Counted from the first letter of the stretch, positions 1-64,000 are shown. The stretch is 64,000 nucleotides of DNA from Rebecca billardiae RCC1528 (GCA_965240325.2 OZ251225.1:558001-622000), one strand, 5' to 3'. Translations and numbers: made by a program. The notes: generated by a model not told the origin, from the letters alone.

Positions 1-1460
1 TGCGTCACCTCCGCCGCTGAGATCTCGATCGCACCAGAGCGCTCGAGCGCGGCCGTGTCGTCCAGCCCCGCAGCGACTGGCTGCTGCCCGTCCTGAGTGA
101 CCCACACGTGCCCCTTGATCTCGGGCAAGGTGATCCGCCTCTCCGGGTCCTTCTCGAGCATGCGCGAGAGCAGGTCGACGGCCGCCGGCGAGACGCGCGG
201 GGGGGCGCCCGCGCCCGCGCCAAAGCTGGGCTGCTCAGAGCACACGCGCATCGAGAGCTCGTCGAGCGAGTCGGCCTCAAACGGCAGCTCGCCGAGCAGC
301 AGCTCGTACACCGTGACGCCGAGGGACCACACGTCGGCAGCGCGGCCGGAGTACGCCTGCGCGTCACGCCGGAGCACCTCGGGCGGCGCGTACGCGGGCG
401 TGCCGGGCGAGCCGACCGCCAGGTCGCTGCCGCCCTCCTCGCCCTCGGCCGACAGCCGCGAGACGCCAAAGTCGCAGATCAGGTACACGCCGTGCTCGTC
501 GTCGTGCAGGATGTTCTCGGGCTTGACGTCGCGGTGGATGATGCTGTGGAAGTGCAGGTACTCCAGCCCAAGGAGCACGTCCACCAGGCAGCGCCGCACC
601 TCCGGCTCCGGCAGCGGCGACGGCGGCGGCGGCGGCGGCGCGCCGCCCGCCGCGCCGCGCGCCGCCGCGGGCGCGTGCTTGAGCACCGGCCCGCCTCTCA
701 CGTACTGCAGGACGAGGTACATCTTGTCCTGCCGCGGGTCGTCGATGATCTCGTGCAGCTGCACGATGTTCGGGTGCGACAGCTTCTTCATGATCGCCAC
801 CTCGCGCAGCACATCCTCGAGCGCGTTCGAGAAGGCGCCGCGCTGCTCGTCAAAGTGGCGCTGCCGCTTGAGGAACGACTTCTTCACAATCTTGACGGCG
901 AACTCGGAGCCCGTGCGCATGTCGACGGCGCGCTTGACCTTGCCGTACGTCCCGCGGCCGAGGACCTCGAGCAGCTCGTACTGGTGCACCGACTTGCGCT
1001 TCTTGCTCGTGCTCGCGCCGCCGCCGACGGGCGCGACCGCACCCGAGCGCACCGGCGTCCATGCTGGCGCGCCGCCCACGTCGTCATCGTCGACGTCCAG
1101 GTCGCGGTTGAAGCTGGGGAAGCTCGCGCGCGAGGTGCTGATTGCGCTCAGCTCGTTCGAACTCCACTTGTGCGCGTCCACCGCGAAGTGTCCGGAGCCG
1201 TGCTGTGCGGAGAAGGGCGAGGCGAAGCCCCAAAAGGGGCGCACGCTGCGCGTCCACGTGCGCGAGGGCGTGCGCGTCCCGAAAGGCGGGACGGCCACCG
1301 CGTGGGCCACGCCCTCGGGCTTGGAGAATGGGTTGCCCGTGGTTGCGCACTCGGGAGCAGCCGGCGGGCGCGCGCTGGCACTTGCGCACGCCTCGCACGC
1401 CCCTGGAGCTGCGCCCGGTGGGCAACTTGCCAGATGGGCAGGCGACAGTGCGCGCCCACC
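1..1460 (-). CDS. Ser/Thr protein kinase, CaMKK/SnRK1-activating-kinase-like; 3' end runs off the window, 5' end unresolved
   Basis: Minus-strand frame in register with the + ORF 108..1520 reads KSVHQYELLEVLGRGTYGKV, FAVKIVKK, EVAIMKKLSHPNIVQLHEIIDD, IIHRDVKPENIL, ICDFGVS, GSPGTPAYAPPE, DVWSLGV. Frame is open from ~1460 to base 1. I found no in-frame ATG before the G-loop, so an upstream exon is probable. Confidence 0.88.
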
Positions 1461-1777
1461 TTACTTACTGATGCTTCTCGCTCACCGATCAGTAAACTTT
1501 ATACTGTAATCGTACCTTGATGAGTGTATCATACGTAGTAGTATTGGAGCATCGCTTTATTCTGTTCCAAATTGATCCGCGGCGCATTCGTCGTATAAAG
1601 CGATCCGGGATCAAGGGCGCGTCAAGTCAAAGATGCGGACATGCGGTGTGCCGTGTGCGTGCGCAGTTCACTGTCAGCAGATGACAATTGTATTAGTGTA
1701 ATAGTAGCAGCGCGATCGAGGTTGCACGATGGCGGCATCGGGCCATCCGTGCGCCAGTTGAGAGGCCAGGCCAAGGC

Positions 1778-2680
1778 ATGGGGAGTACGGTGCCCGCGCG
1801 CATGGGCGCGCTGTACGCCACCCTCGCAGCCCAGCCGCGCGCGCTCTTCGCGACCCACAACATCATGGACGGGCTGCGACTGCGCTCGCTCCTGCGCCAC
1901 TACGCCGACCTCAGACCGTACAGCGTGGTGGCGCTCTGCATCCAGGAGAACAAGCCTGGGCACGCTGAGCAGATCGCCGACACCCTCGGCCAAGGCTATC
2001 GCGCGCACTACGACGCGGGCGCCCCGCGCCTCGCCACTGTCTATGACTCAGGCGCGCTCGTCCTACGTGAGTCTGAGGTGCTCGAGCTGCCAAAGATCGA
2101 CACCATCCCGCTGTGGCAGCGGCTGTACATCGCGAGCGCCGAGCCGGAGCAGAAGCACGCCTCGCTGATGCGCTTTGAGCGAGCAGACACCCACTCGCCG
2201 CTGCTGATGGCGAATTTTCACCTCGACGCCGCGGGCACGAACCAGCACCGAGGCAACCAGCTGCTCACAATCTGCCGCGCTCTCGGTCGGCACTGGGCGC
2301 CAGGTACAGCCGTGGTCGCATGCGGCGACACGAACGCCTTCTCGTTCAGCCGCTGGCGGGCAAGCGCCGCACTCCGGCGCATGCTTGCTCCGCTCGAGAA
2401 CGAGCTCGGCGCTCTCGACGTGGGCGCCGCGGAGGACCGCAACACGCACTTCTTCTGGCGGGCCAACGAGCCCAAGCTCGGCCAAAGGATCGCCGTCTTC
2501 TTTGGGCAGTTCGGCGTGGACTTTCCCTGCCGCTACGACGTGCTGTGCACCAATCTCGACGTGCTCGACCACGGGCAAGTCGAGACGCTCGACTCCGACC
2601 ATGACTTGGTGTACGCAACCGTGGCATGGCGCAGAGGGCTTCACGACGACGTCAGTGTTCATTGTCCATCAGGCTCCTGA
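1778..2680 (+). CDS. Endonuclease/exonuclease/phosphatase (EEP) superfamily protein
   Basis: Ordered EEP motifs: ATHNI, LCIQE, ANFHL, VACGDTN, YDVL, SDHDLV; 300 aa, no intron needed. Confidence 0.85.
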   Translation: MGSTVPARMGALYATLAAQPRALFATHNIMDGLRLRSLLRHYADLRPYSVVALCIQENKPGHAEQIADTLGQGYRAHYDAGAPRLATVYDSGALVLRESEVLELPKIDTIPLWQRLYIASAEPEQKHASLMRFERADTHSPLLMANFHLDAAGTNQHRGNQLLTICRALGRHWAPGTAVVACGDTNAFSFSRWRASAALRRMLAPLENELGALDVGAAEDRNTHFFWRANEPKLGQRIAVFFGQFGVDFPCRYDVLCTNLDVLDHGQVETLDSDHDLVYATVAWRRGLHDDVSVHCPSGS

Positions 2681-4716
2681 TGGCTGATGACCGATCCGCT
2701 ATGCAGCCTTGAAATACTCAGAGTCAGACGACTCCGATGGCGGGCGATCTGACGCCAGTGCCCGTCGCATGCTACGACGTTATAATGTATATGTTTGTGT
2801 GACGATGTAATGTGTGCACATACACATTACATCGTCACATCACAATAAGTGTGTGCACAGTCTGAAGAAAGCGATTTTCGGCGTTACCGTAATAACCCGT
2901 CCGCACTTCCGCCCAGTGGGGATGCGTGGAATTTTTTCGGCGTCGCGTTCGTGCCGAATCGTGCGCCGATTCGCCGAAGACCGGGCCGAAGCCGTTTGAG
3001 CATGGTCGTTCGTGCGCACGCCCATTCGAATCGATGGCGCGCTCCGAGCGGCGGGCGTGCCGCCGTGCGCGCATGTGTGCCGCGAGGGGGGCTGCGAGGC
3101 GTCGGCCGGCTTGTCAAGGCGGTTCCCCGGGGCGGCGTCACCCTCGCCCGCCCCTCCTCGCCCACCCTCGCCCCACGGGCGGCCACACGTGACCTGTAAA
3201 GATGACTTCACGGTAGCCGCGCGGCACGCGCGCGGAGAGGCGAGGAAGTGGTGTTTCGCGGAAAAACGCTATGTAGCATTGTGCTCAACCCATGTGGGCA
3301 CCCGCTCCACAAGTTTGCGCGCCTTCAAACCGCACACAGCGGCCTGAGCAGCTCCCAGACTGAGTTTCGCTCTTGAAGCCTGGTTTTGGGCCAGATCTTG
3401 GTGTGGATGTAGCGCGGCGAGGAGGCTACCAGGTCAGTCGACCGACTTCAGTGCACGCGGCATGCGAGCACTGCGTGCGGGGAGGAGTGTGACATGACAG
3501 GCTGTGGCGAGGTGGATGGCCGTGCAGGAGTATGCTAGGAAGGGCCGCTCCCGCGCTCGCGCGGTGCCTCGCGCACGCCTCTGCGTCGAGGACGAGCGTG
3601 TTTGAATGGCTCCGGAGAAGGCTTACGATCGCTCGTTGCCGATGGGCAGCGCGCGACACGTGCACACGACGAAGGTGACGACCAGGCACTCCGGCGAGGG
3701 CGGCTGTGCTGGTAGCAGACTGCATTCGGAGTAAGATGCGCCATCTTACGCGCCGCTTCACCTCGCTGCATCGCCGCACTAAGCAGCAGGGCTCCACGCT
3801 CACGAATGGCTCACTCACTCACACTTCACAGCAGCGCGAGACTCACTCACACTTCACACAATCACAGCAGCGGACCTGAGACCGCACCGGTCAAATCGTA
3901 CGACGTCCGCCTGACAACTAGCTGCCAAATGTCCATCTGGCTGATCAGCTCGGATCCGACCCGTCCGCGATCGTGCCCGGAGTGACAGTCGTGCCGCGGA
4001 GGCTCGGAGTACTGAAGGACCGCGGAGGCTCGGAGTGCTGAAGGAGTCGGGTGTGACAGCAGGGTGCTTTAGCGCTGCGGCCCGTGCCAGCCAACGACCA
4101 GACGTACTCTGAACTCTGGCCACTTGACCCGTTGTCACACGGGTGAGTGACCGTACGCCCTGCCTACCGCGCGCGCCGCGCGACTCGGGGTGATGGAGAG
4201 CGGATGGCGACAGCAGCAGCAGTCCTCATGAAGGTACGATGAAGCTGGCGGCACGGGTGCACGAGGTGGCAGGCGAAAGCGCGCCGACGAGACCGCATTT
4301 GACACACCTGAGCCGCACGCGCGTGCCGTCGCCGAGCGGCGAGCGCGCTGCAAACGCGCCGAACTACCGCGCGCGCCACGACGGCGCGGCACTAGCTGAT
4401 GCAGGCCGTACTGCCGGCACTGCTTCTGCGATCATGCGCCACGGTCGCAGCTGACTGCGTGAGCAGCAAGCGGGAGGCGGGTCCGGAGTAGGCACGTGCA
4501 GGCGCGCTCGCAGCCAGGGGTTGGTCCCGCATGGTCTACGCATGGTCCGCCATCGTGCCGGGGCACGTCACCTGGCCGACGATCCGGATGTGGCCCAGTC
4601 CGGACGTCACGCGATCCGGGACGACGTGAATACGATTCGCTCGTAACGAATCGTTACGCTAAAGTCACGTCCGGCTCACGTCCAGATCAGCACTTTATAC
4701 TTAGGGAATATCGTAG

Positions 4717-4950
4717 GCGCGCTCTTTTTCGGCCTATAATCTGATCAACTTCAAGACCTCTCTATGCGATCTCAAAAACTCGAAACTGAATCTCAGTCGA
4801 AACTCGGTCTGAGTCAGGTCTCCGCCAGCCCTCCGCAAATCGCCCCCCGTCCCTTTTTTCTTGATCAAAGATCTTTTTGTCAAAACGTGGTTCGGGCCCG
4901 CAGTGCGGGCTCCACGCTGCGCGCTCCGCCCTGCACCGCGGGCCATCATC
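4717..4950. repeat. Dispersed repeat (probable transposon remnant), inverted copy at ~19715-19900
   Basis: ttgatcaaagatcttttt...cgtggttcgggcccgc...gcgggctccacgctgcgcgctccgccctgcaccgcgggccat matches the reverse complement of 19715-19810; weaker similarity (cgaaactcggtct, ctttttcg) extends further. Confidence 0.8.
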
Positions 4951-5227
4951 GTCCGTGATAGACGGATTAGAGAGAGAGTCAGCTAGAGACTAGATGAGAG
5001 AGAGAGAGAGAGAGACGTCAGACGGAGAGAGACTAGAGGCAGAGCCATCGAGATGAGATGAGTCAGAGAGAGTGATCGAGACTCACTAGTCAGTGACTAA
5101 TGACTAGAGAGAGCTTCAAGTTCAGCTAGAGTCAATCTAGCTTTCGTCTTCATATTAGCCACCGGTTGATGCCATATCCTGATGCCATCCTGGTCCTTGC
5201 ACTTGCAGCCTTGAGGCTTGATCGCCT

Positions 5228-7018
5228 TCAAGCGGGCTGAGCAGCCTGAGCCTTCACCCTTGCTGCTGCCTTCTTCGCCCTTGCTGCTGCCTTCTTCGCC
5301 GCGCTTTCCCTCCTCCTTGCAGCAACGCGTGCCATCATCGCCGCTCTTTTCCTCTTCCTTGCAGCAATTACAACACTCGCGCGATCGCGCGGCTGCATCG
5401 CGCAGCGCGCTGCCCCCTGTGTGAGGTCGCCCGTCCCATATGGCGGCGGCATCCCTGCCTCGGCGTCACCACGGCCACTCACAGCTGCGCATGTGGCGTT
5501 GAATCGGAGCAGAGGGGTGAGTCGGAGCGCCAGAGCGAGATGGCTGGGACCGGTGGTGTTCACTTCTCCGCGGAGCGCATCCAAGGCTGTCCGCCCACGC
5601 AAGAACGCGTCCGAAATGGGCATACCTGCCCTGCGCTGAGCCGTGCGAATCCAAGCCTCGCGAGCCTCATCGTCACGCGAGCGTGCTGCACGGGCGAGCT
5701 GGTCATTTTCTGACATGTTCCCTCTCGCTTTGCTCGGCACGAAAGCGAGCACGCGCTCAAATGCCTTCCGCGCGCATGCCGTGGCATTCGGTAGCGGAGG
5801 CAGCCCTTCAAGCGTGCACAGGTCCCGCCGCCTGTTATCGCAGCACACGGGCGGCACGTGCCCTGGCATCAGCGCCTCGGCGATGGCGGGCAGCAGCGGG
5901 CACATGGTCGCCATCCGGGCAAACGTGGTGTCGGGCAGCCCCAGAAGCACGGCGAGCTCTTGATCCGTCTTCGCGGCGAGCTCGCGAACCAGTTCCCTGC
6001 CCGTTCGCGCGAGTGGGTCCCCTCGGATCGCCATGCAGCGTGTCGGCACCACATAGCCGAACTGCAGCACCTTGCGCGCCAAGTCCGTGGGCACGCGGTG
6101 CGTGAAGCGCACGCGCGCGGTCGCGTTGAGCGCGTCGTGGATGTGCACCGACCACACATAGTGGCCCATACGATTTTTGATCCCGCGCGCCTGGAGCTGG
6201 CACTTGTACGATGCCCAGTGCTCGCCGATATCCAGCCACGTCTGCAGCGTGCCCGAGTCCGCCGCAACCCACCAGTCGAGGACAAAGTACGAAAGATCTG
6301 TCGCTGCGTCCCGCTTGCCCGAGGCGTAGGTGGAGACGAGGCACGGTCCGACGACGCGGCCCCACTTGTGACCACACGCCTGCTCCGCTGTGCGGCGCTG
6401 GAGCTCGTCCATCGGCCAGCGCATGCAGCACTCCGTTGGCAGCCAGATCGCATCAGGCGCGAGCGCGCGCAAGGGGACGGGCGCGGCAAAGACCAGGTCG
6501 ATGCGCGCGGCGAGCACGAGCGCGTACGGCGACCCGCGCGCGCGCTCGTGCGCGCGGACGAGCAGCGCGCCACGGCCGAGGGAGAGCGCCTGCGATGCAC
6601 CCGCATCCACGTGCTCGGTCGGTTCGTGCACACTCGCGACGAGTGCGTCGCCGTACAGGCTGTCGATGAACGCCGTGGCAAGGCCGTAGTTCCATGAGTG
6701 GATGAACACGTCGACGCCGCCTTCGTGCGCGTTGGCACGCACGACGTGCTTCATGTGCGACGCCGAGGCGACGGTGAGGGCGAGCTTGGACGGCAGGCAC
6801 GCGTCCGACGTGAGGTGCGACGGGGCCAGCAGCTGGCCAACCCGACCGTGCAGGACGAGTGCAAACGCGCGGTGCCGGCGCGTCGGGTCGTACAGCGCAG
6901 GGGCGCCACCTGCGCGTGTGATGTTCGTGGGAAAGGGCTGGGGCCAGGCGGTGACGACATCGAGGCCGGCCTCGACGGCGGCCGCAGTCACCAACGTGGA
7001 GATGATGAAGGGCAACAT
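5228..7018 (-). CDS. Secreted/type II membrane putative glycosyltransferase-like protein, 596 aa
   Basis: Hydrophobic N-terminus MLPFIISTLVTAAAV; motif order ALVLHGR ... VDVFIHSW ... YALVLAARIDL resembles the uncharacterised GT-like family with IAxxxxG/DVFxHxW/YDxxxxxRxD motifs; intronless; C-terminal AARxKKA repeats. Confidence 0.6.
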   Translation of the reverse strand: MLPFIISTLVTAAAVEAGLDVVTAWPQPFPTNITRAGGAPALYDPTRRHRAFALVLHGRVGQLLAPSHLTSDACLPSKLALTVASASHMKHVVRANAHEGGVDVFIHSWNYGLATAFIDSLYGDALVASVHEPTEHVDAGASQALSLGRGALLVRAHERARGSPYALVLAARIDLVFAAPVPLRALAPDAIWLPTECCMRWPMDELQRRTAEQACGHKWGRVVGPCLVSTYASGKRDAATDLSYFVLDWWVAADSGTLQTWLDIGEHWASYKCQLQARGIKNRMGHYVWSVHIHDALNATARVRFTHRVPTDLARKVLQFGYVVPTRCMAIRGDPLARTGRELVRELAAKTDQELAVLLGLPDTTFARMATMCPLLPAIAEALMPGHVPPVCCDNRRRDLCTLEGLPPLPNATACARKAFERVLAFVPSKARGNMSENDQLARAARSRDDEAREAWIRTAQRRAGMPISDAFLRGRTALDALRGEVNTTGPSHLALALRLTPLLRFNATCAAVSGRGDAEAGMPPPYGTGDLTQGAARCAMQPRDRASVVIAARKRKRAAMMARVAARRRESAAKKAAARAKKAAARVKAQAAQPA

Positions 7019-7069
7019 GCGGCAACGTACTTAGTCTGGTGACGTCGCGACGACGACGGTGATGATTGT

Positions 7070-7102
7070 GTACTTGCGTCTCTTATTCTTAGTAAACTGT
7101 AC
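7070..7102 (-). mobile_element. Probable DNA-transposon terminus fragment (TA-CAGTTTACTAAGAATAAGAGACGC on the minus strand)
   Basis: gcgtctcttattcttagtaaactgta is identical at 7076-7101 and 43173-43198, with a degenerate copy at ~42517-42560; it ends in TA followed by CAG on the minus strand. Confidence 0.45.
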
Positions 7103-7112
7103 TAATCTTCAA

Positions 7113-8397
7113 AAATCATCATAGATGTTAGTACGCCCATACAGTATGCTGATGACTTGCTGAGTATAGAAAAAGCATCATGCGTGCCCCTTCTGCCGAC
7201 TCGGCTCAAACTCGATGATCTTGAATTGCAAGACCGTGCACTGCTTGTACCTGGGACCACTGCCACAGTGTTGGGCTCGTATGCTGTTGGCAATGGCATA
7301 CCCCCGCCCCCTCTGGAGGCGGGCTGTCCACAGTGGAGTGGCCTGTCAAGACACTAGGTGTCTCGGTCAGTGGTTTGAGGTTGGGTGAGGGTGGTGGTTG
7401 GTTGGGGGCTGGCCAGGGTAGGGCTGGAGGCTTCGGCCGCCAGCCTGATCACCCGGAGCCCGTTATAAAGGGGAATTTTAAAGCATCAATTATTAGCAAA
7501 ACGTGTTCGCTTTCTATGAGAAAACACCGGACACTCACTTTCCCGAGAGCAGGGCTGGACGGCGCACGTGGCGAAAAAAAGGTGCGCACCGGGCGCCCGA
7601 GCCGCCCGCGCGGCACGCGACCTCAACTGCACCTGTTCCGATCTCGAGCTGTGGGCAGGGCGGGGTGTCGTGGATCCATGGGGAGACGCTCGGGGAAATT
7701 CGTCGGGGTAGTCTGGGACTGCGCGCGCACGCTCCCCGCCCTTCAGCGCGCCGCGCGTCGCCATGCTGAATTTCCGCGAGCGGGCGGGTGCAGGGGGGGG
7801 TAACGACATATTTTCCGAAATCTTGCGCTGTGACTTTCTTTTTCCTCCGACGGGTTTCGTCGTTTTTTTGTCTTCGGAATTGTCGTAGGTCTTCCCATGA
7901 AATTGTCCGAAGGAAAAAAAAGCCGTGCGTGTCCGAAAGCTGTCTGGAACGGCCTTCCGAGGCAGGCGAGATTGCAGGCCCTGTCCTGTAATTGACGTAC
8001 CCGTTGTCGTATTCGATCGGATTACGACCGTCACCTTAGAATAGGCACCATCTATTCACGACAGATTGGGATGCATAGCGGGGTTCATGCTTCTATACAG
8101 TTGCGATCGCGTGCGGACTATTTGTGCACTGGTCGTAGAGCGCATATCTCCGCATTTCTTCCAATATCTGGCTATATCACAGCCAATATTGAACCAAATG
8201 AGAATTTCTCAAATTCTCAAGAGTTCGTAGCCTAAAGAGGGGTAAACATCATATAGATGTTAGTACGCCCATATGCTGACTTGCTGAGTAGAAAAAGCAT
8301 CATGCAGCATCATCAATTAGCAAAACGTGTTCGGTTTCTATGAGAAAACACCGGACACTCACTTTCCCGAGAGCAGGGCGGGACGGCGCACGTGGCG
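7113..8397 (+). repeat. Local direct duplication: 7113-7183 plus 7481-7573 re-occur joined at ~8245-8397
   Basis: catcatagatgttagtacgccca...aaaagcatcatgc and agcatca...attagcaaaacgtgttcg...ggcgcacgtggcg are each present twice; the second copy lacks the ~300 bp between them. Confidence 0.85.
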
Positions 8398-8677
8398 GGG
8401 TTCCTGATGAGGTCCCGCTGGCTTTCTCCCCCCTCGACTTGGAACCACCTTCACCCTTGCTGCCAGAGTGTATGTTACAAGCTACCTCCGGGACTCACTA
8501 TTCACACTGATGAGTCTGACAACGCCCCCCCTTGCGGCCCTTGCCCTTGGTCTGACAAGGACCGCCTGCTAGTATGGCGGCATCGATCATCGTCTTTGCC
8601 ATTTCTAATCCTCTGCTAGGGCTGTAACGTCGGATTCTCGACGACGACATCGAGATCGACGATCGCCCGATCGGTCA

Positions 8678-10902
8678 TCACGCGAAACCGCCCACGAGCC
8701 CGGCGACGACGACGACAAGGAGCGCGCCCGCAACGTGCACGGCGACCTGACCTCGCCGCGACTCGACCCACGCCTCCGTTGTGCCTGCCGCCCCGGCCGC
8801 CGCGACATCGACGCCAAGTGCTGGCGGCACATCCTCGAGCTTCGCCGGCGCGGCCTTCGGATCAGCCGCTCCTGCGCCTCCGCTCTCCCCGCGTGCGCCA
8901 GTGTGCGCCGCCAGCTGCGAGTGCGCCGGCTGCGAGTGCGCCGGCTGCGAGTGCTGGCTCTCGCTCGAGGAGCTGCTGGGCTGCGAGGAGGGGCCGCTGG
9001 TTGCCTTCGGCGGGGCCGCGCCCGGGTCGGCGCGGACGAGCTCCGCAGCCTTGTGCGCGCTCGCGCCGGCCGCGCCTGTGGCCGTGCTGTCCATCATCTG
9101 CACGTGCGGCGAGCGCTGCCTCTTGACGCCCGTCGAGCCCGCGCCGTCCGCGGCCCGGCTGACCGCGGCGCCGTGCAGCGCCTGCGGCGGCGGCGGCGCG
9201 CCGAGAAGCGAGACGACGACGGCGATGGCGAGCGTGACGGCGGCGATCACGAGCGCGACGTAGAGGAAGTGCGCGCACGCGAACCACGGCCCGCCGATCG
9301 TCGTGCCCACCCTCGCCGCCTCGCACTGCTTCACCATCCCCAGGTGCACGCCGTACTGCGCCAGCCCAAACACTGAGCCCACCAGCAGTGCGGCAAACGC
9401 GCCGCGCGCGTTGCACCGCGGCCAGAAGACGCCGAGCGTGCCAACGACGGTGATGGCGGGCGCGATGTGCGCGGTCGCGTTCTGCACCACGAGGTCTGCG
9501 CCGCGCGCGGTCGGGCGGCGCCGATGGGGCGTTGGGCACGACGCGGGGGCGTGAGCACGCGCCCGCTCGGCAGGCGGCGCGGCGCGCGCTGGCGGTGGGG
9601 CGCTCTGGCGGCGGACGGCAGGCGTGTGCGCGCGTGCGACGCACAGAACTCGCCGTCCTGGTGCGCGACGATGGGGAGCCACGCCATGGCGAGCACGCAC
9701 ACCACGCTCGTTGCGATCCGCCCGCACCACAGCAGCTCACGCTCCGACGCGCGCGGCGAGAGGAAGCGATGGTAGATGTCGACGGTGAAGAGGGTCGACG
9801 CGGAGTTGAAGTTGCTCGAGAGCGAGGACATCATCGCGCACACCATCGCCGCGACCATCACGCCGACCATGCCGACGGGGAACTCGCGCAGGATGAGCTC
9901 GGGGTACGCCTTGTTCGCGTGCCGCGCCTCGTCCAGCCGTGTCGCGCACCAGCCCGCGCCCGCGTCCGCGTCCGCGCCGCCCGCCATCCGGCAGCGCTCG
10001 AACAGCACGCGCGCTGCGATGCCCGGCAGCACCATCATGAACGGCGGCAGCAGCTTGGCGTACCCCGCGGCGACGCAGCCGGCGCGCGCGTGCGGCAGGC
10101 TGCGGGCCGCGAGCACGCGCTGCACCTGCGTCTGCTCGAAGATCCAGTACCACACCGAGCTCACCAGCTGGCCGGTGAGCATCGCTGCAAACGGGTACGA
10201 CGCGTCGTCCGCCGGCCGGTACATGTGCAGGTGCGAGCGCAGGTGCGCGAGCTCGAGGGTGTGCTGCATGCCCGCCCAGCCGCCGACGCGGCGCATGGCG
10301 ATGATCATCCCGCCGATCCCGCCGCCCACGAAGATGATCGCCTGCAGCACGTCCGTCAGCATCACCGCCTGCAGCCCGCCGCCGATCGTGTAGATGCCCG
10401 TCGTCACGATGATGATGGGCGTCGACGTCCAGAGCGACCAGCCTGCGAGGACCTCGAGGAGGATGGCGCCGGCGAAGAGGGTCGCCGCGATCTTCGTGAT
10501 GATGCACGAGAGCAGCGAGAGCACCGAGACCAGCACGCGCGTCTCCTTGCCGAACCGGCCCTCCATCCACTCCGGGATCGTCGTCACCATCGACCGCAGG
10601 TAGACCGGCGCGAACTTCTCGCCGAGCATGACGATCAGCCAGCCGGCGGTCCACTCGTAGAGCGAGACGGGCAGGCCGGACGCCGCGCCCGAGCCCGCCT
10701 GCCCCACGAAGTGCTCCGTGCCGATGTTGGATGCGAAGAGCGAGCCGCCGATCGCCCACCACGGCATCGCACGCCCGCCGAGGAAGAAGTCGGAGGAGGA
10801 CGTGGCGTTGCGCGCGACCCAGGTGGCCCAGATGCCGATCGCAAAGACGCCGAGCAGGATCACCACGATCACCAGCACGTCGGGCCACGCGAGCGCCGCC
10901 AT
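8678..10902 (-). CDS. Sodium:solute symporter (SLC5/SGLT-like sugar or inositol transporter); exons 10902-9645 and 9495-8678
   Basis: SSF motifs DFFLGGRAMPWWAIGGSLFASNIGTEHFVGQAG, YTIGGGLQAVMLTD, QVQRVLAAR, MSSLSSNFNSASTLFTVDIY; a GTGCG...CGCAG intron (9644-9496) restores QDGEFYLVVQNATAHIAP. Confidence 0.93.
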
Positions 10903-11031
10903 GAGGGCCCGTCCAAAACGCACCGCGCTAAACACGGCGCGTCCAGATGCAGGGGCTCGGCTGGGCAGCTGAGCTTCCGCTCCGCCGGCAATTCCGGCCA
11001 CCGGAATATTAACTTGCGAAGTAGCGGAACG

Positions 11032-11718
11032 ATGGCGGACTCGATCGGCGCGACGCCCGTGGCGAGCTTTGAGGACGAGCGGTTGGCCTGGCTCAACGAG
11101 CCCGCGAGCAAGTCGGGCGCGGCGCCTGGTCGCACCCTCACCATCGTACCCGTCGCCAAGCGAGACTTCTGGGCCCGCACGTTCTACGGCCCCGAGCTGC
11201 TGCACAAGGCAGACGCGTCAGCGCTGCTCGCGCCCGCGCCCGCGGCGGAGGAGGCGACGCTGTCCGTTGCGTTCACGCTCGTGGCGAAGGCGCAGTTCGA
11301 CCAGGCGGGCGTGCTCGTGCACATTGACGACGACACGTGGGTGAAGGCTGGCATCGAGTTCTGCGACCGCGTGCCCCGGCTCTCTGTCGTCGTGACGAAC
11401 GGCGGCTACTCTGATTGGTCGACGCAGATGGTGCCCTTCCTGGACCTCCGGCTGCGCGTGAGCAAGCTGCTGCCCGGCACGGCGCAGGGCCACGCGCTCG
11501 TCGTCGAGGCGGCTCCGCTCGAGCCCGGTGCCGCCGCGGACACGCCCGGCGACTGGCAGCTCGTGCGCATCGCAAGCGTGCGCGCGCGCGATCCGCAGGC
11601 GGCGTGGCGCATGGGCGTGTACGCTGCCGCGCCAAGCGTGCAGAACGGGTGCGAGGCGATCTTCCACTACATCCGGCTGGGCGCGAAGGTGGCGTCCTCG
11701 CACTCGGCGCAGATCTGA
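11032..11718 (+). CDS. DUF1349 / Ree1-like concanavalin-A-fold protein
   Basis: WLNEP, DFWARTFY, FDQAGV, WVKAGIEF, SVVVTNGGYSDWS are characteristic DUF1349 motifs; ATG at 11032. Confidence 0.88.
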   Translation: MADSIGATPVASFEDERLAWLNEPASKSGAAPGRTLTIVPVAKRDFWARTFYGPELLHKADASALLAPAPAAEEATLSVAFTLVAKAQFDQAGVLVHIDDDTWVKAGIEFCDRVPRLSVVVTNGGYSDWSTQMVPFLDLRLRVSKLLPGTAQGHALVVEAAPLEPGAAADTPGDWQLVRIASVRARDPQAAWRMGVYAAAPSVQNGCEAIFHYIRLGAKVASSHSAQI

Positions 11719-12140
11719 GGCGCGTGGGCTCCATTTGGGCCTCGCCCGCGGGCCTGGGCCTCAAAGCCGGCGCGACGCTTGGGGGCGGCACCGGCGGCGC
11801 GCCGTGGACCTGGAGGTCGCTGGGGTTCGGTCCGGCCTCCAGACCGCCACCCAAGCGGAGGGGTGCGGCTCTTCCCAAGGTCCGGCGGGTGCGGCGATGA
11901 CTGAATCCGGGCCCGGACGGTCCTCGCGTGGCGGTTATTCGGGGCCACCCCGCCACGGGCAGCGCGCGGCGGTTATGCGTGCTTCCCTCAGCTTTGGGCG
12001 AAAAACGGCTAGGAGTTTACCTGGTGCATTCGGGGCGCGGACGCAGCTCTCGAGCAAAACCTGGTGACGGCATCAGTGCTCACCACGCCCGCCGGCCGCA
12101 ACCGCAACACGCGCCCAGCCCGTGGCTGCAGCCTGCAGCG

Positions 12141-15100
12141 ATGCGGCGTGCGGCAGTGGGCGCGCTCCAGACGGAGCGGCAGGCCCAGCTGGGCATACCA
12201 CAGCTTGATCTCTTCGCCGACGAGAAGATCCGCTCGCGCAAGCGGCCGAATTTTGGCGGCGACGCGAACGGCGGCGCGCAGCGCGAGCTCCCCGCGCCGC
12301 TCCGGCCGGGCGCGTCCATCCATGACACGTACAAGATGGGCAAGCTGATCGGGAAGGGGGGGTTCGGCTCAGTCTTCCGCGCGCAGCACCTGCAGACGGG
12401 CCGCAAGGTCGCCATCAAGGTGGCCGTCGACTCGGACCACCCGCGCGAGCTGGTCGCCGAGGCGGGGATGCTGCAGGAGCTGCAGCACCCGCACATCGTG
12501 CAGCTGCTCGAGGTGATCTGGGGCGGCGAGCAGGGCGCGGTGTACCTGGTCGAGGAGCTCGTCACGGGCGGCTCGCTCTCCGACTACCTCAAGGCGCGCG
12601 GCCGGCCGATGCGCCCGCGCGACGCGTGCCGGCTGACGCGCCACCTGTTGGACGGGCTCAGCTACCTGCACGGCCAGGGCGTGATCCACCGCGACATCAA
12701 GCCGGCGAACCTGCTGCTGCAGATCGAGCTGACCGGCGAGAAGACGCTCAAGATCTCCGACTTTGGCCTCTCCGCGCGCGAGAAGGACGAGTCCGCGCGG
12801 CGCACGCTGTGCGGCACGCCCGAGTACGTCGCGCCCGAAGTGATCCGCTGCGCCGAGCTGCACGCGGCCGGCCCCGGGTACTCGCTGCCGAGCGACCTGT
12901 GGGCGGCGGGGTGCGTCGTGTACACGATGCTCACGGGCCGCCCGCCCTTCCGCGGCGAGACGCTGCAGCAGCTCTTCTCCGTCATCCTCGCGGGCAAGGT
13001 GCAGTTTGGCGAGCGCATGCCCTCGCTCGCGCGCCACCTGATCCTCAACCTGCTCGTCGTCTCGCCCGACAGGCGGTACACGGCGGGCGACGCGCGCACG
13101 CACCCGTGGCTGATGGGGGACGAGGACGAGCCTTCGGACGGCGAGGAGAGCGCCGAGACCGACGAAGCGGACGTCGAGCCCGCCAGCTGGGCGCCGGAGG
13201 CGGGCGGCAGCCGCGGCGGCGGCGGCGCGTCCGCCGGCCACGCCGCCGCCGCCGCCACCGCCGCCGCGGAGGCCGAGGCGGAGATTGCGGCGGTGGCGGC
13301 CGTGTCGATGCGCGCGGTCGACGGCTCGTCGCCGCCGAGCGAGTGCGACGCCCGGCTCGAGGCCGTCGCCCCCGAGCCCTTGCCCGTGCGCACGCCCGAC
13401 GACCGCGCGCACTCGCCGACTGAGCCGCGCGCAGACGCGCTCGTCACGCCCAGGCCGGGCGCGGTGGCGGCGGCGACGGCGGGCGCGATGACGCAGAGCG
13501 GGAAGCGGCCCCCGCGGCACGATCGCCCCGCCGCCGCGTCCGCGAGCAAGGGCGGCGGCGATGCCACCCCCGCGCCCGCCGGCGAGACGCCGACGCAGCC
13601 GCAGGCCTCCATCTGGCAGCGGCTGCACAAAACGCCGCGCGCCAACCAGCCATCTGAGGTGCGCGCGTTCGCTCGCAAGCCGCGCGGCTCGGCGAGCAGC
13701 ACGCGCTCGCGCGGCTCGTCGATCGAGGGGTGGGGCGGGCCGCTCACGCCCACGCCGCCGCATCTCTCGCGGCAGAGCTCGTCCGGCCTGCTGCGCGCCT
13801 CCGCCGAGCACGCCGACGGCCTGACGGGCGCAGAGGCGGCGCACGCGGCCGCTGACGTCACGCCGCACTCCCGGCCGCCTTCGCGCGCCGGCACCCGCCC
13901 GCCCTCGCGCTCCGGATCGTTCGTGCGCGAGCGCGGCGAGGGCGGGTACGGCGAGGTGGACGGTGACGCGGCCGAGCGCAACGTGTGGGAGCGCCTCGCC
14001 GCGCGCCCTGCCGCGCCGCGCGCCGCGCAGCCGCGCCCGCCGAGCCGCGGCGCGCCCTCTGCCGCAGACGGCCCCTCGCGCGTGCGGCGCTCCTCCTCAG
14101 ACTCCTCCACCTCGAGCCACCCGGACTCCAAGAGCTCGGGGGAGAGTCCGGAGGCGGTCCGGCCGGCGGGCGCGGGCGCGGCGGCGATGGACTCGCCCGC
14201 GGAGTTCTACTACACGCACGTCATCGGCCCCGCGGCCGTCGCGGCGCGCAGCAGCACGGCCGCGCAGCACGGCCCGGACGATCGCACCGCGCAGCATCCG
14301 AGCCCGCGCGCGCTCGACGGCGGCGCGGGCGCGTCGGGCACGCCCGGCCGCGGCGCAGCCGGCGGCGGCGTGGCGGCGGCGCAGCGCGCGGGCACGCCGA
14401 CGGACGCGACCGGCCGGCTCTCGCGCGCCTCGCGCGCCTCGACGGCCAGCGGCACCGCCGCGTCGGGCGCGGCGACTGATCGAGCCCTCGACTCGGCCCC
14501 CGAGTCCCCCACGGCCGCACTGCCGCGCTCGCAGCAGCCGGGCGGCGGCTTCCCGGCCGGCGGCGGCGCGGGCGGCGCGGAGGACGCGGGGACGGGCGGC
14601 GCGCGCGATGGCGCCGCCACGCCCTGGGACTCGCGCGCGGACGAGGGCGCCAAGCCCGGCGGGGGCGCGCGCGCGTACACGGGCCGCGCGGTCGCGCCGC
14701 TGCGCCGCGCGGGCTCACGTGCCTCTTTTGCGCCGCTCGGCGCGGGTGCGGCTCAGAGCAGCGCCAGCCGCTCGCCGTCGGTGGCGTCGGGCCCGGCAGC
14801 TCGGAAGCCGCCGCTCATGCCGTACGACGCGGCCGCAGAGGCCGTCTGCGCCGCCGCCGCCGAGCGCACACCAGCCGCCGAGCGGCTCGGCGCGCGGCGC
14901 GGCGAGCAGCAGCCGGGCACGGCGCACGGCGGAGGCCGGCACGCCGTGCACGCGCTCAAGGGGCGCGCGGCCGAGCCGAGCCCGACCGCGCGCGCCGGGG
15001 CGGGCTCGGCACCGACGACGGTGGCCACCGCGCTCGGCGTGCACTCGGACGAGCGGGGAGGCTCGGAGATCGGCGCGCATCGGCTCGGCATGCTCGTGTC

Positions 15101-15550
15101 CCGAGAGCGACTGGTGCGCGCCGCGCGCCGCGCGCCGCGCGCCCGCGCGCCCGCGCGCCCACTCGCCGCGCGCGCGTGAGCGCTGCGGCTGGCGCGTGCG
15201 GTCCGGGTTAGGGTCTGCGTCTGCCCGCGGACTCACGCGTGCCTCGCGCCTGCCGCGCCCGCCCCTGAACGCAGGGCACGCCAACGGCAGCTGGCGCGTA
15301 CGGAGCACGGCGCGGGAGCTCGCCCGCCGCGCAGGGCAGCGCGGCGGCTCACCTCGTCGAGCCGAGCACGCGCCGGCACTCGCTGCCCTCGCCGCTCGCG
15401 CCGAGCGCGAGGCTCGGCTCGCCGCTCTACACGTCGTCGCCGCTCGCGTTCTCGCGCCTCGGCGCTGGCGGCGAAGGCGAATATCGGCTCGGGGCTCGGG
15501 GCTCACGCCGAGGGTCGTACGACTCGGGCACTAACATCCTCGTCCTGTGA
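12141..15550 (+). CDS. Ser/Thr protein kinase (CAMK/Aurora-like domain) with long disordered C-terminal tail; intron 15114-15274
   Basis: IGKGGFGSV, VAIK, HRDIKPANLL, SDFGLS, TLCGTPEYVAPE, DLWAAG; GTGCG donor and ctgaac-gcag acceptor give a 92-codon last exon ending TGA at 15550. Confidence 0.88.
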
Positions 15551-16787
15551 TCGAGCAGCGTCGCTGCGCGTTGCCGGGCTGCGCGAACCGCGACGTCAGT
15601 CACTGACGCCGCCACGACTGTCGGCGTCAGAATCTGTGTCCGATCAGACCGATGACCGCGCGTGTCACGCCCGGTGAGTGGTGTCCGCGGTAGTCATACT
15701 GCTCATATATCAATATGATTAATGATGACAGTACTCAGTCTAGACCCGTTGCACGGGTGAGTAACCGCGAGCGTATGAAAAAACGACAAGCGTATGAAAT
15801 CTCGCGGTTTTGTCGCTCGCGCTGCCGCATGGCTGACGTCCGCGCCGATCCGAGCGCAATGGTGCATTGCGAAGCCGATTCGCAATGCACCAATCCAATC
15901 CGCATGTCAATCGACCCAACCGTCGCTGAGAACGAACGACAAAACCCAGGGCAGGTGTCCACCACGAAGCCACGCCGCGCGCGCGCTGGCAGCGTGAGCC
16001 GGCGCGGTTGCAAAGGGTTGCCCAAAGGCAGAGAGATCAGCCAATGCGGCTACCTTCGGCAAGCACGCCACCTCAGCGTCAGCATCGGGTGGGGCCGTGA
16101 GGATACATGCCCTTGGATGCGGCTCCAGCCAAACGGCTCTCGACGCGGGGAGCCGCCATCGGCCGCGAGCGCGTACACGGATACACGTGCTGTCCTCGTG
16201 AACGAGGATTCAGGAGACGAGGCGCGGCCCGCGATGCGCAGGCAAGACCTAGGGAGTGGCTCACGCTTTGATCGCGGGTACGGGTACAGAAGGCGTGCGC
16301 ACGCAACCACACCGCCTTCGTGAAGCGCGTGGGCAAGCTGCTGAAGCTCTCACGATGCGCGCTTACTTCTCATCTCCGTGCGCTCGCCGACCGCTCACGC
16401 TGCCTTCCGCGCGGCGGACCTGGGAAACCTGCCACCTGGCGCGCACGACGCAGCGCGTAACGCGGAAGGTGGTAGATCTGCTGCCACGCTCCCGCTGCCG
16501 CCGCCGGCGGCGGCAGCGGCATGCCCACGATGCGGCGACGGTGCTGATGACTATCACTGCCAAAGTGTCGTTTTTTCGGCGCTCACGCGTGCAACGGGTC
16601 TCTAGCAGTCCCGGAGAGTAGCGTCGTACGCCAGCAGTGGCGTCTGGCGGTGCTGCCGGCGCCGCCACTCTCACTCTGCCGAGTCACTGAGTCTGCGGAG
16701 TGCAGCACTGCCACTCACGGCCCCGGGCGGGAGTGCCACTCCGGAGTGCCGGTCCGGGGCACGGGCCGGAGGACCTGGACTAGCAGT

Positions 16788-17426
16788 CTAGCAGACCGTA
16801 GCTCCGACTAGCTTGCTGTTACCCGCCTCGGGCCTAATCACCACAGGTATATGCCGACGATGATGCGGCTGTGTCAATGGTGGCGCCTGTGCGGCCTGCT
16901 GCCAGAGCTGGTGGTTGCCGCTGCCAGAGCGGGTGTGGTCAGCATGGTGATGGTTACCATGTGGTGGGTACAGCGCTGCTGAGCCAGGGACCTGCCCGCC
17001 ATCAAGCGAATAGACCTTGTCATTCGATCGCCAAAGCACGGCTCGGGCTGTGACCAGCGGCGGTAGCTGTGACCGCGGCCGCGCTGCGACGTCCGAGGCC
17101 GTGCCTGTGCTGCTGGTGCGCTTCCGCTGTCGCTTGGCGGCGCTCGACGCTTTGGTGCTCGTGTCTTGCTCCAGCCCACGCTTGCACGCACCACTCCTGA
17201 CTCGCTTCATGCCAGCCAGCTTGTGCGCAGCGCACCGGCTGGCACGCGCGTCGCCCGGCATGCCGAACGAAGGCTGCTTCGTGCAGCCAGCGTGATCACA
17301 CTTGCGGCTCACCACGTTGACCATGCCGGCCAGCGTGTGCACAGCGCACCGGCTGGGATGCGCGTCGTCCGGCATGCCGAAGTTACGCCGCTTCGTGCAG
17401 CCAGCGTGATGACACTTGCCGACCAT
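16788..17426 (-). CDS. EsV-1-7 cysteine-rich repeat protein (2 repeats, basic NLS-like stretch)
   Basis: Two copies of KCxHAGCTKxxxFGMPxDAxxSRCAxHxLAGM, the C-x4-C...C-x2-H EsV-1-7 pattern; KRQRKR follows. Confidence 0.8.
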   Translation of the reverse strand: MVGKCHHAGCTKRRNFGMPDDAHPSRCAVHTLAGMVNVVSRKCDHAGCTKQPSFGMPGDARASRCAAHKLAGMKRVRSGACKRGLEQDTSTKASSAAKRQRKRTSSTGTASDVAARPRSQLPPLVTARAVLWRSNDKVYSLDGGQVPGSAALYPPHGNHHHADHTRSGSGNHQLWQQAAQAPPLTQPHHRRHIPVVIRPEAGNSKLVGATVC

Positions 17427-17680
17427 GATGTGCTCAGCGCTGCACGCGCGTCACAGGAGGGAACGCGGGTCCGCGGCCAGGCCGGCCAGGCCGCGGCCGG
17501 GCGTGGGCTCGTCCTCGCCACCCGGACTCCCGGAGTAAGTAACTTGAAACTAACCCTTGCCTAACCGCATGCAAGTTCGGTCAATCCGTGCCGGGCCGGC
17601 TCAAAGCTCGCGCCGGACGCCGGTGGCCCCAGCCGCCGGTTTGTGCTGTCCCCTCCGCCGAGGCCCGCGCCAAGCACGCG

Positions 17681-17956
17681 ATGGGTGGCGGCCGTCCAGA
17701 CGCTCAGATGAGGGCAGGCCCAAGAAGAGAACTTTGCCTCGAGGACGCAATCGACTTTTTGCACCTGGTGCGGAGGGAGTTCTCCTCCGAGCCGCGCGTG
17801 TACCAGGACTTTGTCGAGGTGCTGAACGCATTCCGAGCGCGGCAGATCAGCACAGATGACGTGTGCGCGCGCGTCGCCGACCTCTTCGGTGGTCGGAACG
17901 ACCTAGTCGCGGCGTTCAATCAGTTTGTGCCAACGTGTTGCGCACTTCCCGTATGA
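17681..17956 (+). CDS. Stand-alone paired amphipathic helix (PAH, Sin3-like) protein, ~91 aa
   Basis: LEDAIDFLHLVRREFSSEPRVYQDFVEVLNAFRARQISTDDVCARVADLFGGRNDLVAAFNQFVP matches the Sin3 PAH1 consensus; stop follows within 8 codons. Confidence 0.8.
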   Translation: MGGGRPDAQMRAGPRRELCLEDAIDFLHLVRREFSSEPRVYQDFVEVLNAFRARQISTDDVCARVADLFGGRNDLVAAFNQFVPTCCALPV

Positions 17957-18839
17957 ATCGACTCGAACGTGATATGGGGCCTTTGAGAGACCTTGCAATG
18001 GGACCCGGCCCCGCATCCCGATCACGCTGAATCTGCTCCGCGTGGTCACTCGCTCCGCGTGAAGTTGATGATTCAGGCCGCGCCGGCTCGGGTTACACCG
18101 CTCTCCTGCCTACCTTGATGTGCGCTTAGAGCGCAGAACGGGTTGCGGGCAGCTGTTGAGGACGTCGTTGCGCATCGGTCCCCTTAGTCAGAGTGAGTCG
18201 GGCTGACGCGATCACGCCGTCAGACTGAGACAGCCGCCCGGCCCCGGTTTGCGGACGGACTCACTGGGCCGCCGGCCGGCAACTCTATTATTGCAGGCTG
18301 ACACTGCCGATTCCCGACCGCCGCCGTAATGACCTGATCGACCGGGCTCAGACCACGAGACCGTGTCACAGTTCCTGAGTACAGGCCGCAGTACTATGCC
18401 TAATGGCTAAAGAGTAAAAGCCGTGTCACTTTCGCCTTCGGTCAATCCGGGCGCGGACTACTTCATATTATTAATGAGATCTCTCGGTCAATAACAGACC
18501 GCGGAATCATAATATATATATAAGGACGAGTCCTGCTGAGTCAAAACTCTTAATAGACATATAGTTTCCGTAAGTCCGATTCACTCGTCTGGTCCCGTGA
18601 CGCGGCGAGTAAGCTGCCATGAAAGTTTTGAAACAGGGCCGATGATACGACGGTGATTAGTTACTCGTCTGACGCGCGGACTCGCTAGTCGCTGTGTGAC
18701 CTGTGACTCGGTGTGAGTACACGGCTGTGTGTCAGTGTGACGTGTGTCTCTTACACTGACGACGGATTCTGTATTACATGCATGTTCATTGTCTAATTAC
18801 GCTAAGCTATATATATATATACATATATATTATAATTTA

Positions 18840-19345
18840 GTGGGGTCAGAGCTCCCACCGTCGGTTACACGCCCGAGTGACACAATCTCCCGAAATCTCG
18901 AAATTTCGGAAATATCTCCTCGGTTTATAACTGTTCGAGTCCTTTTAAGTTCGTTTAGGCTTAATTCCAGGGTGCAGAATCCGCCTGTGCCAATTTCAGA
19001 CTGCCAAAATGTGATCCGTGATAGCCGGTGCGATTCTGGTGCAAATGGCGAGATCGCCTTGGAGATCAGTGTATTTCGTCCCCTACTAATGTTGCCGAGA
19101 TCGTTACCGGTCGAGATTGAGGTCGTATCATATCTCCACTCTCCAGTATGCTGTGACATTTTTTCGCAAAACGTATCGTCAGCGTGACCCCAGGTCATTT
19201 CAGTAGGCGAATATTGACATCATCCCGAACGGTTTGACTTTGTCTTTGAGAGCCTCATCTCAAGGCGACATGTATGCTGCAGAAAGTTGGATTTTGCCAG
19301 GCTTTATTGGGGACACCACACCCCATCGTCGTGACCCCACACTGG
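18840..19345. mobile_element. AT-richer segment between TA tracts, possible transposon remnant
   Basis: Compositionally distinct from genes, bounded by (TA)n, short inverted tggggtca/tgacccca ends; no recognisable protein. Confidence 0.3.
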
Positions 19346-19379
19346 TGCGGCGGGGCGCTGGCCACCCGCCGCCTCTCTG

Positions 19380-19610
<231 letters not shown>

Positions 19611-19714
19611 TTGATTATTGGTCTATATATACATATATGTATTATAATTACCTAGCATATTTATTTATCCACATCTTAGTATGGATCTGCGCGCATTACT
19701 GTCGATCCTCTGAT

Positions 19715-19900
19715 TATGGCCCGCGGTGCAGGGCGGAGCGCGCAGCGTGGAGCCCGCACCAGCGGGCCCGAACCACGTTTCAAAAAGATCTTTGATCAAA
19801 GAAAAAAGGGACGGGGCGGTGTTTTCCAGAGTGGGGAGACCGAGTTTCGATTTTTTGAGACCTCCTTACACGTGGATTAGCGTCGAAAAAGGTCGCGTCC
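19715..19900. repeat. Dispersed repeat, inverted copy of ~4717-4950
   Basis: Direct sequence match in reverse orientation. Confidence 0.8.
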
Positions 19901-20779
19901 GCCGTCTTGAATAGTGAACAGAGGAATCAACGAAACCCACGCCCAAGTGTGCCAGGCTGGGTAAATTTTGTGGGTAGACTCTCGTTCTAGTGTGACCATA
20001 GTAAAATAATATGGCATCGCCGCCGCAAGATGCCATCACTAGAACGACAGTTGGTCAACATGATAGCAGTCCAACCAACTCCAATAGTGCGAGACATTCG
20101 AAGCAAGGCAAGGGCTGTATAGTGTATCGCCTCTTGATTGGGTAATTGTGGGTCGTACTCTCGTTCAGTCTATCATATATCAGTACATTGGCTCGCTAAC
20201 GATGTTGGGGGCATAAGGTCATTTTGGGTAATTGTGGGTATTATCATACCCAGTTGGGGGCCAGGGGGCGCGCGGCACGCGCTCGCTCCAAAAACGGGGC
20301 GAGCCCTCGATCGACCGCCAAACGGGGCGAGCCCTCGATCGACCGCCATCGGTGTGGACGACCGCGCGGAGCGCGCGCCGCGCGCGCGCCGCCCGCGCGG
20401 CCGCGGGCGCCTCCCGCGCGGGTGGCGCACGCACGCCCGCGCGCCCGCCCGCGCGCGCGGCCGCGTTTGCGGGCGCGCGCGGATTGTCGAAGGCTTCTGT
20501 CTGTCGGGCGTTGCGTCACTCGTGCGCCATGGCCATGTCGTGGCGTGCGCATGTGCGCACTCTCGGTTGGGTGGTGCGCGGGCGGCGGCGCTCTCCTGAA
20601 TTCTACCCCGCGCCCGTTTCGCTGTGCGTGCGCGCTGCGTCGCGCAGGCACGCGAGAGTACCTGCGGCTCCCGCGCGGCCGACGTGGACGGTCAGCCCCG
20701 GCGCGCCGCTCGAGCACGCGCTCGCGTGTCTGCGTGGACTGGGTTATAGCGCGCGTGCCGCGCCTTCTTTTCTCGGTGC

Positions 20780-21437
20780 AGGCGCGCTGGCTGCAGGCCT
20801 TGGCCATCGACTACGCGGCGCGCACCCTAGCACTCCCTAGCAGCCAGCCGCGACGAGTCCGAGTCTGCGCGCGCAGATCAAGATGGGCGGCGGCGCGCAG
20901 GCCGTGCGCGCGCAGATACACGAGCACGTGCGCGTGAAGGCGCTGGGCGCCGAGCTGGCAAAGCGCGACGCCGAGCTCAACGCGTGCGCGCAGAGGCGCT
21001 GGGCGCCGAGCTGGCGAAGCGAGACGCCGAGCTCGACGCGCTGCGTCACGTGGCACGGATGCGCTGGGCGCGCGCGCTGCCCTTGTCCACGCCCTGCAGC
21101 AGCTCGAGCAGGTGTGGACGGCCCTCGAAGCTACGGTGGGCGAGCGCGCGCCGCTCAGCCTGCCGCTGGCCGCCGCCATCCTCGAGGCCGACGCGGCGGA
21201 GCAGGCGGCGGGCGAGCACGGCGGCGCGGTGCGGAGCAGGGCACGCGTGCGCCTGGCGGCGGGCGCGACACGCCACTCGCTTCGTCCCACCCCGAGCTCC
21301 GCTCGGTCTGCGCGTGGCTGCGCAGCGTGGGCGGGCAGCAGTGGCGCGCGCTCTCGCTATGCCGGCCCGAGGCGCGCCGGCTGAGCGACCAGCGGCCCTT
21401 CGTCGAGCGCATGGCGCAGCGCGAGCACCTCAAGCAG
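20780..21437 (+). pseudogene. Fragmented coding-like region with frameshifts and a duplicated ALGAELAKRDAEL segment
   Basis: Codon-like stretches switch frames; splice-like sites (gtgcag at ~20780, caagcag/gtgcgc at 21437) but no downstream exon; family not recognised. Confidence 0.3.
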
Positions 21438-21820
21438 GTGCGCGCGCGCGCGCGCACGCGCCGGCCCGCGCCGCGCGGCGCCTCTCGCCCTGCACGCGCG
21501 CCGCCCCGCTTCCCCGCGCGGCCCGTCCGCGCCTCTCGCCCTGCGCGCGCGCCGCCCCGCTTCCCCGCGCGGCCCGTCCGCTGGTGTCCCGTGCCACCCT
21601 TGGCCGTCGGCGCGCCGCCATTCACGCGCCGCGAGTCCGACGGACGGGTCTGACTCTCACTCACTCTCCGTCACTCCGAGACGGTGCGGCTGCCTGTCTG
21701 ACTGCCAGGCAGACGCCAGACCGTGCGGATTGACGACGTCACGGTCTCATTCGTCTCAACCACTGCGCCGCGGGCCCCCAACTGCGTTGGTTCTACGGAA
21801 AAGGACCGCGGAACGCGGTC

Positions 21821-21852
<32 letters not shown>

Positions 21853-22199
21853 AAACTAACGGAAGTACGGACTAAGTAAGCGGCGGGACTGGCAGCAGAC
21901 AGAGCAGTCTGCGCCATGCGGACCGTCCGCGTGCCAGCGGCAGCAGCGTGCCCGTGCGCCGAGACTGCCCGTCTAGTCTGCGTGGGCCGCGCGCGGCCAG
22001 CCCGGGAAGCCGCATCGACTAGTCGACGCGCCGGGCCCGGTGGCAAGACTAAGAGTCCGCGGCTGTCGGCGCCAGACGGCTTGGGCAGCCTTGGCCCCCC
22101 ATCCCCGGCACCCCGGCCCGTCGAGCTCACACGCCGCCGCGGGCCAGGCTGCGTGTGCGCTGCTGCGCACGCGACGGCGCCCTGGCGCCCTTTCCGCGA

Positions 22200-24019
22200 T
22201 TAGCTGGGCAGCGCCCCCATCGACGTCGCGCTCGCCTGCAGCTCGGCAAGGATCGCGTCGGCGTTGGGCGTGTCGAGCCGGAGGTCCGCGAGGGAGAAGT
22301 TGATGCGGTCAAACGCGAGCGCGAGGGCGTCCTTGGTCATCACCGGATCGGTGCCGGTGGTCAGGTCGACGCAGAGATCGAGCGCGAGCTGCCGGTCGGT
22401 CGCGCTGCCCTCGACCGCGCGCCGGATCAGCTTCTTGCCGAACTCGTGGTGGTAGGCGGGGACCGCGAGCTCCGAGAGCGCTCGTTGCGCCTCTGCACGA
22501 TCTCGGCTCACCTGCGCGCGCGCGGCACGCGCGCAGCGGGGTGCGCGGCTTTGGTGAGCGGTGGGCGCGTGCGGGCAGGCGGCGCTGGCGCGGAACAGGG
22601 CGGCAGGCGCACGAAGGCGGCGGCGCGCGGCGCGCAGCTCGCGCGCGCACGTAGAACTCGTCGACGATGTCGCCGAACATGGCCTTGATCTCCTCGACGC
22701 TCGCGTTGGCCGCGACGGCGCGCGGGCCCCAGACGCGCGCCATGCGCGCGCCCGAGTGGCCCATGGCGAGCAGGGCCTTGGCGTGCTGCAGCGAGGCGTA
22801 CGCCGCGTCGTCCTCCTTATACGGCCCCGTGCGCAGCGCCTGCTGCACGAACGAGATCGCGAGCACGTCGTCCGACACCGCGCGCGCGACGAAGTTGCCC
22901 AGCAGCCGCGGCGCGAGTGGCACATCGAGCGAGAGGTCCGCAACCTCCTCGATCAGCGCCTCGAACCCGCGCGCGATCTCCGCGGCGGGGAGCGCCGAGC
23001 CGTAGAGCGCGGAGATCATGCGCGAGATGGCCTCGCACTCCTTCGGCCCGCGCTGGATCGCGACGCGCACGCCGCGCTTCACCACCTCGTGCCGCAGCGG
23101 CAGGTGTACGTGGCCCTCGCGCAGCCGGCGGGCGACCTCGCCGACGTCGGCGGCCTGCGGCGCGCGGCCGGGCGGCGCGTGCTGCGCGTGAGCGCGAGGC
23201 CGCGCGCGAGCGCGGGCGGCGCGGCGCGCGCACCTGCAGGTACTCCGCGACGAGCGACTCGATGTTCTTCTTCACCGCATCGAGCGGCACGGAGAGCGAC
23301 TCGGAGGGCGCGGCGATGGCCGTGCCGTCGCGCAGCCGCTTGGCCGCGTCCTCGAGCACGCCGCTGGCCACCTCGACCGCCTCCTTCGAGAGCTTGACGT
23401 TGAGCGGCGGCGGCTCGAGGATGAAGGTGGGCGTGAGGCAGCCGTCGAGCACCGCGTCCGCGAGGAAGTGCGCGAGCATCCCGTCCGCCGACGGGCAGTC
23501 GAGCATCAGGTCGGTCACGGACTCCAGCAGCGAGATGAACGCCTCAAACACCTGCGACGACGAGACGACGCGGCGCACGTGCAGCGAGGAGACGAGGACG
23601 GCGACCATCTCGCGCTCGCGGTCGGTGCGCTCGAGCGAGAGGATGATCGCGCGGCGGACGAGCTGGTCGTGTTGCCGCGGCATCTTGAGCTCCTCCAGCT
23701 GGCGGATCACTTCCATCACGTCCGCCGAGTCAAAGTACTCGAGCACGAGCTCGTTCACCTTGGCCTTGAACTCCTCGAGGGTGGCCGGCGGCTGCGTGTG
23801 CAGCGGGTTGGTCGCGTTGAACTTGGTCAGGTGCTCCGACGCCTTCACCACCTCGTCCGGAATCGGCAGTGGCCCGTTGCCGTTCCACTCGACAGTGTAC
23901 TTGGCCGACGCGACCTGCTCGCCCGAGCCGGCGGTCGGCGCGGAGGGCAGCTCGTCGCTGCCGCTCGGGCCGGGCGTGCCATCAAGGAACTGGGCGAGGG
24001 GTATCGCCTTGCCCGCCAT
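22200..24019 (-). CDS. MA3-domain translation regulator (PDCD4/plant MRF-like); exons 24019-23234, 23154-22651, 22511-22200
   Basis: Repeated MA3 helices: EFKAKVNELVLEYFDSADVMEV...DLMLDCP...AHFLADAVLDGCL; HEVVKR...DLSLDVP...GNFVARAVSDDVL; ELAVPAYHHEFGKK...DLRLDTP; canonical GTGCG/CGCAG introns. Confidence 0.9.
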
Positions 24020-24337
24020 CGGCCGTGCGAGTGCTCGCGCAGGCGCGAGCGCAGGGCAGGCGCGCGACGCGGCTGGCGGCGGCGCGCGAAAGGAGTTGGT
24101 GACCGGAGGCCGCGAGGCCGGGCTGGTCAATGTGCTCTCAGCCAATCAGCGAGCCGGCCTGCGCCGCCATTCCTACAAGTAGTTCCGGCAACGGCTTCCT
24201 GGAAAGCTTTGGGCGGCTCAGTCAGGCGCTCAGCTAGTTTGTGTCCACCATCGTGATCTTGTCGCGATCGGTTTCAGCGCCAGCAGTTTGCCTGCAGCCG
24301 GCCCCACCACGCGGCGAGGCAGGCTGGCTGAGCGAAG

Positions 24338-25012
24338 ATGGTGAAGGCCGAAAACATCATCCAGCACAAGCTGGAGACGCTCACCGAGTGGGAGGCGCAC
24401 ACCGAGCAGAACGCCCCGAAGGACTGGCTCTACGGTGCGCCCGCGCGCGCGCGCGCGTGCGCGCGCGCACTCGCAACGCTCTCAGCTCACGCGCATCGAG
24501 CCATCCGCGCCACACGTGCGATCCAGTCGTGGAGATCTATGCGACGTGGTGCGGGCCAACCGAGGCGATTCAGTCTACACTCAAGCGCCTGTACACGGAA
24601 TACCTCGGCCGCCGGCTCAAGTTCTTGCTGGTGCGTGCGCGCCGATGCTGCGTGGCATGCGATCAACGCGCGTGCCGTGAAGCTGATCGGCTCGTGCCCC
24701 ACCTTGTGCACAGGTGAACGCGGAGATCTCAGACTCGCTGGAGAAGTACAGGCTGTGCTCGCGACCCACCTTCATGCTCTTCAAGGTGCGCCCCGCCTGC
24801 GAACGCGCCCGCGCGCTGGCTTGCGCGGCGGGCTGAGCCGCCTGCACCCGTCGGCGCGCGCTGCCGATGCGCAGAACGGAGAGCTGCTGGAAACCATCGA
24901 CGGCGTGAACACGCCCTTGTTGAAAAAGCACATCGCGGACCACTTGACAGACGGCATCATCGACGACGACGAGGCGGATGCGGCTGCGGAGGGCGAGGAC
25001 GAGGAAGACTAG
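24338..25012 (+). CDS. Thioredoxin-like protein, TXNDC3/NME8-type (outer dynein arm light-chain-like); introns 24435-24526, 24631-24713, 24786-24874
   Basis: Spliced product: ...LYVVEIYATWCGPTEAI...FLLVNAE...LEKYRLCSRPTFMLFKNGELLETIDGVNTPLL, acidic tail. Confidence 0.82.
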   Translation: MVKAENIIQHKLETLTEWEAHTEQNAPKDWLYGAPARARACARALATLSAHAHRAIRATRAIQSWRSMRRGAGQPRRFSLHSSACTRNTSAAGSSSCWCVRADAAWHAINARAVKLIGSCPTLCTGERGDLRLAGEVQAVLATHLHALQGAPRLRTRPRAGLRGGLSRLHPSARAADAQNGELLETIDGVNTPLLKKHIADHLTDGIIDDDEADAAAEGEDEED

Positions 25013-25428
25013 CGTCTGATGCCGGATCCCAGCGCCAAGCCCGCAGGCAGCGCCTGCCGGCCTGTTGCCTGTCGGTCGAGCATGCGAGCAGCGCAAGCCT
25101 TGGGCTTTGTCCTTGGCAACCGACGAGGCATCCGTGGCGTAGGCTCTGGACGCAGACGGAGGCCTGAGGCGCCGCTACCGTCGGTGGGGCCTGACGCAGG
25201 CGTAAGCCCCGCGCCCGTCACAGCAGCGCCTGTGCAGTGTGCCGATCGCGATTCGCGGGACTAACGGCACTCGGCAGAGTCAGAGTTAGAGTCACCGGCA
25301 GGGCAATGCTGAGTGAAGTCGTCACTGACTCAGCCTGACAGCAGTAGCTCTCGTCATCAGTATATTATACTAAGTGATGAGTATATCGCGATATATATAT
25401 ATATTATAATACTTATCGTCAAGCAGTC

Positions 25429-25530
25429 TGACAAACCGGTGGAAAACCCGTTTGCCGACTAAGCTAAATCGGCTTGCGCAAGCCGATTTAGCTCATGCAG
25501 TCGGCAAACGGGTTTTCCACCGGTTTGTCA
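25429..25530. mobile_element. 102-bp palindromic MITE with TG...CA ends and 5-bp target-site duplication CAGTC
   Basis: tgacaaaccggtggaaaacccgtttgccgact...agtcggcaaacgggttttccaccggtttgtca with inner palindrome agctaaatcggcttgc|gcaagccgatttagct; cagtc at 25424-25428 and 25531-25535. Confidence 0.88.
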
Positions 25531-26189
25531 CAGTCATCAGCGTCTTATAACGCTTATTATAATAATATATATAGAGCAGTCCCGCGATTCGTCTGTGCTG
25601 GCTGTGCTGACTCGTCGTGTAACTCGGCCTAGCAGTGTAACTGCTAGCTCATCTGAGTACGACTATATACAGTCACAGACGGTAAACGCGGACACGGTGC
25701 CACACCTGAGTCCTGACTCAGGACACCGCCCGTCGGCGCCGTCGGCACGGCCGTTACCAGCATTATCAGTGACTCGGCACGCGCCGATGTGCCACGCGTC
25801 ATCCGGGGGCCGCGGGGGCCGCGCACAGCAGCCGCGCACCGTCTAGCTGGCTCTGAGGCCGTTCGTGGCTCACTGGCTCAGAGCCAGAGCACTGAGTGAC
25901 TGAGTGCAGAGCAGGCCTGCAGGGCCTCTCAGTCTGCTCAGAGGGGCAGAGGGCCCTCGTCCGGTCTCCGGCCCTGCGGCGAGTGCGGCCTGCGGCCCCG
26001 GCCGCGGCTGGCGGCGGGCCTAGCGCTGCGGCCTGCGCCACGGGCACGGTCGGACGGGCGCGTCGGCGTCAGCGCGGCCGCGGGTTACATCAAATAATAT
26101 TTAATAAATGTATAGTCAATATATCATAATAAGTATACATATGATTATATCGTCATCATGAAATCAATATGTGAATATATCGGGATTAT

Positions 26190-29100
26190 CTATCGGGTCA
26201 GGAGCGAGCTCGGGGCCGCGCCCAGGTGCGAATCGACGTGCGGCGCGTTGAGCCGCTTCACGCGCGCGCGGAGGGCGGCGAGCGCGTGCAGCTGTGCGCG
26301 TGTGCGCACCACCTCGGCGGCGACGGCGACCGAGCCGGGCTCGCATGCTGGTAGGCGCGCGGCGCGGGTGGGCGTGGCGAGGGCGCGCGGCACGCAGAGG
26401 GGTGCGCGGAAGTGAGCCCGTGGCGCAGGCCGAGCGCTGAGCGCACTCGCCTCTGCGGAGCGCGTGTGCGGCGCAGGGCGCGCACGCCCCGGGCAGGGCT
26501 CGCGGCCGCGCGCGCTCACCTCCGAGCGCAGCCGCCATTGCGTCGGTGGCGCCGCCATGGCTGGCGCTGTCCGCCGGCGCGCGCGCGAGCGCGTCCGTGA
26601 GCGCACTCAGTGCGCGCCCCACATCCCCAAGCCCGTGCGCAGCCCCCGCGCCCGTGCGCTCCTCGCTCAGCGCCGTGTGTGCTCGCAGCGGCGCGAGGAC
26701 GCGCCCCTCTGCCGGCGGCGGAGGCGGAGCGCGCGCGGCTGCGCTCTCGTGCAACCGTGAGCGCAACGCGCCCATCACCTGCGCACGCGCGCGTGGGCGG
26801 GCAGCGTGCGGCGGCGGGATGCGTGGGCGACGTGCGCAGCGGGTGCGCTCGGCGCGGCAGCCACGCACGCGTGCGCAGCAGCTCGCACGGCACGCAACAC
26901 CACGCTCACGCACACGCACACGCACACGCACACGCACACACGCGCGCGCGCGCGCACCTGCTCATGTCTGTCCAGCGCCGCGCGCAGCACGGGCGGCACC
27001 GGCCACGGCTGCGTGCCGGCCTCGGCCGCCTCGGCGGCGTCCGCCGCTCGGGGCTCGGCCACTCCCGCCGGCCGCGGCGGCGTGCCCGCGGGCGGCTCGG
27101 GCGGTAGCTCGTCCGTTTGACACGCCGCGTGCGTCACCAGCACGCGCGCCCCGCGCTCGATGACGACGACTGGATGGAATGGATGGCCCGCGCCGAGGGA
27201 GAGATTGGCGGCGCCGAGGACGGTGGGCAGGTCCGCGGCGGCGGCGGACGGCGGCACTGCCGCCGCCGCGCCGATCGAGCTGCCGCTGCCGGCGCTCGCG
27301 TCGGGGCGTGTCGGCGCGCGCGCCTGCGCGGCGCCGCCGGCAGCGCCCGCGCGTGGCTCAGCGTCGCGCTCGGCCTCAGCCGCCGCCGCCGCCATCGCCG
27401 CCAGCTCGGCGCCCAGCGCGGCGCTGTCCTTGCTCGCGCGGCGCGAGGCTCGGCGGCTGCCCGCCGAGACGGGCGGCGCCTCCGCCTCGTCCGCGGCGGC
27501 ACCGCCGGGCTGCGCGTCGCTCATGTCCGACGAGTACCCGCCGCCGCGGCCGCGCGAGCCGTCCGCGCCGCTCAGGGCGCTCGCCGTGTCGCTCACGTCC
27601 AGGTCGGCCATCGAGAGGATGCGCGCGCCGCCCAGCTGCATGCCCGGCGCGGCGAGGCGCGCGGAGCGCGGCGCGGCGGGCTCGGCGGGCGAGCTGGGTG
27701 CGCGCGACGCGGGCGTGGCGGGCCGAGCCGCCGCGCCCGCCCCGTCCTCACCCTCCTCGGAGGACGAGAGCTCGAGATCGTCGATGGAGCGCAGCAGCCC
27801 TGCCGCCTCGGACGCGGACGCGGTCGCTGCGCGCAGGCCCACCAGGCTGGTGAGCATGCCGCCGCCCTGCGCGGAGCGGGTGCCGCCGCTCGCGCCGCTG
27901 CTGCTCGCGCTCAGCCCGTGCGCGGCGGCGCCCGCCGGCGCCGCCGGCCGCTCGGGCTGCGGAGGCTGCGGCGCGCGCGGCGGCGACGGCTGCCACGGCG
28001 GTGGCGGCCGCGAGCTCGCGGCGGCGGCGGCGGCGGCGTGCGTGGGCGACGCGGGCGCCGACGGGACGGCCGACGGCGCGGCGCTTTGGTCGTCCTTGCC
28101 CTCGTCGTTGCCCTCGTCCGAGTCGGAGAGGTCGAGGTCGTCGAGGCTCAGCACGATGCCGCGAGACTCGACTGCGGACGGCCGCGCCGCCGCCGCCGCC
28201 ACCGCCGCCGTGGGCTTGAGCTGCGGCGAGCGCAGCGACGGGCGCGGCGCCGGCTGCGCGCCGCTCGGCGCGCCGTGCGGCGGAGTCGGCGGCGGCGGCG
28301 AGCGGCTGACTGACGAGAGCGCAGAGCCGGGCGAGCGCAGCGGCGGCGGCGCTGCCGCCGCGCCGAGCGCGATCGGCGTTGGCGGCTGCGCCCGCACCTG
28401 CTGCGCCCGCGCCGCCCGCGCCGCCTTCGCCGCCTCGATCTGCGCCTCGAGCCTCGCCACCTCCGCCTGTCTGGCCGCGCGCTGGGCCTCGACGCTCAGC
28501 GGGCGCGAGGAGCCCACCTCGGGCGCGGCCGGGGGCGAGCGCAGCGGCGGGGAGCGCGTGGGCGGCGCGGGCGGCGCGGGTGCGCTCGCTGGGCGCTGCG
28601 CGCCCGCGGCGGGCGGCGGGGCGCCGCCGAGCGTCGCCTCAGCGCCGCTGCTCGCCGGGCGGCGCAGCAGCCTCCGCGCGCGCTCGCGCTCATCGTCGGA
28701 GTCGTCCGTGAGGACGACGCTCTCGTCGGAGGGCGTGGGGGACGGGCTCAGAGCGCGGCGCGCCGTCGCGCCCGCGCGGCTTGCGCCCTTTGCCGTGCCC
28801 GTCGGCCGGCCGCCCGTGCCCGAGCCCGCGCCCGAGCCGGCCGCCGACGCGCCGGTGCCGGCGCCGGCGCCCCAGCCTGCTGTCGAGGCAGCCTTGGCCT
28901 GCTGCTTGTTGGCCTTGGCCTTCTTGCCGCCCGCGCCCTTCTTCTTGGGCTCCTTCTTGGATGGGGCGGCGCCGCTCGTGCCGCCCGCTGCGCCCGCCGG
29001 CGTCTTCACGCCGAGCGCGCTCAGCGCGCTCTTGGCGTGCGCCCAGCCCGCCTCGCCCGATCGCGGGTTGTCGCTTGCCCAGTTCCACGCCGCGCCGCCG

Positions 29101-29216
29101 CCACCAGTGCGCTTGCCCGCGGCGCCGCTCGACGTGCTGCCACGCGCGCCGACGGGCGGGCGAGACGGCCCGCCGAGCGCGTCGCTGCCGAAGAGGTCGG
29201 GCTTCTTCAACGGCAT
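26190..29216 (-). CDS. Hypothetical low-complexity Ala/Pro/Ser-rich protein, 3 exons (introns ~26957-26779 and ~26519-26350)
   Basis: Long ORF from MPLKKPDLFG with GC3 bias; recurrent (S/D)xxDL(D/E)(L/V)S motifs; splice sites join ALDRHEQ|VMGALRSRL and a last exon ending SSLLTR*. Confidence 0.6.
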
Positions 29217-29496
29217 CCGGCTGGCGAGGAGCACGCTTGACCCCACCTTCAAAACCGTGCTGCCGCCATTCGTGCAGAGTCCTGACCTTCTGACAATGAT
29301 GAGGTGGTGCAAGATTTGATTTCGAGCCGGGTACGTAGGACCCGCACCGCGTATATCGGGGTATGTTGGAATGTATCGGAATTCGGAATGCATGCTGCGG
29401 TTATCTTGCCGCTTGCCCGCCCTTCCCGTACACCGGCAGGTGGGCGAGCAGCAGGCGTTGCGAGCGCCGCCTGCGCCGTCGCTCGCGCGCGCCAGC

Positions 29497-32400
29497 ATGG
29501 GGGCGTCGGAGGACGAGGACGATGTCGAGATCCCGGACCCGTCTCTCGACCGCTACCTGCGCGTGTGCAACATGCGCTTCGCCGCCGTGCGCAACTCGGG
29601 CGAGCTGCGCGAGCCGTCCAAGGTGGCGGTCGTGGACATCTCGGACGAGTCGAAGCAGGAGGCGCTGGCGAAGCGGCTCGCGACGCTGCTCGACGACGAC
29701 TGGAAGGTGGACGAGTACTTTGGCAAGCCCACCGTGTGCATCCTCATCACGGGCGGCGCGCAGGACTTCCGCATGCTCCCGCGCGTCGAGCGCGTGTTCC
29801 GCGAGGGCCTCGTGCGCGCGGCGCAGATCACGAACGCGTGGGTGTTCACGGGCGGCTCGGCGAGCGGCGTGATGAAGCACGTGGGCCAGGCGCTCGCGCC
29901 CCACCCGGACGTGCCGTGCATCGGCATGCCGCTCTACGGCAACGTCGTGGGCAACGACCAGATCGAGATCAAGCTGGGCGAGCTGCCGGCGCGCGAGCCG
30001 GACGAGCGGCCGTCCGAGCTCGTGGCGGACGAGTACGACACGGTGGACTACGTGTACTCGGAGGAGCTCAACTCGAAGGACTCGGCGGCGCTCGAGCCGC
30101 ACCACTCGCACTTCATCCTCGTGGACACGGGCAAGCGCGGCTCGTCCGCGTGGGGCGGCGAGATCGAGTTTGGGCTGCTCACGCAGCTCGCGTACTGCGA
30201 GCTCGAGGCGCTGCCGGCGGTGATGCTCGTGGTGCAGGGCGGGCCGAACACGCTGAAGATGGTGGTGTCGGCGGTGAAGCGCGACGTGCCCGTCGTCGTC
30301 GTCGCGAGCTCGGGCGGCGCGGCCACCGCCATCCGCGACTTCCTCACGCGTACGGGCGCGGAGGAGGAGGCGATCGGCGAGGCGGAGGCGCGCTTCATCG
30401 ACGCGGAGGCGGAGGAGGCGCGCGCGCGGCAGGCGGTGGCGGACTCGGCGGGGCTGCCCGTCGCGGACCGCGTGGAGCGGCGGCGCGCGCTGCGCCAGGC
30501 GCGCCAGCGCCGCGAGCGCGCCTCGCAGGTCCTCCTCGCCCTCGAGCGCCGGCTGCTCGCCAAGACGGCCGGCATGGCTTCGTTTGGCTCCAAGGTTGCC
30601 GAGCTGCGCGCGCTCAAGGCGCGCGCGGGGCTGATCCAGCTGTTCGAGCTCGACCCGTCGTCGACGGCGGACATCTCGCAGAGCATCCTCGCGGGCGTGC
30701 GCCGCTCGCCCCGCCTGCCGCCCGAGAAGCTCCTCGAGCTCGCCATCGTGTGGAACAATCTCGAGATGATCTCGGAGGTGCTCACGGGCCACGACGCGCG
30801 CGGCAAGGCGGGCAGCGTCGAGCGCGCGCGCTCGAGCCGCACGCTCTCGCGCGCGAGTGCGTCGAGCGCGGAGGTGCTGGAGCAGAAGCGGCGCGCGATG
30901 TGCAAGGCGCTGCAGCTCGCGCTCGAGATGCAGCGCACCGACGTCGTCACCATGCTCCTCTCCAACGGCGCAGACATCAACTCGGTCGCGCTCTCACGTC
31001 TGTACGGGCAGCGAGAGAAGAACCCGTTTCGACTCTTCGCGTACCTGCAGCAGCGCGCGCGGCGCGCGCACGAGGAGCTGGCGGGCGGCGGGCGCGCGGG
31101 CGCGAACGGCCGGCTGCCGCGCGGCGCCTCGCGCGGCGTCGGCCACGGCAGCGGCTCCGCCGCCGAGGCAGGCCGCGCGGGCGGCGCGCGGCGCGCGGCG
31201 CGCGTCGACTCGTCCATCCTCAGGCAGGACGAGGTGGCGGCCCTCGTGGCGGAGGAGCGGGTGTTCCTCTCGGACCGCGTGTTCAAGCCGTTCATCGAGA
31301 TCTTCCTGGAGCCCGAGTTCCACCGCACCGACTTCTCGCCCGCCGCGCGCAGGCCCGCGGCCGCCGGCCCGGGCGGCGGCGGCGGCGGCAGCCCGAGTGC
31401 GAGCGGCGCGCGCGCGGCGGCAGACGCGCAGGCGGAGGCGGACCGCGCGGCCGCCGCCGCCGCCGCCGCGAGCGGGACGCCGCCGCCGACGCCGCCGCTG
31501 GGCGCGCCGGCGCGCGGCTTCGCGCCGGCGCGCGGCGCGTCGGGCGCCGCCCCCGCGCTGCGCGCCGGCTGGCGCAAGCCCGCCACCGAGCCCGCGGCGG
31601 GCGAGTCGGGCGGCCTGGCCGGCTTCCCCGCCGGCACGCGCATCGAGGACGTCTTCTGGTGGGCGGTGCTGATGGGCGACATGGAGCTGGCGACCGTGCT
31701 GTGGCGGTTCTCGAAGCAGCACCTGCGGCTGGCGCTGCTCGCGGCGGAGGTGCTCGAGAACATGATGACGCGCTCCGCGCAGGGCCAGAAGCACCGCGAC
31801 GACATCGAGCCGATGAAGGGGCGGTGGCAGCAGGTGGCGCTGGACGTGTTGGAGCACGTGCAGCCGACCGCCAAGGACAAGCGCACCGTGTTCGAGGTGG
31901 CGGAGGAGGTGCTGGTGCACCCGGTGGCGGGGCACACGGCGATCGACCTGGCGATGGCGCTCGGTGCCAAGTCGTTCACCGCGCACCGCTACTGCCAGCT
32001 CATCATGAGCCGCCGCTGGACCGGCCACTCCCGCTCGGGGCGGCGCGCGCGGCTGCGGCTCGAGGACGACACGGCGCCTCACTGGAAGGTGGTGCTCAAG
32101 CTGCTGCTGCCCTGGTTCTGGGTGGAGGACGTGCTGGACTACTTCGGGCTGCCGTGGGTGGCGAAGGTGGTGGAGAACGCGCACCCGCGCCGCGCGCGCC
32201 GCGACTCCGTCGCACCCGCCCACCCTGCGCAGCACGACGAGCCCGCCCGCGCGGGCTGGTGGCACGTGTACACGATTCCGGTCGTCAAGTTCTGGAGCCG
32301 CACGCTCGTGACGCACGTCGGGCTCACGCTCATCTCGCTCGGGCTGATCGCGGGGACGTGGATCACCGAGCCGCAGTCGCTCTCGCGCTGGCCGCGCGAC

Positions 32401-32497
32401 GTGCTGCAGGCCGTGCTCGAGGTGCTGTACCTCTTCTGGGTGCTGGGCTACGCGCTCGACTGGGCGGAGGTGCACGCGCGACGCCTGCTGCCGCCGA

Positions 32498-32534
<37 letters not shown>

Positions 32535-34815
32535 GCAGCTCGCCGCGCACATGTCCGCGTCGGGGCTCAAGCCGGCGTGGGCGTGGATCGACTCGACGTC
32601 GCTGCTCTCGTTCGCGCTGAACGCCGGGCTGCGCTCGCTCTACCTCCTCCTCCTCGCGCTGCGCGCCGTCCCCGAGGGCCGCTCCGACTTTCTCTCCGAG
32701 TGGCTCTTCCCAATCTCGATGGCGATCTCGGCGCTGTTTGCGTTCGGCCGCTTCATCGGCGAGACGCTGATGGTGTTCCAGCAGCTGGGCGTGCTGACGA
32801 TCTGCATGCGCGACATGTTCGCCAAGAACATCAACTCGTGGGCCGTCGTGATGGCCATCGTCATCCTCGCCTTCGGCCTCGCCTTTGTCGCCCTCGTGCC
32901 GTCGTACCCGCTCGCGGGCACGTGCGGCGGCGGCGGCGGCAGCGGGCTGCCCGACTGCCCGACGCGCTTCGCCACCTCGCCCTTCTTCATCCCGGTGTGG
33001 GCGGTGTTCGGCGACTTCAGCATCGCGGACATGGAGGACGCGCGGCCGCTCGCGCCCTCCATCTTCCTCATCGGCCTCCTCGTCGTCGCGCAGGTGCTGC
33101 TCCTCAACCTGCTCATCGCGATGATGACGGGTGCGCGCGCCGGGCGCGCGGCGCGCGCGCGCGGACGCGCGAGCGTGTGCGGCGCGCGCGCGCGCGCGCG
33201 CGCACCCGGCGCGCTCACGGCCCCCGGCCTCGCCCGGCGCGCAGAGACGTACACCAACGTGATGTCCTCGGCGCTCATCGAGTGGAAGTACGACCACATG
33301 CTCCTCGTCGACTACTACAAGACGACCGCGACCGCCGCGCCGCCTCCGCTCAACCTGCTGCTGCTGCCGCCGAGGCTGGCGATGCGGCTGTGGCCGCGCG
33401 GCCGCGCGCGCCGGGGCGCGGAGGCGCACAAGCCGGCGCGCGTGAGGCCCGCGGGCGGCGGCGCGCGCGCCGACGGCTCGAGCGAGGTGGAGCACCGCGA
33501 CGAGACGCGCGCCTTCCACGCGTACATGCGCACCATCGAGGAGTCGGCCGCGCAGGACGTGTCCGCGCGCGTGCAGGGCGTGACCTCCATTGTGGGCGGA
33601 CTCGAGCTCAAGCAGATGGAGGACCGCGAGGCGCTGGACAGCCACGTGCGCGCGCTGCGCGGCGAGATCGAGTTCCTGCGCGCGCAGGTTGCGCACGTGC
33701 CGCGTTCGCGCCTGCGCGAGCTCGCCGCCAAGGCGGCGCAGGGCGGCGGCGCCGAGCCGCTCTCGACGCATGCGCTCGCGCGCGCCGGGCTGCGCACGCT
33801 CCACTTCCGCGCGCGCTCGGAGGAGAACAAGGCGTACGAGGGGCAGCGCACGGCGGTGCCCGACTGGCGCGTGCCGTGGGAGGTGGAGTGGGCGTCGTAC
33901 GAGCCGAACGAGTGGACGCACCCCGTCGTGCTCGGCGACCCGCCCAACGGCAAGCCGCGCCCCGTCTGGGCGGACCCCGCGGACGCACTCCAGGTCGACT
34001 TCACCAAGCGGCGCTCGCACGAGCAGGAGATCGTGTGCTCGCCGATCGGGAGGCCGCTCAACCCGCGCGGGCGCACGGGGATCAGCGGGCGCGGGCTGCT
34101 GGGCAAGTGGGGGCCCAACCACGTGCGCGCGCCCGCGCCCGCGCCGCCCCGCCTGCGCCGCGCCGGCCGTCGAGGCGCCGCGCCTCACGCGCGCGCGCGC
34201 CGCGCGCCGCGCGCCGCGCGCCCGCGCGCCCGCCTCACCCGCCGCTGCGCTCGGCGCGCGCGCCAGGCGGCCGACCCGATCGTGCTGCGCCGCCGGCCGG
34301 GCAGCGCGGGCGCGCAGCCGCCCAAGCTGCAGATGGTCGCCATCATGCGCGCGGACGTGAGCAAGTGGGCCATCCCGGGCGGGATGGTCGACGAGGGCGA
34401 GCTCGTCTCCGAGACGCTGCGGCGAGAGTTCTCCGAGGAGGCGGGCTCGCTCGCGGACCCGCTGGCCAAGGAGGAGCTGGAGGACAGGCTGGACGAGGTG
34501 TTCGGCCCGGGCGGCGACCTGGTGTACGAGGGGTACGTCGACGACCCGCGCAACACCGACAACGCGTGGATGGAGACGACCGTGCACGCGTTCTTCATCG
34601 ACGACGAGCTCGCCGCGCAGCTCACGCTCGAGGGCGGCTCGGACGCGATGGACGCGCAGTGGCTCGACCTCGAGGAGACGGGCGTGCTCGCGGACGACGT
34701 CGACCAGCTGTACGCCGACCACAAGCAGTTCGTGCTCCGCGCGCTGCCGCTCGTGCACAGGCGCATCGAGCGGCTCGAGGCGGCCGCCGCGACGGGCGGC
34801 GGCTCGGCCAAGTGA
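29497..34815 (+). CDS. TRPM2: TRPM2-like cation channel with N-terminal SLOG/MHR domain and C-terminal NUDT9-homology ADP-ribose pyrophosphatase domain; introns 33131-33244 and 34123-34266
   Basis: MHR1/2: ITGGAQDF, AWVFTGG, GVMKHVGQAL, LEPHHSHFILVD, VVQGGPNT; six hydrophobic segments, pore WAVFGDF, S6 VLLLNLLIAMM, TRP-box EWKY; NUDT9-H: RPLNPRGRTGISGRGLLGKWGPNH|AADPIV, WAIPGGMVDEGE...REFSEEA, YEGYVDDPRNTDNAWMET. Confidence 0.9.
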
Positions 34816-35252
34816 CCCCGTACTAAGACGAATCGAATGACGTCGACGATGAGCTAGCTGCTGATGCGCTGCGCTGATCCTGATGACTGGCGGATGATCG
34901 CGTCAGACAAATAAGTTGGTCAGCAATATAGCGGCGGCCCGCTGGCACTCATCAGTCGATCCGGCGCCTCAGAGTGACAAGGGCAGCCGCAGGCGCAGTG
35001 GCCCGCGGCCCGGCCGCTGGTTCGCGACTACCGTACACGACGTCGACGGAGGATCGCGCGGCAGATGCAGTCGGCTGTCTGCGGCTGCTGATGACGCGCG
35101 CCGCGACGCCGATGCACCGTCGTGTGCGAGCCGTGATGCGGCCCGCATGGAATTGGACACCCGCCATGGTGGTGGACAGATGCCGGCCATCACCAGTGTC
35201 GTCCTCGTCATCATCGATGAGACTTGGCAGCAGCAGCAGCATCAGCTGCGTC

Positions 35253-36668
35253 TCATCGCGCGTGCGTGCCGTCAGGCGCCGCGACGAGCTCGTCGACCGT
35301 GCGGCCGGCTGCGAGCGCGTACAGCTCCGCCGAGAGCGCCCGCCACTGCTCGACGCGCTCGCGCAGCACAGCAGCCTCCTCTTCGGCGCGCACAGCTGAC
35401 TGGGTGGCTGCCCCGCCGCGCGCCGTCGCCATGCCGCCCGTCGCGAGCGCGTGCGCCGCGCCCCAATCGCACGCCGCGGCGGCGCGGACGGCGGGCCGCA
35501 CCGGTACGCAGCCGAGCGCCACCTGCGCCGCCTCGGCCGAGCCCTTCGGCGGCGGCACTTGCAGGTACTTCTTGAAGGGCTGCACGGCCGAGACGGGCGG
35601 CGCGCGCGGAGGCGCGCTCCACGCGAGCGCGCGCACGCTCTCGCTCGGCGCGGCCTCGCCCGGCGCATCAAGTTGCTGCACGAGCTGGCGCGTGCCCGCG
35701 TCGAACACGCGCACGCCGCCGTCGGCGCCCACGGTCGCGAGGCGCGTGGAGGCGTCGAGCGTGCACAGCGCGTGCACCGCGCCCTTGTGCGCGACGAGCG
35801 GCGGCGGGCCGTCGGCTGCGCCGCCCGCGCCACGCCCGCCGGGCCATGCCGCGCTCTCCGCGCCGCCGTCCGCCCTCGCGAGCCCGCCGCCGCCGCCGTC
35901 GCCGTCGCCGCCCTCCGCGCCCGGCCCGGCGACGAGCAGCGCCTCGTGCACGGTGCCGTTGGACGTGCCGCAGAAGACGCGGTGCTCGCACGCGGAGAGC
36001 GCGACGCAGCGCACGGGCGCGGGCGCGCGCAGCGCGTACAGCAGCTCACCGCGCCCCAGCTCGCGCACGTGCACGCCGCCGTCGAGCGAGCCGGAGACAG
36101 CCAGCGCTGACGGCGCCGAGCCGCCGACTGCCACGTCGCTCACCTCGAGCGAGTGCGCGCTCCACGTGAAGGTGGGCGAGGGCGGCTCGGCAGGCGACGA
36201 GCCCGGGCCGCAGCCGCCGAGCACGTCGGCGAGCGACCACACCGTCACCAGCGCATCGGCGCCGCCGACGATGAGCGCGCCGTCGTCGGCGCTGACCGCG
36301 AGCGCGGTGCACGCCTTGAAGTGCGCGTCCCACGCGCGGAGGAGCTGGCCAGTGCGCACGGCCCAGATGTAGAGGCGCCCGGTGACCGAGCCGCCGATGC
36401 AGTGTGCCCCGTCCGACGTGCTCGCCAACGCGCGCAGCTCCTCGGGCACCTGGCAGCGGAAGATGGGCTGCTCGCGCGCCCACGCGTAGATGTGCACGCT
36501 CGGGCGGCCGAGCTGCGCGGCGACGAAGTGGTCGGCGTCGAGCACGCAGAGGCCGTGGCCCGGTGCGGCGCAGTCCTTGTACGCGCGCACGAGCAGGCCC
36601 GAGCACGTGTCCCACACGTGCACCTCGCGCCGTCCGGAGCACGTGGCCAGCAGGGCCGTCGTGGCCAT
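35253..36668 (-). CDS. WDR18: WD40 protein WDR18/Ipi3 (Rix1 complex, pre-rRNA processing)
   Basis: VPEELRALASTSDGAHCIGGSVTGRLYIWAVRTGQLLRAWDAHFKACTAL...GGADALVTVW, WSAHSLEVSD, C-terminal coiled coil (LRERVEQWRALSAELY). Confidence 0.85.
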   Translation of the reverse strand: MATTALLATCSGRREVHVWDTCSGLLVRAYKDCAAPGHGLCVLDADHFVAAQLGRPSVHIYAWAREQPIFRCQVPEELRALASTSDGAHCIGGSVTGRLYIWAVRTGQLLRAWDAHFKACTALAVSADDGALIVGGADALVTVWSLADVLGGCGPGSSPAEPPSPTFTWSAHSLEVSDVAVGGSAPSALAVSGSLDGGVHVRELGRGELLYALRAPAPVRCVALSACEHRVFCGTSNGTVHEALLVAGPGAEGGDGDGGGGGLARADGGAESAAWPGGRGAGGAADGPPPLVAHKGAVHALCTLDASTRLATVGADGGVRVFDAGTRQLVQQLDAPGEAAPSESVRALAWSAPPRAPPVSAVQPFKKYLQVPPPKGSAEAAQVALGCVPVRPAVRAAAACDWGAAHALATGGMATARGGAATQSAVRAEEEAAVLRERVEQWRALSAELYALAAGRTVDELVAAPDGTHAR

Positions 36669-36848
36669 GCTGGTTTTCTTGACGATGCTGCGGCTGCGGC
36701 AATTTTGTTCCGCGGCCGAATAAAAACGGAAAAACCGGGGCGGGCTGCCAGCCTGCCACCGAAATTCGGCGGTTGAAGAGAAGCGTGCGCGGAGCTTGCA
36801 GCTTTCAAGAGCGACGAGCTCGAGCGGCCGGTGTCGTTGGTGGTGGCC

Positions 36849-38309
36849 ATGGACGACGACGGCGCTGCCGAGCGCGATGCGAGCAGCCGACGCGCTCGGA
36901 GGCGCGAAGCGGCGGACGTGACGCCGCCGAGACAAGAGGCTGCCCGCTCTCCGCGCGCGAGCCCACAGCGCACGGACGATGCGCCGGGCGATGCGAGCCG
37001 GCGGCGGCGGAGGGGCGGCTCGGCGGACGGCGGCGCGAGCGCCTCCATCGCCGAGCCTGCGCAGGCGGGCGAGGAGGTGCCGGCCAGCGCGGTGGCGCCC
37101 GGGCGGCGGCGGAGACAGCGTGGGCGCGACAGCGTCACGAGCGAGACAGCGGGTGAGCTCCCAGTCCGGCGCGAGCTCGTCAGCACCGCGCGCGCGACGG
37201 CGGGCGCAGTGCCGCTGTGGACCGCGGGCGACCGCGCGCCGCTGCTCCCGGTCTCCGAGCTTCAGGCGGACATCGACGAGCAGCTGAGCGCGCCTGATGT
37301 CGCGCGCCTCGCCGACGGCGGCGCCATGCCCGAGGGCGAGGCGCCGGGCGCGGGCGCGGGCGGCGGTGCGCCCGCGCGCGGCACCACCTCGCGGTACGTG
37401 CAGGACTCGGTGTCCGGACAATTCCTGCGCGCGCACCCGGACGCGGAGGCGCGCACGCGCGAGCCGCCGGGCGCGAGCGACACGCTCCTCGCCACGCGCG
37501 CCGGCGCGCTCGGCGCGGGCGGCCTCGCCGGCACGACCACGCGCGGCGTCGCGGCCGCGCTCACGGGCGCGCGCGGGTTGCTCGCCGGGCTTGCGCTGAT
37601 GCACCTGCTGCTGCTCGCGCCGACGTCGGCGGAGGCGGAGCGGCCGACGGCGTTCGTGGTGTACGCGCCGCTCGCGCTGCACACGCACGGCGTCTTCCAG
37701 GCGCTCGTCGGCGTCTCCATCGTCGCCACGCTCGACGCGCACTTCATGTACTCGCCAGACGCGCGCGCGGCCAACGCGGCCGCGGCGAGCGCGGCGAGCG
37801 CGCGCGGGCGCGCGCTCGTCGCGGCCGCGCACGGCTCGTTCGGCACGGCGGTGGTGGGGCTGCTGTATGGGGCGGCGCTGCTGCTCGGCATGCTGCAGAC
37901 GCCCATCGAGTTCACGCTGTACACCAAGTACGCCGCCCGCCGGCTGGGCGTCGACAGCGCGACGGGCGCGCTCGGGCCAGAGAAGGGGCTCGCGGAGGTC
38001 CGCGCGGTGCAGTGGGACGACCTCAGCGCAGAGGCGGGCGAGGAGGCGGCGTCGTGCGCGCTCGCGCTGCTCACGTGCGGCGCGTTCCCGCCGGCGAGGG
38101 CCGCGCTGTACCGCGGCCTCGGCCTCACGCGCGACGTCTTCTGCCTCTGCGCCTGGCTGCTCGCCGCCGTGATCTTTGCGATGAGACCGCCGCCCGCGCG
38201 CCGGCTCGGCGGGCCGCAGATGGCGCCGCCCGCGCTCGACCGGCGCGAGCTGGCGGAGATGCGCCCCGCGAGGGCGGGCGCGAGCGGCGCGCTGCACCAC
38301 ATCGCGTGA
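36849..38309 (+). CDS. TMEM237-like ciliary transition-zone membrane protein
   Basis: Disordered N-terminus then 4 hydrophobic segments; GLLAGLAL...YAPLALHTHGVFQALVGVSIVATLD resembles the TMEM237 pattern GxLAG...Y...FxxL...S.ISAFD as I recall it. Confidence 0.6.
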   Translation: MDDDGAAERDASSRRARRREAADVTPPRQEAARSPRASPQRTDDAPGDASRRRRRGGSADGGASASIAEPAQAGEEVPASAVAPGRRRRQRGRDSVTSETAGELPVRRELVSTARATAGAVPLWTAGDRAPLLPVSELQADIDEQLSAPDVARLADGGAMPEGEAPGAGAGGGAPARGTTSRYVQDSVSGQFLRAHPDAEARTREPPGASDTLLATRAGALGAGGLAGTTTRGVAAALTGARGLLAGLALMHLLLLAPTSAEAERPTAFVVYAPLALHTHGVFQALVGVSIVATLDAHFMYSPDARAANAAAASAASARGRALVAAAHGSFGTAVVGLLYGAALLLGMLQTPIEFTLYTKYAARRLGVDSATGALGPEKGLAEVRAVQWDDLSAEAGEEAASCALALLTCGAFPPARAALYRGLGLTRDVFCLCAWLLAAVIFAMRPPPARRLGGPQMAPPALDRRELAEMRPARAGASGALHHIA

Positions 38310-38599
38310 CGGAAGGCCCGCCGCCGTCGCGCCGGCGACGCGTGCGCTGCGGATGGTCGCACGACTCGCACGGCCGTGCGGCCCGTTGCCCGTTGGTTGG
38401 CCGTGCCCGTGAATGAAGCTACTACCAGTATGTCAGTGCGTGTGCCGGGTCGATGCTCGACTATGAGTAGCTTACTATGCAACGGTACTGCTGTGACTGA
38501 GTGCGGCTTTACCCCGGCTTAGTACCAAATTGTGGAGAAGCCACCTGCGTGAGTCGGCGGTCTGACGCCGGCCGCGCCTGGCGTGAAAAGCTGACCAAT

Positions 38600-39449
38600 T
38601 CTATGATTTAAAGACACAGGCACGAGGGCGCAGCTCTCCTGATTCGTCTGTCGAAGTACTGATTGGAGACAGAGGGTGTTGAGCGCGTTGGCCGCGGGTG
38701 AGGACCTAGTCGTCGCCGATGCTCGGATCACACGGAGGCAGTAGGTGCCCAGGGATGCCGCTGAAGTATTTGCAGTCGTCGCCGGCCTTGGTCATCATGT
38801 ACTTGTACGCGTCGACGTTCCGAGGCCGTGTTCGAGTTGCGGATGCCGTGGTGCAGATCGTGGATGGGGTCGCCCTGGCCGGTGTGCGCGGCCTTGGTCT
38901 TGCCGAGTTGCGGAAGTAGTCGCCCTTGCCGTTGAGGAAGTCGTCGCCCTGGCCGTTGAGGAAGTCGTCGCCCTGGCCGTTGAGGAAGTCGTCGCCCTGG
39001 CCGCTGAGGATGCCTGCGCTGCCCCACCGGGCACGTCTGGCGCGCCAGCGCCGCGCGCGGCTCTACGCCAGCGACGGCGGCACGGCGGCAGCCGGATCAC
39101 GGGGGGCAGCTGCAGCGGCGCAGGGGCCTGTCGTGTTCGGCACGCGCAGGCTGTTGGCCAGGCGGTCGCAGGTGTCCATGTGCTCGAGCGCCGAGCCAAT
39201 GGCGGGGAAGACATACTTGCTTTTGAGGTCCCGGGTGAGTCCTTCCAGCTGCCGCCCGCCGTACGAGTTGGTTGCCACGTTGGCCAGGACGCGCGCGGGC
39301 AGCTTGACCATCGCCGTGGCCGCCTGCTGCTTGGCGGTGGGGTCAGGCGGCGGGCTCAACTTCCGCCGGAGCTCGTGGTCGTCGCAGGTGGGGTAGGCCG
39401 GCCAGCCAGTCTTGCTGTAGAAGTTGCCGAGTGTGCCGTACCTGTACAT
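38600..39449 (-). pseudogene. Interrupted coding-like sequence with (L-N/S-G-Q/K-G-D-D/Y-F)x4 repeat; 3' end shared with 51350-51430
   Basis: ORF MYRYGTLGNF... stops at 39063, coding-like sequence continues through 24-bp repeats at ~38915-39010 and further stops or frameshifts; an unrecognised intron is possible. Confidence 0.35.
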
Positions 39450-39547
39450 GGTGGTCGGTGTGGCGGACGCGGGAGCTGCGGGGGGCGGTTGCGGACTGCG
39501 GAGTGAGGGTGCTCGCCCGGGTGTGCGCGGCGGGGAGCGCACATGAA

Positions 39548-40494
39548 TTCCAAACCCCGGTCCGGACTCCGGAGTGGCCCCACCAGGCCCCCGGACAGCG
39601 GCGGTCCGGCGTGCGTTGCTGGGGGAGGTTTTCGTCGCGCGAAACGGGCAGGATGGGGAAGGGGGTGGGGGGCACGTGCGCTCGCGGCCGCCGCGAGAGG
39701 GCCGGGGCGGGTGCAGTCTGGGGCGTCGTTCGGCCGCCTGTAGTGGGTGTAGAGGGCTGGGCAGTGCTCAGGTGAGGAGGGCGGCCCACCGGCACCTACG
39801 GATCGCCGTCGTCGCCACGGTGGAAGTCAATCCCGGGTCCGAGCTTGGCAAGCAGGCGGCGGGGAGGTTAAGGCGTTCGTGTGCGAGTGCGGATGGGTCA
39901 ATGCGTTGCGTGTGCGATACGCGGCGTGCTGGATGCGTTCAGTGTGGATGGTGCCCGAGGGCACCGGCGTGAGGAGTTGTTGCGGGCGCGCCTCGCGGAC
40001 GCGAGGCGCTGGAAGACATCCCGAGGGCATGCAGGAATGGACTCGGGCTCGGCAATTCGGCGGGGCTCGCACAGGAGTTCCAAACCCTGGTCCGGACGGA
40101 GTGGGCCCACCGGCCCCCGGACAGCGGCGGTCCGGCGTGCGTTTTGGGGGAGGAGGGTTTTTTCGCGAAACGGGCAGGATGGGGAAGGGGGGTGGGGGGC
40201 ACGTGCGCTCGCGGCCGCCGCGAGAGGGCCGGGGCGGGCGCAGTCTGGGGCGTCGTTCGGCCGCCTGTAGAGGGCTGGGCAGTGCTCAGGTGAGGAGGGC
40301 GGCCCACAGGCACCTACGGAGCGCCGTCGAGTGGAAGTCAAGTGTTGTGATCATCCCGGGCGAGCTTGGCAAGCAGGCGGCGGGGAGGTTAAGGCGTTCG
40401 TGTGCGAGTGCGGATGGGTCAAAGCGTTGCGTGTGCGATACGCGGCGTGCTGGATGCATTCAGTGTGGATGGTGCCCGAGGGCACCGGCGTGAG
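39548..40494 (+). repeat. Direct duplication of ~420 bp (39548-39973 and 40078-40494)
   Basis: ttccaaaccc.ggtccggac ... ggtgcccgagggcaccggcgtgag present twice with few differences. Confidence 0.9.
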
Positions 40495-40568
40495 CAGTGC
40501 TCTGCCCGCTCTCCATTGATTTTCAAATACGGCCAAGTGCCAACCGTCGTACAACGACCACGACGAGC

Positions 40569-42011
40569 ATGGCGCCGACGACGCGCGCGCGTACCAAGAC
40601 GCTCTCGGCAGCGGCGGCGGTGCGGCTGACCGACGTGCCGCCCGAGCTGATCGCGCGCATCCTCGGCCACCTCAATGGCACGCGCGACCTCGCTGCCGCC
40701 AACGCCGCCGCGCGCCTCTTCCGCGGCGCACCGCTCGAGCACGCGCTGCGCGAGCGCGCGCACGCGCGCGGGCACGAGGCTGCGTTGCCGGCGGCGCTGC
40801 GCGCGGGCGTGTCCACGTGGGCGGAGGAGCTGTTCGCGTGCGAGCACATACTGAAGCTCGCACACGCGCACGCGCACGTCGCGTCCGCCAGCCTCATTCC
40901 TGAGATGCTATTTTCTGCCTTTATTGACGCGGACGGCGGCGTGCACACATGCGGCGCGCCGCTTGGCCATCCCGAGTTCAGCATGGGTACGAACGTGCTC
41001 GTGCCGACGCGCGTGAACTCGCTGGCGGCGGTGCGCGTGCGTGCAATCGCTGCCGGCAGCTTCCACCTGCTCGCGCTGAGCGAGGCGGGCGCCGTGTACG
41101 CGTGCGGCCGCAACGGCGACGGCCAGCTGGGTGTGGGCGACAAGGCTGAGCGACGGGCGTTCGTGCAGGTGGCGGCGCTGGGCGCGGAGCTCGTCGTCGG
41201 CATAAGCGCTGGCGGTTGCCACAGCCTCGCGCTCACGGCTGCGGGCGTGGCGTACAGCTGGGGCCTCAATGTGTTCGGCCAGCTCGGCCACGGCGACACG
41301 AAGCACCGGCTGGAGCCGACGCGCATCGAGGCGCTGGACGGCGTGCGAGTGGGCGGCGTGGCCGCGGGCGGCTGGCACACGCTGCTGCTCTCGGCGCGCG
41401 GCGCCGTGTACTCGTGCGGCGATGGCTACGAAGGCCGTCTTGGCCACGGTGACGAGCAGCAGCAGCGCACACCGCGGCGCATCGAGGCGCTTGCTGGTGT
41501 GCGCGCCGTGCACGTGAGCGCGGGCTACGGGCACAGCCTGGTGGTGGACGCAGCGGGCGGCGTGCACTCGTTCGGAGACGGTAGCAAAGGCGCGCTCGGT
41601 GGCGGTGGCGCGCTCGGCCACGGTGGCGTGGCCATTCGGCTGGTGCCCACGCGCATCGAAGCTTTGGGCGGCATGCGTGTCGTGCGCGCCAGCGCGGGCG
41701 GTTGCAACAGCGCCGTGGTGTGTGCGGACGGCAGCGTGCACGCGCTTGGGGACAATGACTGTGGCCAGCTGGGGCTGGGGGACACAGTGGATCGCACGCT
41801 GCCCGCGCGGATGGAGGGCCTCGCGCATGCGCGCGTGGTCAACTGCTCGCTTGGCCAAGCTCACGCCCTCTACGTCACAGTGGATGGCAGCGTGCACGCG
41901 TGCGGCTTACATTCAGGCGCGCTGGGCCTGGGCGTGGGCATCGATGGCGGAATGCAGCCGACGCTTCAGCGCGTGGCGCAGCTGCCGCCCCTGCGCTGTG
42001 GCCCGCGCTGA
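40569..42011 (+). CDS. F-box-like plus RCC1-repeat beta-propeller protein, copy 1
   Basis: RLTDVPPELIARILGHL...DLAAANAAARLF (F-box-like); ~7 RCC1 repeats AGxxHxL...GxVYxxGxxxxGQLGxG; intronless. Confidence 0.9.
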   Translation: MAPTTRARTKTLSAAAAVRLTDVPPELIARILGHLNGTRDLAAANAAARLFRGAPLEHALRERAHARGHEAALPAALRAGVSTWAEELFACEHILKLAHAHAHVASASLIPEMLFSAFIDADGGVHTCGAPLGHPEFSMGTNVLVPTRVNSLAAVRVRAIAAGSFHLLALSEAGAVYACGRNGDGQLGVGDKAERRAFVQVAALGAELVVGISAGGCHSLALTAAGVAYSWGLNVFGQLGHGDTKHRLEPTRIEALDGVRVGGVAAGGWHTLLLSARGAVYSCGDGYEGRLGHGDEQQQRTPRRIEALAGVRAVHVSAGYGHSLVVDAAGGVHSFGDGSKGALGGGGALGHGGVAIRLVPTRIEALGGMRVVRASAGGCNSAVVCADGSVHALGDNDCGQLGLGDTVDRTLPARMEGLAHARVVNCSLGQAHALYVTVDGSVHACGLHSGALGLGVGIDGGMQPTLQRVAQLPPLRCGPR

Positions 42012-42993
42012 GCGACCGGCCCGTGGCGGGTGCGGTGCTCACGCGCAGTCTTGCGAGTGCGGCGTGTGCGAGTGCTCGCCGCTGCTCTCTTCGGACATGG
42101 TCAGTGAGGCGTTGCAGCCATGTGCCAGCCACTGAGGCCCGCTGCCATCAGCCCTGTGCTGTGCGGCGTGCGCTGCTGTGCGCACGCCCACGGGCAGCGC
42201 ATGCAGCCTCGCGTGGCAGCACGGCGCTCGAGCTCGCGCTGCGCGTCGCGTGATGCGCCGGCGGATGGCGAGGGCATTGTAGTGGGGCACTCATCGAGAG
42301 TGAGATGGCGCGCGATGAGGATGCGCAAATGCATTGCCATTGATGAGCTGATGCGTGCGTGGGACGTGGGTACCGCACAGCGGCAGCGCACCGCGTGGTG
42401 TCGCACTGCAAGTACCTTGGGAAACCAGCTGGGGTCACCTGTCTAGTGAAGACTAAGCCCACTTCGGACTCGCGGGAATGGAATGGCTGCTCGTGCGCGC
42501 TGTTATATTTATACTTATAATCTCGCCCCTGCCTGAGCAGCTGTGTGCGTCTCTTATTGACGATGCGATATAACGACCGCGGGCTCGTGGCAGCTGACTA
42601 ATCCGCAGCCGGACTGAGGCCCGAGAGGCCGGCCTCAGACGTCCTCCACTTAGTCCATGCATGCTTTGCACCAGCCGGATCGCTGGCCAGTGAGACAGGC
42701 CACAGGAAGCCAGGATCCAAGGCCAGGCCCACTGGCGCGAGGACACCGCATCACCTTTGCCTGCGCCGATCGAACCCGGGAGCGACGCACCCGCGACGGG
42801 CCGCGGCGCGTGTCCACACAGTGGACGACAGTGATCGTTGGCAGGGCGGAGCTCTGGCCAGGCTGACGGATTCAGTCGTTAAGGGTGGCACAGTGGGCTG
42901 CAACCACTCGGGCCTCCACTTGGAGGTATCCCAACTGTCGACGACGTCGCCGATCTGGTGACTGCGTAGCAGTGGGCATAACATACTACATCG

Positions 42994-42995
<2 letters not shown>

Positions 42996-43081
<86 letters not shown>
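42996..43081. repeat. (TA)n microsatellite
   Basis: Pure TA run. Confidence 0.98.
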
Positions 43082-43083
<2 letters not shown>

Positions 43084-43262
43084 CATTGGCATTGCCGATC
43101 ATGCGGCGAACAAGGAACAAGGACCGCTTGTCGTTAGTAAACTGTTGTAATCTCGCCTGCCTGAGCTGTGTGCGTCTCTTATTCTTAGTAAACTGTATGG
43201 GGTAGCTGGACCAAGGGTGCCGGGTGGAGGGTACCGCCCTTCCCGGAAAGCATCCGCGCAGC

Positions 43263-44690
43263 ATGGCGCCGACGACGCGCGCCCGCACTCAGGTGCGCTC
43301 GACAGCGGCGGCGGTGCGGCTGACCGGCGTGCCGCCCGAGCTGATCGCGCGCATTCTCGCCCAGCTCGATGACGTGCGCGACCTCGCCGCCGCCAACGCC
43401 GCCGCTCGCCTCTTCCGCGGCGCGCCGCTCGAGCACGCGCTGCGCGAGCGCGCGCGCGCGCGCGGGCACGAGGCCGCGCTGCCGGCGGCCCTGCCCGCGG
43501 GCGTGTCCACGTGGGCGGAGGAGCTGTTCGCGCGTGAGTGCATACTGGAACTCGCGCACGCGCATGCGTACGTCGCCTTCGCCAGCCCAACCTTCGGTAT
43601 GGGCTTTTCCGCCTTTGTTGACGGTGCCGGCGACGTGCACACATGCGGTGCACCGCTGGGCCATCCCGAGCTCAGCATGGAGACGGCCGTGCTCGTGCCG
43701 ACGCGCGTAAGCTCGCTGGCGGCGATGCGCGTGCGGTCCGTCGCGGCGGGTGGGTACCACCTGCTCGCGCTGAGCGAGGCGGGCGCCGTGTACGCGTGCG
43801 GCAGCAACGAGTACGGCGAGCTTGGCGTGGGCGACAAGGCTGAGCGACGGGCGTTCGTGCGGGTGGTGGCGCTGGGCTCGGAGCTCGTCGTCAGCATCGC
43901 TGCAGGTTACTATCACAGCCTCGCGCTGACGGCTGCCGGCGCGGCGTACAGCTGGGGCCACAACAGCCAAGGCCAGCTCGGCCACGGCGACACGGAGGAC
44001 CGGCTGCAGCCGACGCGCATCGAGGCGCTGGCCGGCGTGCGCGTGGGCGGCGTGGCCGCGGGCGCGGGGCACACGCTGCTGCTCTCGGCGTGCGGCGCCA
44101 TGCACTCGTGCGGGAATGCCAATGCTGGTCGGCTTGGTCACGGCGACGGGCAGGAGCAGCGCACGCCGCTGCGCATCGAGGCACTGGCGGGCGTGCGCGC
44201 CGTGCACGTGAGCGCTGGCTTCACGCACAGCCTGGTGGTGGACGCGGCGGGCGGCGTGCACTCCTTCGGGGGCGGTGGCGGTGGCGCGCTCGGCCACGGT
44301 GACGGAGAGCATCGCTTTGTGCCCACGCGCATCGAAGCACTGGGTGGCATGCGTGCCGTGCGCGCCAGCGCTGGCCATGCCAGCAGTGTGGTGGTGTGTG
44401 CTGACGGCAGCGTGCACGCGTTTGGGAGCAACTACTTGGGCCAGCTGGGGCTTGGGGACCAAGTGGATCGCGCGCTGCTGCCCGAGCGAGTGGAGGGCCT
44501 CGCGCATGCGCGCGTGGTCGAGTGCTCACTGGGTCAAGCCTACGCCCTCTGCGTCACAGCGGACTGCTGTGTGCATGCGTGCGGCGCACATTCGGGCGCG
44601 CTCGGCCTGGGCGTGGACAGCGATGGCGGAGAGCAGCCGACGCCGCAGCGCGTGGTGCAGCTGCCGCCCCTGCGCTGTGGGCTGCACTGA
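43263..44690 (+). CDS. F-box-like plus RCC1-repeat beta-propeller protein, copy 2 (tandem paralogue)
   Basis: Collinear with copy 1 from MAPTTRART to QLPPLRCG; downstream non-coding ~400 bp also homologous. Confidence 0.9.
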   Translation: MAPTTRARTQVRSTAAAVRLTGVPPELIARILAQLDDVRDLAAANAAARLFRGAPLEHALRERARARGHEAALPAALPAGVSTWAEELFARECILELAHAHAYVAFASPTFGMGFSAFVDGAGDVHTCGAPLGHPELSMETAVLVPTRVSSLAAMRVRSVAAGGYHLLALSEAGAVYACGSNEYGELGVGDKAERRAFVRVVALGSELVVSIAAGYYHSLALTAAGAAYSWGHNSQGQLGHGDTEDRLQPTRIEALAGVRVGGVAAGAGHTLLLSACGAMHSCGNANAGRLGHGDGQEQRTPLRIEALAGVRAVHVSAGFTHSLVVDAAGGVHSFGGGGGGALGHGDGEHRFVPTRIEALGGMRAVRASAGHASSVVVCADGSVHAFGSNYLGQLGLGDQVDRALLPERVEGLAHARVVECSLGQAYALCVTADCCVHACGAHSGALGLGVDSDGGEQPTPQRVVQLPPLRCGLH

Positions 44691-45259
44691 GTGACCTGCC
44701 AGTGACGGGTGCGGTGCCCACGCGCAGCCTTGCGAGTGTGGCGCGTGCGAGTGCTCGCCGCTGCTCTCCTGTCGTTTAGCGAGGCCTCGCACCCATGTGC
44801 CAGCTACCGAGGCCAGCTCTGCCATCGTCAGCCCAGTGACCTGTGCCGAGTGCGCTGCTGTGCGGTGCACACGGGCCGCGCATACAGCCTCTTGTGGCGG
44901 CACTGCGGTGCTGGAGCAGCCGCTCGGGCTCGCGCTGCGCGTGGCGTCACTGGCGTGATGCGCCGGCGGATGGCGAGGGCATCGTAGGGCGCTACTCGTC
45001 GAGAGTGAGAACTGAGATGGCGCGCGATGATTCTGATGAGTGATGAAGCGCACATATTGGCACGACAGAATCACAGATGTCGCGCGCGTCAGCATTGACG
45101 GATTTTCATTGCATGAGCTGATGCGCGCGCGTGGGTCGTTTCAACTTAGTACCGCGCACACCGCACGCGTTATACAAGCAGTCCACTCGTCGGGCTGGCG
45201 GTCACGACGAAGCCAGTTATGTTAGCGTATATATGTACATATATATATATATATAGTAT

Positions 45260-45496
<237 letters not shown>

Positions 45497-46690
45497 ATAC
45501 AAATGACGAATGACAGCATCAGTCGTATAGTAGACTTATAATAATATTAAGAAGCAGCTAGTACTGACTGACGATGTCTATGATGCTAGCTAGTGAGTGA
45601 AGTTCTGACTAGCCCGGATAGACTGACTGCTACTGAGAGCCTGAGACCGGCTGATCTAGAGTCGGGGCGATGGCCGACGCGACGGGAGTGGTGGGTTTGG
45701 CAGTCCGCGGCGGTTATCGCGTTATGACTGCCGCGCCGCTGCTCCGCCGCCGCCCGTGCCCCTCCCCGCTAGGTGGGCGTACGGTCCGCGGCCGGACGCG
45801 GGCTCGGCGCTCGCAGCGGCATCGCCGGAGTGAGTAGTGACCGGACTGTGTCTGTGACGATATGGAGTCGTCGGAAGCAGCTCGCCTTTGCGGCGCGGGC
45901 ACCAAGCGAAAAGGGAGCGTACCTGCAGACGGGCACCCTCGGCGGGACCGGCGCACCTTTGGGGCCCCGGTCAGGGCAGCCCTCATCCGTCATCGCCGTG
46001 ATCGCGCAGCCGCGACCGGCTTCCGCTGCGACTGCCCCCTGGCGCACCCTGAGTGAGCCACCCTGCCCGGCCGACGCCAGCACCGCGGCCCCGCCGGCCG
46101 TGTGCCCCCGGGCGGCAGTCCGGCGGCGCCGGCACACGCACGGACAGCCAGCGGCGCTCCTCCACCTCCCGCCCGCCCTCCCTGGCGTGGAATCGCCGCG
46201 CTGGGGCCGAGTGCGGCTTGACGGTCCGCAGCGTCCAACTCGGGCAACTCCACGGGGGGGGGGGGGGGGGGGGGGGTGCTGGCGGGCGGGCGGGCGCTGC
46301 CTCGCCGCCCTGCCCCCCCGTGGCGACTACTGAGTGCGGCTTAGAGCACGTCAGATTGCCTTACATGATAGACAGGCGCACCGGCACCGGCACCGATGAC
46401 TTAGACTTAGAGTTAGACTGTCTTGAGTGAAGTTACTGTTAGAGTGAGAGTGAGAGTGAGACCGGCTGATCTAGCTAGAGTGCTTCCGGGCGGGGAATCG
46501 AAACTCGAAACTGAAAAATGACCATCATTCTTCCCCGGGATCCAGCCAGGACCCCGGCCGCCGCAGCCGCCGCCGCCCCGGCCGGCGCGGCCGGGCCGGG
46601 GCCGGGTGCAAAGAGTCCGCGGACGCACGCGCGTCAAGGTCGTCATCGTCAAACGCGCTTGACCCGCGCACGCCGCGGCGCTCCGCCGGG

Positions 46691-48838
46691 ATGCGTGCGT
46701 GCCTTCTGCTGGCGGCCCTCGCGTGCGCGGTCGGCGTCACGCGGCCGATGCGCACTCGACCGCTCTTCGCACGAGCCGCCATGCGCGCGCTCGCGCCGCC
46801 GTACCGCCGCGCGGCGCGCCGGCCGGGCCTCGGCGGCCCAGAGCGCGAGCGGCTGCTGGCGCTCGCGGCGGCGATGACGGAGGCGGAGCCGGCGCCGAGC
46901 GCGTCCGTCGGCGCGGGCCTGGCGCAGCCCGCGCGCCCCGCTCGCGAGGGCCGCGCGCGCCGGCTGAGCGACCTGCTCATCCTCGCGCGCGTGAAGGAGT
47001 CGCTCGCCGCTTCGCAGTTTGCGCTCCGGCTCGCAGCCGACTTTGCGCACGACCCGTCGGCGCTGCGCGACATCGACTTTGCCGGGCTGGCGCGGGCGCT
47101 GGAGCGCGAGCGTGCCGTCATCGTCGCCGAGCTCTCGGGCCGCGTGCTCGCCTCGCACGAGCTCGACTCGCTCGTGGGGCGCATCGACGCGGACGCGCGC
47201 GCGCTCGCAGTCGCCGCAGACGGCCAGCTGCCGCGCGCCGAGGACGTGGAGCAGCAGAAGCCGCTGAGGCTGCCGCTCTCGCGGCTGCACGTGCCGCTCA
47301 CGCTCGAGGTGTCCGCCGCCACGGGCGCCGAGCTCGGCGGCGTCGCGCTCGGCAACGCCAGCGCGCTGCGCTCCGCGCTGCGCGCGCGCGCGATCGCGGA
47401 CGGCCACAGCGATGCGCACGCGGACTCCTTGTCCTCCCTCTCAGCGGCGCTCGAGGGCCCGCGGACGGACGGCGAGCAGTTGACCGCGTTCGTGCGCGGG
47501 CTGTGGTCGCGGCTGAACGGGCGCAGCCCCGACCGGCTGCAGCTGCAGCTCGAGGCCGACGCCAACGCCCTCACCCGCCTCGGCCGCGAGATGGCGACCC
47601 TGCGCGCAGAGCTGGCTGGCACGGCCGCGCGCACGGAGGTGCGCGCGCGCGCGGCCGTCGCGCGCGCGGGGCGCAGCCGCCGCAGCGAGCCGCGCGGCGT
47701 GCGCGCGGCGGCGGCCTGAGCGCGTGCGCGCCCTCCTCCTGCCCCCGCGCCGCGCCCTCCCCGCCCCCAACCCTCGCGCGCGCGGCGTGTGCAGGCGGTG
47801 GCGCAGCTGATGGCGCGGCAGGGCATGCGGCCGCTGCCGACAGCGCCGCTGCAGCCGAGCGTGGCTGCGCTGGACGCACTGCGCGCCGAGCTCGAGCACC
47901 GCACGCTGGCGATCCACCTGGAGCGCGTGTACGCCGCGCTGGAGGGCGAGCTGCTCGCCGCGCTGGGCACCACCGCCACCGACGCCGACGCCGACGCCGC
48001 CACCGCCGCCCACGCCCACGGCGGCGGCGGCGGGCACGGCGCGGACGCGGGCGGCCTTGTGGGCGTGCGCGCCACCGGCTTTGGGCCCTTCATCAGCCGC
48101 TTCGAGGAGTGCGACGCCGCGCTCGGCGCGCTCGAGGGCGCGCTGGAGGTGGCGCGCGAGGCGGCGGCGGCGGCGGCGGGCGGCGGCGGCGGCGGCTGCG
48201 CCGCGCGCGACGCCGCCTCCGCCCCGCCCGGCGCGGCGCAGCCCGCCGCCCTCGCCGCGGGAGCGTCCTCGCTCGCGGCCGCGACGCTGGCCGCGGACGA
48301 GTGCGCGCCGCTCACCGTGCCCGAGCGCGTGCGCGGCGCGCTGGAGGCGGCGGAGCGCGAGACGCTCTCGCTGCTCTCGACGCTCGGGCTGCCCGCCGCG
48401 GCGGCGGACGACGCGGGCGCGTCGGACGTCGGCCTCGCCGCCGTGCGCGCCTCCCTCGGCGGCTGGCTCGCGCGCGCGAGGCGCGGCCTGGCCTTCTTTG
48501 CGCGCGGGCTGCGCGTGCTGTGGCAGGACGTGGGGCTGGCGCTGCAGCTCGTGCTGCGCGCGTGCCGGGGGTACACGCTGCGCCCGCGCGAGGTGCGCGC
48601 GGTGCAGCGCACGCTGAAGGACGTGGTGATGCTCGTGCCCTTCACCGTGCTCATGCTGCTCCCGCTCTCGCCCATCGGCCACCTGCTCGTCTTCTCCTTC
48701 CTGCAGCGCACCTGCCCCGGCTTCTTCCCGAGCGCCTTCACCGAGACGCGCCAGGGCATGCTCGACATGTACGACGAGATCACGCGCAGCGCGGGGGAGA
48801 GCGAGGGGGCGGCGTGGGAAGCGGCCGGGGCCGCCTGA
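46691..48838 (+). CDS. LETM1-like domain protein, probably plastid-targeted; intron 47639-47794
   Basis: Signal peptide MRACLLLAALACAVG plus Arg-rich transit-like segment; C-terminal FFARGLRVLWQDV...GYTLRPREVRAVQRTLKDVVMLVPF...LPLSPIGH...FFPSAF typical of algal/plant LETM1-like proteins. Confidence 0.8.
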
Positions 48839-49139
48839 GCCGCGCGCTTAGCACAAACGGAGGCGCCGCCGATGCTGCGGCATCGGCCACTCACAAACAC
48901 CCAGTCGTGCGCGGGCACCGCCATGAGCCCCCGCGAGTCCGGTCGGGCCGGACCGTTGAACCAGTATTAGCCCAACAAGTCAACAACCCAACTTGTGACG
49001 AAGCTGACCGAAGAGGCGCAGAGCAAGGGGAGCCAGGATCCTGAGAGCAGCACGCCAGCAGAAGCGCGGGGAGGCCCCCATCGTCCGGCCCATCCGCCGT
49101 TCGGGAGCGCGCCCAGCCAGCCGCGCAGCGGCGAGGCGC

Positions 49140-50533
49140 ATGGGGAACGAGCAGAGCCTCGCTGCTGAGCAGCAGCAGGCACTTCAGGCGGGCGTGCTCG
49201 GCCTCGGCGGGCCAGCCGTTGTGGCGGACAGCGGCACCAAGAAGCGGCGCGCGTCGGGCACAACTGCCATCGACGAGCGCACGCGCAAGTGGACGCGCAA
49301 GCCGGGCGACCGGAAGCAGGTCGGTGGCGGCCGGCGGCCGTATGACGTGGGGGACGCGTCTTCCGAGGAGCCCGTCCCGCCCAACGAGCACTCGGCCGAC
49401 GAGTCCGCCGGCAACAACGCGCGCGGCCGCAACGCGGCCAAGTTCATCGAATGGGTGCGGCGCGCGCACGCGCGAGGGCACGCGCTCTCGGTGGCGCGCG
49501 GCGCGGGTCGCCCACGCGGATCCCCCGCCCGGTGCCCCGCTCGACGCGCGCGCGCCGCCGCCAGGCGCCGCACGAGGACAGCATCATCCGCGAGGGGTAC
49601 GCGCAGCACGGCGCCAAGTGGACGCTGATCGCCAAGGAACTGCCCGGCCGCACGGACAACGCGGTGCGCAACCGGTGGAAGCGGCTGGAGGAGGGCGAGA
49701 CGTGGCGGCAGAACATGGTGGGCGAGGGGGTGGACGTCTCGCAGCTGCCGCCCGACCAGGTGCCCGGGTACAAGTGCCGCAAGTGCGGCCTCCCCAAGCG
49801 CGGGCACACGTGTCCCTTCAACGCGCCGCCCGTCGGCTCGCGCGGCCGGCGCGAGCTCGGCGGCTCGGCGGGCTCGGCGGACGCGGACGCGGAGGACGGG
49901 GACGTGGACGTGGGCGCGCTGCTCGGCGGGGGCTCGGCCGGGCTGGGCGGCACGCTCCAGCCCACGCCCTCGGGGCGCGTCAGCCTCGAGCAGCTGCAGC
50001 GCATGATCGGCGACGACCCGTCCTTTGCCGCGCGCCCCGGTGAGATGGGCACCCCGGGCATGCCGCCCGCGCCCGCGCTGCAGCGCCCGCCGCCCGTGGC
50101 GACGCCGCCGGCGGAGCTCTCGCGCAACACGTCGTCGATCGAGCGGCTGCTCACGCTCTCGCGCGACTTCTCCATGTCCTTCCTCCGCTCGCTCAACGGC
50201 CAGCTCGCGCCCTCGCCGCAGAACAGGACCCACCCGCCCACGCCGCCCGCGTTTGCAGACGCGTCGGCGGCCGCGGCCGAGGCGGAGGCGGACGCGATCG
50301 CGCGCGAGCTGCAGCTCGCGGCGGCGGGCGGGCCGAGCTCGGCGCGCGGCGCGCTCTCGGCCGACACGCCGCCGCCCACGCTGCAGCGCGCCGGCTCGTC
50401 GATCGAGAAGCTCCTGAGCGTGACGCGCGAGTTCTCCATGTCCTTCCTCACCGAGGTGCTCGGCCTCAGCCCGGGGAAGAAGCAGCGCTCGAACCTCAGC
50501 GAGCGGCGCGCGGGCGGCGGCGGCGCGGCGTGA
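49140..50533 (+). CDS. Myb/SANT-domain transcription factor with CCHC zinc knuckle; intron 49455-49564
   Basis: Spliced EW|APHEDSIIREGYAQHGAKWTLIAKELPGRTDNAVRNRWKRL (Myb repeat); YKCRKCGLPKRGHTCP. Confidence 0.85.
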
Positions 50534-51719
50534 GCCGCGCGGCCGAGCGCGGCCGTGGGCGCGGCGCGGCGCGGGCGCACAGCAAGCCGCCTTCCCGCCG
50601 GCGGGCGTCGCAGCGCCCGCGCGCACCGGAGGCGTGGCCACTGGCACCGCTGTGAGCGCAGGCGCCGAGCCTGCAGCCGGACCCGTGTGACTGAGCGGCT
50701 TGGCACGCGGCCCCAGCACAACACAGCACACATGCACGCTCGCGCTGTCGTCGGGCCATCGGCCGTGCTGCGCGCCGCGGGACAACTGCGCATCGGCATC
50801 ACGCTGGGCCAGAGCCCTGCGGGCCGCTGACGGTGCTCGCGCTGCCTGCCGGCTTGCTATGCAGCCGCTTGCACGCGGATCATCGACATCGGCGGGACGG
50901 CGAGTCACTGAGAGTCTGGTGAGACTGGTGACCCGCGGGCCGCACAAGATCTAACAGTACGTCACTGCCACAATTCACGACAAGCTGCTACCACTTGTAA
51001 GGTCCATATTACCATGGCATCATGACCTATATTCCGGTATTGTGACCCGCACCGCGCCTGTGCCTGTTGCGAGCGCCCGAGTCCGAGCCGCCGCTCGACG
51101 GTCATAACTCGGCATCGAATAATCCAAACTCGTTACCGTCGGTAAGCAGTCAGCACTTATATTATTATATAATCTATGATGCTGTTATTCTGTGACTGTG
51201 ATGAGTTATTAAGATCTGAGTCACTCACGGAATATCTGGAATCGACTTTCATAACTAGCTTCAGCTTGCCCGAGACTGAATCAGAATTTGAAGACAGAAT
51301 GTCGGCGGCGTCATGTCAGCTTCGCAGTCATGTGCTGATTACTAATTCTATATGATTTAAAATTCTATATGATTTACAGACACAGGCACGAGCCACGAGG
51401 GCACAGCTCTCCTGATTCGTCTGTCGTGGTGCTGGTCGAAGCGGCTTGCAGCAGTGGCAGCGGTGCGAGCACGTTGTCGTTGACAATGTTGGTCGCCAGG
51501 GTTGATTGATGATCCGGGATGTTCATGTTCGGTCGTCGTCGACGTCAGTCGTCAGGCCCGCCAGGAAGTGCATGCCGCATGGGTACCAAATCAAAGGCGG
51601 GTGAGCATGTTGGTGTCGGCAAGGGCGTCACCTACTGGTCAGCAGCTGGTGGATGACGGATGTCGTCGCCTACTTGGTCAGTGGCTACTGGCCGGCGATC
51701 GGAAAGTTCCGGACCCGCT

Positions 51720-52594
51720 CTGGCCGATACACACCCGGCCGCTCTGCGCGTGGTGGAACCACGCTCGCAGAGCGGCCGGGGCTAACCTCAGAGATCGGGC
51801 CCGTGACGAAACATGGCAGCGCCTCGGGACGCATGGCCGGCGCTGGGGGGCGACACGCGTGGTGCTCGTTTGGCGTGGCGCGGTGTCGGACCGGTCGCGC
51901 GCTTGGAAGATGGACGCACCTTCACGTTGTTCGGGCACTCCCGCATCAGGTCTATGCACGCGCGTCTCTCTCGCCGCCCGCGCGGGGCTCGCTTTCACCC
52001 GCCGCCCTTGCACCCGCCTCACAATCGAGCCGCTGTAACTCGTTATGGGCGGGAATGGGCGGGCTCAGACGCATTCTGCGCGGTGGTCTAGTGGTATGTG
52101 AGAAGGTTGGATGCGGCCGTTTTCTTGTCGTGGCTTGTCGTCGCTCACACGCGTCCACTTGGCTACCAGTGCGCACTGCCTGTGACTGCCTGTGCGCACG
52201 CGCTCTGACATCTCGGCTGGGGAGGGATCGGCATGCCGGTGTCACGACGAGCCCGGGCACACGGAACTAATCGTCTACTCCCAAGCCGCGCGCACCTGGC
52301 TGGAAGTGGCTGGCGAGTAAGTTGGAACTGAATGCAATCATGATGGCACTCTACGCTCTGCTCAGCCTTGTCAGTGCGAGCACGACGGGAACGCCGTACG
52401 CGAGGCGAGGCGGCGCAATGAAGCGCGCCCCGATGGCGGAGAGCTCACCAACATGATCGAAGAGCCCGCCCGCACCCTCAGGCGTGGCCACGGGGCGCGC
52501 GTCCGGGACCGCCTCAGGCCCCTGAGATTCGCCCCGGCCGCTCTGCGAGCATGGGTTCCCCATGCGCAGAGCGGTAAGGGTGTGTATCGGCCAG
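51720..52594. mobile_element. 875-bp non-autonomous DNA transposon, Mutator/MULE-like (~72-bp TIRs, 9-bp TSD GGACCCGCT)
   Basis: 51720-51791 is the imperfect reverse complement of 52522-52594; ggacccgct at 51711-51719 and 52595-52603. Confidence 0.8.
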
Positions 52595-52710
52595 GGACCC
52601 GCTCGATCACGCCCGCCGGACGCCGGCCGGGGCGGCACGGTGACGCTTCGTCGACACGGCGACTGTCTCTCGAAGCTTGCCGCGAGGATCCACCGGTGGC
52701 AACAACACCG

Positions 52711-55584
52711 ATGCCTCGCACGCGCGCGTCCTCGCCCAAGGCGGGCTTCACGAGCCCAGACGCGCACGCTGCGGAGGCTGCGCCCACCACGCCCGACGAC
52801 CTGCTCGTCGTCGAGCGCGCCGCAGAGCCCGGCCTGACGTGCGCCACGTCTGGTGAGCCGATCGCTCCGGGCGAGCTGTGCGTGCGCGTGCGCGCGAGCC
52901 CGGCGCGCGTGACGCACCACAAGGTGGGCGCGTTCGCGCGGCGCTCGCTGCGGGTCGAGCGCATCACGTCGCCTTCGTCCGCGTGCCGACTCTCCGGCGC
53001 GAAGCTCGCGAAGGGCGACCCGTGCTTCTCGCTCGCGCTCGGCGGCGCGCGCAAGGGGTCGCATGCGCTCGTGTCTGCAGACGCAGGCGCAGGGCTCGTG
53101 CGGCTGGTGCTGTGCGCCGCGGATGCCAGGCCGTCTGAGCTCGCCGGTATGAGTGCACTCGTGCCCGCTGAGCGCAAGCGCATCCTCGCCGCCGCGAGTC
53201 CGGCGGCCGGGACGCGTGCCGAGCTGGCGAGCGCGCTCGACGCGGCGCTCACGGATTGTGACGCACCGCAGGGCGAGGGCGGCGCGCGTCGCACGCGCTC
53301 GCGCGCCGGCGAGAGCGCGGGCCCGGTCGAGCCGAGCCCCGAGCCGACCTCGACCACGGTCGTCGACCTCACCGCCGCCGAGGCCACCCCACGCGCCTCC
53401 GCCGCAGCCGCGCGCAAGCGCGCGCGCTCACCGGCCGCCGCGCTCGACAGCGCGGCCGACAAGACTCGAGCGACCCGCCGTGCGCCAGCCGAGCGCGGCG
53501 CGGCGCGGCCGACGAGGGCGGCGGGCTCCGCCGAGGAGGCGGAGCCGCGGGCCGAGCACACCGCCACGCCTGGCGCGAATCACGCCGCCGAGGCGGAGCA
53601 GCCTGCCGACGGGCTGAGCGCGTACGAGCGCGAGCGGCTGGCGAACATCGCGCGCAACCGCGAGATGCTCGCACGGATGGGCCTGCTCGACGCCGCCGCC
53701 GAGCTCAAGGCGGGCGCGCGCCCCGCCGCCGCGTCGGCAGAGGCGGCGGCGGCGCGTGCGCGCGGCATTGCCACCGCGCGCAAGCCCAAGGCGCAGCCGC
53801 CAGCCGAGCCGGGGCGGCGCTCGATGCGGCAGCAGGGGCGGAAGCCGGACGGGCAGTTCGCGGCGGGCGTGCTGAGCGAGGGCGCGGACGGCTCGCTCGT
53901 CGTGCTCGTCGACGGCGAGGCCGTGCGCTACAGCGCGGGCGCCGCCGCCGCCGCGGACACGGCCGCATCCGCCGCCGCGGACGCGGAGCGCGCCGCGCGC
54001 CGCCGCCGCGACCTGCCCTTCGAGTCTCGCAACGGCGGGCCGCGCTCCGACGCGCACTTCTTGCGCACGCTTGGCTCGGCGGGCGCGCTCGGCGCGCGAG
54101 AGCCGGCGCAGCCCGTCTCCGCGCTCGGCGCCGCCCGCCTCTCCCCCGCGTGCGTGGCCAAGCTCACGCCGCGCGACATCGTCCACCTCGCCTTCCAGCC
54201 CCGTGCAGACGCGCTCCTCGTGGCCGCGGCCGACAAGACGGGCGCGGTGGCGTTCTGGGATGTGGCCCGCGCCGAGGCGGCGGCGGCGGCGGAGGAGGGG
54301 GAGGAGGAGGGGGAGGAGGGCGGCGGCGCCGCCCCCGCCGCGGCGGCGGCGCCCGCGTGCGCGGAGTCCGAGGACGAGGGCGCGGAGGACGGCGTGCTGC
54401 TGCTGCAGCCGCACGCGCAGTACGTGTCCGGGCTGCGCTGGGGCGGGCACGCGCACACGCGGCTGTACAGCTGCTCGTACGAGGGGACAGTGCGCTGCCT
54501 CGACGTGGCGCACTGCGCGGGGAGCCCGGCCGCGCTCGAGCTGCTGCACCGCACGGAGGAGCACGAGCTCTCCGCCCTCGAGCTGGACGCGGCCGGGCGC
54601 ACCTGCTTCGTCGCAGACAACCATGGTGCGGGGCGGAGGCGGCGGCGGGGCGGGGCGGAGGCAAGGTGGGGCGGGGCGGGGCGGGGCGGGGGCGGAGGAG
54701 CAAGCCCGTGCGCGGCGCTGCAGCCGCGCGGCGCTGCGACGGCCCGCCGCACGCCCTAACCGCCACACGCGCCCCCGCCCTCGCGCGCGCAGGCGCCGTG
54801 ATCGTGCTCGACGTGCGCGCGGGGCCGCGCGCGCAGCAGCACGCGACGGTGCCCGGCGCCGCCGCGGACGCGCCGCAGCGCTCGGACGCGCGCGCTGCGC
54901 TCGCGCTGCACGAGCGCAAGGTGAACATGCTCAGCCTCGAGCCGGGCGCGGAGCGCGCGCTGGCGTCGTGCTCGACGGACTCGACGGTGTGCGTCTGGGA
55001 CGTGCGCGCGCTCGGCCGCGGCTGCAAGCCCGCGCACACGCTGGGGCACAGCAAGTCGTGCCAGGCGGCCGCGTTCGCGCCGGACGGCTCCGGGCGGCTG
55101 CTCACGACGTGCTATGACAACGCGCTGCGCGTGTGGAGCGCGGAGGCGGCCGCGCTCGGCGACGGGAGCGCGCACTCCTCCGCCAAGGCAAAGCCGCCGC
55201 CCCCGCCTAGGCCCACCGCGCTGACCATCCGACACAACACGAACACCGGCCGATGGATCGTGCCCTTCCGAGCCATCTGGGTGCGGGCCGGCCCCGCGCG
55301 CGTGCGAGCGCGCGCGCGCCGCACGCGCGCGCTGACGCGCGCGCGCCGTCGCGCCACGCGCGCGACCCACCCGCTGCTGGACCCGCCAGGCGCCCGCGTC
55401 AGACGGGATCATCGTTGGCGCGATGACGCGACAGATGCACCTCCTCTCGGCCGCCACGGGCAAGCTCGAGGCGGCGCTCGAGTCGGAGTACATGACGGCG
55501 ATTCCCGCGCGCAACGCGGCGCACCCCACGCTGCGCGCGCTCGCGGGCGGCACGGCCAGCGGCCGAGTGCACATCTATAAGTGA
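52711..55584 (+). CDS. WDR76: WDR76/Cmr1-like DNA-damage-binding WD40 protein with N-terminal PARP-zinc-finger-like repeats; introns 54626-54792 and 55281-55389
   Basis: LSAYERERLANIARNREMLARMGL (Cmr1 N-terminal motif); AADKTGAVAFW, HERKVNML, ASCSTDSTVCVWDVR, TTCYDNALRVW, IRHNTNTGRWIVPFRAIW, GGTASGRVHIY. Confidence 0.88.
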
Positions 55585-55902
55585 CATGCCGGCCGGCCGG
55601 AGGGCTGGCGATGCCACACCGGCAGGGCCTGATCGCCGCGGGGCGGTCGGCATTCCGCCACCCCGACGACGATCCAAGCGGCCGACGCTTCGAGCGTGGA
55701 CGCCATTGCTCAAGAGTCCAAGGCCCAAGCGCCATGCTGATGAGTCAGATGAGACGATGATTTAGTTACTATGATAGTACTTTTAATAAAAGTAATGATG
55801 ATGAGTACTTTCCAATCTACTCTACTTAATCGTGTAAAGTGGATCCGCGGCACAGATGTCCCGTTAGTTACGAAAATGCCCACAATTCGGTCTTTCCCTA
55901 TG

Positions 55903-55990
55903 AAAAGTCAGCGGATCGAAGGCTTTTACTCCGAAAGTCAGCGGATCGAGGGGTTTTACTCCGAAAGTCAGCGGATCGACCGCTTTTACC
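55903..55990 (+). repeat. 30-bp tandem repeat x3
   Basis: aaagtcagcggatcga....ttttac.ccg repeated three times. Confidence 0.9.
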
Positions 55991-56201
55991 CCGCGTACCC
56001 GCGGTTGGGACAGTCCTTGCACATATTCGCCGCGGCAGAAATACTGAATCGACGTGTGGGTGCTGTACGCGTTGTCCTTTCCTGCTCGAGTTGCCGCTAT
56101 TTAGGCCCCGCGCGGCCATGAGTATTGTCATCCAATCAATCAGGGTCCGTCGATCGATTACTTACATCGACGCGACTCAGTGAGTGAATGCACAGGCAGT
56201 A

Positions 56202-56779
56202 AGGTCTGGCGTTTGCCACTGGCGACTGCACACGGCAACAGGGGCGTTTGCGCCCTGTTGTCGTGTGCACACTGGGGCGCAAAAGGGGTCACCCTCAGGG
56301 GGTTTCGCACTGCTGTTGCCGTGTGCACCGGCCCGCTGTGGCCGTGCACACGGCAACAGGGCGCAAACGGCCCTGTTGCCGTGTGCAGGCGTGCATGGCT
56401 TGCGATGGCAGCCAGCCGTCAGCAGGGCGCCACGCCCACTGTTCGTTGGTAGGCTGGCCCGATGGCGTCGCGGAGCTCACGCGTACGGGGGAGGAGGGCA
56501 TCGACGAGGAGACGACCAAGGGCGAGAAGCAGCAGGGGGCACGCAGCACGGGGCTCGGAGCATGCCGCGAGCACGCGTGCCTCCACACCGTCGCACATCA
56601 ACCTTGCTCGTAGCTGTGCGCTGTGCTGCCACTCATCTCACCATCGCCCATGCTACGGGCGCGGCCGGGTGGTGGGCATATACCTGTCGGCGCAGCACTG
56701 GCACCGGTGGTCGCCAGACACTCCTCGACTTGCTCTGCGCGTCACAGCAAGGAGACGGCAGCGGCACAGCTGTGTGAGC
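56202..56779 (+). repeat. Left arm of long inverted repeat (partner 62228-62805)
   Basis: ~578 bp nearly identical in reverse complement; internal tgcacacggcaacag/ctgttgccgtgtgca mini inverted repeats. Confidence 0.95.
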
Positions 56780-56969
56780 TCGCAGATGAAGTGCTCCTCT
56801 GCTTTGCGAGGCTGAGAGGCTGAGCACGCGTGGCGAGCGCTGGCATTCCCCCGCATTCATGAGACCAACAGGTGCATAGCCGTGCCCAGGAGCGCAGGAC
56901 CAACCGCCGGGTGCTGCTTCAAACACCTGCGCCCCACTCTGCCGGCAGAATGAGGGGCGCTCTACTCTA

Positions 56970-58600
56970 TGCTGCACGCGGCAGCAGCAGCTGGGCCGCT
57001 GGGATGGTCCTGCACGGATGACGGCGGTCGCCGCGGCTGACAGCTTGGTGTCACTGGTTCGAAGGGCCTGGACGACGGACGCGCCGAGCGTGGTGACGCT
57101 GCTCGATGCGCCCACGGCACTGCCAAGCGCGCTGGAGCCGCTGCCTCGAGCACTACTGTGCCCGCGCCCAGCTTGGGCAGCAGCAGCTGCGCTCAACTCC
57201 ACGCCGCGTGCCGTGGCAGCAGCAGGGATGGTGCCACGGCGGCCGGCGGCGGTCGACGGAGCTGTCGGCTCGGCGGTGCACGCCCGAGGGGCCTGGGCGC
57301 TGGGCGCACCGAACGCGGTGCCGCTGCTCGCCTCGCCCATGGCGCTGGAGCCGCTGCCATCCGACGCTGCTGCGCCCGCGCCCAGCTTGGGCAGCAGCGG
57401 CTGCGCTCGACTCCGCGCCGCGTGCGGCGGCAGCAGCAGGGATGGTGCTACGGTGGGCGACGACGGTCGCTAGAGCTGAAAGCTCGGCGGTGCGCGCCCG
57501 AGGGGCGTAGGCGCTGGACGCACCGAACGCGGTGCCGCTGCTCGCCTCGCCCATGGCGCTCGAGCCGCTGCCATCCGACGCTGCTGCGCACGCGCCAAGC
57601 TTGGGCAGCAGCGGCTGCGCTCGACTCCGCGCAGAGTGCGGCGGCAGCAGCAGGGATGGTGCTACAGTGGGCGACGACGGTCGCTGGAGCTGAAAGCTCG
57701 GCGGTGCGCGCCCGAGGGGCCTGGGTGGTGGGCGCACCGAACGCGGTGCCGCTGCTCGCCTCGCCCATGGCGCTCGAGCCGCTGCCATCCGACGCTGCTG
57801 CGCACGCGCCAAGCTTGGGCAGCAGCGGCTGCGCTCGACTCCGCGCAGAGTGCGGCGGCAGCAGCAGGGATGGTGCTACGGTGGGCGACGACGGTCGCTA
57901 GAGCTGAAAGCTCGGCGGTGCGCGCCTGAGGGGCCTGGGCGCTGGGCGCACCGAACGCGGTGCCGCTGCTCGCCTCGCCCATGGCGCTGGAGCCGCTGCC
58001 ATCCGACGCTGCTGCGCCCGCGCCAAGCTTGGGCAGCAGCGGCTGCGCTCGACTCCGCGCAGAGTGCGGCGGCAGCAGCAGGGATGGTGCCACGGCGGGC
58101 GGCGGCGGTCGACGGAGCTGTCAGCTCGGTGGTGCACGTCCGAGGGGCGTAGGCGCTGGACGCACCGAACGCGGTGCCGCTGCTCGCCTCGCCCATGGCG
58201 CTGGAGCCGCTGCCATCCGACGCTGCTGCGCCCGCGCCAAGCTTGGGCAGCAGCGGCTGCGCTCGACTCCGCGCCGCGTGGGGCGGCAGCAGCAGGGATG
58301 GTGCTACGGTGGGCGACGACGGTCGCTAGAGCTGAAAGCTCGGCGGTGTGCGCCTGAGGGGCCTGGGCGGTGGGTGCATTGAGCGCGCTGACGCCTCTCG
58401 CCTCGCCCGGCGCGCTCGAGCCGCTGCCATCCGATGCTGCCGCGCCCGCGCCCTGTCGCGCCGAGTGCGGCTGCAGCATCAGGGATGGCGCCACGGCGGG
58501 CGGGCGGCGGTGCATGCAGCTAGCAGCTCGGTGCTGCACGCGCGAGGGGCCTGGGCGGCAGACGCGCGCAATGCAGTGACGCTGATGCACGCGTCAGGCG
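56970..58600 (-). repeat. Tandem array of 214-bp units (~7-8 copies)
   Basis: gggatggtgc recurs at 57225, 57439, 57653, 57867, 58081, 58295 (period 214), degenerate at both ends. Confidence 0.95.
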
Positions 58601-59399
58601 CGCTGGCCAGCCCCCGGAGCTGTTGCTACGACACTTCTTCTGTCCTGCTGCGAGCCGAGCCGCCAGCAGGTTCCGGGGCGGCGGGCAATGCCGGTCAGCT
58701 CATATTCATAAGGCCGGCGGCGCAGACCAGTCGTAGCCCGGCAGGTAGGCGATGCAGAAGTTATCAGCAGCATATCATGCATCGTCATCACTACATCAGC
58801 ATCCGCCTATAGACGAGTACTACGTAGTATAGAACTGCTCTTTATCCGACTAGCCGTTCAGAGCGCGCGCAGTATATACTCCGACTATATACCGGTCGAT
58901 GCATTATAGCCAGCCCCGGGGCGGCGGCTGTCCGACACTCTGCCGTCATGTGCGTATATAAGTGACTCTTACTCCACCTAGCGGTCTATCCGGATCGGTA
59001 CCCTGGCGGCGGTGTTGTCGTCTGTCCGCCGTCACAGCCTGACTCGCGCGCGTAGCTAGTCACTTATCAGTGATGTGATGGTCTCGTCGTCTGCGTCCGG
59101 ACCGTGTCGACGACAAGTCGTGCTGGGCCTGGCGGCTCACAGTGTAATAAGTTAGTAGTAGCTAACTCATATCAATGCAAGAGCATCAGTAGTGAGCAGC
59201 AGCAGTAGCAGCTCGACTGCTGGCGTCATCACCGTGCTACACTCCGGCGCGACACGGTCACGGTCAGCTGGTCAGCATCAGTCCGTATACTTACGCCGGG
59301 ACCGTAGTACTGTAGTTGAGTACGTAGTATACGTAGTTTTAACGACGCGACCGGTCGGCGCGCGTGCCAAGCAGCACTCAGCACCGCCCGACCACCGCC

Positions 59400-62020
59400 G
59401 CCGGCCTGGCCGTGGCACCTCCCTGCTGCTACCACCGCATGCGGCGCGAAGCCTCCGGAGCGCAGCTGCTGCCAGGCCTGCCAGCTGCAGCCGTGCAGCG
59501 GCGCCGGGGCGCGGGCGCAGCGGGCATCGGATGGCAGAGGCTCGAGCGCGCTACGGAACGAGGCGAGCGGCTACACCGCGCTCGGTGCGTCCAGCGCCCA
59601 CGCCTCTCGGGTGGGCACTGCCAAGCTTTCAGCTGCTGCGGCCGCCCGCCGTGGCACCATCCCTGCTGCTGCTGCCGCACGCGGCGCGGAGTCGAGCGCT
59701 GCTGCTGCTGCCCTGGCCGGGCGCGGGCGCAGCAGCACCGGATGGCAGCGGCTCCAGCGCTATGGGCGAGGCGAGCAGCGGCACCGCGCTCGGTGCGTCC
59801 AGCGCCCACGCCCCTCGGGCGTGCACCGCCGAGCTGCCGGCTGCAGCAACCGCAGCCGCCCGCCGTGCCACCATCCCTGCTGCTGCTGCCGCACGCGGTG
59901 CGGAGTCGAGCGCAGCCGCTGCTGCCCAAGCTGGGCGCGGGCGCAGCAGCGTCGGATGGCAGCGGCTCCAGCGCCATGGGCGAGGCGAGCAGCGGCACCG
60001 CGCTCGGTGCGCCCAGCGCCCAGGCCCCTCGGGCGTGCGCTGCCGAGCTTCCAGCTGCGTCGACCGCCGCCGCCCGCCGTGGCACCATCCCTGCTGCTGC
60101 CGTCGCACGCGGCGCGGAGTCAGGCGCGGCTGCTGCTGCCCAAGCTGGGCGCGGGTGCAGCAGCATCGGATGGCAGCGGCTCCAGCGCGCTGCGGGAGGC
60201 GAGCGGCGATGGCGCGCTCAGCGCGTCCGCAGCACAAGCCCCTCGGGCGTGCGCCGCCGAGCTTCCAGCTGCGTCGACCGCCGCCGCCCGCCGTGGCACC
60301 ATCCCTGCTGCTGCCGCCGCACGCGGCGCGGAGTCAGGCGCGGCTGCTGCTGCCCAAGCTGGGCGCGGGTGCAGCAGCATCGGATGGCAGCGGCTCGAGC
60401 GCGCTGCGGGAGGCCAGCGGGGACACCGCGCTCGGTGCGTCCAACGACCAGGCCCCTCGGGCGCACACCGCCGAGCTTTCAGCTCCGTCGACCGCCGCCG
60501 CCCGCCGTGGCACCATCCCTGCTGCTGCCGCCGCACTCTGCGCGGAGTCGAGCGCAGCTGCTGCTGCCCAAGCTGGGCGCAAGCGCAGCAGCGTCGGATG
60601 GCAGGGCTCCAGCGCGCTGCGGGAGGCGAGCGGCGATGGCGCGCTCAGCGCGTCTGCAGCCCAGGCCCCTCGGGCGTGCGCCGCCGAGCTGCCGGCTGCA
60701 GCAACCGCCGCCGCCCACAGTGGCACCATCCCTGCTGCTGCTGCCGCACGCGGCGCGGAGTCGAGCGCCGCTGCTGCTGCTGCCCCAGCTGGGCGTGGGC
60801 GCACCAGCACCGGATGGCAGCGGCTCGAGCGCCATGGGCGAGGCGAGCAGTGGCACCGCGCTCGGTGCGTCCAGCGCCCACGCCCCTCGGGCGCACACCG
60901 CCGAGCTTTCAGCTCCAGCGACCCACGCCGCCCGCCGTGGCACCATCCCTGCTGCTGCCCCCGCACTCGGCGCGGAGTCGAGCGCAGCCGCTGCTGCCCA
61001 AGCTTGGCGCGGGCGCAGCAGCGTCGGATGGCAGAGGCTCGAGCGCCATGGGCGAGGCGAGCAGCGGCACCGCGTTCGGTGCGCCCAGCGCCCAGGCCCC
61101 TCGGGCGCACACAGCCGAGCTTTCAGCTCCAGCGACCGCCGCCGCCCACCGTGGCACCATCCCTGCTGCTGCTGCCGCACGCGGCGCGGAGTCTAGCGCA
61201 GCCGCTGCTGCCCAAGCTTGGCGCGGGCGCAGCAGCGTCGGATCGCAGCGGCTCGAGCGCCATGGGCGAGGCGAGCAGCGGCACCGCGTTCGGTGCGCCC
61301 ACCACCCAGGCCCCTCGGGCGCACACCGCCGAGCTTTCAGCTCTAGCGACCGTCGTCGCCCACCGTAGCACCATCCCTGCTGCTGCCGCCGCACGCGGCG
61401 CGGAGTCGAGCGCAGCCGCTGCTGCCCAAGCTGGGCGCGGGCGCAGCAGCGTCGGATGGCAGCGGCTCCAGCGCGCTGCGGGAGGCGAGCAGTGACACCG
61501 CGCTCGGTGCATCCAATGCCCGGGCCCCTCGGGCGCGCACCGCCGAGCTGACAGCTGCGCCGACCCACGCCGCCCGCCATGGCACCATCCCTGCTGCTGC
61601 AGCCAATGCGGCGCGGAGTCAAGTGCAGCTGCAGCTGGGCCCCAGCTGGGCGCGGGCACAGCAGCACCAGATGGCAGCGGCTCCAGCGCGCTGGGCAGTG
61701 CCGTGGTCGTGTGGAGCAATGTCACCGCGCTCGGCGCGTCCATCGACGAGGCCCCTCGAGCGAGCGACACCGAGCTGTCATCTGCGGCGAAAGCCGTCAT
61801 CCGCCGCGGGACCATTCCAGCAGCTGCTGCCGCATGCAGCGCAGACTCGAGCGTGGCTGCCGCTGGTGTTGGCGGCCCGGATGGGCGCGGGTGCAGCATC
61901 ATCAGGTGCCCGCGACCCCATCGCGGCGGGCGCGATGGGCCAGGTCGCTGCGTTTGGCGCGCCATTGCCCAGGCCGTTCAAGCGAGCACCACCGAGCTGT
62001 TAGTTGGAGCAACTGCTGCC
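59400..62020 (+). repeat. Tandem array of the same ~214-bp unit in opposite orientation (~12 copies)
   Basis: caccatccctgctgctgc recurs about every 214 bp from ~59655 to ~61585, degenerate outer units. Confidence 0.95.
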
Positions 62021-62227
62021 GCCCGTCATGATACTGTACGTACTGCTGCTGCAGCATCAACAGCGCCGCTGTTACCAGCAGCGCTGCGCTCGTGTATCCG
62101 AAGCAGCACCGCATTGATGGTCCTGCGGTCTGAGTAGGGGAGTATGCCAGTAGCTCGCATGTACCTGGAGTGCAGTCCATGCCTGTACTGCCTCGCCGAG
62201 TACTACTAGAGTAGTAGGACCTCATGT

Positions 62228-62805
62228 GCTCACGCAGCTGAGCCGCTGCCGTCTCCTTGCTGTGACGCGCAGAGCAAGTCGAGGAGTGTCTGGCGACCAC
62301 CGGTGCCAGTGCTGCGCCGACAGGTATATGCCCACCACCCGGCCGCGCCCGTAGCATGGGCGATGGTAAGATGAGTGGCAGCACAGCGCACAGCTACGAG
62401 CAAGGTTGATGTGCGACGGTGTGGAGGCACGCGTGCTCGCGGCATGCTCCGAGCCCCGTGCTGCGTGCCCCCTGCTGCTTCTCGCCCTTGGTCATCTCCT
62501 CGTCGATGCCCTCCTCCCCCGTACGCGTGAGCTCCGCGACGCCATCGGGCCAGCCTACCAACGAACAGTGGGCGTGGCGCCCTGCTGACGGCTGGCTGCC
62601 ATCGCAAGCCATGCACGCCTGCACACGGCAACAGGGCCGTTTGCGCCCTGTTGCCGTGTGCACGGCCACAGCGGGCCGGTGCACACGGCAACAGCAGTGC
62701 GAAACCCCCTGAGGGTGACCCCTTTTGCGCCCCAGTGTGCACACGACAACAGGGCGCAAACGCCCCTGTTGCCGTGTGCAGTCGCCAGTGGCAAACGCCA
62801 AACCT
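62228..62805 (-). repeat. Right arm of long inverted repeat (partner 56202-56779)
   Basis: See left arm. Confidence 0.95.
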
Positions 62806-63159
62806 GGCTGGCACAGGAGGGGCACACCCGCGGGCCAGGCTGACGGTCGAGGTGCCACGCGGGCACCGCGGGGCTGCGACGGAGGGTGTGGACCGTCGGG
62901 GTAGTGTGTGAGCAGGATGCTCATCACGTCCTGCCGCCTGCAACTGTCGACGACGTCCGTCCTCCACCTGCACCTCGCGACGGTGCGGCCGGCCACCGAT
63001 CTTTCTGTAACGCTCGACGAGTCGGATCCGCACGACGGGCGTCGCCTGCAACTGATCACAGCCGCCATCCTGCCCGGGGCTCAGGAGGCGCGCGCTTGGT
63101 GCGTGTCCTGTGCGGTTCACCTAGCTACCTGCCCCGGCGGTTGCAACTCTCTACATCTC

Positions 63160-63880
63160 TCGACGGTGGCGCGCCAATCCGCGTTGCTACGTCGACTGGA
63201 TCTGCGCCACCAGGCGTTGCCTGCGCAGCTATTTACGGCCGTCCACCAGCCCTACCGAGTCCGAGGCTCGATAGGCGCGCACGCTTGCTGCATGCCGTGC
63301 CCTGCGCGGTTGTCACCTGGCTGCCCGCGCCCCTGCTGCCGCAACTCTCGACGGCGGTGCGCCGATCAGTCAGTTGCTCGACTGGATCTGCGCACCGGGC
63401 CGTCGTCTGCAACTGTTCACGGCCGTCCACCAGCCTCCAGGCCGAGGCCCAGTGGGAGCACGCGCTTGATGCGTGCCCTGTGCGGTTGTCACCTGGCTGC
63501 CTGCCCCTGCTGCTGCAAGTCTCGACGGCGGCGCGCCGATCAGTGTTGCTCGACTGGATCTGCGCACCGGGCCGTCGTCTGCAACTGTTCACGGCCGTCC
63601 ACCAGCCTCCTGTCCGAGGCCCAGTGGGAGCACGCGCTTGATGCGTGCCCTGTGCGGTTGTCACCTGGCTGCCTGCCCCTGCTGCTGCAAGTCTCGACGG
63701 CGGCGCGCCGATCAGTGTTGCTCAACTGGATCTGCGCACCCGGGGCGTCGCCTGCAGCTGTTCGCGGCACCTCGCACGGCCGTCCGCCAATGATGGTCCT
63801 ACTACAATCATCAGAGCGGTTCAGTGACTCACTGTAGTGACAGCCCGGGCGCGCGCTTGATGCGTGCCCTGCGCAGTTGT
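63160..63880 (+). repeat. Tandem repeat of ~182-bp units (~4 copies)
   Basis: actggatctgcgc at ~63195, 63381, 63553, 63725 and shared tcgacggcgg.gcgccgatcagt and gatgcgtgccctg blocks; spacing about 172-186 bp. Confidence 0.85.
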
Positions 63881-64000
63881 CAGTTGTCACCGCACCGCAC
63901 GGGCAGGCTGCCACCGGCCCCGCCCCGCAGCGTCAGCAGCACCGTAGCGGGACCGTGGCACCGCAGCTCGGCCTCATCGGACGACCAGCGGTGAGTGTCA

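Follow-up and report, generated by a model that had tools for sequence, protein, structure and literature searches.

The 64,000-nucleotide stretch of DNA analysed here (the window) carries a gene whose product joins a TRPM-type channel to a C-terminal NUDT9-like Nudix domain. We consider it probable that this is a real three-exon haptophyte gene encoding a convergent chanzyme, a TRPM channel with an active-type NUDT9-H domain, whose gating may have diverged. We infer the enzyme activity, ion permeation and ligand of the protein from its sequence.

Gene structure and host

The locus holds a long uninterrupted open reading frame (ORF) of 1814 codons (29371-34815, plus strand). The original prediction began at 29497, which is Met43 of this ORF and the likely start, as the ortholog alignment opens at that Met and the GC content of third codon positions (GC3) is lower upstream. 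GC3 is 0.93–1.0 along the frame and drops at both frame ends, indicating that the frame is coding throughout. The single-protein reading was confirmed, with one correction: the ORF includes two in-frame, stop-free introns. Translation of the long ORF reads through both and so adds 38 and 48 false residues; the spliced product is 1686 aa long.

29497..33130, plus strand: exon 1, from the MGASEDE start through SLOG/MHR1-4 and S1-S6 to ...LLIAMMT and the first base of a Glu codon
33131..33244, plus strand: intron 1, 114 nt, GTGCGC...CAG, between S6 and the TRP helix
33245..34122, plus strand: exon 2, TRP helix, coiled coil and NUDT9-H cap subdomain up to KWGPNH
34123..34266, plus strand: intron 2, 144 nt, GTGCGC...CAG, inside NUDT9-H
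34267..34815, plus strand: exon 3, NUDT9-H core with the Nudix box, through the stop codon

Besides sharing these end motifs, both introns have a flat GC content of ∼0.9 in all three phases (0.92 for intron 1), and both stretches are absent from solved TRPM2 and NUDT9 sequences and from the relatives L001 and P0076. Removal of intron 1 joins LLIAMMT to ETYTNVM, which are contiguous in L001, L003, P0076 and all TRPM relatives. The residues read from intron 2 (aa 1586-1632) are skipped by HMMER alignments to NUDT9 and to the TRPM2 proteins of Nematostella vectensis (nv) and Salpingoeca rosetta (sr); KWGPNH and AADPIV, on either side of it, are contiguous in L001 and P0076, and L003 is interrupted here by 37 unrelated codons. 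Exon 1 was delimited by the onset of the ortholog alignment at the Met, its GC3 of 0.93–1.0 and the located splice junction.

The host is a very GC-rich Pavlovales-type haptophyte, which places the gene outside opisthokonts, as had been predicted. The closest named relatives are from Pavlovales sp. CCMP2436, which also holds the nearest named relative of the NUDT9 domain. Relatives with the same layout occur in Prymnesium, among Tisochrysis-like transcripts and among many marine metagenome proteins; we found no published description of these relatives. Homology, splice motifs and composition, which underlie both the exon boundaries and the reading as a single transcript, indicate a real three-exon gene of such a haptophyte.

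Channel and enzyme domains

The complete SLOG/MHR, 6TM, TRP-box and NUDT9-H architecture of the original prediction was recovered by Pfam, phmmer and alignment.

29671..30333, plus strand: SLOG (LSDAT_euk), the MHR1/2 nucleotide-binding module (PF18139, 1.1e-35, aa 101-321)
31642..31986, plus strand: TRPM2-like domain, part of MHR3/4 (PF25508, 1.6e-09, aa 758-872)
32272..33129, plus strand: transmembrane region, from pre-S1/S1 (VVKFW...) to S6 (...LLNLLIAMMT), by L-INS-i alignment
33007..33042, plus strand: selectivity filter FGD and acidic post-filter FSIADMEDA, aligned with nv ...YGELFLDEI
33283..33318, plus strand: TRP box WKYDHMLLVDYY, with Tyr1315 at the position of the TRP-helix Glu (nvE1110)
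33601..33690, plus strand: C-terminal coiled-coil segment (LELKQMEDREALD...), aligned with the nvTRPM2 C-terminal region
33757..34797, plus strand: NUDT9-H domain, cap and core with intron 2 inside (HMM envelope spliced aa 1425-1723)
34378..34446, plus strand: Nudix box GGMVDEGELVSETLRREFSEEAG, REUXEE intact (REFSEE), found once

Pfam matched a second SLOG-region family (PF18171, 5e-26) and, at the C terminus, NUDIX (aa 1658-1773). Searches of the PDB with phmmer matched nvTRPM2 (6co7, 5.5e-80), srTRPM2 (8sr7, 1e-62), human (hs) TRPM2 (1.7e-46) and human NUDT9 (1q33, 4.4e-46), with matches falling in every domain. All features of the TRPM superfamily are present: an N-terminal SLOG region, MHR3/4 with a 6TM pore, and a TRP box with coiled coil. 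MHR1/2 aligns with its counterparts in the solved nv, sr and hs TRPM2, and S1-S6 and the pore match animal, choanoflagellate and haptophyte TRPMs column by column (L-INS-i). The coiled-coil segment is kept in L001, L003, P0076 and P0208. The filter is acidic at its third position, as predicted; FGD was found once (33007-33015) and recurs in the closest ortholog, L003.

The NUDT9 HMM envelope spans 270 of 298 positions and includes the family's cap (NUDT9_N) and Nudix core with GGMVD...REFxEE. The predicted intact Nudix box was confirmed, and the remaining residues for catalysis and binding are likewise present: W1533 (srW1264), D1635 (srD1330), D1725-P-R1727 (srD1426/R1428) and D1758 (srD1460). 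The literature behind the prediction also holds: the canonical Nudix box is REUXEE, human TRPM2 has RIL there, and in nvTRPM2 an acidic third filter residue, Glu, accompanies high Ca2+ preference (PMC6461439, PMC8145809). With all catalytic NUDT9 residues retained, the domain likely hydrolyses ADP-ribose. It would split ADP-ribose into AMP and ribose-5-phosphate with Mg2+ and so curb a local nucleotide signal, a role already suggested for nvTRPM2. The pore, with its FGD filter and acidic post-filter, is predicted to conduct cations including Ca2+, and the whole protein would be a tetramer-type TRPM cation channel with a catalytically competent C-terminal NUDT9-type ADP-ribose pyrophosphatase.

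Gating sites and origin of the fusion

The sites at which ADP-ribose (ADPR) and Ca2+ act on animal TRPM2 are altered.

30151..30174, plus strand: N-site motif WGGEIEFG, with Trp261 at the adenine-stacking aromatic position and Gly268 at the nvR271/srR275/hsR302 position
30316..30318, plus strand: Gly316, at the nvR329/hsR358 position, a phosphate-binding Arg in animal TRPM2
32458..32469, plus strand: S2 DWAE, with Asp1030 and Glu1033 at the nvE893 and nvQ896 Ca2+-site positions
32581..32592, plus strand: S3 AWID, with Ala1071 (nvN918 position, lost) and Asp1074 (nvD921, kept)

At the N-terminal ADPR site (hs Y295, R302, R358) the aromatic is kept and both arginines are Gly; the same two positions are Met and Gly in L001 and Gly and Gly in L003. 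The transmembrane Ca2+ site of nvTRPM2 consists of E893, Q896, N918, D921 and E1110 (PMC8145809). Its counterpart here (D1030, E1033, A1071, D1074, Y1315) is changed at 3–4 of 5 positions, with one residue identical, two acidic substitutes and two lost (non-coordinating).

A canonical chanzyme, opened by ADP-ribose and Ca2+ at the nvTRPM2/srTRPM2 sites and hydrolysing its own agonist, is possible, although we rate it well below the divergent reading. It would fit the TRPM2 domain order and the intact NUDT9-H domain, the SLOG fold motifs with W261, equivalents of nvT143 and nvT307 and a Ser at the nvT179 position, as well as the acidic S2 positions and the conserved S3 Asp. In addition, the nvTRPM2 R271A mutant still gates, so loss of that one Arg alone is not decisive. 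Here, however, both arginines are gone; R275A abolishes the ADPR sensitivity of srTRPM2, R329A raises the EC50 of nvTRPM2 >1000-fold (PMC7201885), and one or other N-site Arg is essential in every tested orthologue. Across the family alignment the first Arg is missing from a Pavlovales-type trio (the window gene with its two orthologs) and from a TRPM1-like oyster row; all other algal and holozoan TRPM2-like rows have it. The S3 Asn has become Ala and the TRP-helix Glu has become Tyr, and a long stem (∼1.0 changes per site) leads to the trio. The SLOG pocket retains its fold motifs and stacking aromatic but neither ADPR-binding Arg, and the membrane Ca2+ site is likewise altered. The claim of an ADP-ribose-gated channel is not supported as worded: ADP-ribose gating is doubtful. 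The lost arginines and altered Ca2+ site suggest that the channel may be weakly sensitive to ADPR, or sensitive to a related nucleotide.

Separate phylogenies of the channel and NUDT9-H parts, proposed as a check with the original prediction, both keep the algal rows outside holozoans. The channel tree recovers holozoans as a clade with 100% support that contains no algal row (deep split 98 SH-aLRT, 100 UFBoot); the window gene is, by this placement, a member of a large algal/protist SLOG-TRPM family on a branch separate from the holozoan TRPM/TRPM2 clade. The NUDT9 tree, from a reduced set that excluded short rows of unknown fusion state and in which many metagenome rows lack taxon names, separates holozoan rows (standalone and fused) from protist rows (standalone and fused) at 100/100. 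Domains therein cluster by lineage rather than by fusion state, with the window NUDT9-H among those of protists. Protist NUDT9 is a promiscuous partner, fused elsewhere to OSCA-type channels, ART domains and S9 peptidase. Gene conversion, or replacement of the domain by a lineage's own NUDT9, would leave a tree identical to that of a new fusion.

The original prediction had left three origins open, of which the domain trees favour independent fusion and disfavour the other two. A single SLOG-TRPM-NUDT9H fusion before the haptophyte/opisthokont split, passed on by vertical descent and then lost from most eukaryotes, would account for the identical C-terminal layout in two distant supergroups and for the reciprocally separate channel parts. 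We nevertheless regard it as unlikely, since the fused domains are not united. An AU test rejected uniting the TRPM-fused NUDT9-H domains in one clade (delta lnL 193, p 2e-120; group defined after viewing a quick tree), a standalone E. huxleyi NUDT9 nests among the haptophyte fused domains (96/91), and a second algal TRPM clade bears its NUDT9 modules mid-protein, as internal tandem copies. Transfer of a whole TRPM2 chanzyme from a choanoflagellate or animal donor, or contamination by an animal contig, is very improbable. In its favour, the top solved matches are animal and choanoflagellate TRPM2, but only those have solved structures. Neither the channel nor the NUDT9-H part falls inside the holozoan TRPM2/TRPM clade. 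Furthermore, the GC3 of ∼0.97 and GC-rich introns resemble neighbouring genes of the window, the orthologs sit on other algal contigs of 70-71% GC, and haptophytes have many and diverse members of the family. We give equally little credence to separate channel and Nudix genes or a decaying pseudogene. Automatic gene callers do split the orthologs into two ORFs, but the splits fall at introns or frame changes; the window frame has 1772 stop-free codons of coding composition, the two parts are collinear at three genomic loci (window, L001 and L003), and P0076 carries everything from S6 through TRP and coiled coil to NUDT9-H on a single uninterrupted ORF. Full-length single transcripts of this layout exist in haptophyte transcriptomes (P0200/P0015), the Prymnesium protein P0020 shares the layout, and clade-wide conservation of the catalytic residues argues against a pseudogene. 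Grouping by lineage and the AU rejection thus favour independent fusions. The most likely source of the NUDT9-H module is a NUDT9 gene of the algal lineage itself, recruited in an event that would be independent of the fusion behind animal and choanoflagellate TRPM2. A point against this is that the haptophyte C-terminal NUDT9-H domains are only borderline monophyletic (p 0.043). On this reading the chanzyme layout is convergent, and the window gene would not be an orthologue of TRPM2.

Comparison with known TRPM2 and NUDT9 proteins

The best solved match, nvTRPM2 (PDB 6CO7), is a characterised cnidarian chanzyme with the same order of SLOG/MHR, 6TM, TRP, coiled coil and NUDT9-H. The two share an acidic third filter residue, an acidic post-filter, the canonical Nudix box and all catalytic residues, at ∼30–40% identity within domains only. 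Unlike nvTRPM2, the window protein has Gly for nvR271 and nvR329, a D/E/A/D/Y rather than E/Q/N/D/E Ca2+ site, FGD in place of YGE, and long disordered Ala/Gly/Pro-rich inserts, and neither domain tree places it within the holozoan clade. The chanzyme of the unicellular S. rosetta (srTRPM2, PDB 8SR7 series) has a REF-EE box like that of the window protein, in which its ADPR binding and hydrolysis residues (W1264, D1330, E1386, E1390, D1426, R1428, D1460) are all present. The one exception is srF1372, where the window protein has Met, matching the GMVD box of the standalone and fused NUDT9 relatives seen; srR275, essential for ADPR gating, is Gly268, and srTRPM2 lies in the holozoan clade.

Human NUDT9 (PDB 1Q33), a soluble mitochondrial ADP-ribose pyrophosphatase, matches the C-terminal 300 residues and shares the cap and core subdomains and the REFxEE box, whereas the window domain is channel-fused and has protist, not animal, NUDT9 as tree neighbours. 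Human TRPM2 has the same overall architecture, but its NUDT9-H is an inactive gating module (RILRQE) and its filter is FGQ. In the channel tree, the algal side also includes the Prymnesium parvum hypothetical protein AB1Y20_016041 (P0020) and the Tisochrysis-like MMETSP transcript P0200. Both share the SLOG-TRPM-NUDT9H order, have an intact Nudix box and show just 25-45% identity to the window protein. They differ from it in retaining the first N-site Arg and a complete E/Q/N/D/E Ca2+ site and in having an FGE filter; P0020 also carries a PH domain at its N terminus.

Gene model and domain content

We found that the stop-free frame spanning 1814 codons of the window is a coding gene. Its third-position GC (GC3) was 0.93–1.0 throughout and its second-position GC 0.3–0.65, and GC3 dropped to ~0.75 on either side, within a window of 63%–77% GC. 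A search of all solved structures gave Nematostella vectensis TRPM2 as the top match (6co7, 5.5e-80), with further matches to the Salpingoeca rosetta TRPM2 channel-enzyme, or chanzyme (8sr7, 1e-62), human TRPM2 (1.7e-46), and human NUDT9 (1q33, 4.4e-46). These alignments covered SLOG, MHR3/4, pore/S6, TRP/coiled coil, and NUDT9-H, and an ESM-Atlas feature search led to TRPM2-like clusters (score 0.97). The original prediction of a TRPM2-type protein (SLOG/MHR, six transmembrane segments, TRP, and NUDT9-H) with an intact Nudix box and an FGD filter is thus confirmed, with structure matches in each domain; its gene model is corrected here.

Features of the window gene (nucleotide positions in the window; residues counted from 29371)
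29371–34815, plus strand, stop-free frame
Residues 101–321, eukaryotic TRPM SLOG domain (Pfam, 1e-35)
Residues 758–872, TRPM2-like MHR3/4 domain (Pfam)
Residues 1658–1773, NUDIX domain (Pfam)
33007–33015, plus strand, FGD filter motif, single occurrence
33131–33244, plus strand, intron 1, 114 nt, inside the long frame
34123–34266, plus strand, intron 2, 144 nt, inside the long frame
34378–34446, plus strand, Nudix box GGMVDEGELVSETLRREFSEEAG, single occurrence
29497–33130, 33245–34122, and 34267–34815, plus strand, coding sequence, 1686 aa

Both introns begin with GTGCGCGCGCC and end in CAG, have lengths that are multiples of three, and contain no stops. Their GC is ~0.9 (about 92%) and flat over the three codon phases, unlike the flanks. 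Removal of intron 1 rejoins LLIAMMT/ETYTNVM (S6 to TRP helix), removal of intron 2 rejoins KWGPNH/AADPIV (NUDT9 cap to core), and the two introns are precisely the parts left unaligned by HMMER against TRPM2 and NUDT9. An orthologous genomic locus (L001) and a relative (P0076) have no interruption at either site. The closest ortholog (L003) carries an unrelated 37-codon read-through insert at KWGPNH/AADPIV (L003:~7150–7260), which is the sole intron site common to any of the three orthologous loci (window and L003); positions otherwise vary. Introns of this genome can thus be in frame, stop-free, and GC-rich, so that reading the open frame silently adds false residues. A shared "introner" element was considered and rejected: Both introns are (CG)n-rich yet dissimilar, and enrichment of their common 11-mer (five matches vs. 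1.9 expected) was not significant. The originally proposed start at 29497 (Met43) is likely, since the ortholog alignment begins there and the 120 nt upstream have a GC3 of just 0.77. Together, these features give an inferred three-exon model.

Protein integrity, host, and neighborhood

At all three loci (window, L001, and L003), the channel-coding and Nudix-coding stretches follow each other in the same order on one strand, and where automatic gene calling broke L001 and L003 apart, the breaks fall at introns or frame changes. In P0076 (476 aa, 58%–68% identical), a single ORF takes in S6, the TRP box, the coiled coil, and a complete NUDT9-H. Among Isochrysidales MMETSP transcripts, the Tisochrysis-like P0200 (2037 aa) unites SLOG, channel, and NUDIX in one molecule, and Prymnesium parvum P0020 has the same domain order plus a PH domain.

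The nearest named relative of the C-terminal third comes from Pavlovales sp. CCMP2436: KAJ1631042.1 and the Diacronema sp. CCMP2436 transcript P0208 share 50% identity with it over residues 1374–1792, coiled coil included. L001 and L003, the two closest loci, lie on 70%–71% GC contigs from two sequencing runs. Named taxa that share the window gene's side of the channel tree are P. parvum (two genes), the Tisochrysis-like MMETSP transcript, and Scyphosphaera apsteinii. These Pavlovales and other haptophyte relatives indicate that the host is a haptophyte and not an opisthokont, as the gene's proposed placement outside opisthokonts had it. NUDT9-H was not detected in two further SLOG-TRPM channels, P0266 (P. 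parvum AB1Y20_021774) and P0241 (S. apsteinii); haptophytes thus have, as animals do, both Nudix-linked members of this family and others that apparently lack Nudix, and some of the "Nudix-free" calls may reflect truncated gene models.

Upstream lies an Ala/Pro/Ser/Gly-rich, low-complexity ORF of roughly 800–900 aa (26775–29498, minus strand), in which no Pfam family was found and whose codon-phase GC pattern points to minus-strand coding. Its true start probably lies ~280 bp away from that of the TRPM gene, so that the two genes would be a divergent pair, and they may have a common promoter region of about 280 bp. Downstream is a WD40-repeat ORF (35256–38300, minus strand). The adjoining genes suggested no operon-like partner. 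The window also contains an AT-rich island (18500–20250; GC down to 0.24) with a (TA)115 microsatellite at 19381–19611 and no convincing ORF.

Origin of the fusion

We gathered channel relatives by exhaustive search of representative proteins and built separate unrooted trees of the channel and of NUDT9-H; many rows are metagenome proteins without a taxon name. The channel tree (NUDT9 domains removed; 57 rows, E-INS-i alignment, 997 well-filled columns) separated holozoan-side from algal-side groups in a quick PMSF analysis (SH-aLRT 98; holozoan clade 100). Under LG+F+G4, UFBoot support was 100 for the holozoan clade, the deep split, the trio of the window gene with L001 and L003, the internal-Nudix clade, and the canonical C-terminal haptophyte clade, in a run of 125 iterations whose bootstrap correlation (0.988 at iteration 100) was just under convergence. 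A wider FastTree analysis (104 rows, FFT-NS-2 alignment) agreed with the 57-row trees.

The NUDT9 tree (careful PMSF; 51 rows of known fusion state, excluding short rows of unknown state) likewise set holozoan apart from protist domains (100/100). The holozoan side holds standalone fish, insect, and fluke NUDT9 together with TRPM2-fused domains and other fusions. On the protist side are standalone Emiliania huxleyi, Coccolithus, and diatom NUDT9 and the fused copies, both C-terminal and internal to TRPM as well as OSCA-, ART-, and peptidase-fused. Constraining the TRPM-fused domains of haptophytes and holozoans to a single clade, a group chosen after inspection of a quick tree, cost 193 log-likelihood units (AU P = 2e-120). 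Forcing the haptophyte C-terminal domains alone together was borderline (P = 0.043).

This pattern would be expected if the NUDT9 joined to a SLOG-TRPM channel had come, in each lineage, from that lineage itself. Of the three origins originally entertained, it favors independent fusion; a single ancient fusion and the transfer of an animal gene both run contrary to it and to the AU result. The same trees would also arise from replacement of fused domains by the NUDT9 copy of the lineage concerned, or from gene conversion against that copy. We consider a fusion independent of that in holozoan TRPM2 the most likely reading of these phylogenies. The window gene is a TRPM2-like channel-enzyme outside opisthokonts, and not a TRPM2 orthologue.

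Other architectures were seen in these families. In marine metagenome proteins (P0001, P0002, P0004–P0010, P0013, P0021, P0025, P0038, P0048, P0339, and locus L002:340–6846), SLOG is followed by two to five NUDT9-H domains, MHR3/4, and the channel; they form a single clade in the channel tree (100% support), and the P0002 gene is intronless, 6.5 kb long, and adjoins a Na/H exchanger. Protist NUDT9 also partners with OSCA/RSN1_7TM-type channels, ADP-ribosyltransferase exoenzyme-type domains (PF03496), S9 peptidase (in thraustochytrids, e.g., Hondaea), and inosine-uridine nucleoside hydrolase (P0033, P0036, P0037, P0049; P0029, P0058, P0059, P0062, P0067; P0030, P0031, P0034, P0035; P0028). An OSCA–NUDT9 fusion would be a further channel-plus-ADPRase design. 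TRPM2-like proteins with NUDT9-H from the ctenophores Mnemiopsis and Bolinopsis (P0063, P0064, P0065) are now in NCBI; BLAST found no such ctenophore proteins in a 2019 eLife survey (PMC6461439, figure 1 legend).

Our search of the literature on TRPM2/NUDT9 in algae, haptophytes, Emiliania, stramenopiles, and dinoflagellates did not find these proteins described, and the relatives already public are entered either without a name or as "hypothetical protein." Papers on TRPM evolution place the ancestor linked to SLOG and Nudix among animals and their nearest unicellular kin (PMC7306681, PMC13143021). A 2026 preprint on choanoflagellate TRP channels does not exclude an earlier origin (10.64898/2026.06.15.732245), and neither it nor the srTRPM2 structure paper mentions algae. 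In a Gephyrocapsa multi-omics preprint, the channels with higher expression in calcifying diploid cells include a "TRPM," which is not analyzed further there (10.1101/2024.05.26.595999). The family found in haptophytes shows the SLOG-TRPM core to be much more widespread, and its members are candidate Ca2+-entry pathways. Independent acquisition of NUDT9-H would suggest that coupling an ADP-ribose (ADPR) hydrolase to a Ca2+-permeable channel was repeatedly selected and not a one-off accident.

Catalytic and ligand-binding sites

We mapped NUDT9-H by applying the S. rosetta (sr) TRPM2 numbering of PMC11479946 to the solved-structure alignment, with residue numbers drawn from PDB alignments and papers. 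For Nematostella (nv) and srTRPM2, which were not in the protein set, we substituted named proteins from cnidarians, echinoderms, ctenophores, and Salpingoeca punica.

NUDT9-H correspondences (srTRPM2, then window protein)
W1264, W1533
D1330, D1635
F1372, Met
E1386 and E1390, the two key Glu of REFSEE
D1426 and R1428, D1725 and R1727
D1460 (catalytic base), D1758

The standalone and fused NUDT9 relatives encountered, whose box reads GMVD, likewise have Met in place of F1372, and the Nudix box is the same in L001, L003, P0076, and P0208. Neither NUDT9 nor nvTRPM2 stays active when these box residues are mutated (PMC6461439). Because the catalytic box residues needed there are kept, the Nudix domain is probably active, and we think it likely that it hydrolyzes ADPR.

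In the pore, Asp fills the third filter position, and an acidic stretch (ADMEDA) comes after it. FGD also occurs in L003, and FGE in L001 and other haptophytes; Glu at this position gives nvTRPM2 a very high Ca2+ preference (PMC6461439, PMC8145809).

The N-terminal ADPR site of human TRPM2 comprises Y295, R302, and R358. In srTRPM2, F268A or R275A abolishes ADPR sensitivity; in nvTRPM2, Y264A and R329A shift the EC50 >1000-fold, and R271A leaves gating intact. In the window protein, W261 occupies the aromatic position, Gly268 and Gly316 the two arginine positions, and T, S, and T the positions of nvT143, nvT179, and nvT307. Among algal and holozoan TRPM2-like rows of the family alignment, loss of the first arginine is confined to the window gene and its two orthologs; the one other row that lacks it is a TRPM1-like oyster sequence. 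The membrane Ca2+ site (nv E893/Q896/N918/D921/E1110) reads D1030/E1033/A1071/D1074/Y1315; the full set is retained in the Prymnesium- and Tisochrysis-type proteins. With these hallmark residues absent or altered, the predicted gating by ADP-ribose is doubtful for this copy. The Pavlovales-type branch, on a long stem in the channel tree, looks like a divergent subfamily for which ADPR plus Ca2+ cannot be assumed as the gating ligand.

We tentatively propose a joint reading, possible though short of probable, that combines a convergent TRPM2 chanzyme design, an OSCA parallel, and a ligand-pocket change in the Pavlovales type. SLOG-TRPM channels would have taken up their own lineage's NUDT9 at least twice, C-terminally in holozoans and C-terminally in haptophytes, with a probable third uptake as internal tandem copies in a marine protist clade; OSCA-type channels would likewise have recruited NUDT9. 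After this recruitment, the Pavlovales-type branch would have lost both ADPR-binding arginines of the SLOG pocket, so its channel may be tuned to a different nucleotide signal. A candidate is a product of TIR-type NAD-cleaving receptors, with the Nudix domain presumably still clearing ADP-ribose. The haptophyte proteins extend the range of natural chanzymes open to structural and functional study, including natural "mutants" at the ADPR and Ca2+ sites.
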